Assembly (NCBI RefSeq): GCF_006345805.1
Contig: NC_042999.1
Span: 76,756,001 to 76,820,000, forward strand
DNA length: 64,000 bases
From: Octopus sinensis
Lineage: Eukaryota
Direction of reading: 5' to 3'
Shown here: piece after piece, positions 1 through 64,000 of the stretch
How the letters are laid out: each line of letters starts with the position of its first letter
How positions within the stretch are numbered: position 1 is the stretch's first letter
Position numbers and translations under genes: made by a program
Notes under the pieces: generated by a model
What the model was told of the DNA's origin: nothing
The model's database searches: none
Seen by the model: the letters and a program-made list of their open reading frames with translations, nothing else

Positions 1-172
1 AGAAGTAGCCCTCAAATTACATTCTATCGCCTTAAAAAGGGAAAGATGCAGTGAAGAATGCTATCCCAAATATACTATGCCTAAAATCAATGCAGGGTGA
101 CTATGACTGGAAAAACCCTGGTTATAAATTTATTCAAGCAGGCCTAAGCCCAAGCTAAATAGCATCAACCCA
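1..172 (+). repeat. Interspersed repeat family C (old SINE-like, (AAC)n tail)
   Basis: CCCTCAAAT.ACA.CCTA.CGTCTTAAAA...GCTAAACAACAAC-like sequence shared with copies at about 1290-1450, 22330-22510, 25030-25207, 29470-29840, 37380-37560, 50450-50700, 52085-52260, 57860-58030 and 59750-59990. Confidence 0.6.
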
Positions 173-837
173 ACTGCTTCGAAACAATGGGTTAGTTTCC
201 ATGAACTCAACTCAATTTTTCAATGTTTACTGCAAAAGAATCTTTTAGTCTTTAAAACTGGCACCAACCGAGCCAACGAGAATAATTCTAAATAGCGCCT
301 CATTATGCGCAATATATAAAATGAATTCCTTATAATTTCCCACCGGTTTAAAAAGTTTAACAGCTGAGCAAATGACAGGTTTTCAATATAGTCGCTCTTC
401 TTTGAAATAGAGACGATATGTGTTAAAGTCTTTAAATCAGAAGACAGTATCTGCCACAATAAATGCGCTTTCGTGCAGATTAGAAATGCTAATCTACTGT
501 TGTGTTAAGCAACTGTCTCTGTGTCAAAGATATGCTCAATAATAATAAGTCAGCAGTTGAGAAAAATATAAGTTGTTGCTGTTGTTGTTTTGACGTGTCT
601 ATTAAATATTGTTTGCAAATCAGATTTGAGCTCACTCTAAGAAAATAACTTGGATAAATAAATATATAAATAAACAAACGAATATAAATAAATAAACCGA
701 TCGATACGGACGCAATAATCAGGAATTTGTTAAAAGCTTCATAACATGATGAAATGCCAAACAAACAGACAAATACATCTTTTTGTTCATTTGCTGGTAT
801 TATTATTTTGTTGTTGTTGTTGGAATTATTTTGTTGT

Positions 838-845
838 TAATAATG

Positions 846-908
<63 letters not shown>
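838..908. repeat. (AAT)n microsatellite
   Basis: Direct reading. Confidence 0.95.
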
Positions 909-909
<1 letters not shown>

Positions 910-1147
910 CATCATGGTCTGCTTAACAGACTTCGTAATTTTTCCGCGTTGCAGACAATCTTCATTTCAATTGCAAGAGTTTTTATTTCTTTTTTTTCTT
1001 AAATTTATTAAATAATCAGGTGTTAGTTTATTGTGTAAAAGTGAAAGACTAGAAAATTAAGTGTCAATTTTTTGTATCAACAACTTAATCCTATGTAATA
1101 ATGTTTTATCGACAAAATTGCGACCGACTGATTGTAAATTGTTTAAA

Positions 1148-1182
1148 AATTTAGAAGACATTCATTGAATGTCTTCTAAATT
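1148..1182. repeat. Perfect palindrome, 17-bp arms with 1-nt spacer
   Basis: AATTTAGAAGACATTCA-T-TGAATGTCTTCTAAATT. Confidence 0.9.
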
Positions 1183-1638
1183 CTAAACAGTTTAGAGTTT
1201 GCTACGGATTTTAAATTGATAAATATTTATTTGCCATGATAACAGACGTTTCTTAGTTTGAGTTGTGAAGGATTTCAAAGAATTGTTTATTAGCAGGCTC
1301 CAAAAATAGTAGCCAAATCTTCCTCGTTTCACATTACCATTTTCAAGCAGAAAGGATGTATCGTATAATGTTTATGAAAGAATGGCTGAAAGGTCATAGC
1401 TGGGACGTTTTGGGCCATAAATTTGCTCAGTCGCAGCTGAACAACAAGAATAATTCCTACCAGCGAGAATAACTACTACCAGTAAATATAACAACTACTA
1501 CTGCTGCTACTGCTGCTGCTACTGCTGCTGCTGCTACAACTGTTTTTACTACTTCGGTTTGTGCTCGACTGGGAACTGAAATCTAAACCCATTGCCCACA
1601 ATCCCCAATCATTAAAAAAAGAAAAACAGTTTAAAACA

Positions 1639-1745
1639 TTGTAAGGTATATTTGCCATCTCAATATGGCTAACCACTAAAGGTGGGTGTTACTGTAGCTT
1701 GTAGCCCCAGGAGAACATCTCCTCCAGCTGGCTTTAGGCACACTT
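1639..1745 (-). mobile_element. Diverged fragment of the 352-bp hammerhead repeat family, flanked by a 16-bp direct repeat
   Basis: GTATATTTGCCATCTCAATATGGCTAACC...CCTCCAGCTGGC aligns with 55624-55722. AAAACAGTTTAAAACA occurs at 1623-1638 and 1746-1761. Confidence 0.8.
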
Positions 1746-2767
1746 AAAACAGTTTAAAACAGTAATTAAGAAATCAGTAGACATGAGTATAGAAAAGGGG
1801 TGGTGTACTGAATGACACAGGCAAAACATTCTTTATTCAGTGAAATTTGCGCTTAAGTTGAGGAAGAAAAGGAAAACCTAGCAGCAATTGTTAGGCAACC
1901 CCAAATTAAGAGGGGGATGATTTGAAGAAATTAATTCTTATAAATTATAATATTCATATTTAGGTGAAAATCTGAGATAATTGGGAACTAAATCATACAT
2001 GTTAATTTATATTATTAGGAAGAAATTTATTTTGCTAAGTAAAGTGACAGCTCGGATATTCAATCTTATCGAATTTTGACAGCGAAGCATAGCCAAACGC
2101 GAACCTGTTTGATCAGCCAAGAAAAATACTTACATTCAGAAAAGTATAAAAAAAAACAAAAATAAAATTGGCATTGTTAGATCTGTATAATGAGCTAAGG
2201 AAAATAATTCAAGTGAACTAACGCCATGAATTTAGATAAGTAAGGTAAAAATGGTGATGTATTAAATCATAACACTAAAAGTCTCATTCCCGACGATAAA
2301 CCCCAGTGATGCTTTCTCTACTATTTCTATAAACTGACGGGCGTTCTATGCATGATGGGAATAACTTGGGATATAAGACAAATGCTGTGCACAAAGGCTA
2401 GTGCTCCTAACATTTACTCTCATAGCCTACGTTTACTACACGCTTGCTTTATCGGCCTACAATAATAGGGTGTATCAATCAGTCGGCCACTTTTAAGAAC
2501 ATCGGTGATAATAGACATTCCCGCTTCGCTCCACAGCTTTCCTTTCATTTCTAGAAAGACTGTCTTTTCCTAAATAATATATCAATTTTGGTGACATCTT
2601 AGTTATTGAGATTATCTCCCCTTCTCATTCAAAGGTGTTCCCAATTGCCACCAAAAGACTGTTCAATCCTCTCTTGAAGCGAAGATGATTTCAATATATC
2701 AAGAATTTGTCTTGATTGGTGTTTAATATACCCGCCTGTTTATTGTTCTGATAGTCAGCTAGGGGAC

Positions 2768-2815
2768 ACATGAGGTTGGGAAGCAAGCTCCTTACCACGC
2801 ACCCACTCCTGCGCC
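2768..2815 (-). mobile_element. SINE family A, 5' head fragment
   Basis: Reverse complement of the GGCGCAGGAGTGG..GTGGTAAG..GCTTGCTT head. Confidence 0.7.
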
Positions 2816-2851
2816 TCCACAGGGCCTATATATATATATATATATATATAA

Positions 2852-3059
2852 GGTGCAGGAGTGGCTGTGTGGTAAGTAGCTAGCATACCAACCACATGGT
2901 TCCGGGTTCAGTCCCATTGCGTGGCACCTTGGGTACAGGACGTCACCAACTGACCGACTGAATAGATACTAGGCTTAAAAAGAAGAAGTCCTGGGGTCGA
3001 TTTGTTCGACTAAAGGTGGTGCTCCAGTATGGCCGCAGTCAAGTGACTGAAACAAGTAA
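2852..3059 (+). mobile_element. SINE family A (tRNA-derived, CORE-like), internally deleted
   Basis: A-box-like TGGCTGTGTGG and B-box-like GGTTCAGTCC, then GGCACCTTGGG joined to the 3' part ending TGACTGAAACAAGTAA. Confidence 0.8.
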
Positions 3060-3254
3060 TGTGACCGCGTGTGTACCGTTGGCGGTTTTTTCCTCCGTCT
3101 TCCCTTCTCTGGATCTTTCCTTTTCCTATGTTTCTGACGAAGAGGTCCGCTCGAAACGTTAAACCCTCCTTCTTGCCTTCCTTCCTGAGCGTCCAATAAT
3201 ACTATATTTGTTCTCGCGTTGTTGTGTTTTCTCTTTGTGTTTTCATGTTTGGAT

Positions 3255-3258
<4 letters not shown>
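3060..3258 (+). mobile_element. Putative Penelope-like terminal (pLTR) fragment carrying the minimal hammerhead
   Basis: Non-microsatellite block that replaces the SINE tail, contains the CTGACGA...GAAAC motif and ends at (TA)n. Confidence 0.45.
3130..3164 (+). ncRNA. Minimal Penelope-type hammerhead-like motif
   Basis: GUUU-CUGACGA-A-GAG-GUCCG-CUC-GAAA-CGUU-AAAC: 4-bp stem I, 3-bp stem II, loopless palindromic stem III (AACGUU). Confidence 0.55.
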
Positions 3259-3306
<48 letters not shown>

Positions 3307-3308
<2 letters not shown>

Positions 3309-3424
3309 CGTAGGAGTGGCTGTGTGGTAAGTAGCTTGCTTACCAACCACATGGTTCTGGGTTCAGTCCCACTGCGTGGCACTTGGACAAGTGTCTTCTA
3401 CTATGGCCTCGGGCAGACCAAACC
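3307..3424 (+). mobile_element. SINE family A, 5' part
   Basis: Matches the head of the 17848-18249 copy; between (TA)n tracts. Confidence 0.85.
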
Positions 3425-3525
3425 TATATATATATATATATATACTTTATTTAAAGCATATTACTCTACCACTGGTATTTGAGTACTCTTTTTTCCACCT
3501 TGTTTCACATTTATGTGTTTACTCC

Positions 3526-3613
<88 letters not shown>

Positions 3614-4586
3614 TGCATGTATGTATGTATGTTTGTATGTATATACATGTAAGATGAGTTAAGTCAACGACTTTGATGCACATATCAGGAGGACAAGATG
3701 GAAACTCACTGCCAATTATATTATTATAGTGTAATGTAATTTTATAAATTAGAACATCGAGACTGTAAGTAGTGCGGTAGCGAAGATCTCGTCTCAAAGT
3801 TAAGATTTGTGAAAAAAATTTGCTTTTTAAATTTCAATAAAAACTTATGTATTATATTCCCATAATAACTGGATTTTATCGTTTGAAAACACTGAAAGTT
3901 CATTTCAGATAAGTAAGATATAGCGTTCACATTTCCGACAATGAATATTAATGTAATATTTGAATTATTCAAATTATAATGCATAAACTCTTAGCTCCAG
4001 AATGCAAATATCTATTTTAATAATTCAGTAACTATATGTACATAATGAGAAATCAGACTAAGCTATATTTGAAGTGATGAGGAATCGTATAACTAGAAGT
4101 ACAAAATGGAAACAGATACAAGCAGATGGGCTCGAAACTATGTGATTTCAATTTCAATCTTAATGTGCGACATCCTGGGAAAGTATCTTGTAGCAGAGCC
4201 TTGGACTGACCAAAGCTTTGTGAAATTTAGTAGAGGGAAATTATGTGAAAGCCCATAGAGGACACAGTGCATATTGCGTGGCGGTAACCTTAATCGCCCA
4301 AAACAATACCACCAACTTCAGCTTGGGAACGTCTACCGAAGTGCAATCTTTTTCACATATTCGAACTCGGACTACAATCTAAAGATAACCTCTTTTCTGT
4401 CCCACCAATTTCAGAGGCGTTGAAATCGTTCATGGACAACGGCCAAGCTATACGAGTTATTTAAAAATAAAAAGATAAAGGGTACTTGTGGTGGTATATA
4501 TGTGATAGGGTGGTTCTAATAATGCGGTATTGATCCTATAGTTCATGTGTTATATTTAACTTATGGTTAATAGTGAGCTTTATCGA

Positions 4587-4754
4587 TAACAGGATTTGGA
4601 TAAAAGAAAATACAGGAGAATCAGTTAATTATGATTTTATTCAACATATTCCCGTCTCAGATTCATACACTTATTGCAGGGGTCTTTCAGTTTTTCTAAG
4701 CCCTGTAAAAGAATTCGGATAGCCTTTCTCGATACCCTTTTCAGCACACCTTCA
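4587..4754 (-). mobile_element. Mariner-derived MITE, internally deleted
   Basis: AAAATACAGGAGAATCAGTTAATTATGATTTTATTCAACATATTCCC... matches the 16293-16499 copy. Confidence 0.7.
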
Positions 4755-5201
4755 TATGTACAAAGAGACAAAGATGGTAGACAAAGATGCTAGGGACGAA
4801 TTAGGAGAAGTCTTAAACTTTGATGTTCTTTTCTTTAATATAGGCACAGGGTCACAGAGTTGAGTATGTGTCCTGTTGAGGGAGAATAGTCAATTATATA
4901 GAATCAAGCACTTATATATATTTTAGCGACTAAGGAATGAGGAAACAACGACCTCTATGGACTCGGAAATCGTACAGACGGCATTTAATCCAGTTCTTTA
5001 GTGATCCTGCCTTTAATCAACTTGAGAAATGATAATATTGAAATTGTCTGTCTGGAGAAATATATTTATGGCGCAAACAACATATCTCATACACACACAG
5101 ACACACACGTGTGTGAATGTGCATATTATGTTTTTGGCATCCGTATAATTTGTGCATACATATAATTTATTTCCGTTTTCTCCTCATCTATCTTTCTCTC
5201 T

Positions 5202-5245
<44 letters not shown>

Positions 5246-6051
5246 CTCTTTTCGCCACTCCCTCTCTTTCTATGCTCATACATATATACATGTATAATGA
5301 TTGATATATGATATAATTTTTCATATATATATAGATACACGTATATATATACATCTATGTATGTGCATGCGCGGGTATTTATATGTTTGTGTATTATTCA
5401 GGCTGTGTCATCTTTAAATATGTGATTGATATCATGATAAAGAATCCTCTGGCGCTGCAATGTGACGAAGGTCGAAGTTCAGTTATAGAAAATTAGATAA
5501 ATATGAATTTTATTCGTAGCGCCAAATATCTCTATTAATACGAATTAGTTTCTCGAATATGTATAATGAATCTAAAATTAACCAGACAATATAGCATATA
5601 TACATTGTTTTTCTTTTTAAATTGAAGATAATGCTTCATTTTCATTGGAAAATTTATTTTGAACTTTCACATGAAAATCTATCATTTAATTTGCAAATAG
5701 CGTGATACATACAGGCGCATAAAGATGAATTCTAAATAAAGGAAACCGTTTTGAAAATATGTTACTGTTATACATTATGTTCACTGGTAAAGTGCTGGAG
5801 GGGGTACAGGCGAGAGAACAGTGCATTTAAACATTTTACATATTTATATTCTTCATCTTTTCTCTGGATTCAGAAAATACTCTTCAATGATTACTAGCTG
5901 ACCTTCTAAAGAGTCCTGTTACTACTGCTGTTGCTGCACAGATATTTCAAACGGCATCTAAATCAAAACCATCGACTTGATTAATGGGCAAAAACTCACC
6001 AACACGCTACAGCCACAGACGTGTTGGTTATGCTCTTTGCTACTGCTGCTG

Positions 6052-6452
<401 letters not shown>

Positions 6453-6468
6453 TAATAATAATAATACA

Positions 6469-6537
6469 GAAGAAGAAGAAGAAGAAGAAGAAGAAGAAGA
6501 AGAAGAAGAAGAAGAAGAAGAAGAAGAAGAAGAAGAA
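6469..6537. repeat. (GAA)n microsatellite
   Basis: Direct reading. Confidence 0.95.
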
Positions 6538-7014
6538 GCCCTGATGCAGTACCAAGCAGTGACTCCCATGGTTCTTGATCTTAACTGATTGGAAGTGTTA
6601 TCATGTACATTGTTTTGTCTTGGCATAAAAGATGGTCTACAGCAAATATTCTGCTCAATACCACAGATTTGCTTGTCAGTTGTTTGACCTGAACCAGTTG
6701 ACCATGTCCATTAGTGACTGACGATATATGCATATCTGATCTCGAGCAGAAGTGCTGGGGGAGCATCAAGCCATGTGTTGAGAAGAATTCTTTGGGTTTT
6801 GGATAATTCACCTTTGGAAACATGGGTGTTTTGTTCAACATCCTTAAACAAACCTTATTCAGGGACCTTATGATGCGCACATATGATTGTGATGCATGTG
6901 CCTGGTGTACCCTTATCAGATGGGCAGTCATGATGGGTATACTGGGCGTCGTATATTTTACCCCAGTGTCACTTTGATGGCATGCACTGCTCTCTCACTC
7001 AATAATAATAATAA
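6538..7014 (+). mobile_element. Probable retroelement end or non-autonomous repeat terminating in (AAT)n
   Basis: Sharp GC-richer block between (GAA)n and an (AAT)n tail. It resembles a common octopus repeat from memory; single copy here, so not confirmable in the window. Confidence 0.45.
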
Positions 7015-7264
7015 CGGATTCTAATTTAGGCACAAGAGCAAAAATTTGCAGTTTAGGGGTTACTCCAGAAGATCAACCCCATATATACCTGTGTATGTGT
7101 GCGCGCGCGTGTACGGATGTATGTAAGTATATACATATTCATATGTAAACATACACACACATAAATATGTATGTATACACACACACAAACATATGTATGT
7201 AACTTTAAGGATGTATGAGTATATATGTATGCGTTGAGTGTGTGTAAGAGTGAAAGAGAGCAAT

Positions 7265-7615
7265 GAAGAAAGGAAAGAAAGATGCGTTCACATAAATGGG
7301 AACCCTATTTCCAATTTTTGATCTCAAATTAATTACATACTCCAAAATATAAGCAAGTTCTTTTGATTAAATGGATTTTGTAGACCTTGATATTTGGCGG
7401 TTATTACGAGATGTTAATAGAATTCATTATTTTCTTTGGTTTTGCTTTTTGAGAAATTTTCGGTTTTTCTCTTTTCCATTTTGGTTTTTCTCACATAGTA
7501 ATTTTCAACATGTGGCAGAGGAAATTATTCATTTAGTGAATCTTGTAAGGTTTGAATATCAGCATTTTCAAGTCAACCATCATACGAAGATGAAGATGAT
7601 TGCTAGTGATGATAT
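7265..7615 (+). repeat. Old ~350-bp direct duplication (partner at 9545-9900)
   Basis: Shared blocks AATTAATTACA, TAAGCAAGT, GATTAAATGGATT, TAATAGAATTCAT, GGCAGAGGAAATTATT, GTAAGGTTTGAATATCAG. Confidence 0.8.
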
Positions 7616-7849
7616 AGTTGAAGTGAAATTAGATGCAGCCATGTTGCCCATATCAGTCAGCCATCGTAGAGCCACTACAACAATGTTACCATAGCAGGTA
7701 TAATACTTTAGTGCAACAGTACCATCACAACATAATTAGTACGTTGACCTTCTGATAATGCTTGAACCAGTTGTCAAGCACCCCACCTAGATGTCGATGC
7801 TAGATGTGTCGAAACAGTTGTTTCATCTTCCACCTTTCATTTATCATAC

Positions 7850-7920
<71 letters not shown>

Positions 7921-7922
<2 letters not shown>

Positions 7923-8062
7923 CTCTTTTATTCTTCTACTTGTTTCAGTCATTTGACTGCTGCCATGCTGGAGCACCCTAGTACTTATTCTATCGGACAT
8001 TTTTGCCGAACCGCTCAGTTACGGGGACATAAATACACCAGCATCGGTTGTCACAAGATGGT
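7921..8062 (-). mobile_element. SINE family A, 3' part
   Basis: TACTTGTTTCAGTCATTTGACTGC...CCAGCATCGGTTGTCA matches other copies. Confidence 0.8.
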
Positions 8063-8239
8063 CATTGTATTACATTGCAATTGCTCTGAAACATAGTGAG
8101 TTGTCGTGTGAGTCATTTCAATAGTCAGTGTATAATGGTTCATGCCATGAAGTTCACAGTTATATTTTCATTCGAATTATATACGTACGCATGTGTGTGT
8201 GTGTGTGTGTGTGCGTGTGTGTGTGCGCGCACGCGCATA

Positions 8240-9439
8240 CACAGGGATTGGAAAAAATAGTTGGAACAGTAGAAATTTAACTCCAATATTTCAATGCGCC
8301 ATTATATTACGAATATCCATACAAATTTCATTGGGAGTGTTTTTGTTTTGGTTTGTAGATGGTTTTATTTATCTAATTTGCTGATTATTTCTATCTCTTT
8401 CAGATTGTAGTATAAATTAAGCTAAGATGCGAAAAAGGGCAAATTGTTGGAACTCGAATGGTAGGAGCTTCCTTCACCAGAACAGCTGAACTATATCAAG
8501 TACCATGGTTGAATTTGAGAAGCAGGGTAAAACCTCCAGCAGGACTTCGAAGCTCACTGAAAGAGTGTTGAATCACATCGTGAAGAAAAATCACCGGACA
8601 ACTGCCCCCAAAGTAACTACAGAGTTGAATCAGCATCTGACTAGCCCAGTTCCGACAAAAACTGTTCGCTGTGAGCTCAATAAAGCTGGATATCATGGAA
8701 GAGATGCCATCAGGAAACCTCTGCTTTCTCATCAAAACATTCAGAAAAGGCTGAATTGGTGTAGAGATCTCAAGGGCTAGATCTCAATGGAAGCAAGTAA
8801 AATTTTCCGACGAGTCCAGTTTTTCTCTTTTCCTCCCTGCAGGGTGAGTTTATGTGTGGAGGCAACCCAGGGAAGCTTTTTATCCTGACTGCCTTCTTCT
8901 TACAGTGAAGCATGGAGGAGGGTCTGTGATGGTTTGGGTTGCCATTTCTTAAAATTCTCCTAGTCCAGTCGTTGCCCTGCACGGTAGGATCAACAGCAAT
9001 GATTATCTGAATATTTTGGGAAATCAAGTCCTTCCCCTGGTCCAGTCATTATTCCTTGATGGTGAGTACAGCTTCCAAGATGACAATGCTTCAATGCACA
9101 CCTCTCATGTTGTTAAGAATTGACATGAAGAGCATAATAGTGAGCTACAATACATGGAGTAGTCACCTTAATCTCCAGACTTCAATATTATTGAGCATCT
9201 GTGGTACATCTTGGAGTGACAGGTTAGAAGTCGTTACCCTCTACCGTCGTGTCTGCAACAGCTGGAACAGGTTTTGCGGGGGTAATGGCTCAAGATTCCT
9301 CTCAATGAAGTCAGGAAGCTGCATGAATCAATTCCTAGACGCAACGAAGCAGTTCAGAAAGCTGAAAGAGAACGAACTCCATATTAAATAAATATTCATT
9401 GAATTTAACACGTGTTCCAATTATTTTGTCCAACCCGTG
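8240..9439 (+). mobile_element. Tc1-like DNA transposon, 1.2 kb, decayed; DD36E spacing
   Basis: Imperfect TIRs CACAGGGATTGGAAAAAATAGTTGGAACA and GTGTTCCAATTATTTTGTCCAACCCGTG, with TA on both sides (8238-8239, 9440-9441) and an internal transposase remnant. Confidence 0.92.
8425..9387 (+). pseudogene. Tc1-family transposase pseudogene
   Basis: HTH region (NHRTTAPKVTTELN...KTVRCELNKAGYHGR..RKPLLS), FSDESSF, TVKHGGGSVMVW, FQDDNASMH, SPDFNIIEHLW; several in-frame stops and frameshifts. Confidence 0.9.
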
Positions 9440-9787
9440 TATGTGTTTACGTGTATGTGCTCGTTTGTGTGCGCGTGACTGTCTGTGTCTGTATGTATGC
9501 ATGTACAATAAAACTTTTTTTTCTTTTTGTATCTATGAATAAGAGGCAGAAAGAAAGATGACATATATGAAGTATGAAATTCTCGTTCCGAATTTCTGCG
9601 CTAGAATTAATTACAAAGTCTCCAAAGTGTAAGCAAGTCCTTTCGATTAAATGGATTCTATAGCCCTTGGTATTTTATGGTTATTATGAGATGCTAATAG
9701 AATTCATATTTTTCTATTTAGTTTTGCTAATAGGGAAATTATTTTCTTTTTCCAATTAACTTTTTCTCATGCTGTAATTTTCTACAG

Positions 9788-9826
9788 GTTATTCCGGCAG
9801 AGGAAATTATTTGGTTGTTGAATCAA
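9788..9826 (+). other. Candidate 39-nt frame-preserving micro-exon
   Basis: ttttctacag|GTTATTCC...GAATCAA|gtaagg; open in two frames (VIPAEEIIWLLNQ or YSGRGNYLVVES). Confidence 0.35.
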
Positions 9827-11297
9827 GTAAGGTTTGAATATCAGTTTTCTCAAGTAATCCATCGTGGTAAAGGTGAAGATGACTACGGGTGATCACGTGG
9901 ATGATGTTCTATGTGCAGTATATATATATATAAACAGTATGCAATCAAGAGGTGCAAATATCGCCGATTGATGATAAGCTCCGGACACATTGTATTTGTG
10001 ATATTTGCACAATTTTCTGTTTAATTATTTTACATCCTTCACATGCTCCTCGCACCTTGATTTCCTGCAATATTCAGTTTAGTGAAGAGGGATTGGATTC
10101 ATGAGGCTTACGCACTACATGAAAACGAAGCACTTGATTCTGATCCAACGAGCAATTGATTGCTACAGTACAAATAATATTAAGGGTAGCAATGAGATTT
10201 TGGTCACGAATAACACATATGTAGAAGCACCATGAAATAACGGCAATATCCCGAGCAGGCCAATATATTTTCTGGTTTTCAACAAGTGCAGTATTTCAAC
10301 TCCCGATGTAGGTGAATCTTTGACTTCGGTTTTCCAAGGACTTTTATAATTAAGATATTTTATGCGCCTAATGCATGTTTACAAAACTTGTGGGCTATTT
10401 TTTTTAGATACAAGTTCTGCTGAACATTGTATTTCCTTTTCGTTTAATTTCCATCGAAGTGTTGCTCGATGTTAACACATTATTCAAATGTTTGGATTAA
10501 TATTTTAGGATGCACTGAATTAATAGTTTTGTGTACACAGATAATTTACATGAATTATTAAATTGTTTTTCAAAACAAAACTTTATATGAACATTTTTTA
10601 TTTGACCCGTAATGGTGCTTCAGCTAAATTTAAACGAAAAACAAGCATTTTAATGAACATATAGCAAATATACACAAACAAGCTTCCTTAGCAGCCAGAG
10701 ATAGATTTTTCAGACAGGAAAACTTTAAGTCACATAGTGACGACGATGGCGGCAGTGACGCATTCACACCAATTTCACCGAGCGAGAATGCTCCAAACAG
10801 AAGCATTTCTACCAATGCTGCGAGTTTTGCTCGAATTATCTCCAAAATTCAGTCCTGGAATATGGGAAAAAACAGTACGAAAGGAAATATTGATAAAGTT
10901 AAGTTCACAAAGAACTCATCATCCAGGTTCAAAAATTCATTCGGGAGCAGAAGCGGAAACTAATTTATTCTCTTCTCACAGAAGGTGGAAATGCCATTTC
11001 TTTATTCTATTCTCATAAGAGTACTTGAAGTCTTCACAAGTATCCTGGCCAGTGTCTTACAGGGATGGTCAAAGCTTACGGTATTGTCTACCTAACCATC
11101 AGGCCAAGGAAGAGTTATGGAGACGAGCAGAGAATATGTGCGACACACTCGCTAAGCTTGTTCCCCAAGAGACAGAGGTGGAGGGAGAAAGAGAGATTTC
11201 ACCTTCCCTTTAAAATGCACATGGTGGAAACCTCGGTTTTTGTAGATAGAAAGCTAGTTTTTCTGTCAACTCAATCACGACATAGGCGAGCGAGCGC

Positions 11298-11333
<36 letters not shown>

Positions 11334-12097
11334 TTGTGACCTTCAAGACTGAGAACGAAACAAAGCGTCAACTTGAGTTCTGACGTCATATACCCGACCA
11401 CAAACACGTTCCACGGTGTATTGGTAATGTTCAAAGATCACTGTCAGGAGAATAACTAGTGATATTAACCCTTGGTTTATCATCTCCTCTGTAACAAAGT
11501 ATGGGCAAGGGGTGAACACTGCAGTAACTGAAAAGTACATGTGGTTAGATGGGGTTTGTATGAACGTGCATATCGTAGTTACGCCCAAAAAGCATAAGTA
11601 TATTTCTGAGCTATGTTCGTTGCGGATGCAAGAACGAAAGCTAAGAGACTCGGAGTAAAATCCATGTCTAACTGCTAAATTAGTGATAATATACAACACC
11701 TAAGAGTTTTCGGCCCTGAGGAGTTGAGGAAGCAGAAGAGGAAAGAGTGTATTGCACAAAAGAAGAGCCAGAATCAACAAAAGTAGAATTCAGAGCCTGC
11801 TTTAAACTTTGGAGTAGGAAACGTTGCACTACATTGTGAAACGTCTCTTACTTTCTTTATAAAATTTTTATTCGTTTGTCACCTTTGTTTTCGATTTATT
11901 GCAACACTTTTGTGTACATATTATTGTATGCATCAATGAGTTATGGTGGCAATATGAGAAAAAAATATTTATTCAGTATCATCATTGTTGTTGTTGTTAT
12001 CGTTCACATATGAAAAATTCATACAATAAACTAAGGTTACCATAATGATAATTGTAATATTTTTTCTAGCATTCAAACATGCATTCTTCGTGTTGTC

Positions 12098-12167
<70 letters not shown>

Positions 12168-13000
12168 CAACAATAATAACAACAACAACAACATTACAAA
12201 AAAGTAGCTTTGCCACTGTTATTGCTCCATATTTTGAACGTTTGCTTGCCTTGAGAAAAAAATTGCATTTTTCTCAGTTTTCAAAATAAAATGTCGTTGT
12301 TTCTATAATCTGAAGAACAATGTAGCGTCATTGTTTAGGATTGTGACAATATCAGATAGAATTGCCCGTTTTGAAAACGAATCATTTATTTCTTTATGAT
12401 ATGATATAATGTTGTTGCTTGTGTTACTTTCCTTTTTGCAGATTGCTTTTATTTTATCTATTTATTTATTTTTTTCTTTTCATATCGTTGCTCTTGTTCC
12501 TGTTATTCTTGACATCGTTGTTGTTTTTAACCTTTTTGTTCAGCAAAATTTCAAATCTGCAGCTGTGTATTCTCATTATACAATTATTACATTTATAGAT
12601 GAATAACTAAGATAAAGTCTCGGTTTCGTGTTTTGTTGGGCTTGTGAGGGTTTTTTTTTATTATTTCTTTTTGCTTATTTTCTGTACCGATCAATGCTGT
12701 AACTTTTGTTGCTAATGTTAACAATGATAATGATGATAACAATGTTGATACAGATATTGAAGATGATGAGGATCACTATGAGTGTGACGACAATAATAGA
12801 TATTGATGGGGTTTCTGACGACGAAACGAATGAAAACTATCATGATGGTTATGATTATGATGATGACGACTACGCCAGCAACGACGTTGACGACCACGGC
12901 AACGATATGACGATGATAATACTGATTGATTATAATATTGATGTGATTCTAAATTTTCATGATGATCTTGATGATTATGAGATTGTTTACATAAGATAAC

Positions 13001-13394
13001 GCCATCATGTATATTAAATCTCCACTGGAAAATGCACGTCAGCAGAAACAGAAGCAGCTCCAAACGTTGATCTTAGTTTAGCGTTTAACTATTGCTCAAA
13101 TATCGATACTCATTACTCTCTCCCTCTCTCTCTCTCTCTCTCCCTCTCTCTCTCTCTCTTTTACTCTTTTACGCTTTTACTTGTCATGTGACAGTGGACA
13201 TGCTGGAGCACCGCCTTTAGTCGAGCAAATCGACCCCAAGACTTATTCTTTGTAATCCTAGTACTTATTCTATCGGTCTCTTTTGCCGAACCGCTACGTT
13301 ACGGGGAGATAAACATACAAGCATCGGTTGTCAAGCGATGTTGGGGGTACAAACACAGACACACAAACATACACACACATACACACACACACAT

Positions 13395-13458
<64 letters not shown>

Positions 13459-13850
13459 CGGGCTTCTTTCAGTTTCCGTATACCAAATCCACTCACAAAA
13501 CTTTGATCGACCCGAGGCTATAGTAGAAGACATTTGCCCAAGGTGCCACGCAGTGAGACTGACCCGGAACCATGTGGCTGGAAAGCAAGCTAGTTACCAC
13601 ACAGCCACTCCTACACCACTCCTACGTGTAAGATACACAAGCGCATGGCTCTGTGTGCATGTGTGTGCGTGCGCGCGTATGTGTGTGTGAGCCTTTACGT
13701 ATATGCCATCATATATATTAAAACTTCACTGGAAAATGCACGTCTGGGAATACAGAAAGAGATCAGAACGTTGAAATTGGTTTAGCGACTAGCTATCATA
13801 CAAATGTCGGTATGTGTAACACACGAATATACATAAGCGCATGGCTATAT
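13001..13850 (+). repeat. Old tandem duplication (13001-13110 vs 13705-13813) with a SINE inserted in the first unit
   Basis: GCCATCAT.TATATTAAA..T.CACTGGAAAATGCACGTC occurs twice, and AAGCGCATGGCT occurs twice. Confidence 0.7.
13156..13617 (-). mobile_element. SINE family A, full length
   Basis: Complete head, CORE-like part, internal (TA)n/(TG)n and AAAAGAGT-type tail on the minus strand. Confidence 0.9.
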
Positions 13851-14213
13851 ATATACATCAAGACAGAGAGAAACAGACAGACTGACAGACAGACAGAAAG
13901 ATAGAGAGCGAGATAACAACAACTACAAGAAGCAGCAACATCTTGATCTTTCAAGATACAATGCGTAATTCCATCTTTTAACTTTGAGACGGTACCAGCA
14001 GCTGAGAGCTGATCAAGGCAGAAGATAAAAATGGCTGAGGGCTAATGGGAAGATAGCCAACGCTAAAACATTCACACTAAATTGAAAAGTTAAAGGTTCA
14101 AACACAACCACCCCGACCTCTACACATGACATACGACCTTACATACACCATCACACACATGTATAAAAACACATACACTCACACATATATATATAGTCAT
14201 TTGCAACTTGTGT

Positions 14214-14272
<59 letters not shown>

Positions 14273-14632
14273 CACACACATATATATAAGGAAGACAGAA
14301 TAAAAATAGAGATTTTATACATCTTTAAAATTGTCCAGCATGTGTTTCTGTTGTATAAATGAATTCGTGTTGGAATATTACAAGTTGGAAAATTTTAATT
14401 GAAGATGAATAATTCTCCATTCATTATTATATATTTTTAATATACTCCGTAATAATTTTACACGAAATCCTTGGGAGCGAACTCAGGATTTACCAGTCGA
14501 AGAAGTACAACTGTACACGATTCTTTACGTTTCCTATTATTCGATATGGTTAGCCAAGTTTGGATTTCATCAAAGTGCCCGTAAGATATCAACCTGATTT
14601 TAAAATCCTCATTCCTTTGTGGTATATATATA

Positions 14633-15002
14633 CTGCGGCCATGCTGGTGCACCATCTTTAGTCGAGCAAATCGACCCCGGAACTTATTCTTTGTAAGCCT
14701 AGTACTTATTCTATCGGTCTCTTTTGTCGAACTGCTAAGTGACGGGGACATAAATACACCAGCATCGATTGTCAAGCAATGCTAGGGGGACAAACACAGA
14801 CACGCAAACATATACACACACACATATATACATATATATACGACGGGCTTCTTTCAGTTTCCGTCTACCAAATCCACTCACAAGGCTTTGGTCGGCCCGA
14901 GGATATAGTAGAAGATACTTGCCCAAGATGCCACGCAACGTGACTGAACCTGGAACCATGTGGTTGGTAAGCAAGCTACTTACCACACAGCCACTCCTGC
15001 GC

Positions 15003-15003
<1 letters not shown>
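14633..15003 (-). mobile_element. SINE family A, near full length
   Basis: High similarity to the other copies; the head abuts (TA)n. Confidence 0.9.
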
Positions 15004-15088
<85 letters not shown>

Positions 15089-15320
15089 GTGTGTTTGTCC
15101 TTGAGTCTGTGTTTGTTCCCCACCTCCGCTTGATAACTCGTGGTGGTGTGAATACGTCCCCGTAGCCTGGCAGTTTGGCAAAAGAGAAAGATAGAATAAA
15201 TACCAGGGTTTTTTTTTAAATAAGTACTGGGGTCGATATATTCGGCTAAAAATTCTTCAAGATGGTGTGTCCCAGCATGGCTGCAGTCTAATGACTAAGA
15301 CAAAATATAGAAGATAAAAG
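15089..15320 (+). mobile_element. SINE family A, 3' half
   Basis: TGTGTTTGTTCCC...GGGGTCGAT...CCAGCATGGCTGCAGTCTAATGACT. Confidence 0.8.
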
Positions 15321-16292
15321 ATATAACCATAAGCATATGTCCGAAGATGGTGCTGCATTCCGACGTTACTCAAGGATTCTCGATGTGTGTTTTCGTACTT
15401 GTATTGACTGAACCATCAGATTCATTGAATGAAGAAAATACTCTACAACATGTATTGAGTACTTTTCCCTGTTTTAAACACACACACATGCGTGTGTATG
15501 TGTGTGTTTCTGTCTCATATAAAAATATTAACTTCTGTTATTTTTCTGCTACTGCTGTTGCTGCCACTAGTACTACATCATTAGTATTCACACATGCCCA
15601 GACATCCGGCATTTATATAAATTCAGTAAGTAAACAGGCAGTTAGCTTGACCAAAAGCAAAAACTCTGTGTATGCGTGCGTATGTATGCGTGTGTGTGTT
15701 TTAGAGTCAGGAAAATGGAAGGGTACACACACAAAAAAAAAAGGAAACAAAACATACAACTAAACCAGAGACGCAATGAAGACACGAAAACAAAGAAGGA
15801 AAAGCAGTAAAAAGCAAGCTGTGTTTTCTGTAACTTTTAAACACAGTTAAGATATGGGAAGTTTGAAAGACACATGCTGTGAGATATCGGATTGGTGAGA
15901 ATGTTGTTATCTATGGAGAAATGAAGTTTATATACACACCTTAAATACGGATGTGAATGAGAGTATATGTATTTGTTCAAGTGTGTATGTATATGTGTGA
16001 GTTTGTGCGAATGAGAATAAGTGTATGTTTATGTCATATAATCTGTGAGTAATATGCGTTTGCCTGATTTGAAATATATGTGTATGTGCTTGGATGATAG
16101 TGTGGGATATATGTAAGTTGACTTCATGTTAATTGCTACTAGTTAAAGGATTTCGTTTTTTCATTAAATTTGTATACAAATTATATAATCCAAACAAAAA
16201 TTGTAATTTGTATCGTTCACATGACATTTAGCAGATGAAAAATTTAAATAGCGAATTTGAAGGTTCACACGTAAATAAAATTTATACTTATT

Positions 16293-16499
16293 TTGAAAAG
16301 TTGCTGGCTTTGGGTTAAAGAAAATACAGGAGGATCAGTTAATTACGATTTTATCCAACATATTTCCCACACAGATTCACACACCTATTGCAGTGATCTT
16401 TCACTTTTTCTAAGCTCTGTAAAAGAACTCGGAAGGTTGTACCTTCAGCCAGGCATTTCGCGAGACCCTTAAAACCAGGAACTTTTCAGCGCCCCCTCG
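16293..16499 (-). mobile_element. Mariner-derived MITE
   Basis: TIR cores TGAAAAGTTGCTGGCTTT / AAAACCAGGAACTTTTCA, end CCCCTCG-TA; homologous to 50836-51045 and 4587-4754. Confidence 0.8.
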
Positions 16500-16584
16500 T
16501 ATATATGTATATATAAAATAAAGGCGGTGCTCCAGCATGGCCACAGTCAAATGACTGAAACAAGTAAAAGAGTAAAAGAGTGAT

Positions 16585-16695
<111 letters not shown>

Positions 16696-16712
16696 ATAAT
16701 AAATCTCTGAGT

Positions 16713-16798
16713 GAGGTTGGAGATGGGAAGGATGACTGCCCTTTGCAAATACTGATAGGGCACAGAAAGTGTGTCAATAGCCAGCTGGAGGAGATGTT
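16713..16798 (+). mobile_element. Diverged fragment of the 352-bp hammerhead repeat family
   Basis: GGGAAGGATGACTGCCCTTTGCAAATACTGATAGGGCACAGAAAGTGTGTCAATAGCCAGCTGGAGGAG aligns with about 56142-56210; lies near a (TA)n tract. Confidence 0.8.
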
Positions 16799-16949
16799 AT
16801 TAACATTAATATTCCTCAGTTATTAATTTTTAAGAAACAAAATAACTGATTTTTGTGTAAATATCTTAACTACTAGCAATAAAAAGAGAATAATTCCATT
16901 TTAGAAAATGTCATTATTTATATAACTAATGGAGGTTAGTAAAGTTCAC

Positions 16950-17650
16950 CTTCATATGTTACGATGAAATATTCGTTGAAGGAAATTAAAACAAACTAGA
17001 AAAAATTTTAATTAACCTCGAAATGGTCTTGGATCAAATTGAAAAAGTGTAGATATCTATAATTTGCATTGTTTGAATCAGAGCAAAAATCTAAATTCAT
17101 GTTATCTTTTGACAACCCTATTAAGTTGAATTTTTTCATGGATGAAATATGTCGGCCTCAAAACAATGATAGCTGGTCTCATGTTTTAAGTATTTGTATT
17201 CAAATTTGTTGAACGGTGAAGGAGCAAAGGACATACAAGTTATCTACTATAGAAGCTTATATACGTGTATTGTCAGCCGCAAAACGAACAAAGGGAATCC
17301 ATTGCTGATGCACGAGATATAGAGAATATAATAGCATATCATATCGTACATCACTGGCGACACAGAGATCGTGCATTACATTTGTATTCTGGGGCGAGGT
17401 CAAATGACATATAAAACATATGTCCAAAATTAATACTGAAGCATTTTTGAGAATGTTTAACCACACACGTAGATTCAATATATCTTTACAAACTATAGCA
17501 AGCCATCGTAATGGAAGAGTGTTTTCTTTGAAGAAAGAGCATTTACAGCCAAAGTAAATGTGTATTTATTTCCAAAAGAGATGATTCCCATAAACTGGTG
17601 AAAGGTGTGTTGATATTTGTTCAAGATTTTTTGCAACTACAAATTAAACT
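16950..17650 (-). pseudogene. Highly degenerate LINE reverse transcriptase remnant
   Basis: VASDVRYDMLLYSLYL...FAADNTRI weakly resembles SGVPQGS.L.PLLF...FADDT.I. Confidence 0.35.
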
Positions 17651-17847
17651 GTAATTCATTAGATAAAGGCATCGTAAATGTATTTCTATGACGTAATTTA
17701 ATTTGCTTCGAAAATATTCTACTTTGTTTTAATTTGCATCAAGTTTATTTTAATTTGCTCTGCGATTATTTGAATAATGCTTCCATCAAGATAATATTAT
17801 ATATGTGTGTGTGTGCTTGTGTGTTTAAAGTTATTGATGAGAATATA

Positions 17848-18249
17848 GGCGTAGGAATGGCTGTGTGGTAAGTAGCTTTCTTACGAACCACATGGTTCCA
17901 GATTCAGACCTACTGCGTGGAACCTTGGGCAAGTGTCTTCTACTATAGCCTCGGGTCGACCAAAGCTTTGTGAGTGAATTTGGTAGACGGAAACTGAAAG
18001 AAGCCCGTCGTATATATGTATGTGTGTGTATATGTTTTTGTGTCTATGTTTGTCCCCCCACCAACATTGCTTGACAACCGATGCTGGTGTGTTTACGTCC
18101 CCGTAACTTAGTGGTTCGGCAAAAGAGACTGATAGAATACGTACTAGGCTTACAAAGAATAAGTCCTGGGGTCGATTTGCTCGACTAAGGGCGGTGCTCC
18201 AGCATGGCCACAGCCACATAACTGAAACAAGTAAAAGCGTAAAAGAGTA
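17848..18249 (+). mobile_element. SINE family A, full length
   Basis: GGCGTAGGAATGGCTGTGTGGTAAG...CCTTGGGCAAGTGTCTT...GTAAAAGAGTA. Confidence 0.9.
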
Positions 18250-18776
18250 TATCAGCAAAGAACAAGATCTAAATTTTAATTCTGATGCACATTTAAGAAA
18301 AAGGAAGTGCCGTCGATGTTTCGAGCTAAAGCATTTCATCAAAAAATTATAAAGAAGACAGAAAAGTATAGAAGAAAGAAAACCGAGTAGCAGAGAAATT
18401 TATAACACAGACGTATCCACTGACATGCATACATGCATATAGGTATGTTTATACATGAGGGCGTGCGCTCGGGTGAGAGTGTGCCAATGTACATAGGCGT
18501 TAAGATTTATAATCGAGAAGAAAAGTACTCAAAACAGTAAAATTTATTCAATTACTGGAAACACTGGCCTCCCTTGTGGGTAGTCTCAGCAATAAGTATA
18601 TATAATACGTCGGCACTATATAATCATGATATAACTGAAATACAGGGAATATGTTTTTGTAAATATGTAGTAAGTATAATGTGTTTGATATATTCTGATG
18701 TAATTCAATGTAAGGAATTACGAATAAGTTCAAATTCAACAGAAACATTCACATACATAATAGACGTGTGTATATG

Positions 18777-18807
<31 letters not shown>

Positions 18808-18887
18808 ATGTGCGTGTTTATCTGTGCGCGTATGTATGTATGTATGTATGTATGTATGTATGTATGTATGTGTATGTATGTATTATG

Positions 18888-18921
<34 letters not shown>

Positions 18922-19637
18922 TGTATGTATGTATGTACGTATGTACGTATGTACGTATGTTTGTGCACTTATGTATTTGTATGTGTATTATTTGTTTTTA
19001 TGTAGATAGTTTTCCCCACTTGGCTCATTTTGTTTTATATTTGTTAGGTTTCCCACCCCCCTTACTTTTTGGTCTCCCAGCAGTAAATGTAGATTAAAAC
19101 GGGTGCACGAGGAGGTAGCTTGAACTTTCATTAACTGAACTATACTTCGGAAACTACTAAATAAATAAGATAATAATGATGATGATGGTGATGATGACGA
19201 CGACAAGGATAACGATGGTGGTGGAAGTGATGGTGGTGGTGATATAAAACAACTTATTATATATGATGAAATAAGAACAGAAATTTCACCGGAAGTTGGT
19301 GAAGGAAAAATTGCATGAATGGCTGGTTGTTGATATGACAGGAAACAGGCCGAATGGGAACGTAAAAGAATATATAAAGATGAAATGATGAAAAAATATA
19401 AAACTGAAGGAAGAGACAAACATATATAGGAAAAGACAGAGAGAGAGAGAAAAAGTATGTGAGAGCGAAAGAGGAGAAAAATGGGGTGAGTTTGTGAGTC
19501 TGAGATAGTGAGATATACAGAGATGGTTCAGTACAGAAACTACGATGTCTGACATGGACACAGAAAACATTATATTCACTTGCAGGATGTATAATGTATA
19601 TTTGATAAATAGGACAAATATGCCAGTGCAACATTAG

Positions 19638-19754
<117 letters not shown>

Positions 19755-19852
19755 CAGACAGATTGATAGATAAATAGAAAGTTTTGCATGTATGTGTATA
19801 CATACTACTCGTACATTATGGATGTAGTGTATTCTATTTGTATAAACTGTTG

Positions 19853-19885
<33 letters not shown>

Positions 19886-20258
19886 TAATTTACACATAAA
19901 GACACATATTTCGCCGCAGGAAAACATCACATTTGGTTATTTCTGCTAGATCCTGAGAAAGAAACGAATTACTGTAAAACAGACACTTTTCTGCAAATAG
20001 TTCAAGTACGATTGCTTTTGAAAGGAGGTTATTGTGTGAATGAGTATCTGTTTGCCTCCGTGTGTTGGTGGGGTGATAGAGAGACAGAGAGATAGAATGA
20101 GATTTGTGTAGTAACACAGCGCACCTTATAGCTGGATCGAGATATGACAGAAATATAACCCCACTGCAGACAGAAGATTGAGAAGTTAGGGATGGTTTAT
20201 GTAAGTACGTGTATGTGTAAATTATTTGACAAACAGACAGACAGACAGACAGACTGAC

Positions 20259-20367
<109 letters not shown>

Positions 20368-20462
20368 CCAGCTATTACAATCGTTAGTAACAATCTCCCT
20401 CTGGTGTTGAGTATCGTTTTGCTCTTCTTATATGTGCAATACCTTCTCTCTCCCTCTGTCTA

Positions 20463-20493
<31 letters not shown>

Positions 20494-20974
20494 TTCTCTC
20501 TCTTACAAACACACGCATACACACGCACACATATACATACACACACGCGCGCAAAGTACGTGTGTTTGGTGCTCCAGCATGGCCGCAGTCAAATGACAGA
20601 AACAAGTAAAAGAATATACACACACACACACATACACACACATGTGTGCAATCATTGTAATAGTCTAGTGTCAGATTCTTGACAACTCATATGTAGTAGC
20701 ATTGTTTAGGGACTGTTCAAATTCAGTTTTCGAAATAAAGATATTTTCGTCTTCGCTTGCCTCCTGAACTCACAAAAAGAAGGTTACGCTATGAATGAAC
20801 ATGCTAAATAAGACAACTCACTGTTAGATACGTTGATTCTTGATGATGCACAGTATATTATAAGTTTATTTATCGATAATGACGAAATTAGATGCCTCTC
20901 TAACCCGGGTCCGTTAATCATTCAGAGACACTAAAAAACATCATGTACAGATTTCGAATTGAGAATACATAGTG

Positions 20975-21147
20975 ATTATTTCTTCTGTAGGCACGAGGCC
21001 TGAAATGTTGAAGGAGAGAACTAATAGATTACATCGAACCCAGTACCCATGTGGTACTTATTTTATCGACCTCGAAAGGACGAAGGGCAGAGTCGACCTC
21101 GGCGGCATTTGGATTCAGAACGTAATGAGCAAGAAGAAATGCTAAGC
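20975..21147 (-). mobile_element. SINE family B
   Basis: GGTACTTATTTTATCGACCTCGAAAGGACGAAGGGCAGAGTCGACCTCGGCGG. Confidence 0.8.
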
Positions 21148-21166
21148 AAGATTTTGAAGAAGAAGA

Positions 21167-21290
21167 GAAGAAGAAGAAGAAGAAGAAGAAGAAGAAGAAG
21201 AAGAAGAAGAAGAAGAAGAAGAAGAAGAAGAAGAAGAAGAAGAAGAAGAAGAAGAAGAGAAGAAGAAGAAGAAGAAGGAGGAGGAGGAGA
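21167..21290. repeat. (AGA)n/(GGA)n microsatellite
   Basis: Direct reading. Confidence 0.95.
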
Positions 21291-21460
21291 AGGAAGGAAC
21301 TTAAATGTGTTGACTATTTCCTCTTATTTCTAAAAGAAGTCGAAGAGAGCCTTTTTCATCATATTTCGTCCTTTTACATTTACAAAATGCAGAGAAATTT
21401 CTTTTATTTATAATTATTTTTATTTTTCACATCTGATGCCAGCTTTAAGGGATTTCACTT

Positions 21461-21500
21461 TTTATGGTTAAAACTCCCCTTTTATGGTTAAAACTCCCTT
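21461..21500. repeat. 20-bp tandem duplication
   Basis: TTTATGGTTAAAACTCCC(C/T)T x2. Confidence 0.85.
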
Positions 21501-21728
21501 TTTATTCACTGACAAAATATTTCAGGTTTCGAAAGCTTTCATTTGCATATATTTCATCCGAGTGTATTGGAGTGTGTGGAGAAATGCAGGTTTTAAGGAA
21601 AAGATGACTTCGTATTTTTTCATAAAAATATGTTGCTGTTATTTTTCTTCTAGTATTTATATGAATTTCAGATTTTCTCCTACAAGCTCTCTCACTTTAT
21701 TGCGCATTTTGTCTAATTCGTCTCATCT

Positions 21729-21828
<100 letters not shown>

Positions 21829-22042
21829 CTCTCTCTCTCTCTCTCACTCTTCTCTTTTTCTTTCTCTCTGTCGCTCTTCCTCACACAAACATGTTATGTC
21901 CATTTTGATTTCTTCAGTGTGACAACTAACAGTTCAGCAATATTTTCCTTAATTCTAACGAATGTAATGAAGTGATGGTACTTTTTTTTCTTTACACGTT
22001 TTCGTGAGTTTAGACAACAATTTTCCTTCTCTCATTTTCTTT

Positions 22043-22076
<34 letters not shown>

Positions 22077-22077
22077 G

Positions 22078-22108
<31 letters not shown>

Positions 22109-22558
22109 CTTGCCCCTCTCTGCGATGTAAGCAATTGAAAAACTTGGTAATTCTGCCATACTCCTGGTACTGACATCACTATGGTTACACCTTCTCATGT
22201 AACCTGTTTGGATTTACTTTGTGCGCTCCACATAAAGAGAGTGTTAAAAAAATTAATCAAGGACATATCAGAGTGCTGAGAAAATCATTTAACTAAAGTC
22301 AAATTTGCATATGTACGTGTCTATGAGTTAAGCAGGTTCGTGATAAAAAGCATCCGAGTCGTGACGATCTCGTCTTTGTTTAAGGTATAATGTATCTACT
22401 ACGACATTATTCAAAGTAAATGTATCCCCTTCCCTTTTTAAGATGGTGTATTATTTGAGTGAGAATTGGCAGTTATTTCTAGCAGGTGTGTGACTGTGCA
22501 AGAGGCCCGAGTTACTACTGATACTATTTACGTCTTTAACGTTTTGGCTGGCAGGAAT

Positions 22559-22760
22559 GTGATGAGCTGGCAGAATCGTTAGCACACCGGGCAAAATACT
22601 TAACAGCATTTCGTCCGTTTTTTATGTTTGGAATTCAAATTCCGCCAGGGTTGACTTTGCCTTTCAACCCTTTCGGGGTCGATAAAATGACTACCACTGA
22701 AGTCGATGCAATCGACTTACCCCTTCACCGAAATTGCGGGTCAAAACCTGAAAATAATAT
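22559..22760 (+). mobile_element. SINE family B
   Basis: GAGCTGGCAGAATCGTTAGCAC...TTCAAATTCCGCC...TTTCGGGGTCGATAAAAT. Confidence 0.85.
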
Positions 22761-23299
22761 TTTAAGTAATAGGATAAGACATGTGTACTAAAATGTTTAG
22801 TGAGAAATAGTTCCGCTTCAGTCATGAACGAGATGTGTGACGAACTAACAAGTTACTTTCGAGCTTGAGGATGACCTGACTTCAGCGGACTTCCCCTCCA
22901 TACATACATACAACTTGAGAGAGTTAAGCTGATTAGTGATGGTTTGAGATTAATCAACAACAATAACAATATTATTACCCCCACTAACATGAGCATCACA
23001 GAACGGAATGGCGAAATGGCTAATTCTAAAAAGTATAGGAAAATCACTTCTAATTTCACCAGTACATATCAGCTACTTTTGTTTGGTTGTTTCTCATTCT
23101 ACGTACATCAATCCATCACTAATACATAACATATTTCTAAAAATGCTATCTCCCATATGGAATAGGAAATTTATGAACACCAATATACTGGGGGTCATTG
23201 AAATGATAACCATTTTTTTTTATATATAGTGTCAAACTTCTTTTTGGTAATTTTTTTGTCTCTTACTCTTTCTTCAGATTCATTTTTTAACCAAATATC

Positions 23300-23760
23300 A
23301 CATTTGCCTATCTATATTCGATATGTATTTTGATATGCCAGTTATATTACCGGTATCATTTCTCCATCTGAGTTTGAATTTGTCAGAGTTATTCATCATA
23401 ATGCTTGCATATACAGGAAATCGAACATTTTAGAATAAACAATATTTCGGCTTTTAATTCAACTGAGAGTATATTCGCTTACAAAAGTGTTTGCAATCCG
23501 TTAATTGAAAATCAGTTTGAGCATCGTAGCTCCATGTAACATGAGAAGATATTCATAGGCCATTTCTGGATTTTGACTATTTTAACTTATAAATGCCAGC
23601 ATTCTACTTAAGCCAGTACACTGTTTTCTTAACGTGTAGAGGTCATCTATTATCAATGGAATGCTTATTTATTGAGTATAATCAGTAATACTTTTTCTGG
23701 CATATTTTCAGAGTGTTTAATGGGAATCTTTTTTTAATATACGCCATGCCTTTCTCATGT
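23300..23760 (+). pseudogene. Possible very old CR1-like LINE remnant
   Basis: AYKSVCNPLIEN, RGH and FRV..WN-like motifs in the expected order; weak. Confidence 0.25.
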
Positions 23761-25029
23761 GCAATACCGATGTATGTGAGGTGACTTAAAAGAAGAATGA
23801 AATCTCCATCACAATCGCGTACTCAAATCACTAAATAGCTTTGATCCTATTTCATCCATTTTCCCATTATTCGATATTGTCACATCGTAGTGCAAATGTT
23901 GGCTATTTTTTAATAAGCACACAGATCTGTTAAACTATGAGACAAGGGTGAAATAGAGTATCTAGATTTTTACGCTTTCCCGAGTGCTTTAACAGAGTCG
24001 ATGAAATGCACTTGCATTAATCGGGAATCCAAACTATATTTTGGACTCTTCTGGTCAGATGATTATCTTTTGTTCTACAACGATCATAATATCTTGAGTC
24101 AAACTATTATGCAATATATTTGACATAGGGTGAAGTTTCGTTCACTAGCTATTTATAAAAACAGCAGGCCACTTCGTAGTATGCACGGAATGGGAGAACA
24201 TACGAACAGATATGGATAAATCGCGATGAACTCGTTTATGTATGTGTGTATATGCTTTTTCATAAGTATATTATTATATATCATATACATAGACATAATC
24301 GCATATATATGCATAAATGCGCAACATCATTTATCCATCTAGCAATCTATATTGATTTATCTGTTCGTATAGCTCAATATCTACCTAGTCCATAGAGCCA
24401 AAACAACCTGCTGATTACTGGCTATTAATGTCGTATAATCAAACGATATCTATTTTTAATATTTCCCTTAACAAAGTTAAACTTATAATATTACAAACCC
24501 GCGTTTCCATAGGAACTCCTCACGATTTCCATATATCATTGCTACGTCTGATTTTTAGTCATATTAATGCATAAAAAACGTCTTGTTCCACATCATAAAC
24601 TAGCAACGCAAGCTAAAGTAAATCTGATTCTCTCTCTCTTTCTCATTCCCTCTTTCAAGTGGGAATCAAGTGCATACATCATTTTCTAAGGCCAAGTGAA
24701 GTTTCTTTCGCCAGGCAAGGTAGTAGTCGATACATTGACTACAATATTTCCTACTATATCTCTCTAAAGTGTCTTCTTCTCCCTTTCATTTAAACGAGTA
24801 GGTATCAAATAAAAAGGTCTAAACTACGTACATTACCAGTTTTAAGTTTACCGAACCTGAAAGAATGAATGATATAGCCAACATCTAATGGGGTTTGAAC
24901 CTCAACAGATAAAGAACTAAAACAAAGTATGGCATGGCATTTTGCTCCGGTGCTCCACTATTTATGAAGACACAATAACTTATAAAGCTGAATATTAATT
25001 CACCGACGGTTGTCTTCAATATGAATTAT

Positions 25030-25207
25030 TACATATTAGAAATAACAGCGAAATATCCCACAAACTACACCCTATTAGTTTTAAAACGGACACATTGGCC
25101 AATGTACTCGTCGTTCTAGACATACAAAAAGACAGGGTGGTCACGTTTAGAGCACCTTTAATTGGCGGTGTACTCGATCAGTGCTTTACTAGGACTAAAC
25201 AACAACT
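25030..25207 (+). repeat. Interspersed repeat family C
   Basis: TAGAAATAACAGCGAAATATCCCACAAACTACACCCTA...GGACTAAACAACAAC. Confidence 0.65.
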
Positions 25208-25331
25208 GAATCATTTTACTAAGCACAGACAATTGTCGCAGTAGAAGTATATAGTTGATACAACTGAGTATACATCGTTATTTTATCGACTTCGAAACTT
25301 TCTATCAAATCCAAAGAAATGATCTGCACTG

Positions 25332-25710
25332 GGCTCAGGCGTAGCTGTGTGATTAGAAGTTTGCTTCCAACCACATGTTCGGTGTTCATTCCCACTGCGT
25401 GGTACCTTGGACAAATATCTTCTACTATAGCCTCTGGCCGACCAAGGCTTTGTGAGTGGATTTGATAGACGGAAACTGAAAGAAGCCCAGCATGTATATG
25501 TGTGTGTGTGTGAGACCATCACCGCTTGACAACCGGTGCTGGTGTGTTTACGACCCCGTAACTTGTCGATTCGTCAAAAAGCACCGAAAGAATAATTACC
25601 AGACTTTAAAAATAAATCCTGGGGTCGATTTGTTCGACTAAAAATTCTTCAAGGCGGTGCCCCAGCATGGCCACAGTCTAATGACTGAAACAAGTAAAAG
25701 TAAAATAAAA
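25332..25710 (+). mobile_element. SINE family A, full length
   Basis: Same head, CORE-like and tail order. Confidence 0.88.
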
Positions 25711-27486
25711 AAAGGGAGATAGTCCCCCACTAGTATTTGGGATAAGTATTCGACAGTCGAAACTAAACTCTGTAAGGCATGTCATTTCAGTGTTCTGCTA
25801 TTTCTACGACTCATTACTTTCTGAACCGTCATATTGGAAAGCGCTTTAAAGAAAAATAATAAGAGTTAAAATATCTAGAGAGAAAGAATAAAAGAAGCTC
25901 AAAGCAGGTGAGAGAAATAGCTGGAATGTCATGATAGATATAAGAGTTAGTGACATATAGATTTGATAAGAGATAAGATTGACAACAGATATCAGTTTAC
26001 CATGTCAAACCGTGGTTTTTGTAACAGCTGATAATCTATTGCGTAGCATAATAAACATAGAAAGTTGATGAGTCATATTGTATAACTGACTGAGATAATA
26101 AATATAAAGTTTATGAGACTTTCCTCGACTTAATAATTAATGCAAATATTCAATCATATTCTTCGGCTTACAATATGAATTTAAATTGATCATTAGCAAA
26201 AATATGACGTAAAAATAAAAAATTTTTCCATAAATGACCTTTCGTTTTTGGTTGCTTTTGTTATAGATTTAGGTGGGGAGAAAATCATTAAAAGAATTTA
26301 CGAGATACGCTCCTGTTTCTAAGGCAGGCTTTCTAAAAAGGAAAAAAAAATACTGCGAACATTGATGCTGATTTATTAAGTACATTTGCAAATGACGGGT
26401 GTTTCAAATTAGATTCTTTGGATTCAATTTCTATTTTGCATTCCTGAGATAAATTGTCCTTAAAGTTATAAAATTTCGAAATTTCACAGATTTTCTTTTG
26501 GTTCTTTAGAAATGTTTTATCTGTGTTTTCTTCTCTAGAATGTTGTGAGGCGGGTGGGATATTACAGGGTAAAAATCGACTGCAATAATTCCTTTATTTA
26601 TTTGTATTGTGTTGTTTAGTTTATTTATTTTTAGACTTGTTTAAAAGAATTAGGCCCTTTTATGACTATAACGACGCATTTCCTTGCATCGGAATGTTTG
26701 CATGCATACAATGTTCGTCGAAATTGCGCGACATTTAGGGTATCATTTTCTCAAGGAGGAGACTTAAGGACGAAGTTGTGCTCTTAGATATACACCAGTC
26801 TCTCTCAACGAGATATTTCCAGGAGTGAAAAAAAGGAGTACAAGAAGGATATTTCTGAGCAACCTCATCAAAAGTATGTTGGCTTTTTGTGAGGCTGGTA
26901 TAGAATTCAGAGAACAGCTTCGTCCTTAGCTGCTTTTAAAGGATTAGGACCAGATCCTGGATATGAGATAAACTCTTCCATTTCTCTCATCGGTCAAGGA
27001 TAGCCTAGAAGGGTCATGGGCGTTGCCCTTCTTCTTTTGATTATGCATTTAAGAAACAAATTTGAGAGTTGGAAGATTGCGGAAAACTATTCCCCATAGA
27101 CGCTTCAAATCTCACTGAAGGGATACGTTTGTATAGCAGATGAATAGAGACAATTGTCTAGTTTCTTTTGACAAGGCATATTTTTTAAAGAATATTGTGC
27201 ATACTGACTAAACTTAGCCAGTAATTTTATTTTATGAAATCTGGAAAATATGAGGGCGTTGATAAAATATCAAACGTCCATTATTTATATAAATGCGTAT
27301 GCGTAAGCATGTGTGCATGAAAATGCACTCGTGTGTGCTAAGATGTATAAATGAGAAAGTACTCAAAACATGTAATAAAATATATTCATATATTGAAGCT
27401 GAGTTTACATTGAGTCGCAACTCTGAGTTGCCTATTCCTCTCCCGCCTCTCTCTCCCTCTCTCTTTCTCTCCCTCTCTCTCTCTCT

Positions 27487-27517
<31 letters not shown>

Positions 27518-27582
27518 ACGCACGTTACTTTTAGTTGCTTATTTCTATAGTATGCACATACGCTCACACGTGAATGCGTGTT

Positions 27583-27614
<32 letters not shown>

Positions 27615-28560
27615 ATGTGTGCGTGTCATATAAGTATGTGTTTATCAGCATATCGGTGTGTGTGTGAGAGAGAGAGAAAGAGAGAGAGGATTTGGGTGTT
27701 GAAGCTGCAACAAGCGTTAGAAAATTCAGGATTTATTTATAAATAAGACTTTATCGATTACTCTTTCTTTCTTTCTCTCCCCCCCCATCTCTCTCTCTCT
27801 CTCTCTCCTTCAACCTCTGTCTCCCACTGTTGCAGACGTAGCATCATTTCCTTTCCAATGTAATCTCTGCCCCAGTACTAAATCGCAGCTTTACTTGTCA
27901 TAAGGTGTCATTACGATTTAAGTAACAACCATACGAGTTGCCATTTAACTTTTAATTTAATTTTTTACTTTTTCGCTACATTTCCACTTTTACTTTATTA
28001 AATATTTATTATTGTTATTGTTTAATATCTTTTTTCTTTTCTTTTTCTTTCTTTTTGTTTCAGGCCACCTTCTTGCTTACCTACCGTCGATTATCGATTC
28101 ATAATATTCTCGCTAGGATATCACATTTGGATTTGTAGTCTATTGATTCCTTATACGACTGTTACTTCTCCATATGCTTTGCTGAACAGATGTCGAGGTA
28201 CCAGGAAAGTTTATTGCTTCGTTTTAACATAATTACTTGGATGGATTTTTTTTTTCTTCTTTAAATATCTTCTTACATTTTCGCTTCTTAATTTGTTGTT
28301 GTTGCTTAGGTGTATTAAATAAAATAATGAGGAAGAAGAAATATAGAAAGGGAGAGGGGGAGAAATGGCGAGGAAAGAGGAAAAGTGGGACAGGGGGAAA
28401 GAATTAGAAAATGAGATAAAGAGGAGGAAGGAATGAGAATATGAAAAAAAAAAGGAAAGAATATCATTGGGGAAGAATTAAAGACAAAATTAAAGAAGTA
28501 CAAGGAAAGAAACAAACAAACAAGGTAAGAGAGAAAGAAATTGAATCGCTGTGCTGGAAT

Positions 28561-28767
28561 CGTTTCTAGAATACGCAAATCACCGAATTTAGAGGAGGGA
28601 GCTAATCTATGAAATCGACCCTAGTTTTTGACTCGCTATTTTATCAACTCCGAAGGATGAAGATTATATTTGATATTGGCGAGATTTGAGCTGAGTATGT
28701 AAAGAGCCGCAATAAAATATGGCAAGGCGTTTTAGGCAAACTCTCTAACGATTCGGCCAAATCCACC
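28561..28767 (-). mobile_element. SINE family B, old
   Basis: Degenerate match (TTTTATCAACTCCGAAGGATGAA...CTAACGATTCGGCCA). Confidence 0.6.
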
Positions 28768-29325
28768 CCAATTTCTCTGCACCGAAATAAAGAAGTATGA
28801 AAGTTATTTGTGGTTTTGTAAATGGGGATCAGAATATGAAGAAAAGAAAAAGTAGGATTAAATAAGAGGGGAACAAGAGAAAGAAAATAACATAAAAGAA
28901 GAGTGAGGAAAAAAGAAACGATAAGAATGAAAAAATCAGTAAAAGAATAAGAGGAGAAAGAGAAAATAAAAATGGAAGACAATGAATGGTAAAGCAAAGA
29001 TAAGACAAAAAGAAAAATTATTAACCAGAAGCAGGTGTGTAGAAGTAAATAAAAGAAAAAGGAAGAGAATGTGAAGAAAGAGGAAAAGGAGAAAGAAAAA
29101 TGGAAAACGAAAGGAGAATAGAAGAATATACAGTGTTGTGGTTGGTAGAGGTAGTAGAGCGCTGGACAAAATGATTTGAAGTGTTTACTTAAGTTTTGTT
29201 CTTATGATCTGAGTTGAAATGATGCCGAAGTTGATTGCCCTTCATTTTTCTGTGGTCGATAAATAAACTAACATAATGTGAGTAGAGAGACATACAAAAT
29301 GTGTGTGTGTGTGAGAGAGAGAGAG

Positions 29326-29359
<34 letters not shown>

Positions 29360-30664
29360 CAAAGACATGGAAAGACAGGAAAGGAAAAACCGAAATACAA
29401 CAGCTACATCGATAAACCTGACGAGTCCACTGGAGGTGACCCTATACAGCTGTATTTTCGGCAAAAATGAACCATTTTTACCTCAAATCACACCTACAAT
29501 GAAGAACACTTTAACTAAAGGTATTCAAAATATTCGCAATGATTTGAAAAAAGGTGATAGATAATCATTACTGGAATGCCATTACTCTGTTCGATCAGGA
29601 ATAACCCGGTAAGATGTATACATGAAAATGGTCCACGGTAAGTTGTATACAAGAAAATGATCTAAGAGGGAAGCCTCATCCCAATCAATCGACCTTACTT
29701 AAAATTCATACGCTACAGTCCCAACAATAAAAAGATACTAGAAACGGGGTAATGTAATCTAAGATACACAGTCTGTAAAAGCCTGACGACAGAATTACTT
29801 CATCGGAGCTGACCTGGGACCAATCAAGGAATAACAACGACGATAGTGAGAAAATTTCTGTCTTGCATATTCAGATCTTAAATATACTGTTTGCATATTG
29901 ATTGAAAAGAAATGACGAGGTAGTCGTGGCTGAAACACGCTGAACCATAGTTCTTCAAGATCAAAACTTAGCTGAGTTATAAAGAACTACGATAATGGTC
30001 GAGATTAGATTCCGAAATAAAAACAGTCAATCATTATTTTTTTTTTTTTTGTTCTTTTTTTTTTCCTATTAAATACCCGTCTAAGTGATAATGACAGTGG
30101 CGAGCAGAGAAATGGAAAATTAAATTTTTGTTAAATGCTCCGTGGGATCTCGAAGCTATTCTCTTCCTGCAAGAACTATTGCATCCAACCGCACCACTCA
30201 CACCACTACAACCACATTCCATCATTTCATGACCACAGCAATAAATTTGATGAACCCAGAAATAAAATGAAATTAAATTAAAGCAGAGGATAGTTCTTTT
30301 GTTGTTGGTGGTATTGTTGTTGCTTTTGCTTTTTTTTCTTCTTATTGTCTGGTACTAGGCAATAGGAAATTAGTAAATACAAATAGAAATTTATTTCAAA
30401 ATAAGACAAATACAAAAATATACAAATAAAAAATTTTAACTAAGAAAATAAAATGAAAGAAAAGTCAATCTAAATTCATTGCTGGTGATGAGGGAGAAGG
30501 TGGGTGGTTGCCGTGCTGAAAAGTTTGGTGTCAATTGAACCAGTGGTATCAACTTGTCAACGAATAAAATGGTTATTGTGTAATATAGCTTTCAGAGATC
30601 TCTGAGAAAGAGACAGGCAAAAAAAACTACAAGTGTGAAAGAGAAAGAGAGAAAGAAAAAAAAC

Positions 30665-30695
<31 letters not shown>

Positions 30696-30970
30696 AAGAG
30701 AATTACGTTTGGTGAATTTTCGCGTTCATCTGACGTAATTCTTCTGCACCATCATCATCACTTTTATCATCATCATGAAACGTTAATCTTAATTTATTGC
30801 TGTTAAAAGGCTGTGTATGGGTATGTGTATTTGGATGTATGGTGTAAATGTGTGTATGTGCGTGTGAGAACGAGTTGGGAGGAAACGAAATGGATGGCTC
30901 TGGAAGAAAACAGTTTGCATTGCTTTGTCTCCGATTTGACGTGAAATTTATTCTTTCAAACTTTCACACA

Positions 30971-31126
<156 letters not shown>

Positions 31127-31553
31127 CATTCGAACGGATTGCTTGCACATTGCTTTTTGATTTAATCATCTTCCTTCCCTACGTCTTTCACGCGAACGAA
31201 TACATATGCGTTCATATGCATTCATGCGCAGGGATATGGGATGTTTTCTTATCCACAATGTGTGTGTATGCGTGTATGTGTGTGAATGAGAAGACACCGT
31301 GATTCTCCTTGTGATCAAAAATAAAAATAAGTCGATCTAATTAGATTCAGCTTCTGCCAACAATTCGTTAGGGATCACTAGCTCTTTCAATGTGTAAGTG
31401 AAAACTGTTTCAAAAGTTGAAACCAGTAAGATTGACCTCTTTTTCGAGACACAAAGGGAGAGCAACCTGTTGCTTAACCACAATATTTACTTTTACCCTG
31501 AAGTTAAATCTATATTCACTATAAATACATATACCCTTAAGTTCATAACTTTG

Positions 31554-31601
<48 letters not shown>

Positions 31602-32478
31602 CGTGCACACACACACACACACACACTGTAAGAACTACTCTCTCTCTCTCTCTCTCTCTCGAAACCCTTCTGAACTCAATCCCATTATCTCAGTGTTACT
31701 CTCGTCTTCACTTACGAATATGTATACATACACTATGTCTATTGCTATTTAATTGTTCCTACGTTGATTTGTTCATACCTAGCTCTAAATACCATTACAT
31801 GTCTTCCTCTCAGTCAATCTATTCTCTCTCATTCTCCCTCTATCTATCTAACCATATAGCTTATTTCTCCACATCTCGCTAAATCACAATTCTCTTTCAC
31901 TGAAAATTTTTCCCTCTTAAATTCATCATCTCACACACACACACACACATACACACACACACACACACACTCACACATGCACACTCATTCATTTCTTACT
32001 GCCTGTTACCTATTTGCTGGCGCCCTTTTCAGAAAACTACGTAAGAACAAAACACGAGCCTTGCTGTAATGTTAGTTTTATCATCCCGCAGCTTTTGTTG
32101 ATGTTTGCTCAAAAGCAGGAAATTCATCAAGCAAAACTGACATGCCACTTGACAAAATGTAAAAGCCAACAAACCAAAAATGCTGAACGCTATAAAAATA
32201 TCTCAGCAAAATTTAGTAATTAATTATCATTAGCAATATTATTATCATTTATGTCATATTTTATCGTGAATGTTTTTTTTTTCTCGTTATCATGATTATT
32301 ATTAATATCATCATTAATATCTGATTTTTGTTTAGGGGAAGAAAGAAAGTAAGAATTAAAAGAACATTCTTTTTAAAATGTGTGCACTTCTTTATGTTTG
32401 TGCATGTATGTGCGTACATGCATGTATGTGTACGTGTGTATGCGTGTTTCTAAATTCATACATACGAATATGTATGCA

Positions 32479-32527
<49 letters not shown>

Positions 32528-32653
32528 ATAAATATATGTGTGTACACGTATGTGTATATGTATGTATGTATATGTGCGTGTATGTGTGTGCTAGCTCATT
32601 ATAAAATTAATCTATACATGTGTTCATACACATATATATGTGCACATATATAA

Positions 32654-32731
<78 letters not shown>

Positions 32732-32757
32732 AGTGCGTGTGTGTATAGCTGTGTGTC

Positions 32758-32793
<36 letters not shown>

Positions 32794-33352
32794 CACACAC
32801 TCACCTATATATATATACAGACAGAGAAAGAGAGAAACATACATAACCATATAAGTAACTGTATGTAACTATATATACACACAAACATAATGGTGTGTGG
32901 GTGTGTATTTGCATCACATGCATGGAGAGAGAGAAGGAGAGAGAGAGGGGGAGAGAGAGAGTGAGAGAGAGAACAGAGAAACAAGCAACAAGAAAGGAGA
33001 AAGAAAATGGAAGCATAGATATTGTGAGAAAGTGCTGGGGGTGTTCTAGTGAATCATGATACACATCATTGTTTGATATCGTTTAAAACAAAGAAAGCTC
33101 AGTGAGTCACAAAACGCTTTAAGAAAAATGTTTTCTAAGCCACTAGAGTGTTTTCACATGGCAAAACTACGCAGTATAGATATGAACGTTATCACATTTG
33201 TCAATTTTCATGGGTTATTCGATAAAACTTCAGCTTTGAATATTGCTTTTCCATTTTTACTAACGCAACCAAAGGAGCAGATTCTACATTCATAATAGGA
33301 ATTTTTATATCCACGCATTCATTGATGGTCCCTCTCTCTCTCTCTCCCTCCT

Positions 33353-33424
<72 letters not shown>

Positions 33425-33482
33425 GTATATACATATATACATGTACACGCGCACACACATATATAGACCTACGTGTCTGCAT

Positions 33483-33525
<43 letters not shown>

Positions 33526-33665
33526 TGTGTGTGTGAGAGAGAGATCTTATGTATAGATTATTTGGTATTGCTGATCAAATTATTGAAAAACAACAACACA
33601 TATTGATAATCGGACTGTATAGATTTATTAAAGTAGAATATATTGATAATATTGGATTAATAGGG

Positions 33666-33735
33666 ACTTTAAGTTTCGCCTTCAACGGCTTCTTGAACCA
33701 GTCAAGAATAAACCGTTAAAGGTGAGACTTGAAGT
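33666..33735. other. 70-nt imperfect hairpin made of two inverted degenerate hammerhead-like motifs
   Basis: ACTTTAAGTTTCGCCTTCAACGG pairs with CCGTTAAAGGTGAGACTTGAAGT. The minus strand reads ACUGG-UUCAAGA-A-GCC-GUUGAA-GGC-GAAA-CUUAAAG-UC. Confidence 0.55.
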
Positions 33736-34315
33736 ACCAGTCAATATAATACTACCTATCACACACATGTATATACTTATATACATATATATATTGTGCG
33801 TGTGTGTGCTTATATGTAAATATATATACATACCTATATACATATATATATATGTGTGTGTGTGTGTGTATATAACATTATATATGTATGCATGAATATA
33901 TATATAACGCGAGCGTGTCTAGCGTCGAATATTTTTGAAAGCAAACCTACTCGCTCTATATAGAAGTGTGTATATGTGAGAGACAGACAGAGAGAGAGGA
34001 GACAGACAGACAGACAGAGAGGAGACAGACAGTGTGTGTGTGTGTGTGTGTGTGTGTTGTTACTGTAAGCTGAAATTATTTTTCCATCGACACTAGAAGT
34101 TTCGCAGTTACAATGCTCGCACAAGGAAACGTTACAAAGAACTGCAGGTGATGATATTCCCTCTGTTTTTAAGCACCTGAAAAATTACGGTGTACTGTGA
34201 TTTTCAATACACACACACATGTATGTGTGTATATACGTATATATGTCTATTACCTAACCAGTAACGTAAAGAAGAAATCCATTTTTCATTCTAGATCGTT
34301 GACGTTCAAAGTTTG

Positions 34316-34389
34316 CACTTTAGATGTGCTATCAATTTTACACTTTAGATGTGCTATCAATTTTACACTTTAGATGTGCTATCAATTTT
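34316..34389. repeat. 25-bp tandem repeat x3
   Basis: CACTTTAGATGTGCTATCAATTTTA. Confidence 0.9.
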
Positions 34390-34836
34390 CAGCAGCAAAT
34401 ATTGCAGCATAACTTTGTGTTCCCATTAACAAGCAGTTCAGTAAAGGAGAACGATATAAGTGTCAGGCTTTAAAAAAAACGTTGTACTAGAACAGATTCG
34501 TTCGACTAAATCCTTCTAGGCGATGCAACAGCATGGCCGCAATCCAATGAAAGTTATGAAATTGTCGACTAATCAAGCAAGCTAAATTTTAGTTATACTT
34601 TAAAAAGCGGCCCGAATGTCAGCACTAGCTTATTTCTCTGTTGTCCGAATGCTATGGAGATTAACCTGTCTCTTGAGCTTTCCAACATCCAACGAGAAGC
34701 GACAAACATTTGAGCGGCTTACTCATTCTTTTCTTGTTTCAACACTTTAAATAAATCAAAGTACATTTGCTGGATAACATCTTGAGAGTATGGCGATTGA
34801 CACTGAAACATATCATGTACCAAAACAATTAACATG

Positions 34837-35063
34837 TACTCTTTACTCTTTTACTCTTTTATTTGTTTCAGTCATTTGATTGCGGCTATACAGGAGCACT
34901 GCCGTTAGTCGAGCAAATCGACCCCAGGACTTATTCCTTGTAAGCCCAGTACTTATTCCATCGGTCTCTTTTGCCGAACCGCTAAGTTACGGGGACGTAA
35001 ACACACCAGCATCGGTTGTCAAGCGATGTCGGGGGGGGGGGACAAACAGACACACAAACATAT

Positions 35064-35142
<79 letters not shown>

Positions 35143-35307
35143 TACGACGGGCTTCTTTCAGTTTCCGTCTACCAAATCCACTCACAAGGCTTCGGTCGGT
35201 CCGAAGCTATAGTAGAAGACACTTGCCCAAGGTGCCACCCCCGTGGGAATGAACCCGGAACAATGTGGTTCGTAAGCATGCTACTTACCACACAGCCACT
35301 CCTGCGC
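34837..35307 (-). mobile_element. SINE family A, full length
   Basis: Same family with an expanded internal (TA)n. Confidence 0.9.
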
Positions 35308-36875
35308 AATTTCATAATTTTATAGCATATCTATATTAGTTACATATGTTAAGCTCTCACTTGAATTTCGTGCAGTATCTTGGCTTGTGATAGTCCTAAT
35401 AATTCCGCAATGAAACTTTTCGCCCCCTTCAATACGCTTACATGATAGGATATCAGGACAACTGGATTAACTGTTTGAAAAGTACAGTGCTTTATAAATT
35501 AAGATATTTCTACTTGAATGCAAGGATGCATCTCAAGATAATACTCCAGCACTAAAAAGCCAACTAAGTGGTCTTGAGTCTTTTGTGAGCGCTAATAAGA
35601 CAACGACATGGTTCCTCCAAAGGTTTAAATATAAGTGGGAAAATCTGGGATGGCCATTCGACCATGCACATGGAATTACCTTTTTTTTTTTGCTTTGTTT
35701 TTATTTTCAATTTGACAGTTAAATTGCTGCAATATTATAAAAGATTGCTGCAATTATAATAGATTGCTGCTACATTATAAAAATACTTTTTTTCGGAGAG
35801 AGTACATAAAACGAGCTATTAATGTGTCTGCATACTGTGTGCGAGTGTATATGTGTATGTATGTTTTTATGCCCACACATGACTGTGTATGTGTATGTAT
35901 GCTTATATGCCTACACATATGACTGTCTATGTTTATGTATGCTTATATGCCTAAAAATATATGCATTTGTATGTATTTGTGTGTGTATTCGCGCTTAAGC
36001 ACCGATTTTTCTGTCCACTGAGAATACAACCTATATAAACATATACGTGTTAGAAACAATTTATCTCATGTTTTTGTTAGATGATTGAAGATTATAGGAG
36101 GTCAGCTTTGTAAATCACTTCTAAATTGGTTATCATGTGAAAAAATTGAGAGTGGTTTGTCTTTCAAAACGGTGACTTCAGTAAAACAATCAACCAAAAA
36201 TGAAATGTAAAAAAACAATGTTTATTTTTATAAGATAGGTGACTTGTGTGACTTGTGAGGGGTGTGGAAAAGAAATCAGAGAAAAGAAAGAAAAAATATA
36301 AGAAAAAATATCGATAGACAAACAGACAGACAGAGAGATAGACTGTTTTGTTCTAACATGAAATGGTAATTGCTTTCAACCGTCACATTAGAAACAAATT
36401 ATTCTTATGATCATCATCATCGCCACTCCTCTCATCATCATCATCATCATCATCACTTTCACTCTCATCTTCATCATTATCATCTTCATCACCTATTTGA
36501 TTTTTTAATGTTTCTCGATTTACCATTTTATATAATTTTTTATATGTATTTCACAAAATTGATTTTAACACTTTTTTTATTTTATCCATTTATGTAATGC
36601 AAATTTTACCTTTCATTATTATTATTATTATTATTGAAATCATTGTTATTGTTATTATAATCATCATTGTTATTATTATTATTATTTTGATTATTATTAC
36701 TATTATTATTATTTATTATTGGAGATAAAAGACGTAATATTCCGTTATATACTGAGGTCAAATTTTTAGACTATTCCCATCACACATACGCACACACACA
36801 AACACACACACACACACACACACACAAATTATACCCTAGTGTCTATACTAGAAACCATTATAATTGCTTAGAGCA

Positions 36876-37385
36876 GTGAGTGACGAAATTAGAAGAACGT
36901 CGGAATAATTGTCGTGTAATAATAGTGTCATTTTATATACAAGTTCAAATTCCGCTAAGGTTGCTTTTTGCCTCTTATTGTTCCAGGTCCCATGAAATAA
37001 AGTACCAGTCAAGTACTGAGAACGATTAAAAGAGGGGCAGATTGACAGTATGGAACAAAATGTCTTTTCGTATTTGTTATGGCCCTTTAAGTCCTATGTT
37101 CAAATCCCACCGAAGTCAACTCCGCCTATAATTCTTCCCTGATCGATAAAATAATATACTAGACAAGTACTGAAATCGATTTAATTGACTAAGCACTTCC
37201 AACAAATTTCTAGCCTTGTTAGAAATTAAGATCATAATGGTTGATGGAAGAATTGATAGAGTGCTGAACAAAATGCATCACCCGTACTGCCCTGAGTTCA
37301 AATCTAGACAGGTTCAACTTTACACTTCATCCTGGCAAGGTCGATGAATTAAGTACTAGCTGTTACAGATGTAATTTAGTAACAT
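36876..37385 (+). mobile_element. Three consecutive degenerate SINE family B copies
   Basis: GTTCAAAT....AAGTAC core repeated at about 36945, 37098 and 37296. Confidence 0.6.
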
Positions 37386-37868
37386 AATAATCCTGACCGT
37401 GTATACCTATGATCAAAGGTATTCCGTCCATGACCATCCAATATTGTGTTATACATTGTGTGTCCTGGAATATATAAGCCAATATGTACTTTACAGTTCT
37501 TTTTAAGATGATAGGGTGCTATTTAAAAGAGATTTGACTACTGTTTCTAGTAGTTTTAGCGGTCTAATAATGGCACACTCATTGGCTTGATAAGTACAAG
37601 TCAATTACTAAAATCGATATAATCGAATAAATCTTCCCCTACCTCAAAAAAAAAAGTGATTTATGACTTTGGTGCCTATGCAACAAATCATTATTTTTTA
37701 TTATCGTTGATAGAGCGTCGAATGGCAGGGACTTACAGAGTCGGACAAGATGTTTTGTTGTATTGAATTACATTCTTACACGTCAGAACAATGTGTCTGT
37801 TACAAAATAATAATAATAATGTTGTTGTTGTTGGTGGTGGTGGTGGTGGTGGTGGTGGTGGTAGTAGT

Positions 37869-37899
<31 letters not shown>

Positions 37900-37900
37900 T

Positions 37901-37946
<46 letters not shown>

Positions 37947-39289
37947 TTGAATCGATAATGCAAATAACAAGCTATGAAATAATGAAAATCTGTTCGAATA
38001 ATGATAATAATAACTGAACTCGTTTAATAAATCATCACGATCTATCTCGTCGTCTTCATCATCATCATTACCATCATCCTAATTACCAGCCACTAAATGT
38101 TACAACTACCACAGCTACTAAATTAATTTAGTGAACTCTCACTCTACTATGCTACGTTTCATGAAGTGGAATGGAGTTGCTAAATCTGTTACCTTCCCCG
38201 CCGCCTTTTATTTATTTATTTTTATTTTTTTTTGTAGATCTTTATCAAATAAGAAATTGGCAGTAACGTTTGCTCTTTGATGGCAAGGTGCTGCTCCTTG
38301 TCATGTAAGCCTAATAGAGATTTCAGAAGAGGTGTGAAACGAGAATCATACAATTTTATGATATTCTAAATATTTTAATCTGACTAGGCACAACCGCACC
38401 ACAGCTTTCAATAAAGACAAAAGGGCGGTACTGTGCTTTTCATACTGTCCCGAGTATATTAGAAGCGTAAATGAATTGAAACTGTATCAATAGAGAATAG
38501 AAACCTCATTGTGTTCTTGAACACCGAAGACCAAAATGTAAGTCTCCACCGACAGCAATCTACAAAATGGTTTCGATTTCCTATTAAAGCCACTACATTC
38601 TATTTATATAACTATCCTCACAAGAAAAACGTTGTTTGGAAGTTGTGTACTTGGAAAAGGTATGAATATCACAACCTCCTCAGTACCTAACACCGTCACG
38701 CAGTTTGATCCAAAGAAATCGATAAAAATCACATATTTATTCGGTTGTAAAATAATATTTTTTTTTTTAAATTTGTTTAAATATTATTTTGCTAGCTTTT
38801 TTTTACCTTGATTTTTTGTTTACTTTTCTTTCACCTCTTCCAAGTTGTAATTTTTGATGCAGTATTTTATTACTAGTATCTTTTTTTATTTTTATCTATT
38901 ATTTAATCAAAATATTCCTTTCTTTATCACTGAAAGAGAAACAATTTCGCTAACGAAATTCTTTTGAAAAGTTATTTCCAGGAATCAAGAACTTTTTTAA
39001 TTCCTTGTAAACAAATATAAAATTAAACCATTTTTTTTTTACATATAAAATTCAACATTTGCTTTATATAGAGTTTTGTTACTGTTGCCAATGCTGCTAT
39101 GGCTGTTGTAAAAGTTTGTCTTTTCCATAGTTAATGTTACTCTTTTGTATTGTCTTTATTTGTATTTTTTTTTGGGGGGGGGGGGTTACTGTTGTTATAT
39201 TCGTGTATCATTACTGTTGGTGTTATTGCATTCCTTTCGAGTGTTAATAGTGGTGGTACTGATTTTTGTTATTGTTGCTGGTGATTGTA

Positions 39290-39297
39290 GAAGTAGC

Positions 39298-39342
<45 letters not shown>

Positions 39343-39409
39343 GGTGGTGGTGGTGGTGGTGGTGGTGGTGGTGGTAGTACTAGTAGTAGTAGTAGTGGTG
39401 GTGGTGGTG

Positions 39410-39445
<36 letters not shown>

Positions 39446-39754
39446 GTTAGTGTTGATGTTGTTAATGTAGCCCCTGAAAGGGATGACTTAACAATCAAGG
39501 GTATTTCATGGTTATGCCAGACATCTAGGATCATACAAGTCAAACAACAGGGAGTAATTTGAAGGAAATTTGGCTATTTCCTTGGTTCGATTGCTGTTGT
39601 TATTGTTGTTGTTGTTGTTATCGTTGGTATGTGGGAGAGGGGGCATGTTATAGCTATGTTATCAGTTTGGTCAAGGTGACGGAGAAAGGTGGCGTTGTAA
39701 TTATTGTCGATAGTGGTGATGGTAATAGGAGTAATAGTAGTTGTGGTGACAAGG

Positions 39755-39786
<32 letters not shown>

Positions 39787-40470
39787 TGGGGGGTAGTGGT
39801 GGTGGTAGTGGTGGTGGTTGTGGTATTATTGGTTATAGCAGTAGCGATGAAGGCGTTGGTAGTAAAAATGGTAAAAAGTGGTATAAGTAGTGGCTGTAGC
39901 AGTAGTATTGATAATACTAGTAGTGGTAAAAGTGGTGACGTTGGTAATAGCTACGGTTGTAGTGTTGGTATGGCTATAGCAGTTGTAGCGATAAAGATAA
40001 TGCCAATGGTTGCAATGGTAGAAGTGTTACTTATAATATTGGTAGTGGTGATAGTGATGGCGGAGGTGGTGGTTGCAATGGAAGAGGTGTTACTGGTAAT
40101 ATTGGAAGTGGTGATGGTGTAGCTGTGCTGCTAGTGATGACATTGACACTAACAGAGATGGTATTGTTGGTAGAAGTAGTGGTTGTGGGGTTGGTGGTGT
40201 TGGTGCAAGTAGCAGTGCTGGTAACGGTCTACGTTGTATTAGAGAAGATGTTGACAGTAATGTTGGTAGTGGTGGTGTTAATGGAATGATGCCACTGGTA
40301 ATCAGAAATGGTAATGGGGATATTAGGGTGGTGTTGACAAAAGGCGTAATAACGGTGGTGGGAATGATACAAATGTCGATGGGAGTGGCACTAGTAGTAA
40401 TGAGAGGGATGAGTCTAATCCTAGTAGTAGTAGTAGTAGTAGTAGTGGAGGTGTTGGTAGTGGGTGTTAC
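39290..40470. repeat. Compound, decayed (GTA)n/(GGT)n low-complexity tract
   Basis: Direct reading; analogous (CAC/CAT)n tracts at 42670-44040 and 61140-62430. Confidence 0.85.
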
Positions 40471-40816
40471 TGATTCTGGGTGTCAAACAAGATCAATATG
40501 TTCGATATTTTCTTATCATTTTGCTCCTAATTTACTTCATTACTTTTTCCCTCTTTTTTTTCTCTCTTCCCTTCTATTCTAACATTTCTCGCAGCTTCCT
40601 GTATTCCTCCTTTACATTTGCCCTCCCTGATCTCTATGTTCACCTTTATGTGTTCAACTCTGCCTTTTCATCCCTCTTGGGTCGATCGAATAAGTACCAG
40701 TCAGGAATTCAAGTCAGTTTATTCAACAACATTCTTCCTCTGATAAATTTGTAGGAGTATTTTTGGCAGCAGAACTATCCATGATTCGTGTTGTTGTTAT
40801 AATAATAATAATAATA

Positions 40817-40870
<54 letters not shown>

Positions 40871-40875
40871 TAGAA

Positions 40876-41050
40876 GGCGGCGTGGGCGAAATGCTTAACG
40901 GCATTTCGTCCGTCTTTACGTTCAAATTTGCCTTTCAACTTTTCGGGGTCGATAAATTAAGTACCAGTGAAACGCTGGGGTCGATGTAATCGACTAATCC
41001 CCTCCCACAAATTTCAGGCCGTATGCCTTCAGTGGAAAGACTTATTTTTA
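40876..41050 (+). mobile_element. SINE family B with internal deletions, after (ATT)n
   Basis: GCCTTTCAACTTTTCGGGGTCGATAAATTAAGTACCAGTGAAACGCTGGGGTCGATGTAATCGACT. Confidence 0.85.
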
Positions 41051-41266
41051 TTGGGGATGGATTGAAAGAATTGTTAGTGCATCTGACAAAATACCTGGTA
41101 GATGTATTATATAATGGCTCTTTACATTGTGTTCAAATCTTGCCGAGTGTAGATAAAATTAAGTACTAGTTAACTAATAAGATTAACTATATTCATCTCA
41201 TCGATTCTTCCATTTCGCAAAATTCTTAATCTAGTTCCTACTTTAGAAATTATTATGATTATTACA

Positions 41267-41679
41267 GGCGCAGGTGCGGCTGAGTAGTAAGAAGCTTGCT
41301 TTCCAACCACATGATTCCGGGTTCAGACCTACTGCGTGGCACCTTGGGCAAGTGTCTTCTACTATAGCCTCGCCTCGGGCCGTCCAAAGATTTGTGAGTG
41401 GATATGGTAGACGGGAACCGAAAGAAGCCCGCCGTATATATATATGTTTGAATGTATGTATATCTGTGTGTGTGTGTCTTTGAGTTTGTGTTTGTCCCCC
41501 ACTACCGCTTGACAACCGGTGTTGGTGTGTTTACGTCCACGTAACTTAGCGGTTCGGCATAAGAGACCGATAGAATAAGTACCAGGTTTACAAAAATAAG
41601 TACATTCTTTCGACTAAAAATTCAAAGTGATGCCCCAGTATGGCCGCAGTCTAATGCCTGAAATAAGTAAGAATAAGAA
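41267..41679 (+). mobile_element. SINE family A, full length
   Basis: Same family. Confidence 0.88.
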
Positions 41680-44612
41680 TACATTATTCAACGTTACATA
41701 TTTTAGGTTTAATCGTTATTATTCTCGTGGAAATATTCGTGAGTAAACTAAGATGTCAGCACACAAGTGGTTTATGTTTTTGTTTGACCTCTCGTGCGTA
41801 GCAACTTTATTTCACTAATTATACTGATGTTTTCGACATCTTAAGAGATGCATGAACGTCACACAATCTCATTCTTCATCTTTTCATGGTCTCTACTTAC
41901 AGTTAGCTGAGTATACTGGGACAACCCGTTGAAAGTTGACTAATAGAATACAAAACCTCGAACTCTTGGTAAGGTGTCCAACTTGGAAAGCCTCAGTAGT
42001 CAGTTTCCAGTTTATTTAGCCCTTTAGCAACGTTCTACCTTTTATTTGTGTATTCTAAAAATGAGCAATCTTCAAGAAACGAAACAAAATGTCCTAAATG
42101 GGGCACCAGAATAATGCCATAAACTTCATTCTAGTATAGTTAATATACCTTGGGCTACATTATGCAGCTGCATCCGTACTTTGTTACAAGCGGTTTGAGT
42201 GTAATTTGAGGAAGACGAGATTTGAGTTTGACTACTATTTCTAGCACGTCGAGCGACTTCTTTAAAGCAATCTCGTTGGTTCGTTTCAGGTGAATTGTCG
42301 GATGTTGTAATCCACTCAACAATCCACGCACTCCTATCTTGATAGATTAGCAGAAAATAGAAATTCCGAATCTTGATCAAAGATCGTAAAAGACACGGCA
42401 GTGGCAGCAGCAGCAGCAGCAGCAGCAAGAAGGTTCTTCTGTCGTCTTATCTATCCAGCCGTTCGCGACTTTTCTTCAACCACTTTACCGTTAACGAAAT
42501 CAATTCTATCCATCTCTTACCGCACCTGCCTCCTCCACTAAATCAAACCTTTTTTTTTTTTTTTTTTACTGATTTTCCTGCTTTTTATTATTTTGTAATA
42601 TTATTTTTACCGCAGCTTTCTTTTTTATCGGCTTTTATTCCAATTCATTAATTTTTCCTATATTTCATTGTTTCCTCCACCACCACCACCACCACAACCA
42701 CCCCTACCGCCGCCGCCGCCACTACTACCATTTCGCTATCACCTTAGAAATACCACCACCATTGCTACTACCATATCCGTCAACACCACCGTCAACAACA
42801 ACAATTTACCGTCATCGTCACAACATCGCTCCCATCATACCATTGCTACTACTATCATCACCATTACCACCATTTACCTCTAACACCATACAGCCATCAT
42901 CATCATCACTAACAACACAATCCCCACAGAACTGCTACCAACCACTACCACACCCATATCAATACTACTACCATCACCACAGCCACAACAATCAGCTTCA
43001 CCACCACTACAGTTACCATCACCAGCACCACCGCTATCATCACCATACATGTATAATTTTTACTAACATTACCAACACAATTACCACTGCTACTACTATC
43101 ACCGCCAAAGACATCAACACCATTATTCCCTCAACCCCCCACCGTCACTATATCCACCGCCACCACCATTACAACTGCCACCACCACCATCACCAATACA
43201 ACTACCACCACCACTACCATCACCACTATAATCTCTTCCCTTAACCACTTATTCCATCTTTACAATTATCATTCTTTTTGTTCTTTATTGAGTGGGTGTA
43301 AGGGGATTTTCTATGGCGTTTTTATTCCTTTTGTTTTCTGTAAGGTTTGCTATTTTTTTTTGTCTTTTGTTGTTGCTACTTTCTTTGTTGTTGTTGTTGT
43401 TATTGCTGCTGTTGTTCATTCCGTATCTTTTGCAGCTTTCAGATGGATCTTGTTTTTGATCTTCAGTAATTTCTATCACATAGCATCCTTCAATCCACCA
43501 TCGCTGGCGCTGCCAACACCATCACGGACAATGACGACGACGACGACACCATTAATATCATTAACAACATCGCAACAACCAATACCACCACCACCACCAC
43601 CACCACCACCATCACCACAACCACCACACTCATTAGCAACACCGTCACCAAAACCAGCAACATTCTCATAACCAGCACCAACACCAATGCCATTAAAGTT
43701 ACATCACCAAAATCATCAACAACACTATCACCGACCAGTATACGAACGTCACCACTACCATCGCCGCCACCACTACCATCGCCGCCACCACTACCATCGC
43801 CGCCACCACCACCACTGTCACTACCATCACCACAGCCACATCCAGCAACTCAGACACTGCCATCATAGCAATTACTATAGCCATAACCGCCATCACAACA
43901 GCTGCTAACATCGTCACTACCTTAACCACTATAACAGACATCGACGACGACACCCTCGCCCTAGCCACTGGTTCAACCAGCACCACCATCACCACCACTA
44001 CTACTACCGCCATTGTTACAGCAGTCATTATCTTCACCTTCTGCCATTACTCCATTGCTTTTCCAAATGCTCGCGCACGCTTGCACGCTCACACACTCGC
44101 ATGCTGGCACGCCGGCACGCTCGCATGCCTGCATGCTCTCTTTGCAGTTCAGTGTAAAAACATTTCTAATGTCGTGAAGATAGATGGTTACCCCACTCAC
44201 GGAGTAAATCAAATTGCATTAGAGCTGAGTCAAAGAATCGAACGGCGGGAATTATACCGACATTTGAAGAAGAGTGTGTCGATGAACGGGGCGTCGATGA
44301 GAAGAGAAACGAAGTAAAAAAGTAAATGGGTGAAGTGCAGGAAAAAAGAGGGGGGTTGCAGGAAAACAGGTGGAAGAAGGTTGGATAGATTGGTGAGTGA
44401 GAAGAGGAAGCGGTTAAAATAGCAGTAAAAGATTACTGAATAATATATAGAGAGAGAGTGAGGGGGGATGGAGGATACGAAGGGCAGAGAATATAAGCAG
44501 ACAGGCAGAGTTGACAACATCAGTGAATAGATAGACACGTTTGTAGCGAAAAGAAAGAAAAGAATTGACAATCTGAGAGGACGCTGATTATGTGTACGTA
44601 TACGTGTGAGTA

Positions 44613-44646
<34 letters not shown>

Positions 44647-44753
44647 GGGGAGAGAGAGAGGCAAACAGACATAAAAAAGAGAGTGCGTACGAGCACAACT
44701 AAACATATCTCATTCTCTTTCATACATATATATGCAAACAACGCACACTACAC

Positions 44754-44839
<86 letters not shown>

Positions 44840-44884
44840 TATTCTCACACACACACATACATATATACACTACACGCGCATATG

Positions 44885-44937
<53 letters not shown>

Positions 44938-44999
44938 TATACACACATTTGTGTGTATTCATTGGTACACACACCACATAAATAATGGCTTGATAGCTT

Positions 45000-45097
<98 letters not shown>

Positions 45098-45391
45098 ATG
45101 AGTTGTACTGGGTGAGAGAGTTGGTGAGTGAGAGAAGGAAAGAAAAGGGGCTTTCGAGCGATAAATAGCTTTGCCACAGATGAGTTGAATCAAGCTGTAT
45201 AATATAGGCAAAGCACTTTGAAGGAGAGAGTCCCCTGTAGTTAATAAATCAGAGATCAAGAACAGATTTTATTGGCAGAGCGAGGCTTTTAAGGGGAAAT
45301 CTAAACTGGCTATCGTTCTAAAACACACAGACACTCATACACAATTGCACACTCACACACACACACGTACACAAACACTGCAAGGGCATAA

Positions 45392-45488
<97 letters not shown>

Positions 45489-45610
45489 GAAAGAGAGAGA
45501 GAGGGAGGGAGAGAGAGGGAGAGATCCGTGTGAAGCCGTTTTACGCAGCAAGCTCCTTTGGTTGTTGACAGGTTTATCAGTCCTTGTTGATGTTTATTAT
45601 TATTATTATC

Positions 45611-45666
<56 letters not shown>

Positions 45667-48600
45667 AGGTCATGAATGTGATGATGTTTACGCCAGAGGC
45701 AGTAGCAAAATAAACTCAAAAGTAATATAAACTTGGCATGTTTCAAATAAAATTCGGTAATAGTGGATATTTTTGTTTTTGCTTTCACTGGTCTAAAAGT
45801 ACTTCTTTGAGAGAGAAAGAGCGAATGAAAGGGAGAGATCGTTCTGTTTAGTGTAGTTCGACATCCACCCTACCATCGAAATATAATCGATATCGACTTG
45901 AAATAATTGGCTAGCCAAAAAGTCAAAGCTTCTTAGCTGAAAATGCTGGGTTACCAACTGATGAATCAGAACTTGATTCCTATTACGTCACCATCACTCT
46001 GTTGTGTCATGCATGGCAAAGACACAATTTTCAAACGGCTTGATCCTTTTAGCTGCACAACAGCTGGGGAAGGGGGTTACTGTTGTAAAGGGAAAGGATA
46101 GCCACTATATAACTGGATTATTTGGCAAAGCCACTGTTTTTTGTTAGCTTAGCGGTATAATCACTTTATTTTAGAATGGCTAGGACAGAAAAGAAAGGTC
46201 AGCAGTCATGCGGAAGGAGATTATTATCTCAGAAAACCTTGACCGAATACCTGCAACGGCCTTGACTGTTTTTAAATACCCATGAGCCTGGTTCTGGTGT
46301 TAAACTAGGCGATGAGTTCATTTTACCACACAAAGACAGCAACGACCCCTCCGATGGCCCAAAACAAGTTTTCGTCAATCAGAGACTTGTTTAAATTGTT
46401 TCGCAGTGGGATCGAACCGAAAACTACATAGCTATGAAGGAAACATCCTAACCATAGAGCCAATCTAAATACACTCCTATCATTTTTACTCACTGTAACA
46501 CACAGTTATTGTCCTAGCTCGTTGCTTCTATGTATATTATTGACCTCAAGGGAAATGATATATAAATTCGACGTTTCGTATACGAAAAGATGAAACTAAA
46601 TATTGTGTCATAATAATCAAGCGCTGTATCGTTTCTGCTAACTGAGCATTCAGATTTTTTCTTCTTCTTTTTTTATAATTTCCGAATGATCCAATAGCAT
46701 GTGTCAAAGTCAGCATTTTTGCTTAGCATGAGAAAGGCAGAAGTAAACCATTCCAATGTAAACTCTTTTGAATCCCAATAGTAATTCGAAAAATTCGGTG
46801 GTATGTCAAAGAGTTACGGAAATAACAATCAAATTGCTACTAACTTACTGTCGATCAAGAATTTGTGGCAAGTAATACATTATTGGTAAGCAATTTGAAT
46901 ATGAATAAATTAGTGATCTATGTTACTATCTCAGTAGGCTTATTTTTATTGCCTGCTTTCACTTTAATTTAAATTCGTGCATAGTTTTGTTTATTTGTTT
47001 CCCTATCGTACTGAAAATACTCTATGTAATTTCTGTCAAGTGCCTAATGGTTGCTATATTGTACGCGTGATGTATATGACCTAAGAATTGGCTTATTCTT
47101 ACGATAGTAATGCCAGTACAGAGAGAAAGATTAACATTCTTTTGCATAGACGGTCAACAAAATTAATGCCAGTAGTATTCTGAAATGGTATATCCATCAC
47201 ACTATATCCCTATTAATTTCTAGCCTTCATTATTACAATATTATATCGTGTCAAAGTATTAAGTAAATTATTATGTAAATATTATTATGTATTAATTCAG
47301 TCTTCTTTTGTACATTTGCAACATAACGAGACTCCATTTCCCAGTAGGTGGAATCCAAGGTAGTTTGTACGTAGTATGAAATATATCTTTATTCGTAATT
47401 CAACATAATATTGTCTTAATTTGCGTCGTAACTGAATAAATGACCCGAGTCATAACATTTGTAAAGGACTACAATCACAAAGTTTGAACAGTAACGCTCA
47501 GCAGGCAGAATAGATTTGAGTTCAGAATGTTCGAAATGTATCGAAGAATACTTACTGATGCGATTGATTCTCAAAGCAAAGGAATAGAAAACACAGAAAA
47601 ATGGTTGTCTTAGTATCAATTAAGTCGGATAACTGAAGATCAATACGAAATGTTTTCCGATATATTGAGGTGCAGAAGGGGGAATCCCTGTCACCACATT
47701 TATAGTTTTAAAGCTATTTTATGTCCAGCGTAATTGCTACTAAGTCCATAACATGAAGATATTTATGTACCATTAATATAATTTTAAATGTATCTTCTAA
47801 TCAATATTAAGTCAGTAAAACACAGCAATAACTTCACGCCTACCAACATAATTAATAACTTAATTCACGTTGTTAACATCTTTGTTTGATAACTGGTGAG
47901 TGAGAAGACACGTAATGCAAGAGTTTATTTCCCGTTAAGCTAAGGATGCGCGACGCAACTCTATTCCTAGATGGAGTCACTCCACTTCAACAACTCAATA
48001 ACTAAATGTCTTTAGAAAAGGAAACAAGCAGAACTTCCAAATCGCCTATCTTTAAAATATATGGACATTCTGCGTTGTTAAAAAATGCACTAAATATATA
48101 TTTTCTCGATGAAGTTAGTTTTCGCATATCTCAGCTGTTTCTCATTTTACAATTACTTTAATTCTCATTAAACTTCTTAATTTCTTACATAGATAAAAAG
48201 CTACATATTTGTACGAAAGTAGTGTATGATTGCCAAGCCTTTCTAAATGAACAGGTTACAAACAGAAATCGAAAACGAGGCTTGTACACGGTTCACTGGG
48301 AGTTTATTTTTTCCTAATCCCTAAAAATATTATAAAAACATTATAAATATTAAACTGATTATTTATTTATTGCATAAAGCAAAAATATCTGAAAGGGGTA
48401 GAATGAGATTTTGTTCATAGCTTTGTCGACATGAGATGCTTCCAACACGTAGACAAGAAGTATTCCTGATTGGGGGATAATGGCATACTCTGTGGTACAG
48501 TGTTTTGGTCAAAAGCCGAACTGCAGGAAAAGAATTAGTTTCAAATAAGCAGCACTGATTTTGCGTATGGCCCGTTGATTCTATTATTTTGATAGTACTC

Positions 48601-48714
48601 TGAAGGATATGCTGTTGATTACATTATCTTGCTATGTGCGTTGGTGGATTTCTGTTTACTTGTCGAGTCTGTAAAACGAAGCAGAAACCATCAGCTTTGC
48701 AGGACCTCCTAGAA

Positions 48715-49200
48715 AAGTGAGACTGAATTTGTTACCATTCTGTTTAAAATATTGCAAGTGAACTGCAGGGGAAACATGAGCAGGAAGGTCAGATGGTTGA
48801 CAATATGGAAAGGACTGAAGGACAGCTTGAATGAATATGGCGCGAGATCAACCAGCTCTGAGGAGTAGAAGGCCACAATATTAAGAAAACAGAAAAATTC
48901 TTTTCCTAATATGTTTGTGAGAGAGAGGCAAGAGAGGTTCTATGAGTAACTTTTCTTTGAATATTACCTTGGATGTCTGTGCGAGCAGCAACAACCTCGC
49001 CTAAGATATGAGAGAAATACTCTGTTTTGGTCTTCATCTGAGATTTGCAGAGCTTCGTTAATTGTTCGGGCATGAAATATTTTCTGACCCTGAAAGAGAA
49101 GAACTGGTCCTTATGATGCAACCTTATCTATGTTAAGAATGTACTTTTGCCTGGGAAGATCTTCGCTGGTAAGAAAGCCTACCATTCTGAGCGATCACGT
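48715..49200 (-). pseudogene. Fossil LINE (CR1/Jockey-group) RT C-terminal region
   Basis: RVRKYFMPEQLTKLCKSQMKTKTEYFSHILG...IQRK, SSELVDLAP and LPAHVSP...LQYFKQ resemble the LYK.Q.RP.LEY.SH.W / WN.LP..VFP consensus. Confidence 0.65.
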
Positions 49201-49848
49201 GTTTTCTGTTTGTGTATTTTACACGTTTATGTGGGGTGAGATGTTATATATATATAACGAGACAGGCAGACAGAGAATAGAGTTTCTATTGTTTTTTTTT
49301 TTTCTTTTTGCTAGTCAAAGAGACGATATTAGCAGGTCCCTAATGGCTGGGTGGTTTCAAAGTCAGGGCTGTGGACACTCTTTTGTATATAGTAACTGCA
49401 AAAGCACTCTTCAACTGCTTTCAGAGCAAGCTACAAACTGAGCATGGGTGAAGTATCTGACATAAGTGATAGCCAGTCACTACAACATTTCTTCTAGCTT
49501 TAGTTGGCTTATCGGGAGTTCTTTACTTTGTAAGATTTTAGTTGTAGTATTATCCTTCTGAAACAATTTCGTTTCAACACAGTTCTACACGGCTGTAGCA
49601 GAGGATTATTTAATGTGGGTGCTATCATTCTATTTACCAATGCCAAGAATGTCAGTAAATTTATTAACAGTCGCACAAATAATTCATAGTACGAATAATT
49701 AATATAAATAAATTAATGTAAATAACATTAACTTTCTCTCTCGCCTTCGCTCTCTATTTATCCATCGATACCTCTCTCCATCCTTATCAAACTATTTCTC
49801 CCTTTTCTCATTAATGAGTGACTATATGTTCTCACATGTGCATGTATG

Positions 49849-49916
<68 letters not shown>

Positions 49917-50449
49917 AATACAGTAGAGGTTAGGGTAATACATCTTTCAATACCATGATAACATGGACAGTTAGAAGGTGCAAGGGAGGGATTAATGTAA
50001 CCTAATCGATTTATCGTCTCTCGGTCGCTTATTGATTTAATAAATGATAAATTAGAGTGGAATTTTATATACCGTTTATTAAGCAATTATCCCAAACTTG
50101 CAAACAAAGGCAATGGATCTGGCTAATTACGATACCATTCAAACGAAATAATGCGCTATATACATTTCCATCCCTTACTCCTCTTCTCAATGTTTAACCT
50201 CATTCATCTCCCTCTTTCTCTTTCTACTTTTATCTATCTTCTCTCTCTCTGTCTATCCTCTTTCTCTTTCCTTTCTTTCTCTCTGTCATTCCCTCAGTCT
50301 TTATGATTACTTTCTTTCTCCTGCCTCTCTCTCATACTTTCTCTGACTCTTTAGCTGTCTCTACTACTGTACTTCAAGGTCACTTCACTCTCATTCCAAT
50401 ACTCAAATAGCAACATCAATAAAATCACTATACCAGCAGAATCCTTGAG

Positions 50450-50700
50450 CCAACGAAGGAATTTCTTTGTCGTCGCTCGACTTTCTAGGAATAGCAGTTA
50501 ATTTCCCCTCAAACTACACTCTATCGTCTTAAAATCGGGGAAGAATGCATTGGTTAATGCAATCTCTGATATGCAGAAAGATGAGATGAGGTGGAGAGTG
50601 TAGTTTTCAGATAAAAGAACAACAAAATACAAGCATCATTAGAACAATTTGATCATAAATACGCCCAATTCGAACTGACCTAGGGTTAAACAATGACAAC
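50450..50700 (+). repeat. Interspersed repeat family C
   Basis: CCAACGAAGG...TTCTAGGAATAGCAG...CTGACCTAGGGTTAAACAA; followed by an inverted partial copy at about 50730-50833. Confidence 0.65.
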
Positions 50701-50835
50701 ACCACTAGGCAACACTACTAGAGTTTGTTATTGTTTGGCTCATTATTTAGCCCTGACCGTGTAATCCTACACACAATGACATTCCTGCCATGACCTCACC
50801 CCCTTTATTTCAGCCATTCTATATCGAGGAATATA

Positions 50836-51045
50836 CGAGAGAGTACTGTAAAAGGTCCTGGCTTTAAGGATATCGCGAAAGGCCTGGTTGGAGGCCTAAC
50901 ATTCCAAGTTTTTTAAAAGGCTTAAAAAAACTGAAGGAATACAGCAATGACTGTCTGAATCAGAGAGGGGAATATGTTGAATAAAATCATAACTGATCCT
51001 CCTGTATTTTCTTCTACCCAAAACCAGGAACTTTTCAGCATCTTT
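50836..51045 (+). mobile_element. Mariner-derived MITE
   Basis: Starts TA-CGAGAG, has TIR cores, and the interior encodes DCLNQRGEYVE*, a mariner transposase C-terminus. Confidence 0.8.
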
Positions 51046-51652
51046 TTTAATGGTACGAAATATAATAACGGAGATTTGGTAGTTACCTCTCTTTTGAATG
51101 AAACTTTTCTTAAAAAGGAAAAAATTGAAGTGTACGTTAGATAAAGTAATCTTCGAAACACTAAGCCTGGAAATAAGACAAGGTCGTAACAGTAGTTCAA
51201 AACCTTGAGCGGACAAAATATAATATCCAAGTCATCATTAGTCCAAGATGTACTCATAGAAGAAACAGATAAAATATTAGAAAGGACCTAAATTCTAATG
51301 CATTAGGGAAAAGGATGGAGAACGTCGGAAGTGTGATGCTCACAATGTTTTCCCAGTTGTAGTGTCATGTAATGTAATAGTTTTTACATAGACCTTGCTG
51401 TACAAATAACTTAAGTACTTGCACAACAACGTTCGTCAAGATAGGTTTATTGGGGCACAAGTGCTTTTGAGACTAATTGTGGTTGGATGATGTGTGAAGA
51501 TATGGAGGAGAAAGACACCTATCATTGTACATAAAAATTGAAAGTAAAAGACATTGGATTTGATGTAGAATTAGAAGTGGAGCATACCAAAGTATGTGTG
51601 GAGTATATTTTGATGTTGCTATTATTGATTTCTTAATGCATTAAAAACATTA

Positions 51653-52062
51653 TCTTTTTATTGCTTCAGTCATTAAACTGTGGCCATGCCGGAGCACCGT
51701 TTTGAAGAATTTTTGTTTTTTAGGCAAATGAATCGACCCCAGTACTTAAATTTGTTTGCTAAGCCTGGTATTTATTCTATCGATTTCTTTTGCCGAATCG
51801 CTAAGTTACGGGGACATAAATACATCAACGCCAGTTGTCAGGCCGTGGTGGGGACAGACACAAACACAACGACATGCACGCACATACATACATATATATA
51901 TATATATACACACAACGGGATTCTTCCAGTTTCCGTCTACCAAATCCACTCACAGGGTTTTGGTCAGCCCGAGGTCTCCAGAAGACACTTGCCCAAGGTT
52001 CCATGGAGTGGGACTGAACCTGGAACCATGTGATTAGGAAGCAAACTTCCTACTACACAGCT
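51653..52062 (-). mobile_element. SINE family A, diverged
   Basis: Same family. Confidence 0.85.
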
Positions 52063-54039
52063 GATTAATAGATTACAATTATATAGCAGCCAAACCTCGC
52101 TTCAAATCGTACCGTCTTCAAAGGAAAAAGACAAACCGACATATTACATAGTCTAGTTCTAGATACATAGTGTAAAAATAACCGAATGATTACGACCGGA
52201 AAGCTTTTGATCATAGATCGGCTCAATTATGTTATTTCATGGAACTAAACACCACCACCAGACAAAAACTAAATGAATGAATTCTTTTATTTCCAGGCTA
52301 TTTATTCTGAACTGTCACATTCGCAATACAAGATGCAAAAGAAGTGAAAAGGCTAAACGGAGAATTGAAACCGCGAAGCAGACTCAACTCACAGAGAAGC
52401 TAAAATCAAGATAAGATGGTTGCACAATGTTTTATATCATTAGGCGTTAAATGAATATTATTGATTTAAAACGTATAAGTAAATGATAAGGCTGCTTGCG
52501 TTTATTTTTTTAAAAAAAGAAATACATGTTTATAGCGTGAAATATGTGTTTATAATAGTGGAATATATATGTTTATAAATATATTTCACATAATTTTTAT
52601 AAATATATGTTAATAATGTAGGAATATGTGTTTATAATAGTGAAATAGATGTATTTCCATAATGAGAAATGAGCTTTTATAAATATATGTTATATATGTT
52701 TGTAAATATATGTTTATAACGTAAAAAATACTATATCATTATAAAAATGTTTATTTTATCATAGAATACACTGTCTTTTATTTTTCTTGCATTACGAAAC
52801 AAGATTTCAAACTAGATATAATAACATCACTAGATGACAGAGTGAGAGGAAGGGGAGCGATATCGATAAATATACATGTATTGATATATAATATTACTTA
52901 ATGTGTATGTATAGTATTAAAAAATCGTATCAACTATAACAGTGTCGATATAATAATAACAGAGAAGTGCATTCAATAATAGCAGCCTTAAAATATAATA
53001 TTATATTTAATCAATATCCTTTCAATCTTGTTCTAAACCATTTCATCGATTTTGTAGAAATGCATTTGGGAAGGTTTATTTTTTTTAGGTTTTGTCGTTT
53101 GTTTTATGTGATTTTTTAAATTTTGCTTTAAATTTTTGTTGTTTTTTTTTCTAGGTGCTTTTACTGAAATAGACTGAGATGAAAAATGTTATAATAATAA
53201 TGATAATGATGATGCTATTACTACTACTACTACTACTGCTACTACCACCACTACTATTACGTAGAAGAAGAAGAAGAAGAAGAAGAAGAAGAAGAAGAAG
53301 AAGAAGAAGAAGAAGAAGAAGAAGAAGAATGAAAGTGTATTTAAAAGGAAAAATGAAACAATAAGTTTATATTTTAGAAAAGTTGAAACCGAGTATTATC
53401 CTGCCATTGATTTTTCTTTTCTTTTTCTTTCACTTAAATGCCACTCAATGTAAGCCGTGGAATTGTAATTTTTCATTGGTGGAGTGGAACAATGCTACAC
53501 ATATAGTCTTGATGCGGAGCATCTTGTGTGTGTATGTGTGTGTGTGATGTACATATACATATATTACATTATACATATATAAATATATCTGTGCGTGTTT
53601 ATGTACATATAAATTTATAGGTCTATGTGTATACATATGGTGTGTGCATGTATATATTTAATTTAAATGTGATGCACAGTGTACTTTTTAATAAACATAG
53701 AATTTAAATCGTGCTCTAAAAAGTAAATAAAATATTTGCACAACAGATTTTATCTTTCATGTACAGAAAAATGGGAACTATCTGACTATTTTCTACTCAT
53801 TTTAAAGCTTTATCAAGGGAAGAATACGTATCTTCTTTTCACAGAAAGATTAGCTTGTAGGCATTTATAGGGTATATGAACTAGGATTCATCAACACTAG
53901 TCAGTTTGTGCAACAGTGTATATGCCAACAATGTGAATTAATTACACATTATTTTTCGTTTGTTTTGAAGAATTTTAAAATACAATGCAAGACACATCTT
54001 TTGGTAACCATATTTTGTAGCTTCATTGTGAAAATTAAA

Positions 54040-54820
54040 GTGGTTAGACAACTGCTTTTATCTCTCCGTGAGCAGACAAAAAATAGGATCAGTCTGATAG
54101 GTAGCTAATTTTCCTACAGTTTTATCTGAGAAAGTATTTCCATCTCCTATTCATAGAGATACTGGAAACTTCTAGCTTTTTTTTACTGAATAGGAACTAA
54201 GAGTCAGTTAAACAGATCAGGAAAAACTACGTAATAAATCAAATTGCTCAACCACTCCTTTTAATTAAATGAACAGTTTAATATTGCTAAATTGTTACTA
54301 AACTAAGTAAACACTCCTGAACTAACCATAGATATAGAAGATTTCCAACAGACTCAATCTGAAATTAACCTACAGTTGTACGATAACTATACAAGCAGAA
54401 CATACTACACACCCCATCACCCAATAAAACTACAAGCATATGTTCATGTTAAAGTACTGACACATGTCTTACAATGCAGAAGCCTTAATTTATGAAGCAG
54501 GGGTTGCCTCTAAAAACCCAAAACATTGGTGCGGAACATAAATTCAAGAAAAGGTCTGTAACAATAGATCCTCCTGCTGACATATCGAAAAAAGGAATGC
54601 AATATAATTAACTGAATAGATCTAACAGTTCAAAGAGAAGCTTTGAACAACAACATCAAATGGAATGTTATTGAAACATCAAGATAAAAAGTGCATTCTC
54701 TACACAGCAAAGAAAAATGTCATATTCAAAAAGCTGATTTCTATTGGAATACAAGGTCGAAGATTTTCGCTAAATATATGTACTTGGTCAAGAATCTGCT
54801 ACATAACTGGGCCGCACTAA
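54040..54820 (+). pseudogene. Fossil Penelope-like element ORF (RT thumb/linker plus GIY-YIG endonuclease), heavily frameshifted
   Basis: Colinear motifs: HRYR..NRLNLKLTYSC (54347-54379), CSC*STDTCL, IYEAGV (54488-54505), IGAEHKFKKR (54525-54554), NIKWNVI (54652-54672), KCIL, NTRSKIFAK (54748-54774). These match the PLE C-terminal consensus as I recall it. Confidence 0.65.
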
Positions 54821-55099
54821 TTTAGCTGCCTCACGCAATTCATAAAGACACACGGACTGGTACATATATATGGATGCTTGCATATGATTCACTACATTTT
54901 ACTACACTTATTTTACAGCCCTTATCTTTTACTTCTTTACCTTTCAGTTTTATTTTATATATATATTTATTTTATATATATACTGAATACTAAGTCAATT
55001 GCCCACTCACTCGAAATTGCTGGCCTTGTGCCAAAATGTGAAACCCATATATGTAATTCCTACTGTATTAGGTACCTCTTTCGTTTGTCCACTCACTCC

Positions 55100-55151
<52 letters not shown>

Positions 55152-55579
55152 CATGTCTTTGGGCATGTATGCAATAATGATATATGCTTCCAACGGCCAC
55201 AACAACATATAAGTGCTCCCTATTTTGATAACTGTGAAGATTATGAGATAAATCTCTCCCTGAATAGGAAAGCGAACAATCTATCCAAGTCAGAGATACA
55301 AATCTCAAAAGATCAGTGAATTGCAAAATGGCATATTCGATAAATTAAAGTATTCGACCTCAGGCAGCTGCCAGTCGTCTATTTTGCCTCCTTGTACTTT
55401 CTGCCTCTTTAGAAATGTATCTCTTTTAGCACTTATGTGCGTTTGCTTCTGTGTGCGTGTGTGCGTGGGCGCGCAGGCACTGCATTTTCGTTTTCCGAAT
55501 GTTTGTGTATACATCTTTAAAGAGTGGGACAATCAACAATGGACTCCATGTGAAATGACATACCTAAATTTACACACGC

Positions 55580-55622
<43 letters not shown>

Positions 55623-55782
55623 CGTATATTTGCCATTTCAATATGGCTACCCCTAAGGGTGGATGCTACTGTAGTTTTTAGCCCCAGGAGGACACACTCC
55701 TCCAGCTGGCCATAGACGCACTTTCTGTGTCCTGTCAGTATTTGCAAAGGGAAGTCATCCTTCCCGTCTTCAACTTATGATA

Positions 55783-55827
55783 CACACGGACTCGAGTTTC
55801 GAGGTATTGACCTCTCGTCAGCGTGTG
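55783..55827 (-). ncRNA. Type I hammerhead ribozyme (copy 1)
   Basis: Reverse complement reads CACACG-CUGACGA-GAGGU-CAAU-ACCUC-GAAA-CUCGAG-UC-CGUGUG; predicted cleavage between 55789 and 55788. Confidence 0.9.
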
Positions 55828-56079
55828 ACAATCATAGTTGTCGCCGAGAATTAGATTTCCTTCACAAATACTTATACTTTTTCCAGCGTCCACTGTCGCT
55901 GATATTGAAAAAGTGAAATCAAACAATGATAAATATCAAAGTGAGTTATATACAGTAGCGGTAACACATCGTGACGTATATTTGCCATTTCAATATGGCT
56001 ACCCCTAAGGGTGGATGCTATTGGAAAAAGTATAAATATTTGTGAAGGAAATCTAATTCTCGGCGACAACTATGATTGT

Positions 56080-56124
56080 CACACGCTGACGAGAGGTCAA
56101 TACCTCGAAACTCGAGTCCGTGTG
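56080..56124 (+). ncRNA. Type I hammerhead ribozyme (copy 2)
   Basis: Stem I CACACG/CGUGUG, core CUGACGA 56086-56092, stem II GAGGU/ACCUC with CAAU loop, GAAA 56107-56110, palindromic stem III ACUCGAGU, GUC triplet 56116-56118. Confidence 0.92.
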
Positions 56125-56431
56125 TATCATAAGTTGAAGACGGGAAGGATGACTTCCCTTTGCAAATTCTGACAGGACACAGAAAGTGTGTCTATGGCCA
56201 GCTGGAGGAGTGTGTCCTCCTGGGGCTAAAAACTACAGTAGCATCCACCCTTAGGGGTAGCCATATTGAAATGGCAAATATACGTCACGATGTGTTACCG
56301 CTACTGTATATAACTCACTTTGATATTTATCATTGTTTGATTTCACTTTTTCAATATCAGCGACAGTGGACGCTGGAAAAAGTATAAGTATTTGTGAAGG
56401 AAATCTAATTCTCGGCGACAACTATGATTGT

Positions 56432-56476
56432 CATACGCTGACGAGAGGTCAATACCTCGAAACTCGAGTCCGTGTG
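56432..56476 (+). ncRNA. Type I hammerhead ribozyme (copy 3)
   Basis: Same as copy 2 shifted by 352 nt. Stem I reads CAUACG/CGUGUG (C>U retains pairing as a U-G wobble). Predicted cleavage after 56470. Confidence 0.9.
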
Positions 56477-56689
56477 TATCATAAGTTGAAGACGGGAAGG
56501 ATGACTTCCCTTTGCAAATACTGACAGGACACAGAAAGTGTGTCTATGGCCAGCTGGAGGAGTGTGTCCTCCTGGGGCTAAAAACTACAGTAGCATCCAC
56601 CCTTAGGGGTAGCCATATTGAAATGGCAAATATACGTCACGATGTGTTACCGCTACTGTATATAACTCACTTTGATATTTATCATTGTT

Positions 56690-56906
<217 letters not shown>

Positions 56907-57144
56907 TACTTATTTAATCTTATACTGATTTCAGCCATTGTTGAAATGCCGTTTTTATATGATCACATCGACCTCAGTTGTTATTTTCAGTCTGGTAATA
57001 TGTCATCGATATCTATTTGTCGCACTGTCATATTACGGAACACAAAGAGACAACCCGATGTGAATATAAACAGGCACAGACAACAACAGCAACAACAACA
57101 ACAACACAAACACACACACGCAATAATTCTGTTGTTGTTTTTAA

Positions 57145-57376
57145 CATTTCTTTTTGTTATAGGCACAAGACCTGACATTTGCGGGGACGGTGCTAGTCGA
57201 TCGCACATCGACTCCAAAACTAAACTGGAATTTATTTTAACGACCCCCACCCCCACCCCATCGAATGATGAAAGGAAATGTCGACTTCGGCGAAATTTGA
57301 ACTCACGACAGGAAGACGGATTAAATACTGTTAAGCTTTTCGTCCGGCGTGCTTAAGCCTCTGCCAGCTCGCCGCC
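57145..57376 (-). mobile_element. SINE family B
   Basis: Ends CTGCCAGCTCGCCGCC, the head on the minus strand. Confidence 0.8.
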
Positions 57377-58724
57377 TTTTTGCTGTTTTTAACATTAATA
57401 ACTAACTTCCACAATATGTGTGCGCGCGCGCACACACACACACACACAAACTTCCATAGTTTCGAGCAGCAGGAAATATCTAACACAAATAATTGTAGAT
57501 AACAATAATCACACTCATGCAAATGCATATATATACCCTTAAAAATAAAAAAGGCAGACTGACAGCAGAAGTAGGAATAACAGGAACACCAAAGAGATTG
57601 CGATCAATATTAAAAAATTCCGATGCAAAGCTTTATGATTTAAACGACATAGAAACATTGTATACTTTCGAACTAGAAAGGAAACTTGTATGAGGTAGGT
57701 CACCAAATTTGAAACTACAGTCAAATATCCGTCATAACATACATAATATAGCTCTTGATACACAACATATGAAATGAAGGATGGATGGTCACAGCTGAAA
57801 AATATTTGCTCAAAATCTGCCGGATTAGAGTTCACCACAGCTTTCGAATCAACGAAGAAACGATTATATATGGTAGCTTGTACTGCTGGAAATAGTTGTC
57901 AAATCTCCCTCAAATCACATCTTTAATTCTTATATTGGATAATGTAATCCTAGATTCACTATGCCTGAGAAAAGTTAAAGGGTCAACGAATTGATGATGG
58001 GTCTAACCGATCAATGCTGGTCAGCGGCCATACATCCAACGCAATGAGTTTTCCACACAGATATTCTACTCCTTAATACGCCAAAAAGAAAAATTATTGT
58101 GGAAGTTGGTCTTCAACCAAACAATAAACACCTCAGTTCACTACATTATGATGAACTACATAAAGGTGCTGGGTGGCGGTTATGTATAATGATTCTAAGG
58201 AATTACATTTTATGGATTAGTTTCCCATCTGTTATCTTTCGCCAGTCTACATAAATTTGGGCACTGGAAAAACGGACGAATTTTTGTCCAGTAAGTTATA
58301 TATTCTTCGCCCCTGGATTACTGAGGTGGCAGAAACAATAGAACCTCACCCTAAATAAATGTCTAGTAGCGTTTATTTGCGATTTTCTTTGTTCTGAGTT
58401 CAAAATCCACTATAATCAATTCTTCTCTCCATTTCTTCGAGATACATCGTATAATTACCGGTAATACATCGCCGTATACGCTGAAGACTATGTACAGCCA
58501 CAAAAATTAGATTCGCTTACGATTACGTCTGATCTCCCGCTACAACCAGCCATGAGCAACATTTCATCTTTGTAGGTATTTACATTACAGTGGATTGTGC
58601 CGTTAAAAGTTGAGAACGCTCTTCCTGATAATATTGTGTCATCGAGAATAAAATGTAAACCACTTAAGTTCACACAATCATCAGCAACAATTTTCTACTT
58701 CACATGAAAACCATTTGTTTTCAT

Positions 58725-58970
58725 CAGTTAATCGCTACCAAGAAATGGTTGATAGCTACCAAAAAATAGTTAATTGCTACCGAGAAATAATTTAGTGTTA
58801 ACAAGAAGTAGTTAATTGCTGCCAAGAAATAGCTTATTGCTGTCGGAAAATAGTTGATTGCTAACAAGAAATGGTTATTTGCAACAGTTAATATAGTTAT
58901 TTCTATCAACAATTGGTAAATCGCTACCAAGAGATGATTAGTTACTACTCAGAATAGTTCATTGCTTCTA
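58725..58970. repeat. Degenerate 21-bp minisatellite, about 11 units
   Basis: Consensus close to TAGTTAATTGCTACCAAGAAA. Confidence 0.8.
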
Positions 58971-60895
58971 ATGAACACATAACCAATAACAGAAACTACT
59001 TCCAAAATTAAAAAATTATTGAAAATTTAAACCAGTCTAGCAACACGAAGAAATATCTAGTAATTCAAATCAATTTAAATCATCTTGTATAAGAATACAT
59101 ACAACAAGACATTCTGAAACAATAAGAACAAGCATTGTTAATACAATTCATTTCACCTTAATTGTGTTCAGTGTAATTAAATCTCATTTTAATTTTTACA
59201 AGGGCAACGTTAATTTCAAAAGGTCATTTTAAAAAAAAGCGTGTTGTTTTGCTTTATTTTTCTTTAGGTTTTTGCCTTCAGTGAAAATCTAAAACCTCAT
59301 TGCTAATTGCTATGTCTCAGGGTAAGTCGCGAACACACTTACCCCACCGTTACCATGTCAATCTCCGTATCCGTAATAGTGTTTAGGTGTTCCAGGAAGT
59401 AGTGAGGGCGATGTGTTTTGCCGATGTCAAATACTCTATATTATTTATCTATAACTCTTCATTTGCAATTGACTCTACTCTGACACATTTTCTAGTGCAC
59501 AACTTTGTGCAATAATGAATACCGTGTAAATGATTGAAGCATAATCCTTATGAATGTATTCTATTTACATGTCAAGTATTTTCAATATCATTCCATTTTT
59601 AAGTGTTTGCTATTATCGTTTGAATTTTCAAATTGTTCAAATAAATGATGTCAAAAATCCGAAGCCAAATTAAAGAAGGCTGAATAAATGAAACATTTCT
59701 TAAAAAAAAAGAAAATGAAACCTTAGTTTACAATTCTAATTATTCTTGAAATTTAGTTAAAGGTCAGCTCTGATCCAGCAAGATTATTATCAAAAACGTT
59801 TTAGCTTCGACCGCCCTACCTTTCCTTTCCAGTTCCAGCATATCAAGGATTATATTGTTCAGTATATAATTCTTTTTTTTTTTAATGCTGCGACACATGA
59901 GAGAGATTTAGTTGTAAATTCCAACGAATTCCACTCGTTGGAGTGGGTCAGAACAACATGGAAGTTTCTTCGTTGGTTCAGGAAATTCAAATTTAAGAGT
60001 GACGGAGTGGCAGGATGGGTAGAATGCGGGAAAGAGTGCCATGTTGTATTTTAAGTAAGTCTCCTTAAACCAGATCCTATGTATGTCGAGTTGCCTTTCA
60101 TCTTTTAAGAATCTTTAAGTCTAGTAGCAATCAGTAGAATTAGGAATCAATCGAAAAGTAATATATTTCTCACTAAAAGTATGTGATCTAGTAATTCGAT
60201 TTCAAGCTTTGATTCTAATGATTTTTTTATGTACAATTAAAATGAAATAATGTAAAAAAGTTGAAACTTTACAATTTTGACTTCAAATTCATCAGTAGTT
60301 CGAATGACCAAAGGACAAAAATAAAAACAAAAAAAGCATTAAACTCTCCAGTGGTTGGTAGGAATAACAAATAATCGGCACATAAATTTTTATGGTGCAG
60401 TGAGTCGGGCAAATGTGTTGTATTCCCGATAGGCAAAATGGCGAATGCTATGCATTATTCCGAAGAATGGTGAGGGAGATGCGCTGAAAGAACTATTCTA
60501 CTCTACGTGGCTCATTTTTGTGTCTGAATATATAAAAATCACAGCTTAAAAAAAATTCCATTCGTTCGTCTATGTTTGATTTTTTGTTTCCAATTTATGA
60601 AAACATTTTGCGTGAAGATTTTATGTCAAACTAGAAGAAAAAACTGAAATAAAACAGAAACCTGAATCGAAATACCTAGTTCCCTGAATCAAGAATGTCG
60701 TTCTAACACATTTGCCCTGGGTTATCTATCTCATTTAATCTGCTTTAGTATCCTGTCGAAAGTAACAATTCCACTGACTCAGTTGCAAATATAATTTGTC
60801 AAAAACGTCTAAAATGTACATTATTTACCTTATTTATTGAAGCAAGATATACTCACACATACAATTATATGAATACACACACATATATATACATG

Positions 60896-60947
<52 letters not shown>

Positions 60948-63900
60948 TAGCGTGTATGTATTTGTGCATGTGTACGTGTGTGTACACTCACACACACACT
61001 CGTTCACACCCCACATAGTTATGCGTAGGTCCTTTTTGATATTCTTATATCCATTCTGCCAACTTTTACTGCTGACAACTTAGTTTTGCTTAAATGATAT
61101 TCGTTACTTTTACACACTAAAGCATCCATCAAACGTCAAACCACCACCACCACAATGATCATCATCATCATCATCAATGCCATGCCATCTTCATCAGGTT
61201 TGTTATCATCGCTGCACATATCACCACCACAATAAACACAATTATTACAACCATTACCACTATCATCAATACAACCTTCACCACCGCCTCCACAAACACT
61301 ACCCTCTCCAGAACCAATATTACATAACCACCGACCCAGCATTACCATCGCCATCATTACCTCTACAATTCCCGTTCACATTATCATCACTACCCATTTT
61401 CAACATTATAACTCTCTCCTAGATCATTGCCATTACTATGAGTGTCACTATCCCCAATCCCCGCTTTCATCATCAACATGACCAGCACCATCATTGTCAT
61501 CAATTTCACCTTCATTATAACCACCACAACTAATATTACCAGAAAGTTAAGAGTTTGTCTCCACCTCACTATTAAAATATTCTTCCATACTGTTCATTTC
61601 TAGAGTGTTCTTCTACCCAATGCATTTCACCTCTTCTTCGTTCTTATACTTTCTTATAACATCATCTACTCCGTTTGGCTACATCCACTTCTGTCACTGC
61701 CATTATCATCATCATCTCCTTTCCTCGTCATCCTTCTCCTCATCTTTCTGTTTATCCTCCTTCATCTTCCCCTTTTGTAACTGCCTTCTTTTCCTTTCCA
61801 TTAAATCTACTGATTCTTCTTGCTATATTTATTGCTATTATTGTCATTCCTCGTCTTCCACTCCACCCCTAATTTTTCTCCTTTGCCTACTTCAATTGTT
61901 TCTTGGCTGTCTTCTTTTACTTCTACCTTTTGTATATATTTTTCTTCTCGCACCTACCTCTTTCTTTCTATCTACTCTTCTTCTGCTATCTACTTTCCTT
62001 ATTGTAATTCTGATTCGAGTTACCCACCACGACCTCAAAAACAACTACAACACTGCAACCAATACCGACCGATCGATCCACCTACACAACACCACAACCA
62101 GCCGCCATCACCACCAAACGAAAACAACCATTGCAGACACCACCACCTCATCAACACTAACCATTAGCTATATATCGATATATTCGATCACCAAACCCTA
62201 TCAGTAGTTCCATCACTAAGGCTGCCAATAGTTCATCCTTATCACTAATCCAATCACTGAAACGTTGTCAAAATTAACCGTGTAAAACTCAATGTCACTC
62301 CAGGGATATATTTCTCATCAAGTAAATTCCATAAAATGCCAGCCACCCCATCTCAAACCCGCCTCACATCACTTCACTATAATTACAACCACCTTACTTC
62401 ACAACCCACCTACCATCACCACCACCAACACCAGTCACTTCATTCTCATGTTACAATCGCCGATGTCCAATCGTAGAAAATCCAGTAATATATTTACCGA
62501 TGGATGATGGCTGCCACTTACGCATTTACTCTTCACGCTTACAATCGAATGATAATAATAACAACAACAACAACAACAACAATAATAATAATAATAATAA
62601 TGGTGATAATAATAATCTCACTTATCCCTGATTTTGCATGCATATGAGTATGTGATTATTTAGGTATGTTTGCATGTATGTATGCAAACAAATCTGTATA
62701 TACACAGAATTTGTATCGATAGTGTTAAGAAGTAGAGCTATCAACAGAAAAATGAAAGAATCCGAATACCTTTAGTGAGTGAACCAACTCACGTTGTTAG
62801 CCGTAATCAAATCTCGACTCTCAAAGAGAATGAGATATTATCTAGCTCGTCCATTTTTCTCTTCAATAGAATACTCGGGATTTAACTTATACTTGACCTG
62901 TCTCAAACCCCTACAATCATTTATAACAAAACTACAACAGCTTTTGTCATTTAAATAAACCACGAGAAAGGAAGTGGTCACGTAGCTTTACTTTCACTGA
63001 ATTGAACAGAGGGGGATTTTATTTTAATGTTTATTACATTCTCTCACATCAGAGTTTTAGCTCTGCTGTTGTTAAACGCTGAAAGAAAATAGGATTAATC
63101 TTGAAATAATTCTACCCCGAATCGACATTTTTGACATGTTGTTACAGTGACAATGTTTAAGTGAATCATTAGAAATCAGTGATAGTAATAACGTGTCGAA
63201 GCAAAGCACTTGAGCAACCGCAATGATTTTAACCAGTACACAGATATACACATGGAAAAAAAACACGCACACAACCACACAGACACACTCACGCAACCAC
63301 ATACACTCTCATACACACCGAAAACACTGCGGCAAATAGAAGACTATAGGAACACGCTAAGACACACAGACACACATACAAAGACATGCGCGCGCAAACA
63401 CAAGCCTGCTCACATTTAGATACCAGCATCATCACTCATCATCCTCCCAAAATAGCGCAGAATTCAAGTGAATGATAGACATACACGAGACCTGCAATTT
63501 GTATATGATACCTGATGTTCCACAAAAGTCACTGACATTGTTTGTATAAGACATGCACATGCAGACCTGTGTTCACGGCATTAATACAAATGTAAAATAA
63601 AAAGAAAAAAAACTACAACTACTATTACTACTACGACTACTTAACAACATGGAATTTAGCAAGCTTTTGTTATTTCATTTCGCTACTTTAAAATATCACA
63701 AAGAAAGAAGTAGCTGTCAGTGTTAAAGAGAGCTTCATTGTTCAAACTTGGCAATTGTTACACTGGTGTTCAAAGTATTTGTTTGACAGAATGGCATCGA
63801 ACCAATAGGAATATTCATTAAGAAATGAATATATATATACGCACACACACACACAGACACACACATGTGCATGTATGTGTGTGTATGTGTTACACATATA

Positions 63901-64000
63901 TAGACACGCACATGCATACATAGATGCATAGAGATTATAAATTCACGTTTATATCAATAATAATTGGTACACTTGGTTTTATGAGTAAACGCCAAAGTAA

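What the first reader, a model, noticed from the sequence alone, without database searches (positions are those of the whole stretch)
55619..56689. Young retrozyme-like element: 352-bp non-coding tandem units, each with an intact type I hammerhead ribozyme
Seen: three near-identical copies of CACACG-CTGACGA-GAGGT-CAAT-ACCTC-GAAA-CTCGAG-TC-CGTGTG with every catalytic-core nucleotide intact and three helices, in a 352-bp repeat with no ORF. The two plus-strand GUC sites (after 56118 and 56470) are exactly one unit apart. Established: tandem units of a few hundred bp with one type I hammerhead each define non-LTR retrozymes of other metazoans (e.g. newt satellite 2, Schistosoma SM-alpha, mussel and coral retrozymes), which are processed to monomeric and circular RNA. 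Inference: read-through transcription would release a 352-nt monomer (56119-56470) that can circularise and be retrotransposed in trans. I do not know of a described cephalopod family with this sequence, but I cannot search.
Basis: partly seen in the sequence, partly recalled or inferred. Interest (0 to 1): 0.95.

Follow-up and report, generated by a model that had tools for sequence, protein, structure and literature searches.

The report
Penelope-mobilised hammerhead retrozyme family
This is one copy of a young, scattered family of small non-coding repeats carrying a self-cutting RNA, and the shape of its insertions shows it is pasted into the genome by a Penelope-type retrotransposon, probably by repeated copying of one RNA template.

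Summary
The three type I hammerheads and the 352-bp period are real, but the locus is not a plain tandem. An inverted arm (55619-56020, minus strand) is joined head-to-head to a direct arm (56022-56689) inside a (TA)n run. The exact 36-nt ribozyme core occurs 614 times in the genome; copies are about 1% from the majority sequence, and older sister subfamilies (68-91% identical) keep a 347-358-bp unit. Arms end at two fixed sites 45-49 nt apart (A, B). Of 44 two-armed young insertions, 38 pair A with B, none pair like with like, and 6 have an irregular end. Both arms share one haplotype (29 of 29). This is the tail, inversion and (TA)n signature of Penelope-like elements (PLEs), so the family is a non-LTR retrozyme mobilised in trans by a PLE. 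The class and the PLE link are already published. What I did not find in the papers read is this integration anatomy for a retrozyme. A circular template is favoured (110 of 121 arms read through the cleavage site; rare variants fixed in all units) but not proven. Cleavage, circular RNA and the partner PLE are not shown.

The parts
55582..55618 (.). Left (TA)n flank, half of the target microsatellite
   Evidence: TRF, AT x18.5
55619..56020 (-). Inverted arm: unit positions u121-352 then u1-170 (u1 = 56119). Its 3' end at 55619 is the short end, site A
   Evidence: locus L001, 99.3% to the unit
55783..55827 (-). Type I hammerhead, minus-strand copy; predicted cut after 55789
   Evidence: (RF00163, 32.2 bits)
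56020..56024 (.). Head-to-head junction of the two arms; probably a 3-nt microhomology with one later substitution at 56021 (inferred)
56022..56689 (+). Direct arm, 1.9 units: u256-352, u1-352, u1-219. Its 3' end at 56689 is the long end, site B
56080..56124 (+). Type I hammerhead 1: 6-bp helix I extended by a distal stem (about 56067-56136), 5-bp helix II, 2-bp helix III inside an 8-nt palindrome; predicted cut after 56118
56119..56470 (+). One cleavage-to-cleavage 352-nt unit, non-coding and strongly self-paired (-114.2 kcal/mol, z -4.7)
56432..56476 (+). Type I hammerhead 2 (C to T at 56434 gives a U-G pair in helix I); predicted cut after 56470
   Evidence: 28.5 bits
56641..56689 (+). Tail: the 49 nt between site A (u170) and site B (u219), present at this end and absent at the other
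56689..56903 (.). Right (TA)n flank
   Evidence: TA x107.5

Best explanation
A non-autonomous, non-coding retroelement (non-LTR retrozyme) whose 352/353-nt RNA unit carries a type I hammerhead and is inserted by a Penelope-like element's RT/GIY-YIG protein acting in trans. SHOWN in the DNA: dispersal, youth, (TA)n targets, two fixed 3' ends, head-to-head arms that pair one short with one long end, and one haplotype per insertion. INFERRED from the Poseidon biochemistry (PMC11167929): the protein, probably a dimer, nicks both strands of (TA)n, and each nick primes reverse transcription inside the RNA, one at site A (u170) and one at site B (u215-219). The two cDNAs run for part of a unit to about seven units and are then joined at their ends, or one is lost, leaving a single arm. 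INFERRED, about 0.55-0.6: the template is one ribozyme-released, host-ligated monomer circle copied round and round, which explains read-through of the cleavage site and identical units. The palindromic helix III suggests cleavage mainly as a double hammerhead in multimeric transcripts, which would spare the monomer circle (established for other metazoan hammerheads, PMC4209133; not tested here). The partner PLE is unidentified. A young Neptune-like family (here PLE-B) shows the same long-plus-short end rule in 3 of 3 cases.
For: 614 exact copies of the 36-nt core, control 0. Mean divergence from the majority base 1.1% in 25 loci. 120 of 123 A/B ends are followed by a TA run. Two-armed young insertions: 38 AB, 0 AA, 0 BB, 6 with one irregular end, of 44 in 82 loci. 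Older subfamilies: 20 AB, 0 AA, 0 BB, 8 irregular, of 28 in 59 loci. Coordinate lists of end patterns (first 100 A ends; 60 distinct B ends from the first 100 rows; partly the same loci): 24 AB, 0 AA, 0 BB outward pairs. Both arms share the subfamily haplotype in 29 of 29 testable pairs (32 examined), against 21% of 901 cross-locus pairs. 110 of 121 arms cross the cleavage junction and 94 exceed one unit. 15 of 76 multi-unit loci carry a rare variant in every unit. Helices I-III are kept across subfamilies, with both-side changes in helix II. Tail, inverted 5'-truncated copy and (TA)n bias are described PLE features (PMC8557442; PMC3846280). The tail equals the stretch between two internal RT start sites, and both target strands are nicked and extended (PMC11167929). 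Young PLEs with long open RT/GIY-YIG frames exist in the genome.
Against: No nucleotide similarity between the unit and any PLE family sampled; the only hits were separate sister copies sitting in (TA)n. No run on record as RNA holds it. Some arrays are not homogeneous: 13 single-locus variants lie in several but not all units, some with a two-unit period, which a monomer circle alone does not explain. Shared single-unit variants fall on the same lap in 16 of 24 pairs (8.8 expected), or 9 of 16 after filtering (5.8 expected), though mostly in different haplotypes. 5' ends are only weakly enriched at the cleavage site (5 of 121 at u1-4, 1.4 expected). The tail (45-49 nt) is longer than the 30-40 bp described for PLEs. 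In Poseidon the ribozyme is dispensable for insertion in vitro, and 8 of 9 Xenopus retrozyme dimers did not cleave. The assembly is indel-rich in these repeats.
Confidence: 0.8

Rival explanations
1. Same PLE-driven insertion, but the template is an uncleaved linear multimer transcribed from a tandem source copy. The hammerhead is a passenger or acts at another step.
For: Unprocessed RNA is the main substrate for Poseidon in vitro. Internal heterogeneity in some arrays. Same-lap excess of shared single-unit variants before filtering. The active fold is not favoured in secondary-structure models.
Against: Rare variants are fixed in every unit at 15 of 76 loci, up to 7 of 7 units, which would need many separately homogenised masters. 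Same-lap sharing is mostly between different haplotypes. The unit stays 347-358 bp across subfamilies 72-89% identical to the unit (12 of 15 period rows; the other three are 281-303 bp). The hammerhead helices are conserved. Two runs hold a 383-nt contig lying wholly on one unit.
Confidence: 0.3
2. The unit is only the pseudo-LTR of an autonomous PLE that I did not find (for example Hydra or Naiad clade), and these are truncated copies.
For: All PLE end features are present. Only 150 of 5029 GIY-YIG candidates were scored. Hydra- and Naiad-clade proteins were not searched. Two insertions join PLE coding sequence directly (L194, L154).
Against: Units join head-to-tail at 352/353 bp with no intervening frame in the young loci. 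No flank shared by the family leads into an RT frame. The two joined cases belong to different PLE families and break inside the frame. The hammerhead listed for Hydra-1_Obim is a different sequence.
Confidence: 0.07
3. The inverted arm arises by snap-back self-priming or by repair of one cDNA, not by two target-primed events.
For: Self-priming has been proposed for Penelope inversions (PMC3846280). Short inverted pieces occur at some junctions (L012, L154, L194). It would also give one haplotype per insertion.
Against: It does not predict that the second arm ends at the other fixed site in 58 of 58 regular cases. The arms usually break at unrelated unit positions. 9 of 32 junctions overlap by 4 nt or more, against 2% by chance (BLAST-based, may be inflated).
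Confidence: 0.1
4. Satellite DNA amplified locally by unequal crossing-over.
For: Adjacent units in a few arrays share variants, as after local duplication (L182, L005, L026).
Against: Hundreds of dispersed short insertions with fixed 3' ends, variable 5' ends and (TA)n flanks; the longest arm seen is 2504 bp.
Confidence: 0.03

Closest known systems
Metazoan non-LTR retrozymes (coral, mussel, axolotl; Cervera and de la Pena 2020, PMC7229834; passages and Discussion read, supplement unreadable)
   Same: Non-coding tandem unit of a few hundred bp (mussel about 350-390), low GC, one canonical type I hammerhead per unit, self-paired RNA; PLEs proposed as mobilisers.
   Different: Cleavage and circles were shown there, not here. 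The main text has no occurrence of 'inverted', 'microsatellite' or 'cephalopod'. Here the copies show fixed internal 3' ends, inverted arms and (TA)n targeting.
Vertebrate non-LTR retrozymes as PLE derivatives (Li, Clavereau, Pollet 2026, bioRxiv 10.64898/2026.07.22.740005; parts 1-3 of 5 read, through the Discussion)
   Same: Same conclusion: retrozymes are non-autonomous PLE derivatives.
   Different: Their evidence is co-occurrence and pLTR similarity in Xenopus. They sampled no mollusc, describe no ends, tails or inversions, and say the mechanism remains to be elucidated. Here no pLTR similarity was found, but the integration signature was.
Penelope-like elements: Poseidon PAc of Anolis (PMC11167929, parts 1-2 of 4 read); Neptune, Hydra and Naiad clades (PMC8557442, passages, sections 11 and 15, supplement rows)
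   Same: Two internal start sites bounding a tail, tail often at one end only, inverted 5'-truncated arm, partial tandems, (TA)n bias, hammerhead upstream of the start sites.
   Different: No RT/GIY-YIG frame; the whole unit is pLTR-sized; tail 45-49 nt. The A+B pairing is strict here, while PAc in vitro showed no strand difference in start site.
Non-autonomous Chlamys elements such as MRC1 (PMC8557442, passage)
   Same: Non-coding PLE-mobilised elements with multicopy head-to-tail insertions.
   Different: Green algal, mostly without canonical hammerheads, and similar to their autonomous partners at the 3' end.

Membership tests
Non-LTR retrozyme | Canonical type I hammerhead in each unit | tested here: met
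   (28.5-32.2 bits, under the gathering score of 34 but E at most 1.5e-4)
Non-LTR retrozyme | Tandem non-coding unit of 150-450 bp with low GC | tested here: met
   352/353 bp, 42% GC, longest ATG frame 38 codons
Non-LTR retrozyme | Many genomic copies as monomers to multimers | tested here: met
   614 exact cores; arms up to 2504 bp
Non-LTR retrozyme | Self-cleavage | not testable with these tools
   Only folding energies
Non-LTR retrozyme | Expressed as monomeric linear and circular RNA | tested here: inconclusive
   No run on record as RNA; two 383-nt single-unit contigs in runs guessed to be RNA, which tandem DNA could also give
Non-LTR retrozyme | No PBS or PPT | not tested
   No dedicated search; only the absence of a tRNA gene was checked
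PLE-mobilised non-autonomous element | Two fixed 3' ends bounding an optional tail | tested here: met
   u169-174 and u212-220
PLE-mobilised non-autonomous element | Inverted 5'-truncated arm and partial tandems | tested here: met
   44 of 85 young insertions are two-armed
PLE-mobilised non-autonomous element | (TA)n or AT-rich target | tested here: met
   120 of 123 ends
PLE-mobilised non-autonomous element | Sequence similarity to the pLTR of an autonomous PLE in the same genome | tested here: inconclusive
   None in the families sampled; Hydra and Naiad clades and most GIY-YIG candidates were not examined
Autonomous Penelope-like element | RT plus GIY-YIG open frame | tested here: not met
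Plant LTR retrozyme | Type III hammerhead in LTRs flanking a unique centre | tested here: not met
   Type I topology and tandem or inverted arms

The most novel reading that the evidence does not exclude
Each two-armed insertion records double rolling-circle, target-primed reverse transcription. A dimeric PLE protein holds one ribozyme-made RNA circle, primes the two nicked strands at two different fixed sites (always one A and one B), and copies the circle in both arms. The family would then be a protein-free circular RNA lineage that has kept a unit of about 352 nt through several waves of PLE-driven spread without resembling any sampled host PLE, and a minimal substrate for resolving how PLE tails and inversions form.
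Probability: 0.45. Interest if true: 0.72.

Novelty: new member of a known kind. Interest (0 to 1): 0.52.

Why it matters
Which enzyme integrates animal retrozymes, and whether the circle is the template, are stated as open in PMC7229834 and in the 2026 preprint. How PLE tails and inversions form is stated as open in PMC8557442. This family gives genome-scale footprints on both: fixed internal start sites, a strict short-plus-long end pairing, and one haplotype per insertion. It also supplies a 352-nt defined RNA and young candidate enzymes with long open frames in the same genome, so the question becomes directly testable in vitro. The class itself is not new.

Tried and rejected
1) Rfam at gathering thresholds: no hit; the miRNA hits reflect the inverted repeat and TA runs. 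2) A sister copy (88%) next to a PLE-B frame in L067 looked like a pLTR, but 0 of 29 other PLE-B loci have it, so it is a chance neighbour in (TA)n. The copy in L057 (71%) is likewise a separate insertion between TA runs. 3) PLE-A, -B and -C loci and the four other GIY-YIG loci fetched show no nucleotide match to the unit. 4) PLE-E looked like the partner because of the joined insertion L194/L270 and a similar-looking end. The predicted short end was found 0 times, and PLE-E's two-armed insertions carry the same end on both arms (17 pairs among 100 listed ends), so end anatomy does not support it. PLE fragments lie near several insertions anyway. 5) The open frame downstream of the ribozyme is broken by subfamily indels: not coding. 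6) A clear pile-up of 5' ends at the cleavage site was not found once the query-edge artefact was removed. 7) No RNA holder listed; this is no evidence on expression. 8) The consensus fold of six monomers was out of register and is used only for local hairpins. 9) PLE-A end mapping was uninformative. 10) Metagenome contigs: 0 matches to the core. 11) Earlier findings of this scan: none. 12) Literature: searches found no cephalopod retrozyme description. The 2026 Octopus vulgaris repeat annotation has no occurrence of 'ribozyme' or 'retrozyme' in its main text (passages). The giant squid paper counts 235 Hammerhead_1 hits without describing them (passage). Dfam, Repbase and that annotation's repeat library could not be searched, the supplement of PMC7229834 could not be read, and bioRxiv supplements are closed, so the family may already be catalogued there.

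Full report
OBSERVATION. The window holds three type I hammerheads: + 56080-56124, + 56432-56476 and - 55783-55827. Rfam RF00163 gives 32.2, 28.5 and 32.2 bits, under the gathering score of 34. A simple descriptor finds 3 in the window and none in 100 shuffles. The + strand cut sites are 352 nt apart. I number the unit u1-u352 from 56119. It is non-coding, 42% GC and folds far better than shuffles (z -4.7). The locus is a 402-bp minus-strand arm (55619-56020) joined head-to-head to a 668-bp plus-strand arm (56022-56689), with (TA)n on both sides. The genome is 2.72 Gb in 13,516 contigs; that this fits an octopus is my recollection.

FAMILY. A DNA search of the own genome had 1616 candidates, of which 40 were scored; the full-length matches listed were 95-100% identical. 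The exact 36-nt core occurs 614 times, control 0. A looser pattern for variant cores gives 382 more. In 25 loci the mean distance to the majority base is 1.1%, with 0.75% within and 1.56% between loci. Older sisters at 68-91% keep a period of 347-358 bp in 12 of 15 period rows; three rows gave 281-303 bp. In 29 hammerheads (28 picked from the 44 extracted, leaving out truncated and near-identical copies, plus the window's), helix I pairs in 97.7% of cells, helix II in 82% with both-side changes at 3 of 5 pairs, and helix III in 100%, invariant. The core and 3' strand were part of the selection pattern, so their invariance is not independent. The 8-nt helix III word is a perfect palindrome in 20 of 44 older copies, and another 14 differ by one G for A. 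Near-identical sequence is held by runs labelled as seven organisms in 10 studies; only four runs were laid.

INSERTION ANATOMY. I analysed 82 young loci: those with an exact core among the first 100 listed places (contig C1 and the first 185 Mb of C2) plus the best hits, duplicates removed. L172, a direct duplication, was left out of the arm and variant counts. 3' ends fall at u169-174 (site A) or u212-220 (site B), mid-unit and far from the cut site; 120 of 123 are followed by a TA run. An exact A-end-plus-TA pattern occurs 496 times genome-wide. 5' ends vary and are enriched at u121-170 (38 of 121; 17 expected), a conserved stem region just upstream of site A. Of 85 insertions, 41 have one orientation (33 A, 7 B, 1 other) and 44 are two-armed: 38 A+B, no A+A, no B+B, and 6 with an irregular end. 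Older subfamilies give 20 A+B, no like pairs and 8 irregular of 28. The coordinate lists give 24 A+B and no like pairs (partly the same loci). The window copy is a typical A+B case.

WHAT MAKES THIS ANATOMY. An optional tail at one end, an inverted 5'-truncated copy, partial tandems and (TA)n bias are described for PLEs (PMC8557442; PMC3846280). For the anole Poseidon protein, both target strands are nicked at AT-rich DNA and extended, reverse transcription starts at two internal RNA sites, and the tail is the stretch between them (PMC11167929). So A and B are best read as internal RT start sites. The strict pairing is not generic in this genome: PLE-E has the same end on both arms (17 pairs in 100 listed ends). 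PLE-B has two ends about 30 nt apart and pairs long with short in 3 of 3 two-armed copies checked.

TEMPLATE. 110 of 121 arms cross the cut site, 94 exceed one unit and 9 exceed three, so a cleaved linear monomer copied once is excluded as the usual template. Both arms carry the same subfamily haplotype in 29 of 29 testable pairs, against 21% across loci. Variants seen in four or more loci are fixed across all units in 98 of 112 locus cases; 8 of the 14 exceptions are at u139, next to a subfamily indel. 15 of 76 multi-unit loci have a rare variant in every unit. This favours one template copied repeatedly: a circle, or an equivalent end-to-end jump. Against a simple monomer circle: some arrays show variants in adjacent units or with a two-unit period (M159, L194, L182, L005), which needs dimer circles, multimers or later local duplication. 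Shared single-unit variants show a same-lap excess that shrinks after filtering and mostly crosses haplotypes. In two runs guessed to be RNA (X5, X6), one 383-nt contig lies wholly on the unit, with the major 353-nt haplotype. 383 = 353 + 30 is what a closed loop gives at word length 31 (my inference), but tandem DNA gives the same.

RIBOZYME. Helix III is 2 bp inside a palindrome, the metazoan form that works better as a dimer (PMC4209133). In 56022-56689 the double-hammerhead fold lies 9.5 kcal/mol above the ensemble, and two monomeric folds 13.4 above. With the antisense arm included, one hammerhead is fully sequestered. These are secondary-structure estimates without tertiary contacts. This copy is therefore probably a poor source; single-orientation arrays are the likelier masters (inference).

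PARTNER. The genome has thousands of GIY-YIG candidates (5029, 150 scored) and several young families with long RT/GIY-YIG frames. I call PLE-A, -B and -E Neptune-like from the cysteine motif before GIY-YIG, not from a tree. None of the loci compared shares sequence with the unit. One insertion (L194/L270) is a TA-flanked cassette of about 3 kb of young PLE-E lacking its own 3' end, fused to 3.7 units ending at B. It may be a template switch or a deletion, and PLE-E's end anatomy does not match. Hydra and Naiad clades, listed for Octopus with (TA)n preference, were not searched. The partner stays open, with PLE-B a weak lead.

NOVELTY. Non-LTR retrozymes are known (PMC7229834) and their PLE origin has been argued (10.64898/2026.07.22.740005). 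My eight literature searches found no cephalopod family and no description of tails, inversions or paired ends in retrozymes. Subscription papers, repeat databases and two supplements were out of reach. Verdict: new member of a known kind with an unusually clear mechanistic footprint. PLE mobilisation 0.8; circular template about 0.55-0.6; interest 0.52.

Noticed in passing
window 1632-1745 (-) and 16716-16793 (+): Two old fragments of the same family (84% over 115 bp, 90% over 78 bp) elsewhere in the window.
   Followed up: partly
L269:1318-1400 (-), L067:2520-2740 (-), L073: The Neptune-like PLEs of this genome carry variant-core hammerheads with palindromic helix III near their 3' ends: U3-A8 in PLE-E and PLE-G, U4C in PLE-B.
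   Followed up: partly
L062:1674-5377, L067:3242-6318, L270:2068-4001: PLE-A, -B and -E have a second, overlapping upstream open frame (479 aa in PLE-A, no convincing Pfam hit) before the RT/GIY-YIG frame, whereas canonical PLEs are described with a single frame.
   Followed up: no
G000 coordinates; L094/L272, L099/L273, L101/L274: PLE families in one genome differ in end rule: PLE-E uses one end on both arms, PLE-B pairs a long and a short end (3 of 3). This natural contrast could reveal what sets the tail.
   Followed up: partly
L194:1-2587 with L270; L154:1-1704: Two insertions fuse the retrozyme directly to PLE coding sequence through a short inverted piece: possible chimeric cDNAs.
   Followed up: partly
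M159 (G000:C1:105632955-105638104), L194: Variants with a two-unit period in long arrays could reflect dimer circles or later duplication.
   Followed up: no
runs X5, X6, X16-X20: Runs labelled as six organisms other than the commonest holder carry near-identical sequence, and two carry the major haplotype: very close species, label variants or horizontal spread.
   Followed up: partly
window 56194-56204: A short motif resembling a tRNA A box (recalled consensus) is conserved in sister copies; I saw no B box by eye and ARAGORN found no tRNA. How the unit is transcribed is unknown.
   Followed up: no
window 58705-58966: A degenerate 21-bp minisatellite (11.5 copies, 63-bp higher order), unrelated to the finding.
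   Followed up: no

Follow-up and report, generated by a model that had tools for sequence, protein, structure and literature searches.

An inverted and tandem locus of Octopus sinensis belongs to a new family of retrozymes with ends of the Penelope type

The locus at 55,582-56,903 of the window (the whole 64,000-nt stretch of the Octopus sinensis genome analysed here) is ordinary: one of the hundreds of copies of a retrozyme family that is new and whose ends are of the Penelope type. As judged from its sequence, the repeated 352-nt unit is a non-coding non-LTR retrozyme with a predicted hammerhead, inserted in (AT)n, and it was very probably integrated in the manner of Penelope-like elements (PLEs). 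The value of the finding lies in a rule at the level of the family, described below; it opens a standing question on how PLEs integrate to direct testing.

The preliminary description claimed two long inverted pairings at this locus, and the coordinates of both hold. Positions 55619-55885 match the reverse complement of 56022-56288 over 267 bp with 3 mismatches, across a spacer of 136 nt, and 55619-56020 match that of 56239-56640 over 402 bp with 2 mismatches. An inverted-repeat search of the window recovered the two pairings as 270 and 408 nt at 99%, and a tandem-repeat search gave a 352-nt unit in 1.9 copies over 56022-56689. The length and identity of the pairings exclude a chance origin. 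The two registers amount to one fact, namely that a single inverted arm can pair with either direct unit. The features are listed here, with the unit numbered such that phase 1 is position 56022.

55582-55618, no strand: left (AT)n run (AT x18.5), part of the presumed target site
55619-56020, minus strand: inverted arm, 1.16 units; its outer end, phase 267-270, is the short (untailed) end site
55783-55827, minus strand: type I hammerhead of the inverted arm (RF00163, 32.2 bits, gathering threshold 34, E 8.5e-06)
56021-56023, no strand: head-to-head junction, 3-nt microhomology with one changed base
56022-56373, plus strand: direct unit 1, a full 352-nt monomer
56080-56124, plus strand: type I hammerhead 1 (RF00163), predicted to cleave after 56118 (phase 97)
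56374-56689, plus strand: direct unit 2, phases 1-316; its outer end is the long (tailed) end site
56432-56476, plus strand: type I hammerhead 2, with one change in stem I (RF00163, 28.5 bits, E 1.5e-04)
56641-56689, plus strand: tail of 46-49 nt that separates the fixed end sites from each other; the left outer end lacks it
56689-56903, no strand: right (TA)n run (TA x107.5), part of the presumed target site

The inverted arm runs from phase 267 back to phase 215-218 (402 nt) and the direct arm from phase 1 to phase 316 in its second unit, so that the left outer end of the insert lies at phase 267-270 and the right outer end at phase 316. Both arms predict CTG at 56021-56023, where the actual letters are TTG. 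The junction had been described as 1 nt long, at 56021; that base lies inside a 3-nt overlap with one base changed. The arms also carry private differences from each other.

The match to RF00163 covers the full model in all three copies, at 32.2, 32.2 and 28.5 bits, which is below the cut-off of 34, and an Rfam scan of the window at gathering level gave no match. The miRNA-family matches that Rfam gave in the window, which derive from the inverted repeat and (AT)n, were dismissed. The catalytic core of the hammerhead is intact. Its stem III has two pairs, which lie inside an 8-nt palindrome able to pair between two copies. Several results count against activity of the hammerhead: besides the score under the Rfam cut-off, another local fold has a lower energy (-20.1 vs -12.7 kcal/mol for the hammerhead), and the covariation in 19 distinct sequences, whose core was fixed by the search pattern, did not beat shuffles, although 87% of cells were paired. 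Stem II shows one A-U/G-C swap among the 19 aligned sequences. No ORF of at least 150 aa was found within the unit and no Pfam match in the unit frames scanned, nor did any PLE-protein match occur anywhere in the window. We also considered a truncated copy of an autonomous PLE, and rejected it on the period of 352 nt, the seamless wrap-round (seen in older subfamilies too) and the lack of an RT and GIY-YIG ORF. Elsewhere, the window holds two older fragments of the unit, at 1632-1745 (minus strand, 84% identical) and 16716-16797 (plus strand, 89%), a minimal hammerhead-like motif of a different family at about 3125-3170 (plus strand), similar to one in stretch L093 near 6342, and a 21-nt tandem repeat at 58726-58966 (11.5 copies, 63% matches).

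The family is young and dispersed. A 33-nt core of the unit has 654 exact matches in the 2.72-Gb genome, while the reversed control has 0. A looser core pattern gave 301 further matches, some of them in older subfamilies (about 80-90% identical) that wrap round the 352-nt unit. Dispersed loci contain up to 7.15 units; satellite-like arrays of at least nine units, at 94-98% identity, occur on two small contigs (L016 on contig C4486, and contig C11432). For the survey 105 stretches were fetched, of which 16 were dropped (15 same-site duplicates and one long array filling its stretch). The remaining 89 held 94 insertions; three were cut by the fetch edge, leaving 91 that were classed.

The 3' end lies at a short site (phase 264-277) or a long site (phase 310-321) in 89 of the 91 insertions, nearly always against (AT)n. 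These fixed sites are centred near phases 270 and 313-316, about 46 nt apart, and delimit a tail of 43-49 nt. The inner, junction-side ends are scattered across the unit, with no excess at the predicted cleavage site (6/82 vs 3.7 expected). The suggestion that the blocks begin and end at permuted phases is thus borne out for the junction-side ends but not for the outer ends, which use the two fixed sites. An inverted arm is present in 47 of the 91 insertions, with different junctions from locus to locus; a survey of other copies for 5' inversions, as originally proposed, finds them in abundance.

Of these 47 inversions, 41 have both outer ends at a fixed site and are flanked on each side by (AT)n, where a target-site duplication would be hidden. 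Without exception, one outer end of each is tailed and the other untailed (binomial p 9e-13; the 41 include the locus in the window, as well as two adjacent pairs that may have arisen by local duplication, in which case 39 are independent). The orientation is not fixed: with the longer arm called direct, the counts are 22 and 19, the tailed arm being the longer one in 22. A subset chosen by position on contigs C1 and C2 gave opposite ends in 26/26. At L012/L013 and at L115, near-identical inverted insertions stand side by side with (AT)n between them, which is likely to be local duplication. In the other six inversions an outer end misses the fixed sites, and in five of these (AT)n is absent next to it; later deletion would explain the ends that lack (AT)n. 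The 44 uninverted copies mostly end at the short site (37), with five at the long site (tailed) and two elsewhere, and have (AT)n at the 3' end in 40 cases. Among the older subfamilies (about 80-90% identity), read by eye, the inversions are opposite-ended in 6/6, and at another four inverted sites one end lies outside the fixed positions.

The same layout is found in an autonomous element of this genome. This young element has a 775-aa ORF with RVT_1 and GIY-YIG matches, forms partial tandems with a period of 4272 nt, and has two end sites about 32-35 nt apart, against (AT)n. Fifteen loci were examined, of which seven show both ends of an inversion; these ends are opposite in 7/7, four of the seven loci having been selected for matches on both strands. 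A third, unrelated hammerhead family (29 loci) has opposite ends in 16 of 17 inversions, one tail-to-tail pair being excluded; the remaining locus has two short ends. This family (L069:955-1250, L221-L250) is very AT-rich and frequently inverted, with its own hammerhead-like motif and a tail of about 75-80 nt, and has a 13-nt stretch in common with the 352-nt unit near its long end site. Given two fixed end sites, (AT)n targets, inversion in about half of the insertions and an autonomous RT and GIY-YIG element that behaves alike, the original proposal of Penelope-type integration is well supported.

The genome contains two young PLE families with intact ORFs, of 775 aa (L089, L141-L170) and 781 aa (L081-L095), which are 47% identical; in the hammerhead-like motif of the 775-aa family the second core position is C. 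A comparison with 65 PLE or GIY-YIG loci (35 + 30, the GIY-YIG loci being the best-scoring of 5029 candidates) turned up no autonomous element whose terminal repeat is homologous with the unit; it gave only short matches, plus one separate neighbouring copy. That copy, 88% identical and beside a 775-aa ORF (L089), was rejected as evidence of a partner, being a separate insertion between (AT)n runs. In two further places (L201:6295-8066 and L202:6260-9901) a short inverted piece, with no (AT)n, connects the unit to ORFs of two other PLE families. These joins were not used to name a partner, as they could be template-switch chimeras or target deletions. The GIY-YIG matches at L070 and L071 are unlike PLE proteins, and resemble host nuclease exons of the SLX1 type.

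Sequence variants suggest that a single RNA was the template for both arms of an inversion. Comparisons of the two arms within a locus, at five polymorphic positions, agree in 167/168 cases, as against 8491/14696 (58%) between loci. A survey of 7530 positions in the 41 inverted loci found 47 variants that run through all units on both sides of the junction; 12 of these are rare among the family. The other variants comprise 107 singletons, nine shared within one arm, and two common to both arms in only some units.

We consider it likely that insertion in (AT)n was carried out by a Penelope-like RT-endonuclease priming on both target strands, with one RNA site for each. A PLE protein, supplied in trans, would cut both strands of (AT)n; the two resulting 3' ends would each prime at a different RNA start site, the sites being about 46 nt apart. 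The template would be a monomeric RNA, circularised after hammerhead cleavage and copied around repeatedly to yield 1-7 near-identical units, and the two cDNAs would be joined head-to-head via a few bases of microhomology. Extension of one strand alone would give an uninverted copy, mostly ending at the short site. The 33 simple junctions comprise 20 overlaps of 1-16 nt (counted without a chance control), four blunt joins and nine with inserts of 1-15 nt. The preliminary description had invoked a single template switch; two primings fit better because the inverted arm starts at the second fixed site. Against the mechanism proposed here stand the lack of a homologous terminal repeat among the 65 loci, the six inversions that end off the fixed sites, the five tailed copies among the 44 uninverted ones, and the third-family locus with two short ends.

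The inverted arm could instead arise by fold-back, in which a single primed cDNA folds back at its 3' end, a hairpin is copied from it, and cutting of the copy by the PLE endonuclease at the other fixed site allows it to be joined to the target. This rather unlikely alternative still makes the unit a PLE-mobilised retrozyme, and differs only in the origin of the inverted arm; it too predicts that the arms share a haplotype. It also predicts that one arm lies within the other, as is found in 35 of the 41 loci, while at six neither arm is contained in the other (one of them marginal), although this test separates the models poorly because deletion of the hairpin tip can mimic non-containment. 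Some junctions do have same-phase centres (5/33 vs 2.3 expected) and several contain short fold-back pieces, but 28 of the 33 simple junctions are not same-phase. Self-priming from palindromic junctions is proposed in PMC3846280, and PMC8557442 attributes the tail to endonuclease resolution, whereas PMC11167929 maps both sites as starts of reverse transcription in vitro. Moreover, the uninverted copies are mostly short-ended (37/44), yet the tailed arm is the longer one in 22 inversions, for which fold-back would need large and uneven deletions of the hairpin tip. On balance, the inversions are probably the result of two-strand priming rather than fold-back.

For the source of the tandem units the preliminary description proposed a circular or multimeric RNA. 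The shared variants agree with this, and favour a template of monomer length. There are 12 cases of a rare variant throughout the units of both arms, against one in which it is limited to a subset of units, in register. Since a variant reaches all units most simply via a monomer step, a circle read repeatedly is favoured over a linear multimer, and there is a good probability that the template was a monomer or a circle, although gene conversion could homogenise units too. In two loci (L123 and L136) variants alternate from unit to unit with a period of two, a pattern expected from a dimer circle or from duplication of a dimer. Against the favoured reading count the inner ends, which are not enriched at the cleavage site, and the finding that hammerhead cleavage was unnecessary for insertion in vitro (PMC11167929). 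In the same study uncleaved RNA was the main substrate, which would suit a linear read-through multimer from a genomic array, whose tandem units are simply copied. The long arrays could supply such an RNA, and the autonomous 775-aa element also makes partial tandems. We nevertheless think this source unlikely, because a mutation in one unit of the source array would not reach all daughter units without a monomer step.

A further suggestion, which we put forward tentatively and at somewhat less than even chances, is that the start sites are used in obligate pairs, an enzyme dimer priming one strand per site on a single circular RNA and rolling both out. If true, the tail, the head-to-head inversion and the tandem arrays would be explained in one step, and the metazoan retrozyme circle would be a direct substrate of the PLE enzyme.

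The long hairpin is probably a by-product of integration; the junctions differ at each locus, as expected of one. Read-through RNA of the plus strand was computed to fold into a 402-bp stem in register 2 (-876 kcal/mol), compared to -696 kcal/mol for register 1, and about half of the insertions in the family could fold likewise. In the computed folds either register buries one plus-strand hammerhead, while the second stays clear of the long stem. During transcription the first of these pairings to form could be register 1, and the read-through RNA would then likely not release a monomer. Such folding would suit a hairpin that serves as a functional source of dsRNA, as a substrate for editing or small RNAs that regulates the ribozyme. 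We regard this as very unlikely: the arms point outwards, so that hairpin RNA needs an outside promoter and transcripts started inside the units would run outwards as sense RNA only, and no host exon was found in the window, where one of the 150 ORFs scanned (of 203 candidates) has a Pfam match, to a transposase fragment. This fragment is a Tc1/Tc3-type transposase HTH at 8490-8777 (plus strand; PF01498, E 1.6e-15). Although near-perfect inverted repeats between microsatellites are hard to assemble, an assembly or fold-back read artefact is extremely improbable, because the 47 inversions have different junctions and outer ends that obey one rule in three families, private changes distinguish the arms, and the inversion stops at the element end, the flanks beyond the (AT)n runs being absent among the 25 longest inverted repeats of the window where a fold-back read would tend to make them mirror images.

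The proposed mechanism can be compared with several known systems. In LINE-1 twin priming, primers from two target strands use a single RNA and the products join by microhomology, which gives a 5' inversion; the internal site taken by the second primer varies, and there is no overlap between the arms. Here, in contrast, neither site varies and the same sequence is repeated in both arms.

Metazoan non-LTR retrozymes were described by Cervera and de la Pena 2020 (PMC7229834), and are treated in a bioRxiv preprint of 2026 (10.64898/2026.07.22.740005) as non-autonomous PLEs, on the basis of co-occurrence and terminal-repeat homology; the preprint names the mechanism of mobilisation as open. The unit resembles these retrozymes as described in both sources in being a non-coding tandem unit within 150-450 bp, with a type I hammerhead per unit, in forming dispersed dimers and multimers, and in sharing its genome with PLEs. 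Its short stem III with a palindromic loop is like that of axolotl HHR_Amex1, which cleaves as a dimer (PMC7229834). Whereas these papers infer mobilisation by PLEs from co-occurrence and terminal-repeat homology, the basis here is the anatomy of the insertions, and terminal-repeat homology was not found. The present result provides evidence at the level of insertions that the retrozyme is PLE cargo. In the text searched, the word 'inverted' does not occur in PMC7229834, nor 'tail' in the preprint. We found no report of strict one-tail coupling, or of tails or inversions in a retrozyme, in the sources consulted, though subscription papers (e.g. Arkhipova 2006) and supplements may hold one.

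PLE insertions with an inverted layout and a tail on one end are already known (PMC3846280, PMC8557442, PMC8969392), and the origin of tandem and inverted insertions is called undefined in PMC8557442. As in the insertions of endonuclease-positive PLEs (PMC3846280, PMC8557442), we find a head-to-head inverted and 5'-truncated copy, partial tandems, a tail on one end and simple-repeat targets. Unlike those, the unit lacks an ORF, and the tandem period is the 352-nt unit rather than the whole element. The tail is 43-49 nt, compared to the 30-40 bp reported for PLEs in the same two sources, which call it optional or often one-sided, whereas here it is one-sided in every inversion with fixed ends.

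A further parallel is the in vitro mechanism of Poseidon PAc from Anolis (PMC11167929). The purified PLE protein, a predicted dimer, cuts and extends both strands, prefers AT-rich DNA, and starts reverse transcription at two RNA sites that delimit the tail. The family described here likewise has two sites that delimit the tail, an AT-rich target and a hammerhead upstream of the start sites. In the text consulted, that study reports no difference between strands in the start site used, and no coupling between the two ends of one insertion, whereas the ends in this family are coupled. The strict rule of one tail in three families, together with a common template for both arms, leads to a sharp prediction for this existing in vitro assay to test.

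Follow-up and report, generated by a model that had tools for sequence, protein, structure and literature searches.

Does a hammerhead ribozyme with a short palindromic stem III cut its RNA singly or as a pair of copies, and how does DNA that carries such ribozymes come to lie in tandem? Both questions are raised by a repeat of Octopus sinensis that we analysed in a stretch of 64,000 nucleotides (hereafter the window, whose numbering is used throughout) and in the genome searched, which comprises 2.72 Gb. A preliminary description of the site had noted a hammerhead motif with a bulged, extended stem I and a palindromic stem III, and had proposed that a tandem arrangement may be required for double-hammerhead activity. 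The observation is confirmed and the interpretation as a whole is partly supported, with double-hammerhead cleavage as a prediction from the sequence. Although the flagged architecture is textbook knowledge, the family offers unusually clear evidence, at the level of sequence, on two mechanistic points. Published work is cited here for the accessible portions of each paper.

A noncoding repeat whose units each carry a type I hammerhead motif

The motif at 56067–56136 is, by its sequence, a canonical type I hammerhead. Its core follows CUGANGA / GAAA / UH with an open helix I, and its helices have the sizes of that type (helix I of 6 bp, helix II of about 4 bp, and a short helix III with a small palindromic loop). 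The stretch between the arms of stem I carries CUGACGA, then stem II and GAA, followed by the palindrome ACUCGAGU and then by C17. The features of the motif and of its two further copies are as follows.

56067–56136, plus strand: hammerhead copy 1 with extended stem I (pairing, fold and Rfam alignment)
56419–56488, plus strand: hammerhead copy 2, 352 nt downstream of copy 1, carrying 56434 C>T; predicted cleavage after 56470
55771–55840, minus strand: hammerhead copy 3, within the inverted arm; predicted cleavage after 55789
56077–56079, plus strand: UGU, the 5' strand of the internal loop in stem I
56093–56106, plus strand: stem II, GAGG/CCUC, with hexaloop UCAAUA at 56097–56102 (Rfam alignment and loop letter counts)
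56110–56117, plus strand: palindromic stem III, predicted to form an 8-bp helix across two copies (covariation counts, trees and duplex energy)
56118, plus strand: C17 (GUC), monomer position 97, with cleavage predicted 3' of this base from its place in the Rfam alignment
56125, plus strand: U1.7, the unpaired base on the 3' side of the internal loop, predicted to make a Hoogsteen contact with the last A of loop II

Searches with cmscan returned the hammerhead model RF00163 at 56080–56124 (+) and 55783–55827 (-), each with 32.2 bits and an E-value of 7.8e-6, and at 56432–56476 (+) with 28.5 bits and an E-value of 1.4e-4. A scan of the whole window against Rfam at gathering level gave no match, the best hammerhead score of 32.2 lying below the RF00163 cut-off of 34 bits. 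Matches in the window to Rfam microRNA models were rejected as artefacts to which the inverted arms and the AT runs give rise. The motifs share with the Schistosoma-type members of RF00163 the core, a proximal stem I of 6 bp, a stem II of 4 bp, a six-base loop ending in A and an 8-nt palindromic stem III, but differ in their scores of 32.2 and 28.5 bits against the cut-off of 34 and in the sequences of their helices. RF00163 itself draws stem III as four pairs without a loop, so that a palindrome in this place already belongs to the model of the family.

The motifs had been described as lying in tandem, which holds for the two direct copies; the third is on the opposite strand, so that only two hammerheads are in tandem. 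As first described, the change at 56434 is the sole difference within the three 45-nt motifs and yields a U.G wobble. Among the window-type copies listed it is restricted to the window's own locus (L001), and contigs from four public runs mostly carry C at this position. It was therefore ruled out as covariation and gives no evidence of selection. The predicted fold energy of the 70-mer is better than that of 197 of 200 shuffled sequences (z -3.06), mostly owing to stem I, and its minimum-energy fold contains stem I and lacks the catalytic stems II and III.

The motif recurs with a period of 352 nt, in a repeat that occurs three times at this site (twice in direct orientation and once inverted), with (AT)n runs on either side of the set. 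The whole insertion spans 55616–56689, and position 1 of the monomer corresponds to 56022.

56022–56689, plus strand: direct arm, monomer positions 1–352 and 1–316 (repeat alignment)
55616–56023, minus strand: inverted 5'-truncated arm, positions 215–352 and 1–270, with its end at 270 (repeat alignment)
56644–56689, plus strand: 46-bp tail, positions 271–316, at one end only, matching the tail described for Penelope-like elements (bioRxiv 2021.04.23.441226; PMC11167929)
55582–55618, no strand: (AT)n run of the left flank (repeat finding)
56689–56903, no strand: (AT)n run of the right flank (repeat finding)
56119–56470, plus strand: predicted unit-length RNA of 352 nt, freed by two cuts, and predicted to be a highly paired circle (circular fold)
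56234–56308, plus strand: predicted multibranch RNA domain round the recurrent 3' end at position 270 (56291), from the predicted fold and one covarying U-A/C-G pair

The circular fold of the 352-nt unit is predicted at -109.5 kcal/mol, a value reached by none of 60 shuffles (z -4.3). GC content is 0.40 over 55773–56134, and the repeat holds no LTR layout and no ORF apart from one frame that runs into the AT run. The window at large (1–64000) is dense in microsatellites, with a GC content of 29–43% and no convincing ORF of at least 120 amino acids by eye, and includes a degenerate 21-bp tandem repeat of 11.5 copies at 58726–58966.

At least 189 matches to the repeat were found in the genome, from 40 of 1,662 candidates that were scored. 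An exact 16-mer near its 3' end has 1,215 genome matches and an exact 19-mer just past the predicted cleavage site has 1,431, with none for the reversed-pattern control in either case. Loose pattern searches recovered subfamilies 67–99% identical to the window copy. Arrays elsewhere in the genome range from two to more than ten units, and arrays of at least ten units occur on small contigs (G000:C4486:20000-24733 and G000:C11432:24277-27966). Target duplications of about 10–12 bp were seen by eye at three loci (L072, L074 and L100). Twenty of 24 public runs listed, under nine organism labels, contain 59–91% of the sampled words, and none is recorded as RNA; four runs guessed to be RNA, taken as contigs, report the presence of the repeat only, ends and circles not being visible in contigs.

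Tandem units of about 150–450 bp, each with a type I hammerhead, define non-LTR retrozymes (PMC7229834), and the repeat has this form. Metazoan members of the class (mussel, 350–390 bp; axolotl Rtz_353) are alike in carrying one type I hammerhead per unit in a noncoding tandem repeat of low GC content, and also in their dispersed copies, strongly paired predicted circles and target duplications of more than 4 bp (PMC7229834). They differ in that the window repeat has a sequence of its own, and its circular RNA is a prediction. By these sequence features, the repeat is a protein-free non-LTR retrozyme that constitutes its own family of a known class.

An extended stem I and its probable contact with loop II

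Stem I pairs CAAC-TATGAT-TGT-CACACG (56067–56085) with CGTGTG-T-ATCATA-A-GTTG (56119–56136). Sixteen pairs (4 + 6 + 6) and an asymmetric internal loop had been reported, and both are present, the loop being 3x1 (UGU / U); a single bulged A had gone uncounted. The extended helix, whose lack of conservation among genome-wide copies had been named as one ground for refutation, is conserved and covaries across subfamilies. In a hand-picked set of 35 copies spread across subfamilies, both sides have changed in 10 of 22 named pairs, and 95.1% of paired cells are complementary versus 19–50% when the partners are slid. The covariation score was reached by none of 500 shuffles and the pair count by 65 of 500, in a test for which the tool warns that related sequences alone can give such scores. 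Double changes, including A-U/G-C, occur in the proximal, middle and distal (CAAC/GUUG) helices. An earlier set of 28 copies gave the same picture of stem I and a further helix outside the 16 bp. A distant family (L306–L309) has other stem I letters yet shares the 6 bp, the 3-nt bulge and, in most cases, U1.7.

Conservation of the loops was evaluated in 106 distinct motifs from the examined loci, selected for paired stem I helices with the loop letters left free. The 5' side of the internal loop is 3 nt long in all 106 under the search pattern, its first base is U in 105, and U1.7 is U in 101. In loop II, position 1 is U in 103 motifs, position 3 is A in 105 and position 6 is A in 103. The preliminary description had drawn a CAAU loop on a stem II of 5 bp, whereas the Rfam alignment gives 4 bp and the loop UCAAUA. 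The proposed fifth pair (U39-A44) was rejected: a change on both sides was never seen, and the two bases are therefore read as loop ends. CAAU had also been proposed as the target for mutation, but the likely contact, A 56102, lies outside it.

The stem I internal loop is thus likely to dock on loop II through U1.7 (56125) and the last A of the loop (56102). A Hoogsteen contact between these bases is present in the Schistosoma and sTRSV structures, and was non-essential in the trans assay of the same report (PMC11875169). At G10.1-C11.1 the window subfamily pairs canonically; C.A or U.U mismatches occupy this place in older subfamilies.

The centre of stem III covaries

The eight bases at 56110–56117, ACTCGAGT, form a perfect palindrome, as had been stated. 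The amplified stem III variants are likewise self-complementary (CUCGAG, CCCGGG, CUGCAG, CCAUGG, CCUAGG and, by way of a wobble, CUCGGG). For the third pair of stem III, exact matches genome-wide number 1,068 for U-A, 224 for U.G (CTCGGG) and 230 for C-G, against 19 for the mismatched C.A, all of which lie in older backgrounds as expected from decay; reversed-pattern controls gave 0 for each of the four states. The U-A pattern permitted a gap of 14–24, and the gap was 14 in all 100 matches listed.

When the first central base was forced to be other than C, 533 genome matches were obtained with a pattern that excluded the centres CA, CT and CC. By hand count among the 100 of these that were listed, 67 centres are self-complementary (GC 54, TA 7, AT 6), 21 are wobbles (19 of them TG, the product of CpG decay) and 12 are unpaired. 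The hexamers in the same 100 are CTGCAG (51), CCTGGG (12), CCATGG (6), CCTAGG, CTTGAG and CTAGAG (4 each), CTTAGG and CTTGGG (3 each), CCGCAG, CTACAG and CTGGAG (2 each) and seven singles. The centres CA, CT and CC account for 6 occurrences, in six different hexamers, among 100 matches listed with stem III left free (again counted by hand). Twenty of the loci with a non-C centre were fetched, and their CTGCAG copies belong to the same 352-bp repeat; CCATGG and CCTAGG were found in a further subfamily and in the distant family with a different stem I.

In a tree of 84 copies from which stem III had been cut out, well-supported branches force at least 6 changes for U-A, 4 for U.G and 2 for C-G; this tree retained 8 of 93 near-identical copies, and its sample was enriched by stem III state. 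In a tree of 45 rows, the CTGCAG copies form one clade (11 rows, support 96/93) nested within a CCCGGG clade (100/98), such that four changes separate the two hexamers and the palindrome is kept. The covariation rests on a handful of events in master lineages rather than on copy counts, in trees whose copies were chosen by stem III state. Every amplified stem III state observed is, by its sequence, able to pair across two copies.

The two central bases covary although a single hairpin gives them no means of pairing, a pattern suggestive of a double hammerhead. Predicted energies agree in direction: a 2-bp stem III destabilizes the monomer fold by 1.5 kcal/mol, whereas the 8-bp duplex is worth -10.7 kcal/mol, and the duplex of the C.A variant gains only 1.3 kcal/mol. 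On this sequence evidence, pairing of stem III across two copies is likely, and the RNA would be cut as a dimer. The earlier proposal of a double hammerhead is upheld by the covariation and the trees as far as pairing between copies is concerned, but not in its suggestion that the tandem arrangement may be required. Monomers of invertebrate retrozymes with a 2-bp stem III and a tetraloop cleave well (PMC7229834), two separate RNAs could pair, and the tandem layout is explained by the way in which the element is copied.

The same observations can be turned into an alternative, which we consider unlikely though the strongest of its kind: the monomer would cleave well through its contact between stem I and loop II, dimer pairing would be an optional boost, and the tandems would be no more than a by-product of reverse transcription that runs round a circle and of two cuts being necessary. 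The invertebrate monomers with a similar stem III speak for it (about 0.8/min in coral and 0.1/min in mussel; PMC7229834), as do the canonical G10.1-C11.1 pair of the window subfamily, compared with the mismatches of older ones, and the evidence given below that tandems arise at insertion. It nevertheless leaves the joint change of the central bases (CG, GC, AU, UA) in amplified lineages unexplained, and the predicted probability of stem III in the monomer is near zero.

A palindrome can also be kept by mutation rather than selection. When the template is switched at a quasi-palindrome, in reverse transcription or in the replication of DNA, one half is copied onto the other, and the four-base jump from CCCGGG to CTGCAG with few intermediates (CCGCAG 2 and CTGCGG 1 among the 100 listed), together with the strand switching evident in the inverted arms of the element, would fit such a process. 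We consider it very improbable: the amplified wobble CTCGGG, with its 224 matches, pairs at the RNA level and forms no palindrome in DNA, the palindrome arms measure just 4 bp without a spacer, and the stem III of a second hammerhead family, ACATGTGT, pairs only with G.U.

Insertion ends of the Penelope type

Insertions were surveyed at 70 loci from the first 100 matches listed for the 16-mer (contigs C1 and C2), which after removal of 9 duplicates left 61 insertions with 101 arms. The 3' ends of the arms fall into two groups, 52 at positions 259–276 (37 of them exactly at 270) and 43 at 309–318, with 6 elsewhere. Inverted insertions number 37, and 33 of these have one end near 270 and one at 309–320, about 43–46 bp further; of the remainder, one has two short ends and three are of other kinds, and two long ends were found in none. 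The 5' starts, which might pile up at the cleavage site as a trace of cleavage in vivo, are scattered: seven of the 101 arms begin at 93–101 (93, 94, 95, 98, 98, 100 and 101), and neighbouring downstream bins of 9 nt hold 3–8. At one inverted insertion (L105:2112-2535) both arms begin at position 98, the first base past the predicted cleavage. The predicted cleavage site is crossed by 34 of the 101 arms and 20 exceed 352 bp; the usual template is therefore a circle or an uncleaved multimer rather than a cleaved linear monomer.

With 3' ends that are fixed, 5' ends that scatter and lengths of more than one unit, the arms suggest that short tandems arise at insertion. A one-sided tail and an inverted 5' copy are known from Penelope-like elements (PLEs; bioRxiv 2021.04.23.441226), where they have been attributed to reverse transcription that begins, at nicks in AT-rich DNA, from two internal sites (PMC11167929). 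The repeat has the one-sided tail, the inverted 5'-truncated arm and the AT-rich target of an element mobilized in this way, and from these sequence marks it is probably copied by Penelope-like machinery. The multibranch domain at 56234–56308 is a candidate recognition site for the reverse transcriptase in the modelled fold; RNAalifold returned two small helices only for the 3' domain, from an alignment with truncated rows. Terminal copies that end at 270 (window 55618 and many loci) often carry T at 268 where internal copies have G, as though the (AT)n primer had overwritten the template base.

An autonomous element is present. A young Penelope-like family (L145:1832-3247(-) and L258–L264) encoding a reverse transcriptase (RT) and a GIY-YIG nuclease has 150 of 150 scored matches at 98–100% identity, open frames of about 784 amino acids, (AT)n ends, a one-sided tail of its own of about 37 bp and a Cys motif ahead of the nuclease, as described for Neptune and Nematis. 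Near its 3' end lies a hammerhead-like motif of the minimal kind, which has a U3-A8 core and the palindrome ACCGGT. Comparison of the repeat with this one autonomous family detected no shared sequence (best match E 0.34). The family, found beside L145, was accordingly not accepted as the partner element, its target and tail pattern being alike but no sequence being shared. No such ORF lies between units, and a PLE-like frame is nearby in 2 of 40 loci of 7.9 kb (L138 and L145); at L145 an AT run separates the frame from the repeat, and the frame has its own, different end.

Relative to PLEs (Neptune/Nematis, Naiad, Poseidon) and their non-autonomous derivatives, the repeat is alike in its 5'-truncated partial tandems, inverted 5' arm, tail at one end and (TA)n targets. 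It differs in having no ORF, a tail of 43–46 bp versus 30–40 in the accessible descriptions, and a full canonical hammerhead versus the minimal pLTR type. The minimal PLE hammerhead has a short helix I, an ill-defined loop 1 and a long helix II (PMC4209133), whereas the repeat has a long conserved helix I and a helix II of 4–5 bp.

Core variants and other hammerhead families

A lineage with the core substitution U4C (CCGAUGA) has 324 exact matches (for example, L268:1501-1533(-) and L276:1501-1533(+)), so that a probably weaker ribozyme has also spread. It accounts for 17 of 43 rows in an unbiased listing of copies, and a second group with U4C is found among the CTGCAG copies. In a viroid, the substitution reduces activity in vitro but leaves enough of it in vivo (PMC3088659). 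The CUGA core is present in all 93 distinct copies at least 95% identical to the window. CUGA subfamilies nest inside a U4C grade at support values of 0.89 and 0.29, which are weak, and we do not claim reversion.

A search with RF00163, in which 74 candidates were scored, returned other hammerhead families. The second family mentioned above scores above the Rfam cut-off (L031 and L034–L037), with tandem spacing of about 431 bp at L036 and L037 and inverted arms at L034; its stem III can self-pair only with G.U. The distant family at L306–L309 has the stem III ACCATGGT and the same layout of 6 bp and a 3-nt bulge. Minimal PLE-type motifs with a long stem II occur at L034:1691-1725, L126:5927-5966, L147:4726-4763, L072:2555-2595, L121:1650-1690 and L130:2756-2795, some of them with the palindrome ACGATCGT.

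We give little credence to the idea that the copies are terminal-repeat debris of an autonomous PLE, or that cleavage is dispensable and uncleaved read-through RNAs serve as templates, even though the PLE-type ends, the spread of the U4C core, 5' ends without a sharp pile at the cleavage site and PLE insertion in vitro without need for cleavage (PMC11167929) could all be so explained: the units lie head to tail with no ORF between them, the core, the bulge, U1.7 and the helices persist in subfamilies 67–99% alike, the close copies retain CUGA throughout, and U4C is active enough in the viroid.

Relation to known double hammerheads and retrozymes

Canonical type I hammerheads of metazoans with a short palindromic helix III, and their folding as dimers, have been described (PMC4209133; legend of Figure S8 in PMC3088659). 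Newt satellite 2 and ASBVd have double hammerheads (Forster 1988, via PMC4209133 and PMC3088659) that are alike in the weak stem III of the monomer and its self-complementary loop, by which a pair of copies can build a single long stem III. They differ in that the repeat has 2 bp and a tetraloop versus the weaker newt type, and in that dimer action is here deduced from covariation. The accessible text of PMC7229834 assigns dimer dependence to vertebrate retrozymes (axolotl) and monomer activity to invertebrate ones, and there PLEs are only proposed as retrozyme mobilizers (Cervera and de la Pena 2020). A 2026 preprint (10.64898/2026.07.22.740005) argues in its accessible part for a PLE origin of retrozymes from co-occurrence and pLTR trees, favours unequal crossover for the tandems, and finds cleavage in only 1 of 9 Xenopus dimers. 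For cephalopods, PMC6962438, as far as accessible, only counts Rfam hammerhead matches in a squid genome.

Our literature search, outside which subscription papers and supplements largely lay, returned no report of covariation within a family at the palindrome centre and none of a PLE tail on retrozyme insertions; either may be in print. Dimeric PLE hammerheads are reportedly the subject of a 2017 paper.

A model for the family and its implications

The reading that we favour, and regard as probable, is that of a non-LTR retrozyme whose stem III pairs between copies, whose tandem transcripts are cut to unit RNAs, and which Penelope-like machinery copies into AT-rich DNA. Docking of the stem I internal loop on loop II, through U1.7 and the last loop A, would allow fast cleavage at cellular concentrations of Mg2+. 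Two copies, most simply neighbours in one tandem transcript, would form one stem III of 8 bp, as the covariation implies, whereas a lone monomer would cleave slowly. By analogy with the literature, a host ligase of the RtcB type would close the monomer into a circle, which would stay intact because only one hammerhead lies on it. To judge from the insertion ends, a Penelope-like endonuclease would then nick (AT)n or AT-rich DNA, and the reverse transcriptase would start within the RNA at 270 and at 313–316. It could pass the cleavage site and exceed one unit, producing the partial tandems and inverted arms.

Taken jointly, and tentatively enough that we place it somewhat short of an even prospect, the family could be read as a natural mutagenesis series. 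A canonical invertebrate hammerhead of a supposedly monomeric class would have been selected to cleave as a dimer, which would keep the one-ribozyme circle from reopening. The two fixed 3' ends and the arms longer than a unit would directly record, in the genome, internal starts by a Penelope-like reverse transcriptase on a circular retrozyme RNA. The U4C lineage would indicate how little cleavage the cycle needs. The natural variants of stem III are a ready-made set for a cheap cleavage test.

Two points are left open in the accessible text of PMC7229834, namely what keeps retrozyme circles from being cleaved again and by which element retrozymes are moved. The octopus family offers evidence from sequence on both, on the first through the covarying centre of its palindrome and on the second through its Penelope-type tail and inversions.
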